Shown: in pieces, positions 1 to 32,000 of the stretch | How the letters are laid out: every line of letters begins with the position of its first letter | Position numbering within the stretch: the first letter of the stretch is position 1 | Source: Candidatus Hermodarchaeota archaeon | GTDB taxonomy: Archaea; Asgardarchaeota; Heimdallarchaeia; Hodarchaeales; Hodarchaeaceae | Assembly (NCBI GenBank): GCA_048886185.1 | Contig: JBHLKY010000011.1 | Location: 120,001 to 152,000 of the forward strand | Direction: 5' to 3' | Length of the DNA: 32,000 bases | Notes under the pieces: generated by a model | Seen by the model: the letters and a program-made list of their open reading frames with translations, nothing else | Databases searched by the model: none | Told to the model about the DNA's origin: nothing | Made by a program: the position numbers and the translations under genes

Positions 1-2
1 AC

Positions 3-1169
3 AGCCACATTCAGTATTACATCACCTATAGGTCGCTTAGCAAGTTGTTGAATTACCAAAAATACCTTTTCAGAAGCATCATAGAGGTAGCTAAAGGATA
101 TCTGAGGAATTTCTTGATTTATTAACCGAGCTATCTCATCTTGATCCAACTTGACTTCAGTTACCTCTGAGAGGGAACCAGTTCTTGCTCTAAAACGGAG
201 GTACCATGAATCCATTTGGCGTAATATGATACAGACAGCTCCCCCAGATTGTTCAATCTCAAATTCTTTAACAGGAAGAGGGTGACCTTCATTTACAAAT
301 GACGTGACTTTTGATATAAATTTATCGAAATCTTCAGCCTTAGAATACTCAGACACATCTAAAGAAGACAAATCGACCATGACTATTTCATCTTCAGGTA
401 TTTCTACTGCTGAAGTAGAAGTCATATGTTCTTCAGTACCTATTCTCATTGGAGTTATTTCATCAGTTATATCGGTTTCTAGATGCTCTTCAGGATGCAA
501 AAGGATATTTTGAATAGTTTCAGCAGTTTCATAGATAGCTGAGAAAGACAAAAACTCTATTCCTGATCCACTTATCAATGCAACAAGATTATCTTCGTTG
601 ATATTTTCTTTAGCGAACTTTTTCCGAATTATGGGCGAATCATTCTGGAATAAAATTATTGCGTATTTGCCATCAACGGAATAATATACTCCAGCATAAC
701 CGCCTTTAGAATAAGGCATTTTAAACTTCTTTAACAGTTTATCACCATACTCAATTGAAATTCTTGCCTCAGGTTCAGTAACTACTGCTGCATCAGTTGA
801 TACTTCTTCAGTCAGTATTGGAGTCGGAGTTGGTTCAATTTCATCACGATCTATCGTGGATGGTTGTGAAATATCTTCCTCCATAACAATAATTTGTTGT
901 AATTCATCTTTAACAGTCTGTAGTAGCAATTCCGCAACATCAAAGATAGCAGAAAAACTGAAAAATTCTACACCTGCATCACTCAGTAAATCGACCATTT
1001 GGTCAATAGTTAATTGTGAGTGTGATATTGTACTAGTCTTAATAACACGCTCGTTTTGAAAAAAAGTGAAGACATATTCTTGTCTACTTAAGCTTTCCCG
1101 AATCTCACATTCAACGCCTGAAGTAGAGGGTAGCTCAAGCCTAATCTGTTTCTCTTCTCGAGTTGCCAT
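3..1169 (-). CDS. Hypothetical acidic protein (>389 aa, runs off the left edge) with three copies of a ~75-80 aa domain
   Basis: Not in the ORF track because no stop falls in the window. Manual translation from ATG at 1169 is open to base 3: MATREEKQIRLELPSTSGVEC...FFSFSAIFDVAELL...FLSFSAIYETAETI...ISFSYLYDASEKV...IGDVILNVA. Acidic P/T-rich linkers separate the repeats. Confidence 0.9.
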   Translation of the reverse strand, partial: MATREEKQIRLELPSTSGVECEIRESLSRQEYVFTFFQNERVIKTSTISHSQLTIDQMVDLLSDAGVEFFSFSAIFDVAELLLQTVKDELQQIIVMEEDISQPSTIDRDEIEPTPTPILTEEVSTDAAVVTEPEARISIEYGDKLLKKFKMPYSKGGYAGVYYSVDGKYAIILFQNDSPIIRKKFAKENINEDNLVALISGSGIEFLSFSAIYETAETIQNILLHPEEHLETDITDEITPMRIGTEEHMTSTSAVEIPEDEIVMVDLSSLDVSEYSKAEDFDKFISKVTSFVNEGHPLPVKEFEIEQSGGAVCIILRQMDSWYLRFRARTGSLSEVTEVKLDQDEIARLINQEIPQISFSYLYDASEKVFLVIQQLAKRPIGDVILNVA

Positions 1170-1713
1170 CTAATATCCCTTGGAAATGGTGATTGGTTTC
1201 TAGATACCAATACAAGTGAAAATGTAAAAAAACTATTCTCTAAACGCTCTTTCTACTCATTATTACTTCACACATTCCCGTTCTAAAAGTTTTCCAATTT
1301 CAGTGAAAAGAACCAAAAGGATTGAAAAGAATTTATTCCAAGAAAATACCTATTAAATTATTCGCTGCTTAAGAAATCTTGAATCAAAGCACCCAAAATT
1401 TTCTGATAATCATCTTCTGGGGAAAATCAGTTGAATGACTTCTAGAAAATATTCAGAGATTTTTTGCTGCATATTGATTCGGAATAACTTTAATTTACAG
1501 TTAATAAAATTCTCATATTTCCAGAATTTTACAGCTTATTGAACTATAAGAATACTTAGATTAGTTAAAAAAGGTGTAATCTCTTGAAAGGAGAGGACAA
1601 GATGAAAGCTTATATGTTAGCTATTTTTTAATGATTACACGTGAAATTTTCTCTTTTCTTTTTCATTTTTAATGTAAGTGGTCATATAACGAACCCAGGA
1701 TAATACAATCTTA

Positions 1714-2964
1714 TTAACATATTGATTTTTCAACATAGATTTGCACAAGATTCACAATTGTTTCAACAGCTTTCTCCATGGCAATAACAGGAATGAATTC
1801 TTTTTTACTATGAAAATTAATAGAACCAGCAAAGATATTAGGTGTAGGAAGTCCCAAATAACTCAAACGTGCACCATCCGTACCACCACGGACTGGTTTT
1901 CGGATCACTTCTACTCCAGTACGTTTGATCGCTTCTTCTGCATATTCAACTACATGAGGAACTTTATCAAGCTGATATTTCATGTTCCTATATTGTTCCT
2001 TAAGATTTAAATCAATCTTTGCTTTAGGATATCTCTCTTGTGTGTGTTTTACTATTTTTTCTATCTTTTGAATTTTGTTTTGAAGTTCATCGAAATCGAA
2101 ATCACGAAGAATGAAACGTACCTTGGCTTCATTCACAGATCCATTAGCTTCATATACATGGTAGTATCCTTCCATCTTTTCTGTTGTTTCAGGAGCTTGA
2201 TCTTGAGGAAAATATGAAAGAATTTCACCCATTATGCGTATAGCATTTACCATTTTGTCTTTAGCGTAACCAGGATGAAAATTGAATCCTAGGATTGTAA
2301 TGGTACCACCAGCAGCATTGAAAGTCTCTGATTCCAATACTCCCATTTCATCACCATCTAGAGTATATCCAATATCTGCACCAAGGGATTCAACATCCAG
2401 AGCGTCAACACCATGACCCACTTCTTCATCAGGGGTAAATACTATTTTGATGATACCATGTTTAATAGTTGGATCAGCAATTAAGGTTGCCACAAAAGTC
2501 ATTATAGCAGCAATTCCTGCCTTGTCATCTCCACCCAGTAAGGTTGTTCCATCAGATGTGACAATATCACTTCCAATAAATCTATTCAAACTAGGTGTTT
2601 CTTGAGGTGAAATTACAAGATTAGGATTACCTGGAAGGGAAATATCTCCACCATTATATTTTCTAATGATTTGTGGTTTTACATTTTTCCCCTGTTCCTC
2701 GGGAGATGTATCCATATGTGCCAAGAAGCATAAAATAGGGATTTTCTCAGTCAATTCATCTGAGAGATTAGAAGGAATTGTAGCTATCACGTAACAATGT
2801 TCAGTTAAGATGACATCCGTCAAACCAAAGTCCTTTAATTCCTCAACTAATAGATAAGCTAAGTCAAATTGATGCTTTGTACTTGGAATTTTATTTATAT
2901 CTTCTTTACTTGAGGTATGAACTTTCACGTATCGTAAAAACCTGTCTAATAATTTATTTGGCAT
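1714..2964 (-). CDS. pepT: Peptidase T (tripeptide aminopeptidase, M20B)
   Basis: Motifs LLDRFLRYVKVHT, LAHMDTS, GTTLLGGDDKAG, FTPDEEVGHG, YTLDG, HPGYAKDKMVNA, RGGTDG, NFHSKKEF. Confidence 0.96.
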   Translation of the reverse strand: MPNKLLDRFLRYVKVHTSSKEDINKIPSTKHQFDLAYLLVEELKDFGLTDVILTEHCYVIATIPSNLSDELTEKIPILCFLAHMDTSPEEQGKNVKPQIIRKYNGGDISLPGNPNLVISPQETPSLNRFIGSDIVTSDGTTLLGGDDKAGIAAIMTFVATLIADPTIKHGIIKIVFTPDEEVGHGVDALDVESLGADIGYTLDGDEMGVLESETFNAAGGTITILGFNFHPGYAKDKMVNAIRIMGEILSYFPQDQAPETTEKMEGYYHVYEANGSVNEAKVRFILRDFDFDELQNKIQKIEKIVKHTQERYPKAKIDLNLKEQYRNMKYQLDKVPHVVEYAEEAIKRTGVEVIRKPVRGGTDGARLSYLGLPTPNIFAGSINFHSKKEFIPVIAMEKAVETIVNLVQIYVEKSIC

Positions 2965-3096
2965 AGATACACCAATTTTTCAAATAATTTGCTATAATTA
3001 AAGATTTTATGTATGTTATCAAAATTCAAGGAAAAGTTTTAGTGAAATTCATTAATACACCTGTTTTCAAAGCCTTCATCTAGAAAAAAACATGAA

Positions 3097-4554
3097 GTGA
3101 GAAGATTGGAAGATTTGTTACAGTATGCCATTGAGTTAGGGAAAAGTGGAGAATATCTAGATGTTCGATTAGAATCCTTTCAGAATGTCATAGTTAGATC
3201 AATTAATGAAGAAATATCTAAAGCATTTACATATACAAAAAAAGGAATTGGGATCCGAGTTTTATCAAATGGTGCCTGGGGCTTTGCCAGTTCTCAAGAT
3301 TTAGGTAAAGAAGCTATTCGTAAAACCATCGGAATAGCCCGAAAAATGGCAAAAATCGAGTCGAACCATACAAAAACTCCTATTCAATTAGCTGAAATTC
3401 CAATAACGGAAGATCGCGTCGAGGTCAGCTGTGATATTGATTTCAGGGAGATTCCTCTTGATGAGAAGGTCAAGGAAATACTAAAATGGCATAAAGAAAT
3501 TCATTCATCAGAGGATATACTAAGAACGATTGTTGATTATGCCACGATTTCAGCGAGAAAATTTTTCTGGAGTAGCGAAGGAACAAAAATAGAATTTACT
3601 AGACCGATAATCAATGTAAACCTAGGAGCTGTAGCTAAGGGACCATCTGGAGTACGAGCGTATTATCAACCATGGGGTGGAACCACAGCAGATGTGGGAG
3701 GAACAGGTGGGCACGAAATACTTGGTAAGAATGGGGATTTAACTGAAACCTGCCGGAAAACAGGAGAAAAAGCTATTAATTTAGCAAATGCTAAACCTGC
3801 ACCAACAATTCGAAATATACCAATTGTATTCGATCCTTCCTATATGGCATTACTTGTGCACGAAATTGTTGGACATCCTTCTGAAGCTGATCGAGTTCTA
3901 GGGTGGGAAACAGCTTGGGCTGGAAGCACTTGGTGGAAAGGAATGAGTAAGGACGAAGGGAATCCTACACAAATCGGATCAAAGTATGTTACAGTGTTCA
4001 ACGATCCTACCATACCAAAAAATTTTGCTTATATGTTATATGATGATGAGGGAACTCCATGTAAAAGAACAACTTTGATTAAGGAAGGAGTCCTCACTGA
4101 ACGTATGCATTCTAGAGAAACTGCATCCATTATGGGTGTTGAGCCTAATGGCGCAATGAGGGCGAATACTTATGAATATCATCCAATCATTCGTCAAATA
4201 AATGTGTATTGGGACACTGGGGATTGGAAAGCGGATGAAATTATTGAAGATACAAAAGAGGGGGTTTATCTTCGAGGAGCAAATATACCTTCCATAGACG
4301 ATCAGCGATTTAACTGGGCAATCTCAAGCCAAGAAGGTTTCTTGATTAAAAACGGAGAATTAACTGACCAGCTATATTCATGTACCGCTACCGCCACTAC
4401 TCCAGCATTTCTGCAAAGTATTGATGCGCTTGCTGATGATCAGTTACTTTTCTGGTCTGGTTGCGGAAAAGGAGACCCAATGCAAGGCGGGACTGTTTCT
4501 AATGGTGGGCCAACGATGCGAGGAATCGCAACATTAAAAGGGCCAGGCAGCTGA
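3097..4554 (+). CDS. tldD: TldD-family metalloprotease (catalytic subunit)
   Basis: N-terminal YLDVR/GIGIRVLSNGAWGFAS, metal motif HEIVGHPSEADR, YDDEGTP, C-terminal CGKGDPMQ...GGP. GTG start. Confidence 0.92.
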   Translation: MRRLEDLLQYAIELGKSGEYLDVRLESFQNVIVRSINEEISKAFTYTKKGIGIRVLSNGAWGFASSQDLGKEAIRKTIGIARKMAKIESNHTKTPIQLAEIPITEDRVEVSCDIDFREIPLDEKVKEILKWHKEIHSSEDILRTIVDYATISARKFFWSSEGTKIEFTRPIINVNLGAVAKGPSGVRAYYQPWGGTTADVGGTGGHEILGKNGDLTETCRKTGEKAINLANAKPAPTIRNIPIVFDPSYMALLVHEIVGHPSEADRVLGWETAWAGSTWWKGMSKDEGNPTQIGSKYVTVFNDPTIPKNFAYMLYDDEGTPCKRTTLIKEGVLTERMHSRETASIMGVEPNGAMRANTYEYHPIIRQINVYWDTGDWKADEIIEDTKEGVYLRGANIPSIDDQRFNWAISSQEGFLIKNGELTDQLYSCTATATTPAFLQSIDALADDQLLFWSGCGKGDPMQGGTVSNGGPTMRGIATLKGPGS

Positions 4555-4560
4555 TAACAA

Positions 4561-4565
4561 GGAGG
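4561..4565 (+). promoter_or_regulatory. Shine-Dalgarno site (GGAGG) for pmbA
   Basis: GGAGG 7 nt upstream of ATG at 4573, within the tldD-pmbA junction. Confidence 0.75.
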
Positions 4566-4572
4566 TTAATGG

Positions 4573-5973
4573 ATGCAAGATTATTCAGAAAGATTGGAAT
4601 ATGCATTAACAAAAGCAAAAAACAAAGACAATATTGTTCATGCTGAAGTATTCTTAGGCGCTAATTGTCTTTTAACTATTCGTTCTGCAGTAGGAAAGAT
4701 TCTCGAGAGTAAAGTAATTCAAGATGCAGGAATTGGGATACGTATCTTAACGAAAAACCAAGGACTAGGATTCTCTTCAACTTGTGATTTCACTGATAGA
4801 TCAATTTATAATGCTATTGAAGAAGCTCAGGCGCTTTCAAAATATCGAAAGGTATCTCCTGACTTCTCTTTCCCCTGCCCCCAGAAAACTACTCGATTGA
4901 ATAAATTTTACGATAATAAACTTGTTGAAATGATTTTCTCTTATGGAGATATTAATGAGCAAGTAAACCAAATGATAAAGGAAACCTTGGAAAAAAATCC
5001 AGCAATAAAAGAGGTGGCTGGACCAACTCATTTAGTAGAATACTCTAAACATATAATGAATACAAATGACGTAGATGTATTGGAAAAGGGTACCTATTGG
5101 AATATGGAACTACTCGCTGTTGCAGAATCATCTACCGACAGGCGAGAAGGATCCGATTCATCTGCAGGATGGAAAATAAGTGAAATAAATACCCAAACAC
5201 TTTCTGATCATGCGTCAGACATGGCGGTACGCAGTCTTAATGGAAAAAAAATCGATGCTGGCTTATATGAATTAATCCTAAGTGAAATGTCAGTATCGAC
5301 TTTCTTAGGTTGGTTAGTAATCCTGACTTATCCGCAAAATCAGGAGCGAAACATGCCTCTCTTGAAGGATAAAATTGGAGAACAAATCGCTTCACCATTG
5401 ATGACGCTTGGAAATGATCCATTACGTGTACCTTCTCCAGTGTCAGGAGCATATGATGACGAGGGAATACCAACCAAAGATGTTATACTGATTAAAGATG
5501 GTGTGTTTAAAGAAATACCACTAGATACATCCTATGCTACCCAATTACAAACTGTTTCAAATGGATCTGGGTACCGATTTTCAGCAGCTTCAGGAATGAC
5601 TGCTTATCCAGGTCAACTATATCAAAGCGAACCGTTACCTCTTCTTCCCTCAATCTATATGGAGGAAGGAAAAAGCAAGATTGAAGAAATGATTGCAGAA
5701 ATTAAAAAAGGAATTTACCTTGATTTCTTGCACTATGCTTATGTTACAAATGGTGGAACTGGGGATTACACAGGTATATTAAGACAAGGAACATTTTTGA
5801 TCGAAAATGGTGAGATTAAACACCCGATCCAGAAATGCAGACTTTTAGACAATATCTTAGAGATGGCAAAAAACATAGAAATGGTCGGGCCTAATCGTAT
5901 GTCTGGTCATTGGAGAGATATGGCATTGGTGCCTCCTGTAAAGATAGCTAAAGTAAACATTACTCCCTATTAA
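4573..5973 (+). CDS. pmbA: PmbA/TldE-family protein (non-catalytic partner)
   Basis: GIGIRI..GLGFSS, YDDEGIPT, G.FLIENGEIKHP; no HExxxH motif. Lies 18 bp after tldD with GGAGG upstream. Confidence 0.9.
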   Translation: MQDYSERLEYALTKAKNKDNIVHAEVFLGANCLLTIRSAVGKILESKVIQDAGIGIRILTKNQGLGFSSTCDFTDRSIYNAIEEAQALSKYRKVSPDFSFPCPQKTTRLNKFYDNKLVEMIFSYGDINEQVNQMIKETLEKNPAIKEVAGPTHLVEYSKHIMNTNDVDVLEKGTYWNMELLAVAESSTDRREGSDSSAGWKISEINTQTLSDHASDMAVRSLNGKKIDAGLYELILSEMSVSTFLGWLVILTYPQNQERNMPLLKDKIGEQIASPLMTLGNDPLRVPSPVSGAYDDEGIPTKDVILIKDGVFKEIPLDTSYATQLQTVSNGSGYRFSAASGMTAYPGQLYQSEPLPLLPSIYMEEGKSKIEEMIAEIKKGIYLDFLHYAYVTNGGTGDYTGILRQGTFLIENGEIKHPIQKCRLLDNILEMAKNIEMVGPNRMSGHWRDMALVPPVKIAKVNITPY

Positions 5974-5987
5974 TTTCAAAGGTAAAA

Positions 5988-6010
5988 TGGAAAAAGAAAA
6001 GGAAAAAGAT
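5988..6010 (-). terminator. Oligo-T tract, likely archaeal terminator of the AIM24 gene
   Basis: Minus strand reads tctttttccttttctttttcc just after the stop at 6021. Confidence 0.45.
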
Positions 6011-6020
6011 ATTCTGTTGC

Positions 6021-6740
6021 TTAACCCCGTGTGACTGGTATATATGGCGCAAGTAACGAAGCCAATAAACCAATTTCACGATTTTGGGTATACACAACAC
6101 CTGGGCCAGTATACCGAATTACAATCCCCTCTCCGCCAAGGAAGAAGCTTTTTCTTCCACCAACTTTTGAAGCTCGATGTTGCATATTGCTTTGGAATGC
6201 CATCATCACTCCGTTGTCACAAACAAACTCTTGCCCTGGAGCTAGTTCATGACGCTCAATATATCCATATCCACCCATCCATACATCACCATCACCTTCA
6301 GCCATGATTTTAGTCAGTACAAGGCCTTCCCCACCGAGCACACTCTTAAATCCACCCAGTTTTGACGTAACAGCGATACTCGTTGTTCCACAGATGTAAG
6401 CATCTCTACTTAAAGTCCATTCCTCGCCTTTATCAAGGTGGAGATGTACAATATCGCCAGGAGCACCATGTGCAAAGGCAACCATGCCAGGAGGTGCACC
6501 ATCAGGGAGAGAAAAGAAGTTTTGAAACATCGATTCGCCAGAAAATTTTCTTTTCAAACCACGCATGATTCCACCAGCTGATCTAGTTTCCATATGTATA
6601 TGACCATCCATATAGACCATAGCTCCACCCTCAGCTCGTACTTGCTGACCAGGTTGATCTAAATAGATTCTTACTACAGAGAAGGCAGGACTACCAACGA
6701 TTTCATATTTCAAGAATGATCTATCTTTTTCTGCTGACAT
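6021..6740 (-). CDS. AIM24/TIGR00266 family protein
   Basis: AEGGAMVYMD, GGIMRGLKRKFSGESMFQN, GGEGLV, VDNG-like CDNG, GPGVVYTQNR. Confidence 0.92.
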   Translation of the reverse strand: MSAEKDRSFLKYEIVGSPAFSVVRIYLDQPGQQVRAEGGAMVYMDGHIHMETRSAGGIMRGLKRKFSGESMFQNFFSLPDGAPPGMVAFAHGAPGDIVHLHLDKGEEWTLSRDAYICGTTSIAVTSKLGGFKSVLGGEGLVLTKIMAEGDGDVWMGGYGYIERHELAPGQEFVCDNGVMMAFQSNMQHRASKVGGRKSFFLGGEGIVIRYTGPGVVYTQNREIGLLASLLAPYIPVTRG

Positions 6741-6849
6741 ATTTTCATCTCTTACCGATTAGTTTTCTAAACGAGAATATTAAAATCTCAGTAGAAAGTT
6801 TGATTTTTAAAATATAAACATACCAGACTGATATCAGTTTCTTTTTATG

Positions 6850-6862
6850 CAAAAAAGAAGGA
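6850..6862 (-). terminator. Oligo-T tract, possible terminator of the ARPP-1/wHTH/vWA operon
   Basis: Minus strand ccttctttttt about 35 nt after the vWA stop. Confidence 0.4.
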
Positions 6863-6891
6863 GGTTTACGAAATATCAAGAGGTTTTCTAG

Positions 6892-8169
6892 TTAAAAAGA
6901 TCGCCTTTTTCGTAGATCATACATTACAGAACGTAATTTCTTCCGAGATCCTTTGGTGTACCTTTCTTCACTCAACACGTTGGATAATATCTGAATATTC
7001 TGTTCTTGTAAATTCTTAAGGCTTACTGATCCCCCAGTTTGAGAAATCTGCGAATCAAGCTTTTCTTGAAACTTGTGCATGGTTCTTTGAGCTCCAGAAA
7101 AATCTCCCCGATCGGCCATCTCCATAGCTTCATATTGGACAAACGCAGCTTCTAATAGATACACATTCTCTAGGACTTGCTCATTTTCTGTAGCTAATAG
7201 CTGCTCATCTGTAGTATAACTAATGGTACAGGGAATAGTCGTATGAATTGGTTGTGTTGACCCACTTCGAGAAACCCAATGGACATTAAAAGTCATCGCT
7301 TCGATTTCATGATTCTCTGATGAGGGAATGGTAACATCTAGAATAATTAATAATTCATTCCCACTTCTGAGATCACCTACTTTTGTACTATCCGATAAAC
7401 GGTCTTCATAAGGAACTCCAAGTGCTCTTCGGATATGGACACCTTCTGCTTTATGCCATTCAACCTCAATATTATAAGCTGCAGTCGCTAAGAGACCCTG
7501 AAATTCTTTTTCAATGAATTTAGGGATGTCATCCGCTGTTTCTATGAAGTAGAATGATCCACCAGCAGCATCAGCAATATTAACAAGGAGATCCTCATCA
7601 AAATCGTCACCCACTCCGAACGTACTAATACTAATCCCACCCTCATAAATATTGGTTGCATAACCACAAATGCGGTCATGATCAGTGATACCCTCATTAG
7701 CAAGGCCATCTGAAAGAAGTAATAGTACATTACGATACTCTAAATGTTTGGCACCATCAACTTGCTTTGCTCCCTCTACTAGCCCTGAGTGAAGATTGGT
7801 ACGCCCCCGACTACGAATTGAACGGAGTCGGTTAATAATTGAAGCAGGATCGGTTAAATTAGCCGAGGGGAGAACTGTGTCAACACGATGATCGTATATT
7901 GTTAAAGCAAATACATCCTCCTGAGAAAGATTATTTACCACAAATTCGACCGCTTCCTTGGCTTTTTGAAGTTTGGATCCATGCATGCTCCCAGAACGAT
8001 CAAGAACGACTCCTAAATTCAAATTAGTTCTAGGGATAGCGGTTGAGATCTCCTGAGCTGTTAACTTTAGTTGGATGTAAAGATGAGTTTCACCAGTAGC
8101 TAAAGCATAAGGTGAACTAGGGATTACTTCCATTTTAATGTCTTCAATTTCTTCAATTGGCATATTCAT
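6892..8169 (-). CDS. von Willebrand factor A domain protein (YfbK/CLCA-like) with intact MIDAS
   Basis: NLNLGVVLDRSGSM (DxSxS), GRTNL (T), LLLLSDGLANEG (D), ISTFGVGDDFDEDLL..IA..AGG.FYFI, followed by a beta-rich domain and a helical tail (EAMEMADRGDFSGA). Confidence 0.93.
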   Translation of the reverse strand: MNMPIEEIEDIKMEVIPSSPYALATGETHLYIQLKLTAQEISTAIPRTNLNLGVVLDRSGSMHGSKLQKAKEAVEFVVNNLSQEDVFALTIYDHRVDTVLPSANLTDPASIINRLRSIRSRGRTNLHSGLVEGAKQVDGAKHLEYRNVLLLLSDGLANEGITDHDRICGYATNIYEGGISISTFGVGDDFDEDLLVNIADAAGGSFYFIETADDIPKFIEKEFQGLLATAAYNIEVEWHKAEGVHIRRALGVPYEDRLSDSTKVGDLRSGNELLIILDVTIPSSENHEIEAMTFNVHWVSRSGSTQPIHTTIPCTISYTTDEQLLATENEQVLENVYLLEAAFVQYEAMEMADRGDFSGAQRTMHKFQEKLDSQISQTGGSVSLKNLQEQNIQILSNVLSEERYTKGSRKKLRSVMYDLRKRRSF

Positions 8170-8174
8170 CCCTT

Positions 8175-8825
8175 CTACTTTGTTTGTTCTTCCTCCAATT
8201 TGGCTTGCATCATATATACCTTCTCTCCCTTCTTTGTAATTCTAAGACGCTTCTTTGGTCGTCCTGGTCGTTTTAGTGATCTAATTGGGCCTTTAGGTTC
8301 AGCCTTCGCTTGTTCTATCAAACCTAGATTAATTAATTTCTTCAATCCTACATTAATAGTAGTAGGCGAAAGGAGAGCCTTTTCCTGAAGCTCAATAACA
8401 TTCGCATCTTTGTGTTGTTTAATTTGATGGAGAAGAGCACGATGCGATCGTTTAAGCTCTGTTATTTCAGGGTGTTGAAGAAGTTCTCGATCAAGCATGT
8501 CCATGGCTTGTTGGGTAAGAGAAAATTGATTAGAACCAGGTGGTTCGCGAATAATGAAACCAGCTAGCTCTAATTCTTTTAATCTCCTGTAGATAGTAGC
8601 GGTTGTTGGAAATATTACAGAAGATTCAGAATGATAATTTCCTTTCTGTTTTCGTTTCTGGACTACTTTTTCGTATTCCTTTCTTTGTTCTATGAAGTGC
8701 CTGTTGATTTCAACACTAGTTTTTTTAGGATTTTTCCGAAGAAATTTTAGGATTTCTTCGGTCCCTTTTGAAGCTAGTAAATCTAACATTGTTGTAAACC
8801 CATTAGTGCTATTCTGATTCTTCAA
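8175..8825 (-). CDS. Double winged-helix DNA-binding protein
   Basis: wHTH1: LLASKGTEEILKFL...TATIYRRLKELELAGFIIR...FSLT. wHTH2: ALLHQIK..ANVIELQEKALLSPTTINVGLKKLINLGLI...RPGRPKKRLRITKKG. Gaps of 5 and 15 bp to neighbouring genes. Confidence 0.82.
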   Translation of the reverse strand: MKNQNSTNGFTTMLDLLASKGTEEILKFLRKNPKKTSVEINRHFIEQRKEYEKVVQKRKQKGNYHSESSVIFPTTATIYRRLKELELAGFIIREPPGSNQFSLTQQAMDMLDRELLQHPEITELKRSHRALLHQIKQHKDANVIELQEKALLSPTTINVGLKKLINLGLIEQAKAEPKGPIRSLKRPGRPKKRLRITKKGEKVYMMQAKLEEEQTK

Positions 8826-8840
8826 AATCCTGTTCGAGCG

Positions 8841-10154
8841 TTATCTCCTGCTGAACTTGGGATCTTGAATTGATTGAACCTGCATTTGAGGTATTCCAGG
8901 CGCTCGATACACTTTTCTCCCTTTGAGAATATCGACCTGTTCTTTTGTGGCATAGAGATGTATAGGATGGCCTTGATAGTTTAAACTAATACCTTGCCAT
9001 TTTTTACTGTTAAATCGGAATAAATCACCCGTACCTGTCGCATTATCTTTATTCACTTTCAAGTCTTTGAATTCATCTTGGAGAATCTTTTCCAGGTTGT
9101 CGGGTAGCTTCTGATCGGTTTCAACTTTCTGCATAAATACTCTATCAGTGAGAAATCCCTTGAGGACAACCTCACTGAACTGATTCCAAAGCTTCGGAGA
9201 GCCATAAATTTCAACAGCAAGTAACTTGTCCCCATAGGCACAAATAAGACCAACTTGGTTCTCAAGTTTGATACCCGCAGCTAGCGCTTCCTGGAGATTT
9301 TTGAGATCTTCATCTATTTCGTACGACTTTTCTTGGATTTCACGAAAACTACTAGTAGGAGCATCTTCCGCAGCGAGTTGATAGGCGCCCATTGAAGCAT
9401 ATACTGATTCCCAGACAGTGGACTGATCCCCAGCTTTCGCAGAAACATTGGCCATTTGGGGGGCCATACGAGTTTTAGCTGATTTGAATTTTAATGACGT
9501 GGTTACACCACGAGAACTAGAATATCTCCATCGTGACTGTTCAATACATTTGGCGGGAATTTTTAACGGATTAGACTCATTATGACCAATGGGAATGAGA
9601 ATTGGTTCAAAAATTGTTCTATCCTGTTTACCACCCTCAACCTGATGAAGATATGGAATGAGAACTGGATTTTTACTTTTATTTATCGCCTCGAGAATCT
9701 CAACGCTTTCAGATCCTTCCGATTCCTGGATCCAAGCAAGTTCCTGTTCCTCTGCTTCGAGAAGCCCTAATACGGTTAAAGCTACTTCTGTCTTAATCAA
9801 AGGATAAACTGCAAACTTATCCTGAACTACAGGAGTACCGATATCAAAATAACTTCCTAAATCTTGAATTAAAGTTTGAAACTTCACTTTTTTCCACCTC
9901 TTATTTCTTTTTAAAATCTCCTCAGCAGATAGAGTGAGAATAAATCGCTCTGAATTCGTTGGCAATCTAGTAATCAGGTTCAATTGTTCTAATTCCTTAA
10001 CTCTACGATAAATAGTCGCAGTGGTAAGAGATTTATGACCCGATTTCGTGAAATGGGTGTTTATTATGGCAATAGTAATCCCAGGATTAATTCTTAGGTA
10101 AGCAAGAAGATCGATTGTTCCATCTTTTCCGAGAAGATTAGTGAAATTTTTCAT
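8841..10154 (-). CDS. Winged-helix fused to ARPP-1 (DUF6569)-like domain
   Basis: N-terminal ~85 aa wHTH (TATIYRRVKELEQLNLI). The rest matches my recollection of ARPP-1: FAVYPL, IQESEGSESVEILEAINKSKNPVLI, EGGKQDRTI, IPAKCIEQSRW, QSTVW, QVGLICAYG..LLAVEIYGSPKLW. ATG at 10154; an in-frame TTG lies at 10157. Confidence 0.8.
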   Translation of the reverse strand: MKNFTNLLGKDGTIDLLAYLRINPGITIAIINTHFTKSGHKSLTTATIYRRVKELEQLNLITRLPTNSERFILTLSAEEILKRNKRWKKVKFQTLIQDLGSYFDIGTPVVQDKFAVYPLIKTEVALTVLGLLEAEEQELAWIQESEGSESVEILEAINKSKNPVLIPYLHQVEGGKQDRTIFEPILIPIGHNESNPLKIPAKCIEQSRWRYSSSRGVTTSLKFKSAKTRMAPQMANVSAKAGDQSTVWESVYASMGAYQLAAEDAPTSSFREIQEKSYEIDEDLKNLQEALAAGIKLENQVGLICAYGDKLLAVEIYGSPKLWNQFSEVVLKGFLTDRVFMQKVETDQKLPDNLEKILQDEFKDLKVNKDNATGTGDLFRFNSKKWQGISLNYQGHPIHLYATKEQVDILKGRKVYRAPGIPQMQVQSIQDPKFSRR

Positions 10155-10160
10155 CAATTG

Positions 10161-10213
10161 TTATCAAAAAGTGTAATTATTTAAATATTTCGATTTTTAT
10201 CAAAAAGTGTAAT
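10161..10213. repeat. Exact 17-bp direct repeat ttatcaaaaagtgtaat x2 (10161-10177, 10197-10213); candidate operators
   Basis: Read directly from the sequence. Period 36 bp; the copies bracket the BRE-TATA. Confidence 0.9.
10178..10192 (-). promoter_or_regulatory. Archaeal BRE-TATA promoter of the ARPP-1 operon (predicted leaderless)
   Basis: Minus strand cgaaata-tttaaata. The TATA box ends about 24 nt upstream of ATG 10154. Confidence 0.7.
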
Positions 10214-10224
10214 CAATTTTCAGA

Positions 10225-11724
10225 TTAATATTTTTGAGAAAATGATTTTCTTCGTTTAAGAATAATAACTAAAAGTAGGAAGAATACAATTATGGAAGGA
10301 GACTCAAATCCAGGAATGAGATTTGGTGGATTTGACTCATTTTTGTTTTTGGTTTCCTTACTTGTGTTAGTAGAAAGAGTATTCATTGAGCTTGATACAT
10401 CCTCAATAATTGTGCTGGTGATTGAATCAGTGGGGGAATCGATTACTTCAGAGATCTTTAACAGCCATATATCACCATTTCCAGCGCCATATGAACGCGT
10501 CATTCCCACGATGATAAAACTTCCATCCAGAGTCGGAATAAGAGAATAAGCACGATCTATATCTGATCCACCAAAGGTCTGGTTCCATTTGATTGTTCCA
10601 TTACTATAAGTCTTGACAAGCCAGATATCTTCATCACCAGCCCCATAAGATTCAGTGTCACCAACAATAAGGAATCCACCATCAGGAGTCTGAATAACTG
10701 AATGAGCTTGATCATGTCCCAATCCCCCATAAGTTTGATCCCATTCTACAGAACCGTTGGCATAAGTCTTCACAAGCCACATATCCGAATTATTAGACCA
10801 GTAATTTGTTACCCCAGCCAAGAGGAATCCGTCATCAACAGTCTGAATAACATCGAAGGCATAGTCACATCCAGTTCCCCCATAGGCTTGATCCCATACC
10901 ACTGAGCCATTGGCATAAATCTTTACCAACCACATATCTGCATCATGGGGATAAACTGCGGAGTCTACCGAGTAATGATAATCTATCGTCTTACCTGCAA
11001 TAAGGAACCCTCCATCAATCGTCTGAATTATGGAGTAACCACTATCATCCTTTGATCCATAGATCTGATTCCATTCAACAGATCCATTAGCATCAGTCTT
11101 CACCAGCCACATATCCATATTATTAGGACCAGAGTAGTCTACTGTCTCACCTGCAAGGAGGAATCCTCCTTCTGCAGTCTGAATGGCCGAACGAAGAAGA
11201 CTATTTTCATCTGTAACCCATTCTGTTCTTTCAAAATAATAAGACTGACACCATTCTACAGTTCCATTAGCGAATAATTTCAAAGCTGATCCCCTATCGA
11301 GAACAGGAAGCATATATTGAAGTGAAGAGGTGCCAATTAAGAGGAAACCTCCATCCTCAGTTTGGATGAGGTCAGAAGCCCAATCAGTTCCCCAGATGTC
11401 ATAAGTCTGATTCCATTCCGCCGATCCGTTGGCATAAGTCTTTATAAGCCACATGTCACGTTCATCAGTCCCATAAGGACCAGTGGAACCAGCAATGAAG
11501 ATCCCACCATCAGCTGTCTGAATTGCCTTAACAGCAGAATCCGCTTCAAGTCCACCAAATGTGATATTCAGTTGAATTTGAAAAATATCATTATGTCCAT
11601 TCGTAGTATGATAACTAAATAGTATATAGTCATCATTTTCAATGGCTCCCAACCCAAAGAAGTGTAGACTCAGAATAAGAACGACAAGGGCAAAACTTCC
11701 TCCCATCAGTCTCTTTTGGTGCAT
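10225..11724 (-). CDS. Secreted/surface 7-bladed beta-propeller protein with S/T linker and PGF-CTERM-like anchor
   Basis: N-terminal hydrophobic signal, seven ~50-aa repeats (IQTxDGGFLxxG...DMWLVKTxANGSxEWxQxYG), S/T-rich linker, then IPGFE + hydrophobic helix + KRRK. Confidence 0.85.
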   Translation of the reverse strand: MHQKRLMGGSFALVVLILSLHFFGLGAIENDDYILFSYHTTNGHNDIFQIQLNITFGGLEADSAVKAIQTADGGIFIAGSTGPYGTDERDMWLIKTYANGSAEWNQTYDIWGTDWASDLIQTEDGGFLLIGTSSLQYMLPVLDRGSALKLFANGTVEWCQSYYFERTEWVTDENSLLRSAIQTAEGGFLLAGETVDYSGPNNMDMWLVKTDANGSVEWNQIYGSKDDSGYSIIQTIDGGFLIAGKTIDYHYSVDSAVYPHDADMWLVKIYANGSVVWDQAYGGTGCDYAFDVIQTVDDGFLLAGVTNYWSNNSDMWLVKTYANGSVEWDQTYGGLGHDQAHSVIQTPDGGFLIVGDTESYGAGDEDIWLVKTYSNGTIKWNQTFGGSDIDRAYSLIPTLDGSFIIVGMTRSYGAGNGDIWLLKISEVIDSPTDSITSTIIEDVSSSMNTLSTNTSKETKNKNESNPPNLIPGFESPSIIVFFLLLVIILKRRKSFSQKY

Positions 11725-11948
11725 TCATATCCCCATTTCTTAAGAAAATTCGTATTATATTAGTTTATCCTTAAATGAAGAGAGTATTGAGATACAAATA
11801 ATTGTGAGAGAAAGAGGTTGCAGGTTTCAATATTCTTAAAAAGAAATTAATAGTCAATGTTCAATATATCAATCCATCATGACAAATTAAGTCTTCTGAT
11901 AAAAAATCCATCACCCGTGAACGCACAAAATTAGGAAACGAAACAAGA

Positions 11949-12329
11949 ATGAGTGAACAAAAAGTTATTCTCTTTGTGAAATCGGTAAAAATAAGCCCAA
12001 CTTTAGTTGACCAATACGGTGGAGTAGGACCCTGTAATCGAGGTACAGGATACTTTTGCGTCCACAATGCTGTAATGAATTTGGAGGACAAACAGGGGCG
12101 TACAGGACATTATTACCCAGAGAAAGATTGGAATGCTATGAATATCGCAAAAAAAGTGGCGGAAACAGAGCAGTTGGAAGTAGAATTCGTTGATTTGGGA
12201 ATATCATTTTGGAAACGACTGAAATATCGATTCCTTCAATTAGGGAAAACCCCAAGGTTTATTGTAAATGGGGAAAAACTTCCAGAGATCTCAACAACCA
12301 AAGAATTAATCAACTATTTAAAGAAGTAA
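11949..12329 (+). CDS. Small hypothetical protein, possible thioredoxin-like fold with Cx7C
   Basis: 126 aa, the only sizeable plausible ORF in the gap. GPCNRGTGYFC near the N-terminus; VEFVDL...KTPRFIVNGEKL resembles the cis-Pro region of glutaredoxin/thioredoxin folds. Confidence 0.65.
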   Translation: MSEQKVILFVKSVKISPTLVDQYGGVGPCNRGTGYFCVHNAVMNLEDKQGRTGHYYPEKDWNAMNIAKKVAETEQLEVEFVDLGISFWKRLKYRFLQLGKTPRFIVNGEKLPEISTTKELINYLKK

Positions 12330-12330
12330 G

Positions 12331-12352
12331 AAAAAAAGGGGGAGAAAAGGAA
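12331..12352 (-). terminator. Oligo-T terminator between convergent genes
   Basis: Minus strand ccttttctcccctttttttct after the MFS stop at 12361. Confidence 0.45.
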
Positions 12353-12360
12353 ACTCATTC

Positions 12361-13797
12361 CTAATCAAAAGGAGCCCTTTTGCCTGCTACATATTCTTGA
12401 TGGCGATCCTTAATCAACATAAAGAAGGAAAAACCAATTAAAAACAAGATTAACAACACAAGAATACCTACTTTATAGGCAAAAGCATTAGACCCAAAAC
12501 CTTGGGCAGAAGCGAAGAAACCAATCACTCCACCAAAAAGAAGAATCCCAAAGGCACTACTCCCTTTCCCAGCGAGTTTACTAAAGCCAAAGTACTGCCC
12601 AATCTTATCAGGGGGCGCCAGCTCAATGGTCATAGTCCGTTGAACCACCCAAATAGCACCCATGCCGAAACCGACCAAAATAGCCATAAGAAAAATTGTA
12701 AAGCTAGGCAGAAAACTGAGAAAAAACGGAAGTTCGACAGCGGGGTCAAAACTTTCAGCAAAAATCGGAATTGCTAGAGCGACCAACCAAACAAGCCCGA
12801 CAACCTTAGCCAGAAATTTAGGCCCTTTACGATCTGCAATGGGACCAGCAATCCCCGTCAATAACACTGCAAAAACAACACCAACAAGAAGTAAAATGGT
12901 GGCAGTGGTCTCATCCATCCCAAATCCCTCGACAGCGGCAGGTTTCATGATGTTAATGACAGTCTGAACAACATCCACAGCAAAAAACCACCCGATAACA
13001 AACCACCGCATATCTTTATAGTGCCAAACCTCTTTAGCAGTACCAACAGTCTCAGAGACGGCAGAACCAAGTAAGGAACGGAACCCAACCTCAGCCAGAC
13101 GATTCCTGCCCGCTCGTTCTCGGGTCAATAAGAAAGGAAGAGCAATTAAGAGAAACCCAAAAGCACAGAGGAGCCACATTTCATTTAGATGACCAATCCA
13201 CTCGGGACGAGGACCTAAAACAGTGTCATATTGATCAGTAGGAATAGTACCAATGTCATCAGGAAGATCAACAGCTTCGCCAAAAAACGCAATAGCTGCA
13301 AAGTTAAAAATAACTGCAAAAAAGGACCCAAAATACCCTAACGCCACACCAACGGCAGAAACCCAACCTTTATCCTTGTCATGACAAATACGAGGAATCA
13401 TGGTATCATAAAACAGATTACCCCATTGATAAAAAATGTTGGCAGAAATAAAGCAGAATAAGGCAATGAAAATGTTGTCAAAGAGGAAGACAATACCCGT
13501 AAACAGAATGGTGAGGGAACCAAAGAGGATCGTACCAGGTTTACCCTTACCATTGTTATCAGCGATGGTACCCATCACAGGAATGGTAATGGCAACAATA
13601 AAAGTACTCAATGAGACAGCAATGCTAGCCATAAAATAACTCAGACCATAATCAAAACCATTCAACATACCTAAGAGGGTACCATACTGTAAGATGGTCA
13701 TAGACACAATACCCATACTAAAGACAGTATTGGCAATATCATAGGTTGACCAAAGAAGAACATTCACCTTAGAGGTACTAGGAAAAGGATCAGACAT
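12361..13797 (-). CDS. MFS transporter (UMF1/Atg22-like)
   Basis: WSTYDIANTVFS, PVMGTIADNNG, N.FYDTMIPRI, VSAVGVALGYFG, GPIADRKGPK, RTMTIELAPPDKIGQYFGF; about 12 hydrophobic segments. Likely ATG at 13797 (the ORF track extends to 13830). Confidence 0.9.
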   Translation of the reverse strand: MSDPFPSTSKVNVLLWSTYDIANTVFSMGIVSMTILQYGTLLGMLNGFDYGLSYFMASIAVSLSTFIVAITIPVMGTIADNNGKGKPGTILFGSLTILFTGIVFLFDNIFIALFCFISANIFYQWGNLFYDTMIPRICHDKDKGWVSAVGVALGYFGSFFAVIFNFAAIAFFGEAVDLPDDIGTIPTDQYDTVLGPRPEWIGHLNEMWLLCAFGFLLIALPFLLTRERAGRNRLAEVGFRSLLGSAVSETVGTAKEVWHYKDMRWFVIGWFFAVDVVQTVINIMKPAAVEGFGMDETTATILLLVGVVFAVLLTGIAGPIADRKGPKFLAKVVGLVWLVALAIPIFAESFDPAVELPFFLSFLPSFTIFLMAILVGFGMGAIWVVQRTMTIELAPPDKIGQYFGFSKLAGKGSSAFGILLFGGVIGFFASAQGFGSNAFAYKVGILVLLILFLIGFSFFMLIKDRHQEYVAGKRAPFD

Positions 13798-14160
13798 AAT
13801 AAAAGCTCCAACAACAGATAAGGCGGACAACCCAGAAGAGGCTAAGAGTGTTTCCTAGAAATAATACTTGGAAGAGGAAAAACTATAACAGGTAGAAGGG
13901 AAGACTAATAGTTTAAGCTATTTAAGGTGTTTAAATAATTAATATTGATAGATATATCCCAAGGAAAATACTTAAAAATTCTCGAAAAGAAGAAAAACAT
14001 GAAAAAAAACATCACAACTAAAGAATATTCAAGCAGCACTTTCCATAGCTTGCCATAGAATTTGCCATAGCTTTATCATCATGGAAAATATTCTATAATA
14101 TCAGCGACTGGACAATGAGAGGAGTGCAGAAACGCACCGAAAAACACTTTTGAAAGCCAT

Positions 14161-14209
14161 GGGCTTGCAACGAAATGAAAAGATTTCTTTTTAACTCCGT
14201 TGCGAGCCC
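14161..14209. repeat. Inverted repeat / long hairpin (gggcttgcaacg ... cgttgcgagccc)
   Basis: 12-bp arms at 14161-14172 and 14198-14209 with one mismatch or G-U pair; inner aaaaga/tctttt pairing; followed by a C-rich tract. Confidence 0.75.
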
Positions 14210-14737
14210 CTCCCTCCCCCCTATGTTTCTCTTTTGATGATTGGAATGATCTAAATCATTCTTCACATATTTTATTGATTCTCTTTTTTTTTCTCCTAAT
14301 TCTATTCACTTTCCTAACTTTCTTTTCTCAACAGGAGTTTTAAAGTCATTTCTCATTTCTGGAATGTGGTAAGCAGTACCATAAAACCATCGTTAGATAA
14401 TTTTTTAAAACTGAAAGCCCAGCTGATGTGTCAGAACAAAAAAAGACTTTTTTCCCTTGGCACGTCAGTACTATTCTATTGCTGAAATTGATAACTTTAT
14501 GGAATTTCTATAATCAGGTTGTTTTTTATCAAATAACAATTTTAATACTGTGTCTAAATGTGTATTAACTGAAAAATATGGTTGAATTTTTGTTGAACTC
14601 AATGCTAACTCAATTGTTGCAATTTCTATTTCTAATGTTAATAGAAGTAATAATCCCATTAACAACCCCATAACCTGACTGTTCCTATGCTAAAACATAG
14701 TTACACGAATTCGCAATTTCTCTGAGTTCATCTCCAT

Positions 14738-16204
14738 CTATATTCCAAGCGTCTCTAAATTTTCTTTGACCTGTTTCATTTGTTCTGGGGTGATATCCCA
14801 TAATTTCCAGAACACCAGTGCAGCTATCAGCATCAATAGCGCAGGAACCAACCCAAAATGAGCCATTATTCCCCAATTTGCCATTTCGCTCTGTGTTGCA
14901 ACATCTGGATCAAACGCGGTGAGGGTGTGAATCAACCATAACACACCAAATTGTATAACTGTCACTAACCGCGAGAAAAAATTCCAAATCCCTAGATATG
15001 TGCCTTCTTGTCTTCTTTGAAATTCTAGTGCAGATGAATCGAAGAAATCCCCTTGAACAGGGATTCGAGATATTACTATTATCCCCCCTATTATCCCCCA
15101 TCCCGCGGCTCCAAGCATGACGAATGGAACGCTTTTTTGAGCTCCAAACATCAAGCTAAAGAAGATTAGTAACACAGGAAGAGGACTCACTAATAAACCC
15201 CATTTAAAGGCTTTCACATGACCGAGTTTCCTAACCAACCAGAAGTAAACAGGGATAAATAGTACTGTAGTTAGAACATAGGGAAATGCGATTGAAGCTA
15301 TTGTTTGGCCGAATTCTGGAGACTCTCTATCTTGAATCCCCAAGATATAAGCCACGTAGTAAGGTTGACTGGCATTGATCAGTGCTAACGACACCGTCAT
15401 ACAAAGCATAACAATAGCTAAGGCAATAAAGGGTCTGAGTTTGAATGCTTGCCTAATATTGCCAATGAATTCAGAAAAAAAGGATTTTTCTTCTAGTTTC
15501 TCACGATAATAACTCTCCTTAATCCATTCTTGTTCCTTCAGACCTGGAAGGGATAAAAGAAATGAGATCAATACACATACAGCTATGGCGATACTCATTA
15601 CTAGATAAGAGCTAGGATCAGGTGTTAGTTGAGCAATAATAGCAAGTCCTAGGAAAGGCCCAAGCATCATGAAAAGGTGAACAAAGGCGCCCAAGCTGAT
15701 ACGTTCTTCTTTACTCCGGAATTTTACTGGGAGGAGGGCATTATAATTGACTGTAATGGCAGAAAGAAAACCATCATAAGCTGAAAGAAAAATTAAAAAC
15801 CAGAAAAATGTGAACCAACCATCAAGAAGACTAATGCTAGGAGGATAGAATAATAAAATGAGGGATAGAAGCAATGGAACTAAGCATCCCGCAATCCAAG
15901 GAACCCTTTTCCCCCAGCGACGAGTAAACCTATAATTCTTATCAGATAGGTATCCTACTAATGGATCATTAAACATATCCCAAACCGTGTACAAGATACT
16001 AGCGAGAAACATCATTCCGATGTCAAGACCGATTAATGTTTCATAGAAAAAGGGATATTGTTGCGTAACAACAATGGTCATTGCATTCAAACCAAACATC
16101 AGGATTGCAAACGAAACATAGGTTCCTACAGAATATTTTCGTGTACTACTAATAAAATCTCTTTCTCCCATCATTAGTTCTTTTGAATCACTCATTTCAC
16201 TCAT
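14738..16204 (-). CDS. MFS transporter, GPH/MelB (glycoside-pentoside-hexuronide) family
   Basis: WDMFNDPLVGYLSD..RFTRRWGKRVPWI, Y.ALLP...ER, PFIALAI, RRQEGTYLGIWNFFSRL, FGLVPALL. Confidence 0.9.
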   Translation of the reverse strand: MSEMSDSKELMMGERDFISSTRKYSVGTYVSFAILMFGLNAMTIVVTQQYPFFYETLIGLDIGMMFLASILYTVWDMFNDPLVGYLSDKNYRFTRRWGKRVPWIAGCLVPLLLSLILLFYPPSISLLDGWFTFFWFLIFLSAYDGFLSAITVNYNALLPVKFRSKEERISLGAFVHLFMMLGPFLGLAIIAQLTPDPSSYLVMSIAIAVCVLISFLLSLPGLKEQEWIKESYYREKLEEKSFFSEFIGNIRQAFKLRPFIALAIVMLCMTVSLALINASQPYYVAYILGIQDRESPEFGQTIASIAFPYVLTTVLFIPVYFWLVRKLGHVKAFKWGLLVSPLPVLLIFFSLMFGAQKSVPFVMLGAAGWGIIGGIIVISRIPVQGDFFDSSALEFQRRQEGTYLGIWNFFSRLVTVIQFGVLWLIHTLTAFDPDVATQSEMANWGIMAHFGLVPALLMLIAALVFWKLWDITPEQMKQVKENLETLGI

Positions 16205-16381
16205 ATTGTTTTCCGTCCTTTTGATTACAAGCTGTACATTATATTTGAGAAGGGAAAATCATATTACATGAATTTTTTAACATAAAGCATTTTAATATTC
16301 TTTAACTTAAAAAAACACTGTTCAGCAAATCCTCTTTAGATCTCTATTTTATTGTTGGTATAGGGTCAATTTTAGCTGTGA

Positions 16382-17308
16382 ATGATTGAAAAAATTACTG
16401 GATTGATAACAATGGTAATTTCTGATGATAAATCTTCCCAAATAGTTGAATTAACAGACGGACGACGCTTAGGTTATGCTGAATATGGCGATCCCCGTGG
16501 AAGACCGATTTTTTATTTTCATGGCAATTATGGAAGTAGACTAGAGGCCCTTTTTGGGAAAGAGAACTATCTGGTAGAAAAAGGAATACGTTTCGTCTGC
16601 ATGGATCGTCCTGGTCTAGGTTTATCGGATTATCAGGCAAAAAGATTACTCTTAGACTGGCCTATTGATGTTCTTGAGTTGGCTACCCATTTAAATATAG
16701 ATAAATTTGCAGTGATGGGAGGTAGTGGTGGGGGGCCGTATGCTCTGGCCTGTACTCATGAAATTCCACCAAATCGGTTAACTGGTTGTTTAATTGTTTC
16801 AGGTTTAGGACCATACAGTCTCAGTAAAGAAGGTATGAATCGTCGAAGCAAAAATATGCTTGTTTTTGCCCGACGCTTTCCCTGGGCATTTCGTTTTGCC
16901 CTTTGGATAATGATGGGGCGGAAAGCTAAACAAGAAAATGTGAAATGGTGGGAAGAGAATTACCAAAAACTGTACCAAAGCCTTCCTGAACCTGATCAAA
17001 AACTTGTACTTGAGCCCTCAATTCGAGAACGAATGATTTTAAAGACGCTTGAAGCATTCCGACAAGGATCTAAAGGCCCAGCTCATGACTTTAAATTGTA
17101 TACAAAACCTTGGGGATTTGAATTGCACGAGATTCCAGAGGAATTAACTGTATTTCTATTCCATGGGGGATTAGATACGAGCGTTCCGATTTCCATGGCC
17201 CGAACTATGAGCGAACAGATCCCGAATTGTAAGACCAAGTTCTATCCCGAGGAAGGTCATTTATCAGTACTTATCAATAGATTTGATGAGATATTTAGTT
17301 CTCTCTAA
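16382..17308 (+). CDS. Alpha/beta hydrolase fold protein
   Basis: DGRRLGYAEYGDP.G.PIFYFHG, DRPGLGLSD, nucleophile elbow GGSGGGPYA, HGGLDTSVP, EGHLS (Ser-Asp-His triad). Confidence 0.93.
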   Translation: MIEKITGLITMVISDDKSSQIVELTDGRRLGYAEYGDPRGRPIFYFHGNYGSRLEALFGKENYLVEKGIRFVCMDRPGLGLSDYQAKRLLLDWPIDVLELATHLNIDKFAVMGGSGGGPYALACTHEIPPNRLTGCLIVSGLGPYSLSKEGMNRRSKNMLVFARRFPWAFRFALWIMMGRKAKQENVKWWEENYQKLYQSLPEPDQKLVLEPSIRERMILKTLEAFRQGSKGPAHDFKLYTKPWGFELHEIPEELTVFLFHGGLDTSVPISMARTMSEQIPNCKTKFYPEEGHLSVLINRFDEIFSSL

Positions 17309-17413
17309 GTATTGAGATCTCCCTTCACCTTTCGTTTGGAATTTCTTTCACTCATTCCCTTTTTCTAATTCTATCTAGGGAATTTAAGGTCATTATTTCA
17401 GTTTAAACTTAAT

Positions 17414-18367
17414 TTAGATGACCCATTTATCTGTAGTATCTCTGTAGAGAGGATCCTCCCACCTATCGGTGGCAGGAAAATTGACATAAGGAGGAAATGG
17501 CGGCCACTCTTGTTTAGGATTATAATCTGTTCTGATGATTTTACCTTGACTCCAAAAGTTAGGAAATTCATCAGGGTAATAAGCTGTAATAAACATTGAA
17601 TCCCTCTCTAACGAGGGATAGAATCCCTCTTTGTCTCGATCATCAGGATTAAAAGCTACAAAGCATTTAGATCCAATTGTGTGCCCTTCTATTTCCCCTA
17701 CCTGATAAGTTTGTCTGGTGTGCATTAAAGGAAGACCATATATATCGACTAAAGGTTTCAGGGGTTCGATGATATTCGGAAAAATATGAAAGCTCATCAG
17801 AACGATGAGAATTCGCCCTCTTAATTCACCAATTGTGGGCCAAGAATCACCTGGAGAGCCATACTGCTCTAAATATTCACTATAGGGGTAAAATCTCTTC
17901 CAATGACTTTGGGATCCTTTGTTCATTTCAAATGCCTTGAAAATCTGTTTATTCATCTGGATAAGCCCAAAATTTTTGTGGGGACGGTTATTTATATCCT
18001 GAAGATCTTTTTTAATATCCAAAAACACAGTAATCGGTGCATGGTTGGGATGGCTCTTTGACCAATTATTTATCACCCCAAGCCAATCCTTTAGATTATT
18101 TCCACGGGGATTTCCAACTGCCTTATGATTTACTTCATGACTAGGATACCAATGGCCGATTTTAAAGCTTCCTTTCCCTCTGAAGATTTTGATCAAGGTT
18201 AAAAATCTTTTAATTCGTTCAAATAAGGTCCAACTGTCATGAATATCAAGTTCAAAACCTCTAATACCATGATCTAATTGTTGGGTTAACGACCAGCGAT
18301 AAGAATTATGGGTGGTCATAAAAATACTTTTGTTGTAAGGCTGATTATCAAATTGTGAATGACTCAT
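17414..18367 (-). CDS. PI-PLC X-domain-like (PLC-like phosphodiesterase) protein
   Basis: THNSY, SLTQQLDHGIRGFELDIH, KIGH, WSKSHPNHAPITVFLDIK, WPTIGELRGRILIVL. No signal peptide. Confidence 0.85.
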   Translation of the reverse strand: MSHSQFDNQPYNKSIFMTTHNSYRWSLTQQLDHGIRGFELDIHDSWTLFERIKRFLTLIKIFRGKGSFKIGHWYPSHEVNHKAVGNPRGNNLKDWLGVINNWSKSHPNHAPITVFLDIKKDLQDINNRPHKNFGLIQMNKQIFKAFEMNKGSQSHWKRFYPYSEYLEQYGSPGDSWPTIGELRGRILIVLMSFHIFPNIIEPLKPLVDIYGLPLMHTRQTYQVGEIEGHTIGSKCFVAFNPDDRDKEGFYPSLERDSMFITAYYPDEFPNFWSQGKIIRTDYNPKQEWPPFPPYVNFPATDRWEDPLYRDTTDKWVI

Positions 18368-18482
18368 GTTTTTCCCTCAGAAAATTTGTGATTTACATTA
18401 TTTTATCTTATTTATGATCTATCCTATAATGAAAGAGTTAATTAACATTCTAGAGGATAGTTTCCTATAGATTATAGGGGAG

Positions 18483-21400
18483 TCACCAGTTTTTCCCCTT
18501 CTTCCGCATTTTTCCAGACTGTCGTTTTTTAACTGGGATTTTCTTCTCTGGCTTCGATGGATCAGTTTCTTCCTCTTTTTCCTCTTCTTTTCTTCCAAGT
18601 TTTGTAAGGAGTGCCTCTCGTTTGTAAATGACGATTATAACCAGGATCCCAACAATCCCCAAGAAGAGGGGGAGTAAGTCTGTCAAGCTCGTGATCTTCG
18701 TGTAGGTGAATTGGTACTTAGCCCAATTCCCTGCTCCATCTTGTATGAAAAGTATAAGCTTGTGAGTTTTAAACACAGCTGTTGGTAGATCTATTACCAC
18801 ATAATAGTTTCCTTCTTCGGTTGTGCTTGCTAGTCCCACCTTTAATGCAGGTAAGCTATAGATTGTTAGTGTCTGGTTTGTGCCATTATTCCAGTTGGAT
18901 TTCACTATAACGGGTTTTTCATCGAAATAGAATCTTAAATAGTTGATATCATTACTATAAAACCCACCTGAAGGCCAGCTCACTCGGGGTCTGCCAATAG
19001 GAGTATTATCAATGATGAATAGGAATCGTTTTGATTGATTATACCCTAATAGATCTTCTGCATAGACAGTGAATACATGTTGCCCTTCAGATGGTAGAAG
19101 AGTGATTTGCGCTGATGTAACGTTGAAAAATGTTTTGTTTTCCTCATTCCATTGATAAAAACTGTTAAGACTAATTGTCTCTGATATAGTAAGTTGTAGC
19201 GGAGTGTTAGAATTCTGCATGCTATTATTTCTTAATGATACCGTGATTTGGGGAGGGGTTCCATCCACCACATAAGAATAGGTTAAATCTCTTTTATTTC
19301 CACTTGCATCATAAACTGTTAAAAAGAAAGAATAAGATCCATCAGTTTCTGGAGCAAACAAAGTGATAATTGCAGAATTTATCTCACGTGAGTCATTGAT
19401 AACTCTTACTCCTTCTAGAGCCCATGAAGCCTGATAATGATGAATGGATTCATTGAAAGTGAGGAAGAGTGTACTATTCGGCCTAATGCGGGAATTATCA
19501 GCATAATTGATTGAGAGAAGGACTGGTGGTTGATTATCAAAGACAAAGTACCAGATGTAGGAGGCATTATTCCCTACAAGATCTGTACAAAATGCTGTTA
19601 AATTCCCGTGAGAAAGACCAGTTGATAGATCCTCTAAGTCTATTAAGTATGATCGGTTGATCACCCCAGCTTGACTGAAGAACAGATTATTATTATTCCA
19701 TTGAATCTTAATGAGGGCGATATCTTCATTTACTGAAATGTTAATCTTAGTTGTTGAGGAGATGGCTAATATTGATCCGTTGTTCATTAGAGGGACATTA
19801 GCATAGGGAAATTCCGTTCCCAGAACTAAAATAACTGGATCGTCACTATCGATAAAGTACATTAGAGTCTGATTAATTATGATTCCATCTGAAAGATCAT
19901 AATACAACACTAGATCACTCCAGCTATTAACTTGAGGGATAGGGATGGAGTAATATTGTGCTGGAATCATCCACAGAATTGTGGTGAGTGTTGATTGATC
20001 TGAATGATTAAACCATTGATAACCAACTTGGACAGGGTTTAACGTCAAATTTACTAAAACTTCATTTCCCCCTTGAATTCGGGATTGGTTCTCTTCTCGA
20101 AGTTCATAGATTCCAGTTCCTGTGTAAAAAGTGTAGGTTTGAGTGTTCCAATTCCCGACTTCATCACGTACATACAAAACAACAACTTGGGGATTCGAGA
20201 TAATAATTTGAGGGAGAGTAAGTGTAACGATCATAGCTGTATCGAAGGAACTCACGTTATCAGCACCATTCCACGAATAAAGAAGTTCTGCGGGAGTTTC
20301 ATTAAAAGAAAAATGTACTTGAAACGGAGTATGAATCACACTGTTATTTTCAGTATTGTAAAGATCAATACTGATTGAGCTATCATCCCGAATGAAGTGC
20401 CATGTTTGGTTGTTCCAGACATCATCCGCCCCCTTGACATGAATGTAGAGAAATGTATCTAGCGCACTTTTATTTGACCAGTCTTTAAGACTTGTAATGA
20501 AAGAGGGAACATTAGGAAGAGATGTTTCAGAGTCATTTCCCCAGTGATAGATAACAAGGGGAACGATTTCACCAAATGAAAAGTTTATAGGAAGATCTGA
20601 GCGAATTCGACTGCCATTATAAGCATTGAAAGGGGTGACTAGGGGTTTAACCCACCACTGGAAATATTCACTTGTCCAACGGCGCTTGTTATCTTCTAAA
20701 TAGATTCTTAAGCTGTGGATGCCAGAACTCGAAGGAATATTAGCTAAGTAGGTCGTATTATATGTATTATCCATGTTATAAAGAACTGTTCGCCAGTCTT
20801 CAGCGTTTAGATAGTAATAGATGGAAGTGTCCTGATTTACAATGGTATTATTAGCTGGGCTAATCCACGAAATGCTTAATGAAACCTCGTACAAGCTAGA
20901 AAAGGATGCTAGGTTTCCTGCTGTGTCCAAGGCATATATTGTCACATTAAATATGCCATAAATATCGGGTAATAGGGCCCAATAGGGATTCGTTCCATTG
21001 ATTGTAAGTGGAAAAGGGGCCATTATTCCCCAAATTGTTACTGGAGTCTCATCAACAGTAATTGTTAAGTTTGTACTCGGAGGAACATATCCTCCTGACG
21101 GATTCACAAGAATAATTATAGGAGTATTATCTACTGTGAAAGTAAAATTCCAGATTTCCCAAACTCCTGGACTTTTTTCGACTTTCACGTGGAGAAAGTG
21201 ATCCCCTTCTGTCGGAGGAGCTGGATCAAGGACTCCACTGAACCCAGTGTCATTCCAAGCATATAAAACATTATATGGATCAGACAGACTAATCGTTATT
21301 TGACTCCCTCCCTTTATGAATGAGTTATTTTCAGGATCACTTTGAACCGTGAATAAAATTTTATAGTTCAAGATTGAATGATTCTCGTTCCCAATTGGAT

Positions 21401-22067
21401 CATTCAGAACCAAATCAAGGGTATAATTCCCCTCAGGAAAATCTAAGTAGAAATCGTAACTAGTTATATCATTTGGGAAGTCAAAATAAGCCGATCCAAA
21501 CTCAAGCCAGCGATATTTACTATTATATACGGATTCACTGAAATTGAGAGAGAGAAGAGAAAAACTGTAGACATTACTATTATTACTTATTGATGGAGTG
21601 AACTGAGGGACTTTAAAATCATAATAAAAATTATAATGGCGGGAAATCCACTCACTTCCTTGCTCAGAGGAATTTACACTGGCATACACAAATAAGGAGA
21701 TCCATGCCTCATAATCTAGAATTTCGGACATATTAATGAAAAAATACTCATTCAAAGTTATAAAAGAGGTGTTTGTTGGATCAAATGACCATCGGTAGAA
21801 AATCTTGTTGTCTAATGACCCTGTTAAACGAAATAGTATCATTGTTCCATTGGTAATAGTACTTGTATTCGTAGGTTCAAATATATCAATATTAACGGCA
21901 TGAACGGCTGAGAATTTTCGCGATGTAAGCCCTTCAATTCGAATACAATTATCTGCATCATATTCGTTAACTGATATGATTTCTCTTGGTAAAATAAACA
22001 GAAGGAGGATAACAACAGGAATTAAACGAGAGATCAATCTGTAGATATTCATTTCTTTCTTCCTCAT
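18483..22067 (-). CDS. Large type-I membrane surface glycoprotein with tandem Ig/FnIII-like repeats
   Basis: Signal peptide (LIPVVILLLFILP), repeated ~70-75 aa beta modules (NNSxI...FxE...YxWN...GxHxLx(V/I)...DxxGNW...F..D), dozens of N-x-S/T sequons, C-terminal TM (LLPLFLGIVGILVIIVIY), then an acidic/Lys-rich cytoplasmic tail. Confidence 0.85.
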   Translation of the reverse strand: MRKKEMNIYRLISRLIPVVILLLFILPREIISVNEYDADNCIRIEGLTSRKFSAVHAVNIDIFEPTNTSTITNGTMILFRLTGSLDNKIFYRWSFDPTNTSFITLNEYFFINMSEILDYEAWISLFVYASVNSSEQGSEWISRHYNFYYDFKVPQFTPSISNNSNVYSFSLLSLNFSESVYNSKYRWLEFGSAYFDFPNDITSYDFYLDFPEGNYTLDLVLNDPIGNENHSILNYKILFTVQSDPENNSFIKGGSQITISLSDPYNVLYAWNDTGFSGVLDPAPPTEGDHFLHVKVEKSPGVWEIWNFTFTVDNTPIIILVNPSGGYVPPSTNLTITVDETPVTIWGIMAPFPLTINGTNPYWALLPDIYGIFNVTIYALDTAGNLASFSSLYEVSLSISWISPANNTIVNQDTSIYYYLNAEDWRTVLYNMDNTYNTTYLANIPSSSGIHSLRIYLEDNKRRWTSEYFQWWVKPLVTPFNAYNGSRIRSDLPINFSFGEIVPLVIYHWGNDSETSLPNVPSFITSLKDWSNKSALDTFLYIHVKGADDVWNNQTWHFIRDDSSISIDLYNTENNSVIHTPFQVHFSFNETPAELLYSWNGADNVSSFDTAMIVTLTLPQIIISNPQVVVLYVRDEVGNWNTQTYTFYTGTGIYELREENQSRIQGGNEVLVNLTLNPVQVGYQWFNHSDQSTLTTILWMIPAQYYSIPIPQVNSWSDLVLYYDLSDGIIINQTLMYFIDSDDPVILVLGTEFPYANVPLMNNGSILAISSTTKINISVNEDIALIKIQWNNNNLFFSQAGVINRSYLIDLEDLSTGLSHGNLTAFCTDLVGNNASYIWYFVFDNQPPVLLSINYADNSRIRPNSTLFLTFNESIHHYQASWALEGVRVINDSREINSAIITLFAPETDGSYSFFLTVYDASGNKRDLTYSYVVDGTPPQITVSLRNNSMQNSNTPLQLTISETISLNSFYQWNEENKTFFNVTSAQITLLPSEGQHVFTVYAEDLLGYNQSKRFLFIIDNTPIGRPRVSWPSGGFYSNDINYLRFYFDEKPVIVKSNWNNGTNQTLTIYSLPALKVGLASTTEEGNYYVVIDLPTAVFKTHKLILFIQDGAGNWAKYQFTYTKITSLTDLLPLFLGIVGILVIIVIYKREALLTKLGRKEEEKEEETDPSKPEKKIPVKKRQSGKMRKKGKNW

Positions 22068-22410
22068 GTAGAAATTTGGATCTATCTTAGCAATACTTAA
22101 CGAAGATGTGGCTAGGGGAAATTAAATAATTGATAGGAGGAAATTTGACTTATAATGTCTGAATGGTTTTAACCTTTACCTTTAATTTTTTTTTTATAAC
22201 TTTTTACTTTTTAAATCTATACAATAATTCGCGCGACCAAAGATGAGGGTGTGTCACTCCCAAGTTGCAGTCATTAAACATCCTGTTCGAGTAAGCCTCT
22301 TTGCTTTTAGATTAAGAAAATTACCTTCTCTTGTTAACAGTCTTTAAAACCTAGAGCTTCTCTAAAGTACTCACAGCTTCTACTTAATAAACTGTGGAGA
22401 TGAGGCTTTT

Positions 22411-25338
22411 TTGGACACTTCATCCTTTGTAGAGGATCAAAATCAGAATATTTGGGAAAACATCCGTGATATTATTTTCACTCTTTCTCTTGATGGCATA
22501 ATTACCTCGTGTACCCGAGAATTTGAAAATGTTACAGAATGGTCACGAGACGAATGGATTGGTAGATCCTTTCTAGAGATTGTTCACCCTGATGATACAG
22601 AAGGTGTTACCGAAGGTTTTGAGGCAACCCTCCGTGGGGAAACTGTTCCTCCATATGAGGCACGGATCAAGACAAAATCAGGTGAGATTTTAACCTTAGA
22701 GGTCAAAGCTACTTCTCAAGTTTTCAATGGAAAAGTGATTGGATATTTGGGAATTGCAAGAGATATTACAGAACGAAAACAGGCTGAAGAGTTACTAAGG
22801 GCATCAGAGCAACAATATCGGAATATGATTAATTTTATGGGAGATGCCATTCATGTGATTGATAAGCATTTCAATATATTATTAGCAAATCCTGCTTTTT
22901 CTAAATGGGTTAAAGAGCTAGATCTCAATTCCGAGATTGCAGGAAAGCCTCTTCATAAAGCCTTTACCTTCTTAGATGATCAAGTTATTGAAGAATATCG
23001 CTCTGTTTTCTCTTCTGGAGAAACTCTAGTTACAGAAGAGAAAACTATTATTAATGGAAAGACACTTTTTACTGAAACTCGGAAAATCCCCATCATTCGA
23101 CATAACGAAGTTGTACAAATCATTACTATTATTCGAAACATTACAGAGCGTAAAAAAATAGAGAATCAACTAATAGAAAGTGAGGAAAAATATCGAGAGC
23201 TAATTAGTAATCTCACAGACGTTGTTTCAGAGGTTGATTCTGAGGGGAATTTTATTTTTGTCAGTCCACAGGTGTTTGATTCATTTGGTTATTATCCTGA
23301 TGAATTGATTGGCAAAAATAGCATTGATTTCATCCACTCTGATGATATAGAATCTAGTTTAGCATTTTTAGAGGAAATTTTGGCAGAAAAACGAATACTA
23401 AACTATGAATTTAGAATTAAAAACAAGAAAGGGGATTATGTTCCTATAGCTGCCTCTGGAAGAGCTGTGGATCATAATGGCAATTTAAGACTGATTTTTG
23501 TACTTAGAGATATTACAGAGCGAAAAAAAATGGAGACAGCACTTCACGAAGGGGAAGAAAGGTTGAGGGGATTCATGGAGGGGGCAACCGACTCCTTTGC
23601 CCTCTGGGATTCAGAATTAAATCTAGTAGATGTGAATAAGACTGCATTAACGGCATTCGGGTTTGTAAAAAAAGATATCCTCGGAAAAAATATCACAGAA
23701 TTTCACACTAATCCAAAGGATATTAAAAACTACAAAAAGGTTTTAGAATCAGGTAATCCTTTTATTGCTGATATAATCGCTTCTCCTCAAAAGTATGGGA
23801 ACTTAATCTTATCTGTGAAAGCATTTAAAGTAGGAGATGGTCTAGGAATAATTGCTACTGACATTACTGAACGGAAAAGGGCTGAAGACGAATTATTAAA
23901 AACTAAAATGAGATTAGAGTATTTACTTAAAGAAAATCCTGCAGTGATATATTCCTGTAGTTTAGATGGTCATTTTGAAACTACATTTATGAGTGAGAAC
24001 ATCAAGGAGATATTAGGACATCGGGTGGAGGATTTTATTCATAATCCAGAATTTTGGGAAGCTAATCTACATCCTGATGATAGAAACAAAGTTCTCTCCA
24101 CTTTTAAGGAAATAAAGAATAAAGGATCTTACAGTGATGCGTATAGGTTCAAACATAAAGATGGCTCTTATCGCTGGATGTTGGAAGAAGCAAACCTGAC
24201 TAATGATAGCAATGGAAATCCTTTAGAAGTTATTGGTTATTGGACTGATATTACTGAACGGAAAATAGTAGAAGAGGATTTACGAGCAAGTGAAGGAAAA
24301 TTTAGATCAATCTTTGAGAATGCACCTATTGGTATGGCCTTAATAGATCTAGATTTCGGTTTCAGTAAACAAAATACCGCTTTCTGTCAAATGACTGGAT
24401 ATTCAGCAAAAGACCTCACCCAACTGTCGCTTCATGATATTATACATCCTGATTATCGAGAGAAAACTGAAAAACTAGCCAAAAGAATATATGGTAAGAA
24501 CTCAACAATTCAAACTGAAAGAAGATATGTTAAGAAAAATGGAGACGAATTTTGGGGTCGCACCACTAGTACTCTTCTTCGAGAAGACCATCGGGATGCT
24601 ATCTTCTTTATCCTAATGGTTGAAGATATTACCAGAATTAAACAATCAGAAGAATTAATGAAAAGGCAGTTGATAAAATACCAAGTCGAAGATGGGAATA
24701 TCTACCTCGTAAAAGAGAATACACCTATATTATCTCAAACAGTCTTCAAAGAACTTCTTAAAGCAGGATATAGGGGAGTGATATTTTCTAGATCTCCTAA
24801 AAGAGATTACTCCACCCACATAGAAGTAGAATTTACTTATCATCGTATAAATGAGGAGAGTAAAATTGAAGATCTAATGGAGAACTTAGAAGACACATCG
24901 AATAAGAGTGTTATTCTAATTGACAGAATTGAATATCTTGTCACTAGTAAAGGTTTTAATCAGACAATACAATTCATTTACAGACTAGGTGATATTGTTT
25001 ATCTCAAGTCTTCAATAGCTATTCTTGTTTCAGATACCTTGGCTTTATCAAAGAAAGAACTCCGTATTCTAGAGAAAGAAACTAAAGAAATCGAACTTAG
25101 GTCACTTGCAGCCCTTTCAGAAGAAAATCTTGAAGTCATGAGGTTAATCTATCAAAAAAATAATCTGGGTATTAAACCATCATATTCAGATATTGGTAAA
25201 GAATTAAATATAAGCAGACCTACAACAAGAAGAAGAATAAAAAAGTTACTGGCTACTGGCTATTTGATTGATCATAAAAAAGGGAATAGCAAGGTTTTAG
25301 AATGCACAGATAAAGGCAGATTGTTATTTCTCAAGTAA
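22411..25338 (+). CDS. Multi-PAS sensor (6 PAS/PAC) + DUF835-like domain + C-terminal wHTH
   Basis: Six PAC ends (RDITERK, RNITERK, RDITERK, TDITERK, TDITERK, EDITRIK), then GNIYLVKE...GVIFSR...VILIDRIEYLV..KGF (DUF835-like), then PSYSDIGKELNISRPTTRRRIKKLLATGYL. No HisKA/HATPase. TTG start. Confidence 0.88.
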   Translation: MDTSSFVEDQNQNIWENIRDIIFTLSLDGIITSCTREFENVTEWSRDEWIGRSFLEIVHPDDTEGVTEGFEATLRGETVPPYEARIKTKSGEILTLEVKATSQVFNGKVIGYLGIARDITERKQAEELLRASEQQYRNMINFMGDAIHVIDKHFNILLANPAFSKWVKELDLNSEIAGKPLHKAFTFLDDQVIEEYRSVFSSGETLVTEEKTIINGKTLFTETRKIPIIRHNEVVQIITIIRNITERKKIENQLIESEEKYRELISNLTDVVSEVDSEGNFIFVSPQVFDSFGYYPDELIGKNSIDFIHSDDIESSLAFLEEILAEKRILNYEFRIKNKKGDYVPIAASGRAVDHNGNLRLIFVLRDITERKKMETALHEGEERLRGFMEGATDSFALWDSELNLVDVNKTALTAFGFVKKDILGKNITEFHTNPKDIKNYKKVLESGNPFIADIIASPQKYGNLILSVKAFKVGDGLGIIATDITERKRAEDELLKTKMRLEYLLKENPAVIYSCSLDGHFETTFMSENIKEILGHRVEDFIHNPEFWEANLHPDDRNKVLSTFKEIKNKGSYSDAYRFKHKDGSYRWMLEEANLTNDSNGNPLEVIGYWTDITERKIVEEDLRASEGKFRSIFENAPIGMALIDLDFGFSKQNTAFCQMTGYSAKDLTQLSLHDIIHPDYREKTEKLAKRIYGKNSTIQTERRYVKKNGDEFWGRTTSTLLREDHRDAIFFILMVEDITRIKQSEELMKRQLIKYQVEDGNIYLVKENTPILSQTVFKELLKAGYRGVIFSRSPKRDYSTHIEVEFTYHRINEESKIEDLMENLEDTSNKSVILIDRIEYLVTSKGFNQTIQFIYRLGDIVYLKSSIAILVSDTLALSKKELRILEKETKEIELRSLAALSEENLEVMRLIYQKNNLGIKPSYSDIGKELNISRPTTRRRIKKLLATGYLIDHKKGNSKVLECTDKGRLLFLK

Positions 25339-25374
25339 ATCTCTTTTAGCTGATTATATTGAAGATCAGAGGCA

Positions 25375-25992
25375 TTATTCAATTGGTTGTCGAATAATAG
25401 TTTTAAGTTTCTCGGGTTTTGTTCTCCGAGGATCAGAGAGATATATTTCATGATGTTTTCCTCTAAGTTTGTAGCCTCGATTCTTGATAAAATTATGCAT
25501 TTGTTCGATAGTTGGCCCCTCTTCAGAATACGCCCCAAAGTACATAATTTGAGCTGATAACCCCTCATTATAAGTCTCGAAACGAACTTTAGAGATCGCT
25601 GGAGGATTTTTCTTCTTTGTTACTTCTTCAATGGCTTCATCAATCATTTCTCGAGTGATGAAATCTGGCTGCATAATCATAGAGGTCCATAACCACTCCT
25701 CTTTTCTTTCCATGAATGCCACTGTAAAAACAAACATATCTTTAGCCCACCATAAACCTTCAAGGGGCATGACGACGTAATCCTTTCCATATTTCTTCAT
25801 CATAAATTTTACAGTATAAGAAAGAGGGTATAGGGTCATCATTGCATCTTGGTATTCTTGTGATGTCCCAGGATATCCTTGTCCATCTATCATGAGAAAT
25901 TGCAAGGGAGGTACATCCACAATTGAAAATTCTTTTGCTGAAACTCCAGAATAGAAATCCTTTAGCTCTTTTTTGAGATCTACCTTTCTCAT
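25375..25992 (-). CDS. GyrI-like small-molecule-binding domain protein
   Basis: FLMIDGQGYP, LYPLSYTVKF, YVVMPLEGLWW, WLWTSMIMQPDF, HHEIYLSDPRRTKPEKLKTIIRQP. Confidence 0.9.
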   Translation of the reverse strand: MRKVDLKKELKDFYSGVSAKEFSIVDVPPLQFLMIDGQGYPGTSQEYQDAMMTLYPLSYTVKFMMKKYGKDYVVMPLEGLWWAKDMFVFTVAFMERKEEWLWTSMIMQPDFITREMIDEAIEEVTKKKNPPAISKVRFETYNEGLSAQIMYFGAYSEEGPTIEQMHNFIKNRGYKLRGKHHEIYLSDPRRTKPEKLKTIIRQPIE

Positions 25993-26178
25993 GTTAACAA
26001 ATCTCCTTTTCCCAGTAGTCGCTTGGTTGTGGTTTAAATGTATCCTTTTATTCTAGCTTCATGATACAAGTAATGTTTAGTTAAAGCAAGGAAAATATCT
26101 AAGAATAGTATCGATCTTGTAATTGATATGTATAAGACACCCCATTCTCAAACTAGAGTATTTTATAGGTAAATCCAG

Positions 26179-27921
26179 ATGAATGAAAGCGATTCTATCA
26201 ATGAAGCATTACCTACTTCTGGACATTTACCAATGTATATCATGCATAAATTCTTTGCTCGAAAACAGGAGGATGTTATAAGAGAATATATTCAAACTTA
26301 TTCTAAGGAAAGAGAGATAGTTCTTGATCCTTTTTGCGGTAGTGGAGTGATGATTGGGGAATCCCTCCGATTAGGCCGAAAAGCAATTGGAGTTGACATA
26401 AATCCAGTATCAATATTTATTACAAGAAACACTATAAATAAAACCTCAAGTATAGAAAGAATTTTTGAGGAGTTCAAACAAATAGAAGTGGAGATTAAAC
26501 AGGATATCAACAAGTTATATCAAACAGCTTGCCGAAAGTGTGGAGAAAGAGTATTTGCTATATGCTTCACATGGCAAAAAAGAGAGTTAGTAGATGTTCG
26601 GTATGAATGCTCTCACCATGGTAAACTAATTGACCCAGTGAATGATGAAGATTTACAAATTCTCAAACTGATTGAGGAAGGCGCGGTTTCAGAGTTTTTT
26701 TATGACACTGGGAAATGTCGATATTGGTATCCCAGACAGAAGCTTTACTATAGTGATGGCACTCCTTTTCTCAAAAAAGAAAGATTTAATGCGATTGATG
26801 ATATGTTTACGAAAAGAAATCTCATCGCTCTTGCTAAATTACTCAATAGAATAAACAAAATTACTGACTGCAAACTTAGAGAAGCTTATAGGTTCGCTTT
26901 TTCCTCAATTACACATCTTGCATCAAAAATGACACCAGTAAGGCCCTCACGCCCTTTTAGTTCAGCTTGGGTCCAACAGAGCTATTGGTATGTTACAAAT
27001 AACATGGAATCTAATGTTTGGAAGTTATTTGAAAGCGCCATCATTAAACGTCAAGGATTAATCAAAGCAAAGGAAAATCTTCCGCGTAGTTTTGAGCAGA
27101 AACGAGAAACAACAAATTTTGATGAACTAATGGAGGAAAATGATTATGTTTACATGTTATTACAATCCTCGATTAATGATTTGGCAGAAATACCCAAAAG
27201 AAGTGTAGATTGTGTGATTACTGATCCACCATATGGACATTCAATCCAATATGGCGAATTACTTTACATGTGGGGGTGCTGGCTACAATTAATGGATAAT
27301 TTTGATGAGATTGCTGGAGGAGAGATTGTTGCGAATCCTAGACAAAAGAAGGACGATATAAGATACGAACAAATGCTGAAAAGAGCCTTTAAGAAAATTT
27401 TTCAGCTGTTAAAACCTGAAGGATATTGTATAGTTACTTTCCATAATCCTAGCTTGAAATATCGGAATATTCTATTTAGATCAGTGATGTTGTCGGGATT
27501 TGAGTTTGAAAAGATTGTCTATCAACCACCCCCGAGAGCCTCTGCAAAGAGTCTTCTTCAACCTTATGGTTCACAGAGAGGAGATTACTTTTTTAGATTT
27601 AGGAAACCGAAGAAGAATTCAAAATTTTCCTACAGCCCTGTCACTATAAATAAAGTTGAGGAGCTAATAGTAAACATCGCAAAGCAGATTATAATGGATA
27701 GAGGGAAGCCAATCCACAACACTGAGATCCAAAACTTGTTAGATCCAATTTTATATGAAAATTTGAGAAAAATGAACCTTTTAATGGAATTTAATCCCGA
27801 AAGTATTGAAAAAGTGTTGAAAAAGTATGAGGGAAAGGTGTTTGAATTAGTAGACATAGAGTTTAGAATGGGAAATCAAAAACTTCGAGGAAAGGGTTGG
27901 TGGGTAAATATTCCTCGTTAA
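26179..27921 (+). CDS. Amino (N6-A/N4-C) DNA methyltransferase, motif I before motif IV
   Basis: HKFFARK (motif X), VLDPFCGSG (motif I), GVDINP, long insert with CRKC...ECSHH, ITDPPY (motif IV), LLKPEGYCIVTFH. Confidence 0.9.
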   Translation: MNESDSINEALPTSGHLPMYIMHKFFARKQEDVIREYIQTYSKEREIVLDPFCGSGVMIGESLRLGRKAIGVDINPVSIFITRNTINKTSSIERIFEEFKQIEVEIKQDINKLYQTACRKCGERVFAICFTWQKRELVDVRYECSHHGKLIDPVNDEDLQILKLIEEGAVSEFFYDTGKCRYWYPRQKLYYSDGTPFLKKERFNAIDDMFTKRNLIALAKLLNRINKITDCKLREAYRFAFSSITHLASKMTPVRPSRPFSSAWVQQSYWYVTNNMESNVWKLFESAIIKRQGLIKAKENLPRSFEQKRETTNFDELMEENDYVYMLLQSSINDLAEIPKRSVDCVITDPPYGHSIQYGELLYMWGCWLQLMDNFDEIAGGEIVANPRQKKDDIRYEQMLKRAFKKIFQLLKPEGYCIVTFHNPSLKYRNILFRSVMLSGFEFEKIVYQPPPRASAKSLLQPYGSQRGDYFFRFRKPKKNSKFSYSPVTINKVEELIVNIAKQIIMDRGKPIHNTEIQNLLDPILYENLRKMNLLMEFNPESIEKVLKKYEGKVFELVDIEFRMGNQKLRGKGWWVNIPR

Positions 27922-28115
27922 GAACGAAGAAATAGATAGACACTATTATTTCTTCAAACTATACTTTTCCTGATTCTTAAATATTATTTTAAATTTAAAA
28001 ATTTAAATCACTTCAAAATTTATAAGGAGTATATAAAGATCCATAACTTTAAATATATTGGAGGAACTAATTTTATTGCTTTTATAAGCTCATTAATATT
28101 CGGAGAGTTGGGTTT

Positions 28116-28946
28116 ATGGAAAATCCCAACAAGCAAATTGAACAACAATTTGAGACAAATCAGTCTCCAGATGATCATCAAGTGTCATGTGAGCAGTATG
28201 GAACTTGGTTTTTAGGGTCTCTCATGCGGGAAAAAAATACCTCATGGTTTCCAACCTACAATAGACTATCCACGTTACATAATCGGATTACCCAGGAAGA
28301 AACCAATTTTAATGATCAATTACAAATTAACATGCGATTAGCCTCTCAATTGAGTGAATTCTTTCCCCAGAAATGGCTATTAGAAATCACAATGGTTTTC
28401 AAAAAACGAGATATCATTAAACTTAGAATTAAATCATATAAAGATAGAGTATGTTTTTATTTAGGATATATCGAATTGTATTTGACTTTCCGAGGGTTAA
28501 CTCTCTTGGATTCTACCCTAACGGAAATTAATGAATATCTAGGTGTCAATATTACTAAAAATGAAATTCGTACTTGGAAGATAAAGCTCATACAAATTAT
28601 TCCAGGATTACAAGCACAATGGATTAAAATTCGAACAAAAAATCACCAAACTGCATTAATTTCTACTATTGTTCAAGTCATGAATCGTGAATTAAGATTT
28701 AAACAATGTTCAAAAGAACAAATCTTTATGGTTAAACAGCAGGCATTAATGCTTGGAAAGAAGTTTGTCACAACTGAGAAAGCACGGTATGTTAAGAAAC
28801 CAGAAGTTTGGGCCCGAGCCATTTGTACGAAGGCGTTACATGAAACCTTACCTAGTTATCAGTCTAATGCTTTTCCTGATTTAACTTTCAATACTCGTAA
28901 AGTAATAGAAAACAAACGATGGCAATTGGATCAACTTCTTGATTAG
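28116..28946 (+). CDS. Hypothetical helical protein, possibly a degenerate TFB/TFIIB cyclin-fold paralog
   Basis: The CDS itself is well supported (276 aa). TFB resemblance is by eye only: QVSCEQYGT, NRLSTLHNRI..EETNF..QL....RLASQL, ITKNEIRTWKIKL, KKPEVWARAICTKA. Confidence 0.5.
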   Translation: MENPNKQIEQQFETNQSPDDHQVSCEQYGTWFLGSLMREKNTSWFPTYNRLSTLHNRITQEETNFNDQLQINMRLASQLSEFFPQKWLLEITMVFKKRDIIKLRIKSYKDRVCFYLGYIELYLTFRGLTLLDSTLTEINEYLGVNITKNEIRTWKIKLIQIIPGLQAQWIKIRTKNHQTALISTIVQVMNRELRFKQCSKEQIFMVKQQALMLGKKFVTTEKARYVKKPEVWARAICTKALHETLPSYQSNAFPDLTFNTRKVIENKRWQLDQLLD

Positions 28947-29201
28947 CTTAATGAGACATCTTGTAACTCTTGGCTTAATTCAAACAGATGAATCAGTAAA
29001 AATTTGTTTTTGCTAAGAATAATTAATCCTACATTACCTCGAATTATAGGCTCGAAAATTTTATATTTGATCTTTTTCGTTAATATTTTGTTTTAAATTC
29101 ATCTCACCCTGAGAATAGGAGTAACATTCATCAGCTTTTATTTTAATTGTATTGGAGTTTTCTCACGATTCTTAGAGGATTATTTCTTTGGTTGGAGAAA
29201 T

Positions 29202-29750
29202 ATGATCGATGATTTAGTTCAAAGACATAAAAAACCTGAATCTTTGGAAATTGACACTTTAATTTTAAAGCTAGATCATGTTGCCTATAGAGTGAAAAAA
29301 GGAGAGCGAATGAGATTTATCGATGAACTTACTAATATGGTACCATATCAGGAGTTTAAAAACTTCAAAGTGATTAATGCAAACGCCATTACTACTTGTG
29401 TCCAATTACATAACACGCTTCCCGTAATTGTAGTCTCTGAAGGGATCACTGATGACTCTGTCGTAGAGCGCTATTGTCAAAAATACGGTTCTAGAGTCCA
29501 TCATTTGGCTTATTTAGTTAAAAACATCAGAAGAGTCGTAGAGGTTCAAAAACAGAGAGGAGTTACATTTACAACAGTAGACATCATTGGTAGCGAGAGA
29601 GAGGGGATTTTACAAATCTTTACAACTCCAACAGAGACAACTAACCATATAATCGAATATATTCAAAGATTTGGTGATTTTGACGGATTTTTCACGCCAT
29701 CCAATATTTCAGAATTGATGAAATCTACTGAAAAGTTGGGAGAAGCCTAG
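29202..29750 (+). CDS. VOC-superfamily protein resembling the C-terminal catalytic domain of 4-hydroxyphenylpyruvate dioxygenase
   Basis: LDHVAYRV, YGSRVHHLAYLV..I, RGVTF, ILQIFTTP, IIEYIQR...GFFTPSNISELMKS, giving a His/His/Glu metal triad. Confidence 0.75.
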   Translation: MIDDLVQRHKKPESLEIDTLILKLDHVAYRVKKGERMRFIDELTNMVPYQEFKNFKVINANAITTCVQLHNTLPVIVVSEGITDDSVVERYCQKYGSRVHHLAYLVKNIRRVVEVQKQRGVTFTTVDIIGSEREGILQIFTTPTETTNHIIEYIQRFGDFDGFFTPSNISELMKSTEKLGEA

Positions 29751-29814
29751 AGAAACAAAGTAACCGATTCTATCTATACAAGTACTTCTTATCTTGGTGG
29801 ATAGTTAAGATCTA

Positions 29815-30600
29815 TTAGAGATCCAGTAGTTTTCGCGCATTTTCACTGAGTATCTGCTTCTTTTCAGAAAGAGAGATTGGAGCACTAGTTACTTTGGTCT
29901 TTTCCCATGCAATGTTCTGTGCTCCCCATGGATAATCTGAACCAAAGAGGATCCTCTCGGGCCCAAGCATTTCGACTGCATCAGCTAACCGCCGAGGATG
30001 AGGGATATAAGAACACTCCAAATAAAGATTATTGTTTCGAGCAGCCATTTCAATATGTGAAAAACGATCATTTAAACTGAATTCTTCTTTCATGTGACAA
30101 CACACAAAAGTTCCGTCTGGGTACTGTTGTGCTAGTTTTCCGATTTCTTCAACACTTCCTTCAGGCCCCCAACCTGAATGAATCATAATTGGTACATTGA
30201 GATCTATAGCTTTTGTTATAAATGGCTGTACTTCGGGTTTAGTCAAGTGATAATTGTCAAAAACAGGATGAAGTTTTAATCCACAGAAATTATGATCATC
30301 TACTAGCTCCTGAAGATCATCAACTTTATCATGTTTAGGATTTAACCAAGCCATCAGTATAAATCGTTTTTTAAGGGATTGAATTTGTTGGGCGAGTCTC
30401 TCATTTTCATTTCTCATTTTTTCCTTTTTTGGTCCACATAATAATACCGCCTCAGTAACATGAGCGTTAGCTAATGCGGTTAGAAACTCGTTGAACGGTG
30501 GAAGAACTTTTAGATCTGAAGTAAAAAACGTAACTGGACTCAATGGGAGATGAGTATGGAAATCAATAGTTGGAAGATGTCGAAACAGATCTTCAGTCAA
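29815..30600 (-). CDS. Amidohydrolase_2 family TIM-barrel metal-dependent hydrolase
   Basis: IDFHTH, FCGLKLHP, PIMIHSG, CCHM, YLECS, ERILFGSDYPW, ILSENARKLL. TTG start. Confidence 0.92.
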   Translation of the reverse strand: MTEDLFRHLPTIDFHTHLPLSPVTFFTSDLKVLPPFNEFLTALANAHVTEAVLLCGPKKEKMRNENERLAQQIQSLKKRFILMAWLNPKHDKVDDLQELVDDHNFCGLKLHPVFDNYHLTKPEVQPFITKAIDLNVPIMIHSGWGPEGSVEEIGKLAQQYPDGTFVCCHMKEEFSLNDRFSHIEMAARNNNLYLECSYIPHPRRLADAVEMLGPERILFGSDYPWGAQNIAWEKTKVTSAPISLSEKKQILSENARKLLDL

Positions 30601-30788
30601 TTTTTATACCTCAAAATGTTACTTACTTCTCAAATAATCCGTATTGTTACCATTCTTACATTATATATCAATACGAATTTATAAAATATTATTATCAAAG
30701 CAAAAGTTATATGGATAATAGCAAAAACTAAGAGGAGGGATAATTAAATATCTGTTTTGAGCGTTAGAAAAATTATAAGCAATCAATT

Positions 30789-31898
30789 TTGGTAAAAATC
30801 TTGTATGTAAAAGAGAATTGGGCTTTATTTGTTGAAGGTACTGAAATTAAGTGGACATTTGGGGATCCTAGCGTTGAGTTCCAAAAAATCGCAATGAATT
30901 TTCTCATTGGTCTTGGAACACTTGGGGAAGAGTTATTTGGTGAAGGAATTGCTAGTATAACTTTTGATTTACGTAAATATACTGGATTAAAAGCTTCAGA
31001 AATCTTTATTGTTTCTTTAAAAGATCGCTTTCTCCTTATTATAAGCGATCCTACTACAACTCTCTTGTTAATAGCAGCCCAAGGTGGTATCCCCAATGAT
31101 ATCAAAGACTTAATGACAGCAGTATTAGTAGGGCAAGCCTCAGTCCTCTATGCAAGCAGCATTAGTGAAGTTAGCCAGAAAAGTAAGAGATTGATTGAAA
31201 AGAAATTTCAGGATATTATTCTGGATATTAATGATAAATACCTTGAGAATGATTTGATACATACTATTGTTGGAAAATCAGGAAGTAATTTCTCAATCCT
31301 GACATTTGAAGACTGCTTATTACTTCATTTTCATCTTAGAAAACAGCTTGAACCTGAGAATTCTTCGGAAACTTCAAGCTGGTGTTTAATTTCTCAATTG
31401 GGAGGAGGAAACATCCCTTTTTCGTTTAATATTGACAAAGGTGATGATATAATCATTGGTGGTTATTTTGCAGCGATAATTGAATTTATCTCAACCCTCT
31501 TCGGCACAAAACCTAAGCTTATTTCCTTTGGGTCCACTCATATCCGAAAAGTACGCTTTGTTTATGGAGGGGACTACTTTATGGCTATTGACACATCTTT
31601 TATGATTGACCTATTGCTCAGAAGGCGATTTCAGAAACGATTCTTCGAAACAAGTTACTCCATAATCAAAGATATGTCTTCTGGTATTAAAGAATTGATT
31701 ATAGAGGAAATTGTCCAATTTAATGAAATGAAATTATCTCAAATGTCAGCTGAAGCCCTTTTAGATGCATATTTTGGAGAAGGAACTGAGGAAATAGAGC
31801 TCTCTTTTGGCGGGGGAAAAGAAAACTTAGAACTTTTACGAGATGAACGAATGAATCAAGTGTTACGTGTTTGGGGGAAATACTTAACTGATCTCTAG
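30789..31898 (+). CDS. Hypothetical protein, candidate tandem longin-like domains
   Basis: 369-aa ORF, TTG start. Two segments with a longin-like beta-beta-alpha-beta-beta-beta pattern: NFLIGLGTLGEELFGEGIASITF and IGGYFAAIIEFISTLFGTKPKLISF. Confidence 0.6.
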   Translation: MVKILYVKENWALFVEGTEIKWTFGDPSVEFQKIAMNFLIGLGTLGEELFGEGIASITFDLRKYTGLKASEIFIVSLKDRFLLIISDPTTTLLLIAAQGGIPNDIKDLMTAVLVGQASVLYASSISEVSQKSKRLIEKKFQDIILDINDKYLENDLIHTIVGKSGSNFSILTFEDCLLLHFHLRKQLEPENSSETSSWCLISQLGGGNIPFSFNIDKGDDIIIGGYFAAIIEFISTLFGTKPKLISFGSTHIRKVRFVYGGDYFMAIDTSFMIDLLLRRRFQKRFFETSYSIIKDMSSGIKELIIEEIVQFNEMKLSQMSAEALLDAYFGEGTEEIELSFGGGKENLELLRDERMNQVLRVWGKYLTDL

Positions 31899-32000
31899 TG
31901 AGGATATGATAAAAGATTCCTTTTTGTTTGACGCTTAATTATTTTGTAATCAGTAAAAAGAAGTCTACTATCATATTAACTCTGTTCCAGAATTAGGATG

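Follow-up and report, generated by a model that had tools for sequence, protein, structure and literature searches.

Three adjoining genes of a Hodarchaeales (Heimdall-group) archaeon code for a wHTH-ARPP-1 fusion protein (gene 1), a double wHTH protein (gene 2), and a vWA protein (gene 3). The question raised by this locus is what the three proteins do behind a common promoter, and which of them controls it. The window, which is the whole stretch of DNA that was analysed, is 32,000 nucleotides long and belongs to a 4.84-Mb, 96%-complete genome. All three genes are co-oriented on the minus strand (Table 1). An initial annotation made from the letters of the window had described them as a probable operon, and its ORF coordinates and its gaps of 15-bp (genes 1 and 2, with the TTG 8825 start of gene 2) and 5-bp (genes 2 and 3) were confirmed. 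The first gap widens to 51-bp if gene 2 begins at ATG 8789, which is the likelier start, as indicated by a conserved MLDLL at the N-terminus and by the 204 aa of the gene call in the database. The co-oriented genes, short gaps, shared promoter, and T-tract behind the last gene all agree with an operon-like layout. The oligo-T tract is the likely 3' end of the transcript, where termination would take place; its equivalents trail the vWA gene in five related loci, and the remaining spacer is not conserved.

Table 1. Features of the three-gene locus, with positions in the window.
Feature	Position	Strand	Remarks
Distal operator copy ATTACACTTTTTGATAA	10197..10213	-	Just upstream of BRE; position kept in 10 related promoters
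BRE-like CGAAA and TATA box TATTTAAATA	10178..10192	-	Direct read; putative promoter
Proximal operator copy ATTACACTTTTTGATAA	10161..10177	-	Between TATA box and start codon, over expected transcription start
Gene 1, wHTH + ARPP-1	8841..10157	-	ORF, 438 aa; start TTG 10157 or ATG 10154
ARPP-1 domain of gene 1	8949..9845	-	Pfam envelope 105-403; Cys/Gln constellation kept
Gene 2, double wHTH	8175..8789 (204 aa); 8175-8825 with TTG start (216 aa)	-	ORF
Gene 3, ArnB-type vWA	6892..8169	-	ORF, 425 aa; MIDAS intact
Oligo-T tract	6851..6859	-	Likely transcript 3' end, ~35 nt past vWA stop

The product of gene 3 contains a vWA domain (PF00092, E 2.4e-20). Its MIDAS had been called intact, and the residues D57-x-S59-x-S61, T124, and D154 are indeed invariant in 46 homologues (alignment A2). 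N-terminal strands are followed by the vWA domain (residues 49-227), a beta-sandwich (229-319), and a four-helix C-terminal domain (330-421). The AF2 model of the protein (pLDDT 93.4, pTM 0.91) was compared with solved structures and gave a VIA Z of 35.9 with 8s05_B (rmsd 3.3 A, 377/380 residues), Z 32.5 with 4fx5, and Z 31.5 with 5a8j. Likeness to ArnB was also recognised by Foldseek (E 4e-25) and by a profile compared with PDB sequences (E 2e-22). Gene 3 codes for a full-length ArnB-type protein.

The ARPP-1 assignment of gene 1 was borne out by the profile PF20208 (DUF6569), with E 1.3e-40 and 140 bits against a cut-off of 27. The match spans profile positions 3-296 of 297, and a six-frame genome search agrees with it. 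The AF2 model of gene 1 has a pLDDT of 87.5, and in an Atlas structure search the ARPP fold matched ARPP-1 and ARPP-1/HIRAN clusters with TM 0.84 over 287 residues. Among the PDB matches listed for gene 1, all are to the wHTH part and none to the ARPP-1 part. This wHTH (residues 1-93) has no match in Pfam and is clear in the structure model, with Z about 11.5 to ArsR/PadR/MarR proteins (CzrA, PadR, HxlR). The conserved positions of ARPP-1 are GGKQDR (175-180), C204-x-E-xx-RW, Q245, and W249; C204, Q178, and Q245, together with G175, G176, D179, R180, E206, R209, W210, and W249, are invariant in 62 sequences, a set that takes in distant members with 17-23% identity to gene 1. The absolutely conserved Cys and Gln named by Iyer et al. 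(2022) are both present here. ARPP-1 is a predicted sugar- or nucleotide-acting domain, and the invariant Cys/Gln/GGKQDR set suggests catalysis over plain binding. The earlier ideas that the system is chromatin-tethered and that ARPP-1 senses a modified nucleotide are speculation.

Gene 2 was rightly taken for a double wHTH protein, as MarR and HTH_24 are matched in Pfam (E 1e-8). Its wHTH1 is a paralogue of the wHTH of gene 1, with a nearly identical recognition helix (TTATIYRRxKELE), and its wHTH2 is MarR/HTH_24-like with a GRPKK wing. In PADLOC-DB 2.0, gene 2 matched only the generic wHTH part of Csa3/CARF models.

Two exact copies of a 17-bp repeat bracket the BRE/TATA element, and the TTG/ATG starts of gene 1 are 4-7 nt downstream of the proximal copy. 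Each site is asymmetric (6-N5-6): its half-sites ATTACA and TGATAA differ from each other and are spaced by one helical turn. The two repeat matches within the window are not beyond chance, with 13 of 100 shuffles reaching two at three or fewer mismatches. Conservation of the operator pair at the core promoter extends to 11 related loci and covers all orthologous promoters, where BRE/TATA is kept as CGAAA/GGAAA-N-ATTTAAATA or TTTATAAAT. In the window and in six related loci the copies, one on each side of the TATA box, repeat with a period of 36 bp; in three others the proximal copy is inverted. The pair is also present in L099, a double-wHTH + vWA locus without ARPP-1, and a diverged pair (ACTACA..TTGATAA), likewise 36 bp apart, was found in genome G050 from another family. 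No recognisable operator was found in L102, which represents the ARPP-1 + double-wHTH locus type without vWA. In the whole 4.84-Mb genome this is the sole such pair, and no target besides the operon's own promoter was found there. Self-regulation, proposed in the initial annotation, thus gains from the conservation of the pair across orthologues and from its uniqueness in the genome. Among the loci examined, the double wHTH is the sole component common to all three operator-bearing locus types. It is the likely autorepressor, since the operator pair also occurs at loci with only the double wHTH and vWA.

The complex of gene 3, Mg, and gene 2 was modelled with own unpaired alignments and the metal ion included. 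It reached ipSAE values of 0.83, 0.83, and 0.82 in three runs, and the best of 3 controls reached 0.02. Among solved complexes 58 of 80 attain this mark, and among mismatched pairs 2 of 110, which is only a rough calibration of a score that expresses model confidence. At least 91% of contacts are common to the runs, with a partner pLDDT of at least 74. The modelled interface joins residues 18-31, 247-248, 280, and 322-377 of gene 3 with residues 54-71 of gene 2; the latter include TTATIYRRLK, the wHTH1 recognition helix. This helix is placed on the surface of gene 3 equivalent to the partner-binding surface of ArnB, and the MIDAS face is outside the modelled interface. At the level of a prediction, the model supports binding between gene 2 and gene 3. 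It also supports the idea of the vWA protein as a scaffold, here in the form of an ArnB-type adaptor predicted to bind the double wHTH.

Sought in other genomes, the triad was intact in 9 cases among 22 genomes, all limited to one genus-level clade; its recurrence therefore stands inside this clade, and an Asgard-wide system does not. The narrow lineage and the uncultured MAGs limit the reach of the finding. The double wHTH adjoins vWA in 15 genomes of the genus (one with a broken copy counted) and in G050, and it adjoins ARPP-1 in 14 genomes. Double wHTH + vWA and ARPP-1 + double wHTH each occur without the third gene, and the triad is a modular unit. The wHTH-ARPP-1 fusion was seen only beside a vWA gene (ten cases), and the ARPP-1 genes without adjacent vWA (six cases) are without fusion; the compared genomes are close kin, and this correlation may go back to only two or three independent events. 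The L008 lineage has a deletion of the wHTH and no vWA gene; in L014, which is closely related to it, wHTH and ARPP-1 are separated and the vWA gene is broken in two. Genome G071, 94% complete, has ARPP-1 and the double wHTH, and the vWA gene is nowhere in it.

We read the operon as an autoregulated transcription-regulatory module of three proteins that works by partner masking, with a probability of about 0.5. Gene 2 would be the operator-binding repressor, and one tandem two-domain monomer per 17-bp site would fit because the half-sites are unlike and one helical turn apart. With the sites on both sides of BRE/TATA and the transcription start under the proximal copy, occupied operators should block TBP/TFB/RNAP. 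The groove of gene 3 between the beta-sandwich and the helical domain is predicted to clamp the recognition helix of gene 2 wHTH1. Clamping would mask half of the DNA-reading surface of the repressor, and gene 3 would therefore be an anti-repressor or modulator. We assume that wHTH1 is DNA-reading and masked, because pure docking poorly explains the ARPP-1 + double-wHTH loci without vWA, such as that of G071. Gene 1 is the probable input, with a copy of the same wHTH on an ARPP-1 that keeps the conserved Cys/Gln site. It may vie with gene 2 in binding to gene 3 or to an operator half-site, or it may bring ARPP-1 chemistry to the complex, with a sugar- or nucleotide-containing ligand bound or processed; an output beyond the operon may also be supposed. 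In its most specific form, the ArnB-type (Sec23/24-core-like) vWA protein would be an anti-repressor that clamps the wHTH recognition helix, wHTH-ARPP-1 would compete for this clamp, and ARPP-1 chemistry on a sugar or nucleotide ligand would lead to promoter opening via partner switching. This form is less likely than not and is put forward tentatively; if true, partner switching would be a kind of archaeal signalling not described before, and ArnB-like regulators would have in it the link to DNA that they lack so far.

The initial annotation had placed the locus among conflict or repair systems. Under an anti-virus reading, infection would give rise to ADP-ribose or some other nucleotide-derived signal or modification on which ARPP-1 acts; vWA would serve as the adaptor, and the operon would be kept silent by the wHTH proteins until triggered. 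The ARG-centred systems in which ARPP was defined are predicted to oppose ADP-ribosylation by viruses (PMC9503650), and the conserved Cys/Gln is kept here; the patchy presence, modular make-up among close relatives, and in-situ decay seen for this locus are hallmarks according to the same paper. In bacteria, some homologues of gene 3 carry a Macro or FHA domain as a fusion, one Atlas ARPP-1 cluster is commonest in phage taxa, and the strict self-regulation with no other regulon site resembles self-contained defence cassettes. However, this framing finds no support in the surroundings of the operon. Genes 1 and 3 and the AIM24 neighbour have no matches in PADLOC-DB 2.0, and no nuclease, toxin, NTPase, or ADPr-processing gene is in the operon or adjoins it. 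Absence of an ARG or rhodanese-phosphatase gene from the operon had been stated correctly, and no ARG, rhodanese-phosphatase, Macro/NADAR, or REase neighbours were found within the 32-kb window. A genome-wide search located the single ARG gene on contig C20 and the single Macro gene on C1, both off the contig of the operon. Of 400 Asgard genomes, 174 have ARPP-1, each with one to three matches. The neighbours are ordinary, and the flanks (N6_N4 methylase, GyrI-like, MFS, AIM24, PmbA/TldD) are syntenic in several genomes; with MFS, AIM24, and PmbA/TldD so constant, the locus does not look like a mobile island. We consider a conflict system unlikely.

A wHTH combined with a ligand domain is the standard layout of one-component regulators, and gene 1 fits it. 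It could be a TrmB-type regulator in which the wHTH reads the operator and ARPP-1 senses a sugar or nucleotide, with genes 2 and 3 accessory or independent and sharing the promoter. What ARPP contexts have in common is sugar-containing molecules, and ARPP is also known paired with a WYL transcription factor (PMC9503650). Across Asgard archaea a looser pairing of wHTH with ARPP-1 is general, with an ArsR-type wHTH gene immediately upstream of ARPP-1 on the same strand in 49 Loki-type loci; it points the same way and also counts in favour of the partner-masking reading. The recognition helices of gene 1 and gene 2 wHTH1 are so similar that gene 1 may read the same half-site. But the operator pair persists without the wHTH of gene 1 (L008) and without ARPP-1 (L099, G050), so gene 1 cannot be the essential operator binder, and the signs of catalysis in ARPP-1 also speak against a plain sensor. 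A regulator of this type is decidedly unlikely. The three genes might also be functionally unrelated neighbours that stayed together by common inheritance, since the MAGs of this narrow clade are close relatives and have kept much of the flanking synteny as well. This is highly improbable: in L003 the triad is intact with other flanks on either side, very little DNA separates the genes, the duplicated wHTH is common to genes 1 and 2, pairwise sub-modules recur at other genomic sites and in another family, and the gene 2-gene 3 interface model scores high against controls.

As the initial annotation had supposed, the architecture appears undescribed, and in a literature search no paper was found that describes wHTH-ARPP-1 + double wHTH + ArnB-like vWA. 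New here are the ArnB-type identity of gene 3, the conserved and unique operator pair, the modelled clamp on the recognition helix, and the fusion found only beside vWA. We know of no experimental data on ARPP-1; in a partner-masking module the domain gains a simple context, one promoter and one partner set, where its ligand or chemistry would be readable as a change of DNA binding. ArnB-type vWA proteins control archaeal gene expression, and to our knowledge no route by which they reach DNA is known.

Among known systems, the Sec23/Sec24 core (trunk vWA, beta-barrel, and helical domain) has the domain order of gene 3, with strands before and after vWA that build the sandwich, and Z 19-20 over ~380 residues. 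Gene 3 has neither zinc finger nor gelsolin domain, and the score is far below that of ArnB (Z 36). A eukaryote-specific link was rejected, since the gene 3 family is widespread in bacteria. MarR/ArsR-type autorepressors, with operators over archaeal BRE/TATA and transcription start, share the wHTH fold with the locus, where candidate operators bracket the core promoter of the operon itself and the mRNA is predicted to be leaderless or to have a very short leader. The locus differs from them in two unlike wHTH domains per chain and an asymmetric 6-N5-6 site, and the predicted control is a partner masking the recognition helix, whereas theirs is a small ligand in the dimer interface. The two-gene ARPP neighbourhoods and ARG-centred systems (Iyer, Burroughs, Anantharaman, and Aravind 2022, Viruses 14:1977; PMC9503650) have PF20208 and the invariant Cys/Gln in common with gene 1, and their linkage to a transcription factor (ARPP-WYL) or a DNA-binding domain (ARPP-HIRAN) resembles the locus. 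Here, in contrast, the wHTH is fused in cis, a second double-wHTH gene and a vWA adaptor are added, ARG, rhodanese-phosphatase, Macro, NADAR, and REase are absent from the 32-kb window, and the host is an Asgard archaeon.

The closest comparison is with ArnA-ArnB of Sulfolobus acidocaldarius, which represses the archaellum (8s05, 5a8j; PMC12852372, PMC6509490). ArnB and gene 3, about 19-20% identical in sequence, share the vWA/beta-sandwich/helical bundle and MIDAS, and both stand in gene-regulatory circuits. ArnB takes up the zinc finger of ArnA on its beta-sandwich and C-terminal domains (PMC12852372), and it is on this surface that the partner of gene 3 was modelled. A search of the 96%-complete genome for FHA (PF00498) gave no match, whereas the Sulfolobus control matched, so no ArnA-type partner came to light. 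The 32-kb window has no kinase or phosphatase gene that could be linked with the operon, and phosphorylation sites are not evident. The ArnAB study saw no sign of direct DNA binding by ArnA or ArnB and proposed other DNA-binding proteins as the route (PMC12852372). The adjoining partner here is a double wHTH instead of an FHA/zinc-finger protein, and an ARPP-1 protein is added. The ArnB-type gene is hard-wired to a DNA-binding protein of its own, whose operator is defined and conserved, and a specific interface between the two is predicted. Three small soluble proteins and a 53-bp DNA would therefore be enough to test the question of ArnB and DNA directly. The locus points to a possible way for ArnB-like regulators to reach DNA.

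The genome to which the window belongs has nearest relatives labelled Heimdallarchaeota or Hodarchaeales. Three ORFs are arranged there head to tail on the minus strand, and genes for an M20 peptidase, two PmbA/TldD proteins, AIM24, a Heimdall-CTERM surface protein, MFS transporters and a hydrolase are found in the neighbourhood. The ORFs, the upstream repeats with their TATA box and the T-tract were accurately described in the initial annotation, according to ORF, Pfam and direct sequence reading. The upstream neighbour, a gene whose end lies 11 bp from the distal operator, codes for a protein of 499 aa in which 'DGGF(L)L(A/I)G...WL(V/I)KT..NG...W' units are repeated. Its C-terminal match to the Heimdall-CTERM sorting signal is weak and below the cut-off, and it is probably a surface beta-propeller-like protein. 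AIM24 is found downstream of the operon in many relatives. It was considered as a fourth operon member and rejected, as it is absent in related locus L003 and 3 kb off in L005; the conserved T-tract between them and the non-conserved upstream region of AIM24 also speak against it. The AIM24 gene has a TATA-like box, and immediately 5' of this box is a perfect palindrome of 12 bp, ACTGATATCAGT, which is not conserved upstream of AIM24 in relatives.

Coordinates of the operon, its control elements and adjacent features within the window
Feature	Coordinates	Strand	Remarks
499-aa protein gene	10225-11724	-	probably surface beta-propeller-like protein
Distal operator	10213-10197	-	ATTACACTTTTTGATAA; direct reading
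BRE/TATA	10192-10178	-	CGAAA-TATTTAAATA; direct reading
Proximal operator	10177-10161	-	ATTACACTTTTTGATAA; direct reading; stops a few bases short of the start codon
Gene 1 (wHTH + ARPP-1)	8841-10157	-	438 aa; starts TTG 10157 / ATG 10154
Early stop of gene 1 relative to orthologues	8809-8862	-	apparent 1-nt frameshift
Gene 2 (double wHTH)	8175-8825 from TTG, or 8175-8789 from ATG	-	ATG fits conserved MLDLL N-terminus and database call of 204 aa
Insertion in gene 2	8600-8680	-	residues about 37-60
Gene 3 (ArnB-type vWA)	6892-8169	-	425 aa
T-tract	6859-6851	-	3' of gene 3 stop
Palindrome	6827-6838
AIM24 gene	6021-6740

Gene 1 matches ARPP-1 in Pfam (PF20208, E 1.3e-40), and its assignment to this family in the initial annotation was borne out. 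In the AF2 model, built with 62 homologues and having a pLDDT of 87.5, residues 1-93 form a winged helix that superposes on CzrA, PadR, and HxlR with Z of about 11.5 and rmsd of about 2 Å. The remainder resembles ARPP-1 clusters in the ESM Atlas, with TM 0.84 over 287 residues; the match lists against the PDB were filled by wHTH structures, so they say nothing on the ARPP-1 fold. Invariant in the family, including distant members with 17-23% identity to gene 1, are G175, G176, Q178, D179, R180, C204, E206, R209, W210, Q245, and W249, and nearly invariant are K177 and the APTxS stretch at 266-270. The Cys/Gln constellation of ARPP, from which an enzyme acting on sugar moieties, possibly via covalent capture, was predicted (Iyer et al. 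2022, PMC9503650), is kept in gene 1. The acidic C-terminal tail as a vWA-specific MIDAS ligand was rejected, because such tails occur also in ARPP-1 proteins without a vWA neighbour. In the window, gene 1 stops early compared with its orthologues, and the conserved acidic tail (SQVQQEITLEQDFEESE followed by a stop) is still encoded in another frame just beyond the point of divergence. Because of this persistence, the window is read as carrying a frameshift of 1 nt close to the 3' terminus of the gene. The sequence at 8700-9000 is confirmed by contigs of four DNA runs from one study, which may be the source of the window, and the frameshift region is the same in them; among the sequencing runs listed for this DNA, none is of RNA.

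The second half of the gene 2 product has a MarR/HTH_24 match in Pfam, and this second domain (wHTH2) is MarR-like with an invariant GRP wing. An 'AT-hook' in the tail (KRPGRPKKR) was dismissed, as the family alignment identifies it as this same invariant wing. The first domain (wHTH1) is a paralogue of the gene 1 N-terminus, and the third helix, TTATIYRR(L/V)KELE, is almost identical in both. The family is small, with 43 clusters; those of its members that are named derive from metagenome bins of Asgard archaea, for the most part with the label Hodarchaeales or Hodarchaeota. In the window's copy, a basic stretch of about 20 residues (QRKEYEKVVQKRKQKGNYHSESS) is inserted between helices of wHTH1. 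This insertion is missing from all aligned orthologues, and its residues 54-61 fall inside the modelled interface with gene 3.

Gene 3 has a VWA match in Pfam (E 2.4e-20). Its AF2 model (pLDDT 93.4, pTM 0.91) begins with N-terminal strands, which are followed by a vWA domain, then by a beta-sandwich and finally by a four-helix bundle. Over its full length, the model superposes on ArnB of Sulfolobus acidocaldarius with Z 35.9 and rmsd 3.3 Å (377/380 residues); the Foldseek E value is 4e-25 and that of the sequence profile 2e-22. The MIDAS residues are invariant in the alignment of homologues. Homologues of equal length are common in bacteria, and the one checked for its context stands alone. 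FHA fusions (Chloroflexi) and Macro fusions were seen among full-length bacterial relatives (P0166, P0169, P0223, P0228, and others), and these echo the ArnA-FHA partnership and a link to ADP-ribose.

Of 400 Asgard genomes, 174 contain PF20208, and within the window's genus it was found in 15 of the other 21 genomes. Five layouts emerged when the matches of the three genes across the class were placed by their coordinates and 100 loci were read. Nine genomes of the genus (G000, G057, G060, G065, G067, G072, G074, G075, and G076) have layout A, the triad of wHTH-ARPP-1, double wHTH, and vWA, in intact form, with protein identity to the window down to about 47% and, in L003, with different flanks on both sides. 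Layout B has ARPP-1 without wHTH next to the double wHTH, and no vWA (genomes G066, represented by locus L008, G070, G071, and G073, and locus L017). Layout C has the double wHTH and vWA without ARPP-1 (G058, G061-G064, L098, and L099, and also G050 from another family), ARPP-1 being elsewhere in the genome or not found. Layout D is ARPP-1 alone, in Thor and other Hodarchaeales loci (L004, L007, and L018-L020). Layout E, in 49 Loki-type loci, has an ArsR-type wHTH gene of about 135 aa (Pfam HTH_20 and HTH_5) immediately upstream of ARPP-1 on the same strand. According to these layouts, the three-gene system claimed in the initial annotation is real and conserved but narrow in distribution; it is assembled from two pairings that also occur separately, with the double wHTH as the hub.

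The Loki-type two-gene unit is conserved and seems not to have been described before. Examples of its wHTH gene are L025:7567-7971 and L050:7579-7977 (within L025-L081), where the ARPP-1 gene codes for 345 aa. The pair is also carried by L056 (DATKTW010000013.1), filed as 'Candidatus Nanopelagicaceae bacterium' and closely similar in layout and sequence to Promethearchaeota contigs; this is probably a mis-binned archaeal contig.

The wHTH-ARPP-1 fusion adjoins a vWA gene in every checkable case, and ARPP-1 genes without an adjacent vWA have no wHTH fusion, but the compared genomes are kin and the independent events are therefore few. G060 as an exception with a short ARPP-1 beside vWA was rejected, since the contig ends inside the gene. 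In L008 (5800-6010), the wHTH of gene 1 is deleted in place, and a remnant reading frame is left behind a promoter and operators that are still intact; this locus has no vWA gene. The closely related L014 (genome G068; L014:2169-5359) has the wHTH split off ARPP-1 and the vWA gene broken in two. Both loci are cases of in-place decay.

In every layout-A locus, promoter alignment and direct reading found the distal site, BRE/TATA, and proximal site in the same design. Most loci have the proximal copy in direct orientation, but L005, L006, and L097 have it inverted. The pair is retained in the decayed L008 and L014 and in the ARPP-1-free L099, and G050 has a diverged pair, ACTACA...TTGATAA, with the same 36-bp period. 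In the operator-bearing loci that were examined, no gene arrangement lacks the double-wHTH gene. Five exact ATTACA-N5-TGATAA sites occur in the window's genome, two at the operon and three single ones without the promoter pattern; a wider regulon was rejected, as the operon has the only pair. Each site consists of two half-sites that differ from each other and whose centres lie about 11 bp apart, and one two-domain monomer per site would fit this.

A complex model was made for genes 2 and 3, since these are the two that recur together and ArnB is known as an adaptor that binds partners. Three runs scored 0.83, 0.83, and 0.82, versus 0.00-0.02 for three controls. In the calibration, 58 of 80 solved complexes reach this mark, as do 2 of 110 mismatched pairs; the calibration is only rough for the pair modelled here, as custom alignments were used and a metal ion was included. 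At least 91% of contacts were common to the runs, and partner pLDDT was at least 74. The model supports, at the level of a prediction, binding of gene 2 to gene 3. The predicted interface involves N-terminal sandwich strands 18-31, residues 247-248 and 280, and helical domain 322-377 of gene 3, and residues 54-71 of gene 2, which are the wHTH1 recognition helix.

The best-supported account gives the module three roles. The double wHTH would repress its own operon from two sites bracketing the core promoter, the ArnB-like protein would bind the wHTH1 recognition helix and so mask it, and gene 1, with the wHTH1 helix grafted onto ARPP-1, would take part in this interaction as well, or occupy the same half-site, as an input. 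Layout B keeps wHTH1 without any vWA in the genome, which argues for wHTH1 as a genuine DNA reader that gets masked, not a mere docking tag. A defence (biological-conflict) system is an unlikely reading of the operon: at the locus there is neither an effector nor a defence-library match, its neighbours are ordinary and its syntenic position is stable, even though ARPP originates from predicted conflict systems and the distribution is patchy and modular.

Every part of the operon belongs to a described family. The combination of wHTH-ARPP-1, double wHTH, and vWA was not found in the literature searched, nor was any paper on DUF6569, PF20208, or ARPP-2 (ARPP-16/19 are unrelated). New elements are the wHTH partner replacing ArnA, the duplicated wHTH fused to ARPP-1, and the defined operator. 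No FHA domain was found in the window's genome, which is 4.84 Mb long and 96% complete. In Sulfolobus, ArnB is reported to hold the ArnA zinc finger with its beta-sandwich and C-terminal domains, and no sign of DNA binding by ArnA or ArnB was reported, other DNA-binding proteins being proposed to act downstream (PMC12852372). The partner in the solved ArnAB complex is a zinc finger, whereas the modelled partner in the window is a wHTH, and for this reason the high complex score is unlikely to be simple recall.

Follow-up and report, generated by a model that had tools for sequence, protein, structure and literature searches.

The wHTH–ARPP-1 operon and its promoter

The feature under study lies on the minus strand of the window, by which the whole 32-kb stretch of DNA analysed here is meant, at the head of an operon of three genes. 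Gene A encodes a wHTH domain fused to an ARPP-1 domain, gene B a tandem wHTH protein, and gene C a vWA protein. The promoter in front of gene A holds two copies of a 17-bp element. The features of the region are listed below, with promoter positions counted from the A of the ATG.

10224..10240, plus strand: weak third motif-like element ATTAATATTTTTGAGAA of doubtful significance (9.1 bits), inverted, running over the stop codon of the 499-aa gene on the upstream side
10197..10213, minus strand: putative distal operator site, the same 17-mer ATTACACTTTTTGATAA, -59 to -43, ending 4 nt upstream of the BRE
10188..10192, minus strand: BRE-like CGAAA, -38 to -34, 2 nt upstream of the TATA box
10178..10185, minus strand: TATA box TTTAAATA, -31 to -24, centre -27.5 from the ATG
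10161..10177, minus strand: putative proximal operator site ATTACACTTTTTGATAA, -23 to -7, abutting the TATA box
10152..10154, minus strand: ATG start of the wHTH–ARPP-1 gene, 23 nt past the TATA box
8841..10154, minus strand: gene A, 437 aa, N-terminal wHTH (about residues 1–90) fused to an ARPP-1 domain (PF20208, 140 bits, residues 105–403)
8175..8789, minus strand: gene B, 204 aa, tandem wHTH (Pfam MarR and HTH_24 over their cut-offs)
6892..8169, minus strand: gene C, 425 aa, vWA protein (PF00092, 73.9 bits), third operon gene, starting 5 nt past B

The preliminary description gave sizes of 438 aa and 216 aa for the two wHTH proteins, which are refined here to 437 aa for A, starting at ATG 10154, and to 204 aa for B, whose start is probably the ATG at 8789. 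The recognition helix of A is TTATIYRRVKELE. In B the helix of wHTH1 is TTATIYRRLKELE, while wHTH2 is MarR-like with the helix SPTTINVGL, and carries a disordered wing loop with an invariant GRP, followed by a C-terminal helix. The profile matches of B are to PF01047 (34.9 bits, cut-off 24.6) and PF13412 (34.9 bits, cut-off 21.9), over residues 126–171 of the 216-aa reading. The AlphaFold2 model of B, obtained from a 40-sequence alignment (pLDDT 85, pTM 0.69), contains two winged-helix domains with recognition helices at about 63–75 and 142–154. The best fold matches of this model are in the MarR family, including ST1710 (3gfl, 2yr2), and they are weak (E ~1e-3, TM 0.5 by target). The comparison of B and of A(1–95) with the sequences of solved structures gave marginal matches only, to Lrp/AsnC 2p5v (E = 0.004) and to ST1889 2d1h (E = 0.02). 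The N-terminal domains of A and B are paralogous (tblastn E 1e-9 to 1e-15), with nearly identical recognition helices, and the recognition helices of B are near-invariant among the aligned B proteins. The B family has 42 database members, and every named one comes from Hodarchaeales-type MAGs. The B protein of the window also has a lineage-specific insertion of about 20 aa, rich in K, R, Q and E (residues ~33–53, 8630–8700, minus strand), which no other aligned B has. This insertion lengthens a helix of wHTH1, and it is modelled as one long helix (25–49).

The gene for the vWA protein is syntenic in most orthologous loci. An AIM24-family gene (239 aa, 6021–6740, minus strand; PF01987, 192 bits) lies 151 nt downstream of it, and is likewise syntenic in most orthologous loci (L042, L043, L045, L044, L046, L090, L093). 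No motif site was detected in front of this gene, which may be part of the system or merely a stable neighbour. On the upstream side, the 499-aa gene (10225–11724, minus strand) has no Pfam match and does not accompany the operon in other genomes.

Read on the minus strand, the promoter runs from the stop codon of the 499-aa gene through 11 nt, ATTACACTTTTTGATAA, aaat, CGAAA, ta, TTTAAATA, the second ATTACACTTTTTGATAA and caattg to the ATG, within an intergenic stretch of 67 nt upstream of gene A. The distal site begins 11 nt past the stop codon, and the proximal site ends 6 nt before the ATG (10154). The string CGAAA-ta-TTTAAATA at 10192–10178 corresponds to an archaeal BRE/TATA core promoter and is conserved in orthologous promoters. 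The host genome (4.84 Mb in 75 contigs, ~37% G+C) is that of an Asgard archaeon of the Hodarchaeales and encodes TBP. According to PMC8553660, archaeal TATA boxes are found about 28 nt upstream of the start. With the TATA box centred at -27.5, this distance means that the proximal site would fill the interval between the TATA box and the start. Because of this distance, and because 23 nt separate the TATA box from the ATG in the orthologues despite variable spacer letters, we infer that transcription starts at or within a few nucleotides of the ATG at 10154, which would give a leaderless or near-leaderless mRNA. In the host genome there was no peak in the histograms of TATA-like 8-mers against the first ATG of long ORFs or of TATA-to-ATG distances; the gene starts used for them were crude, and the flat histograms have no bearing on whether leaderless mRNAs are common in this host. 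Hence, the placement of the start relies on the conserved spacing of the operon itself. The codon just before the ATG is NTG (TTG, GTG or ATG) in 10 of 15 promoters. The conserved TG at -2/-1 may be an initiator element or an alternative 5′-terminal start codon. A TT at -3/-2 before the distal site is likewise conserved (1.6 and 1.0 bits).

On the plus strand the 17-mer reads TTATCAAAAAGTGTAAT, and its two copies at 10161–10177 and 10197–10213 are exact, with a period of 36 bp from start to start; the minus, coding strand reads ATTACACTTTTTGATAA at 10213–10197 and at 10177–10161. The likeness of the copies extends to 29 nt at 86% identity (10154–10182 versus 10190–10218), and there is no further match to TTATCAAAAAGTGTAAT in the 32-kb window with up to three mismatches allowed. 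Each copy contains a T5 run. The re-reading of the sequence agreed in all coordinates with the preliminary description, which had reported exact 17-bp repeats around the BRE and TATA box. The geometry was also as claimed there, with the proximal copy between the TATA box and the start and the distal copy just upstream of the BRE. These two positions, -23 to -7 and -59 to -43, are those of a steric-occlusion repressor operator, which lies between TATA and start or abuts BRE/TATA. The rough internal dyad symmetry that had been noted is real but weak. The half-sites ATTACA and TTATCA are the same at three of six positions, and the whole site fits TWWCA-N5-TGWWA. The centres of the half-sites are 11 bp apart, which is about one helical turn.

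Conservation and genomic uniqueness of the paired sites

The preliminary description had allowed that the duplication could be an artefact of assembly. Logan contigs, which are assembled run by run, were found for two other sediment samples of the same study, and they cover both copies with zero differences. The contig from sample X2 is 4128 nt long and starts at 10157, while the contig from X4 has 466 nt and covers 10147–10612; both span the two copies. This rules out an assembly artefact, as both copies recur in contigs that were assembled separately from other samples. A second, 224-nt contig from X2 agrees with the window over the proximal site, TATA box and BRE (10157–10192) and departs from it within the distal site. 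It carries a variant distal site, ...TTACCAAAGAATGTAAT on the plus strand, and seems to stem from a co-occurring strain.

Of the 21 other genomes of the genus that were searched, 18 gave homologues of A. Further loci came from genome and metagenome contig collections, and more were reached via relatives of B; the closest loci belong to Hodarchaeota, Heimdallarchaeota and Promethearchaeota MAGs. In this way 14 other distinct promoters were collected (L041, L042, L068, L045, L043, L046, L044, L016, L020, L022, L090, L093, L091, L048), from Hodarchaeales loci in which A or B is 42–80% identical to the window proteins. The data showed two sites of the ATTACA-N5-TGATAA type around the BRE and TATA box in all 14 of them, which bears out the expectation that the motif would recur upstream of orthologous operons. 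The sites of L048 are degenerate, with 12/17 and 13/17 matches. The orthologous TATA box is TTTAAATA or TTTATAAAT at the same place, and most promoters have CGAAA, GCAAA or GGAAA as the BRE. The ATG lies 6 nt past the proximal site in 10 of 15 promoters, with that of the window included, and the letters of this 6-nt spacer vary. Measured as relative entropy over the 14 other promoters, conservation is 1.42 bits per position in the proximal site, 1.14 in the distal site and 0.34 in the 30 nt upstream of the distal site. Hence, the proximal site is better conserved than the distal one. The upstream genes and the 30 nt before the distal site are unrelated between genomes.

The arrangement of the sites varies among the promoters. 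Their centre-to-centre spacing is 36 bp in six promoters and falls within 33–38 bp in thirteen. The two outliers are L045 (26 bp), whose distal site overlaps the BRE, and L041 (46 bp). L020, L022 and L048 carry the entire proximal site in inverted orientation. The asymmetry between the half-sites, ATTACA versus TGATAA, is kept even in flipped sites, and the exceptions are the degenerate L048 and L045 distal sites; no promoter showed a symmetric form of the site. A 10-bp helical phasing of the spacings (26, 36, 46 bp) was considered and rejected, because the other promoters spread over 33–38 bp. Such a spread amounts to about half a helical turn, and lends no support to a protein that bridges the sites rigidly. 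The promoter of L042 (genome G010) has a third strong site (2824–2840, 18.4 bits) 118 bp upstream of the distal site, which is followed by aattcgaaaca as is the distal site. It is a partial duplication of the promoter, and such duplications arise at these promoters.

For the genome-wide search a weight matrix was built from 18 sites of other genomes, with the window's own genome excluded. The two window sites scored 25.7 bits each and ranked first and second in the 4.84-Mb genome, where the next match had 20.9 bits; the reversed-matrix control gave nothing at 20 bits or above in the genome. The only pair of matches of at least 10 bits within 80 bp in the genome is formed by these two sites. 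Outside the operon, the matches of at least 17 bits are single and mostly intragenic, and none is paired or beside a TATA box. A strict two-site pattern had six matches in 22 genomes of the genus, all six directly upstream of an ARPP-1 gene; the reversed control of this pattern had four matches, so that the informative part of this result is the placement rather than the count. The genome scan that had been proposed to define a regulon therefore returned one close pair only, that at the operon itself, and no regulon was found genome-wide with the matrix. The pair is unique in the genome and recurs in 14 of 14 family promoters, all of them with gene B. As the two top genome matches and the only close pair, the twin sites are predicted to be a private operator of their own operon rather than part of a regulon.

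The candidate binder of the sites

The operon's own wHTH proteins had been put forward as the candidate binders. Co-occurrence supports this proposal, and of the two proteins it is B, and not A, that is the constant partner of the sites. Gene B was found in every site-carrying locus examined, while the wHTH of A, the ARPP-1 domain and the vWA gene are not present in all of them. In G003 (L046, with the same sequence in the metagenome contig L067) there is a TAA codon in the recognition helix of A together with a frameshift, and in G007 (L044) an internal deletion removes most of the A wHTH. Both genomes keep strong sites of 18–26 bits, which shows that the sites outlast the loss of the A wHTH. 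The vWA gene is missing from both of these loci, and the ARPP-1 domain ORF, gene B and both sites are intact. L091/L092 and L048 combine an ARPP-1 gene that lacks the wHTH with an intact B, and their twin-site promoter lies about 150–190 nt upstream of the ARPP-1 gene. No remnant wHTH coding sequence was detectable in the 140–170-nt leaders of L091 and L048. The sites of L091 are weaker, at 9.5 and 14.8 bits.

A related arrangement was observed in G004, G013 and G002 (L028, L029, L030), which gave no match to the ARPP-1 domain with the query used. These genomes have a two-gene operon that encodes a small single-wHTH protein of about 125 aa, similar to the N-terminus of A, and a B-like tandem wHTH protein with the helix TSATIYRRVKELQ and the motif GRPKKRHQLTKKG. 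Two inverted motif sites, 25 bp apart and scoring 16.2 and 10–14 bits, lie upstream of this operon, and they are the only matrix matches in the 3.2-kb loci. The first inverted site overlaps the TATA-like sequence TATAAATA in L028, L029 and L030.

The cases of G003 and G007, of L091/L092 and L048, and of G004, G013 and G002 together indicate that B is present wherever the sites are, and B is most likely their principal binder. The conserved asymmetry of the site is also easier to reconcile with a protein that has two different DNA-binding domains than with a homodimer of a one-wHTH protein. In three promoters, which have ATTATA in place of ATTACA, wHTH2 of B has SPNT in place of SPTT, and wHTH1 has RRIKE in place of RRLKE. 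The co-change of SPTT/SPNT with ATTACA/ATTATA may be a single evolutionary event. Where its wHTH is intact, A may bind the same sites as well. Since the lineages without the A wHTH have weaker sites, A could contribute to the selection acting on them.

Regulation of the operon and its relation to known systems

The data make it very probable that the twin 17-bp elements are functional protein-binding operator sites. The reading that we prefer, and that appears probable from the comparative data, is that they serve negative autoregulation of the wHTH–ARPP-1/tandem-wHTH/vWA operon, led by B. Each of the two unlike winged-helix domains of B would read one half-site, ATTACA or TGATAA, and the GRP-containing wing loop may contact the conserved T/A-tract spacer between them. 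A regulator placed on the proximal site, from -23 to -7, would block recruitment of RNA polymerase and opening of the promoter, while the distal site, which abuts the BRE, could provide cooperativity or hinder TFB/TBP. The operon would in this way be held low until a signal releases the repressor. Repression, with an auxiliary distal site, is favoured by the fact that the proximal site is stronger and better conserved, and by the overlap of the distal site with the BRE in L045.

Dual or positive control is conceivable, because the distal site has the position upstream of the BRE that archaeal activators use (PMC4706686). TrmBL1 represses from sites downstream of TATA, where it blocks RNAP recruitment, and activates from sites upstream of BRE/TATA (PMC4706686); all promoters examined here have one site in each position. 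The twin sites could then activate from the distal copy and repress from the proximal one, depending on concentration or ligand. This possibility is unlikely, since the proximal, repressing site is stronger and better conserved and should fill first, and the distal site of L045, which at 26-bp spacing overlaps the BRE, suits occlusion better than recruitment. The fused wHTH of A could instead be the real binder, making A a one-component sensor-regulator, with B doing something else. The near identity of the recognition helices of A and B wHTH1 agrees with this, as does the observation that the sites are strongest where the A wHTH is full or recently broken and weaker where A is without it. We consider it quite unlikely, however, because the sites persist in G003 with its stop codon, in G007 with its deletion, and in the lineages that have no A wHTH, and because a single-wHTH homodimer should select a symmetric site, while the observed site is consistently asymmetric.

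Binding by a transcription factor encoded elsewhere in the genome has nothing direct in its favour, and is very improbable. If a global factor bound them, more sites should occur elsewhere, but the pair is unique in the genome. It also travels with the operon into different neighbourhoods, and a related two-site motif follows the B-like genes into a different operon. That the copies have no regulatory role at all is hardly credible, whether they are taken as a 36-bp tandem duplication of recent date, as an artefact of assembly, as the upstream gene's terminator or as an RNA element. The identity of the copies with flanks alike over 29 nt could point to such an origin, and so could the T5 run in each of them and a weak hairpin that is possible with the end of the upstream gene. 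On the other hand, the separately assembled contigs hold both copies, and both sites are kept in orthologues whose upstream genes differ, where the spacers have diverged and the half-sites are conserved. There was also no Rfam match, and the RNA fold was no better than that of shuffled sequences (z = -1.1).

As an extension of the B-led autoregulation that we prefer, B and A, which share a recognition helix, might compete or cooperate at the asymmetric twin operator, with the ligand or enzymatic state of ARPP-1 setting the promoter, and with a single two-wHTH chain with an AT-hook-like wing reading one 17-bp site. This proposal is speculative and rather unlikely. If it were true, an Asgard-specific conflict system would have in this operon a self-contained switch that combines sensor and repressor. 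To our knowledge, no archaeal regulator has been described in which a single chain reads one 17-bp site with two unlike wHTH domains and a wing resembling an AT-hook.

A typical MarR protein represses the operon that encodes it, acting at sites that overlap the core promoter. B resembles MarR autoregulators of the ST1710/BldR type in its MarR-like wHTH2, which exceeds the profile cut-off (PF01047, 34.9 bits), and in its best fold matches. It differs from them, because MarR proteins have one wHTH per chain, dimerize via their N- and C-terminal helices and recognize palindromes, while the model of B has two unlike wHTH domains and a GRP wing, and the half-sites ATTACA and TGATAA are unlike. The position of the putative operator between TATA and start, or abutting BRE/TATA, is shared with archaeal repressors that block RNAP recruitment (MDR1, Phr, LrpA) or TBP/TFB binding (Lrs14, TrmB), and autoregulation is common in this group. 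These proteins are single-domain dimers from Euryarchaeota or Crenarchaeota, in contrast to B with its two wHTH domains per chain in an Asgard archaeon. We know of none among them that comes from an Asgard archaeon or that uses two identical sites flanking BRE/TATA. An autoregulatory operator that overlaps the archaeal core promoter is a textbook mechanism and not a new kind, and a general statement on the autoregulation of archaeal repressors can be found in PMC12993045.

The TGM motif of TrmBL1 in Pyrococcus and Thermococcus (TATCAC-N5-GTGATA) resembles the window site in being a 17-bp bipartite site with an N5 spacer, a TATCA-like half-site and a wHTH binder, which is putative here. The effect of TrmBL1 also depends on position, downstream of TATA or upstream of BRE/TATA (PMC4706686); in the window operon one promoter has a site in both positions. 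TGM is a true palindrome read by a homodimer, with a regulon of dozens of sites, whereas the window site is asymmetric and its pair unique in the genome. B is also outside the TrmB family by profile, with 22.7 bits to PF01978 against a cut-off of 25.6, and its site is not palindromic.

ARPP domains have been described only computationally, as part of ARG-centred conflict systems and of two-gene units with HIRAN, WYL or deacetylase (PMC9503650). The window operon resembles the two-gene ARPP and WYL neighbourhoods described there (Iyer et al. 2022, PMC9503650) in that a small operon of mobile appearance joins an ARPP domain (PF20208, 140 bits) to a transcription factor of its own. It differs from the systems described there in having wHTH domains, both fused and stand-alone, in place of WYL, and a vWA protein as the third gene. 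The operon contains no ARG or rhodanese-phosphatase gene, and linkage to HIRAN, WYL or deacetylase was not found either; the partners of ARPP-1 are the tandem wHTH and vWA proteins, with AIM24 as a syntenic neighbour. The passages of PMC9503650 that deal with ARPP and rhodanese-phosphatase describe no operator and no wHTH/vWA context, and a literature search found no description of the motif or of any ARPP-operon operator.

The Hodarchaeales are counted among the archaea most closely related to eukaryotes. We know of no experimentally characterized regulator/operator pair from the Asgard archaea, and a literature search found none. The locus offers a compact promoter of 60 bp, with a clear BRE, TATA box and start and two defined sites, as a testable candidate pair. 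About 15 natural promoter variants, with flipped sites and with spacings of 26, 36 and 46 bp, and two small, soluble-looking candidate binders make it possible to define binding and transcription assays without culturing the organism. The uncharacterized ARPP-1 operons of Asgard archaea carry their own putative regulators, which could give a handle on the inducing signal.

Self-regulation seems to be a general trait of the ARPP-1 operons of Asgard archaea, although factors and motifs differ, as suggested by distant operons from Lokiarchaeia-type MAGs that have their own wHTH gene and their own palindrome downstream of the TATA box. In these operons (L050, L056, L057, L058, L059, L061, L063, L073, L086; 27–35% identity), which are two-gene units, a gene for an ArsR-like wHTH protein of about 135 aa stands in front of a wHTH-less ARPP-1 gene. 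Their promoters are situated about 130 nt ahead of the first gene of the unit. Each has a BRE and TATA box and, about 20 nt downstream of these, a conserved palindrome some 30 nt long, TTTTACAGTAAAAA-N3-4-TTTTTACCATAAAA.
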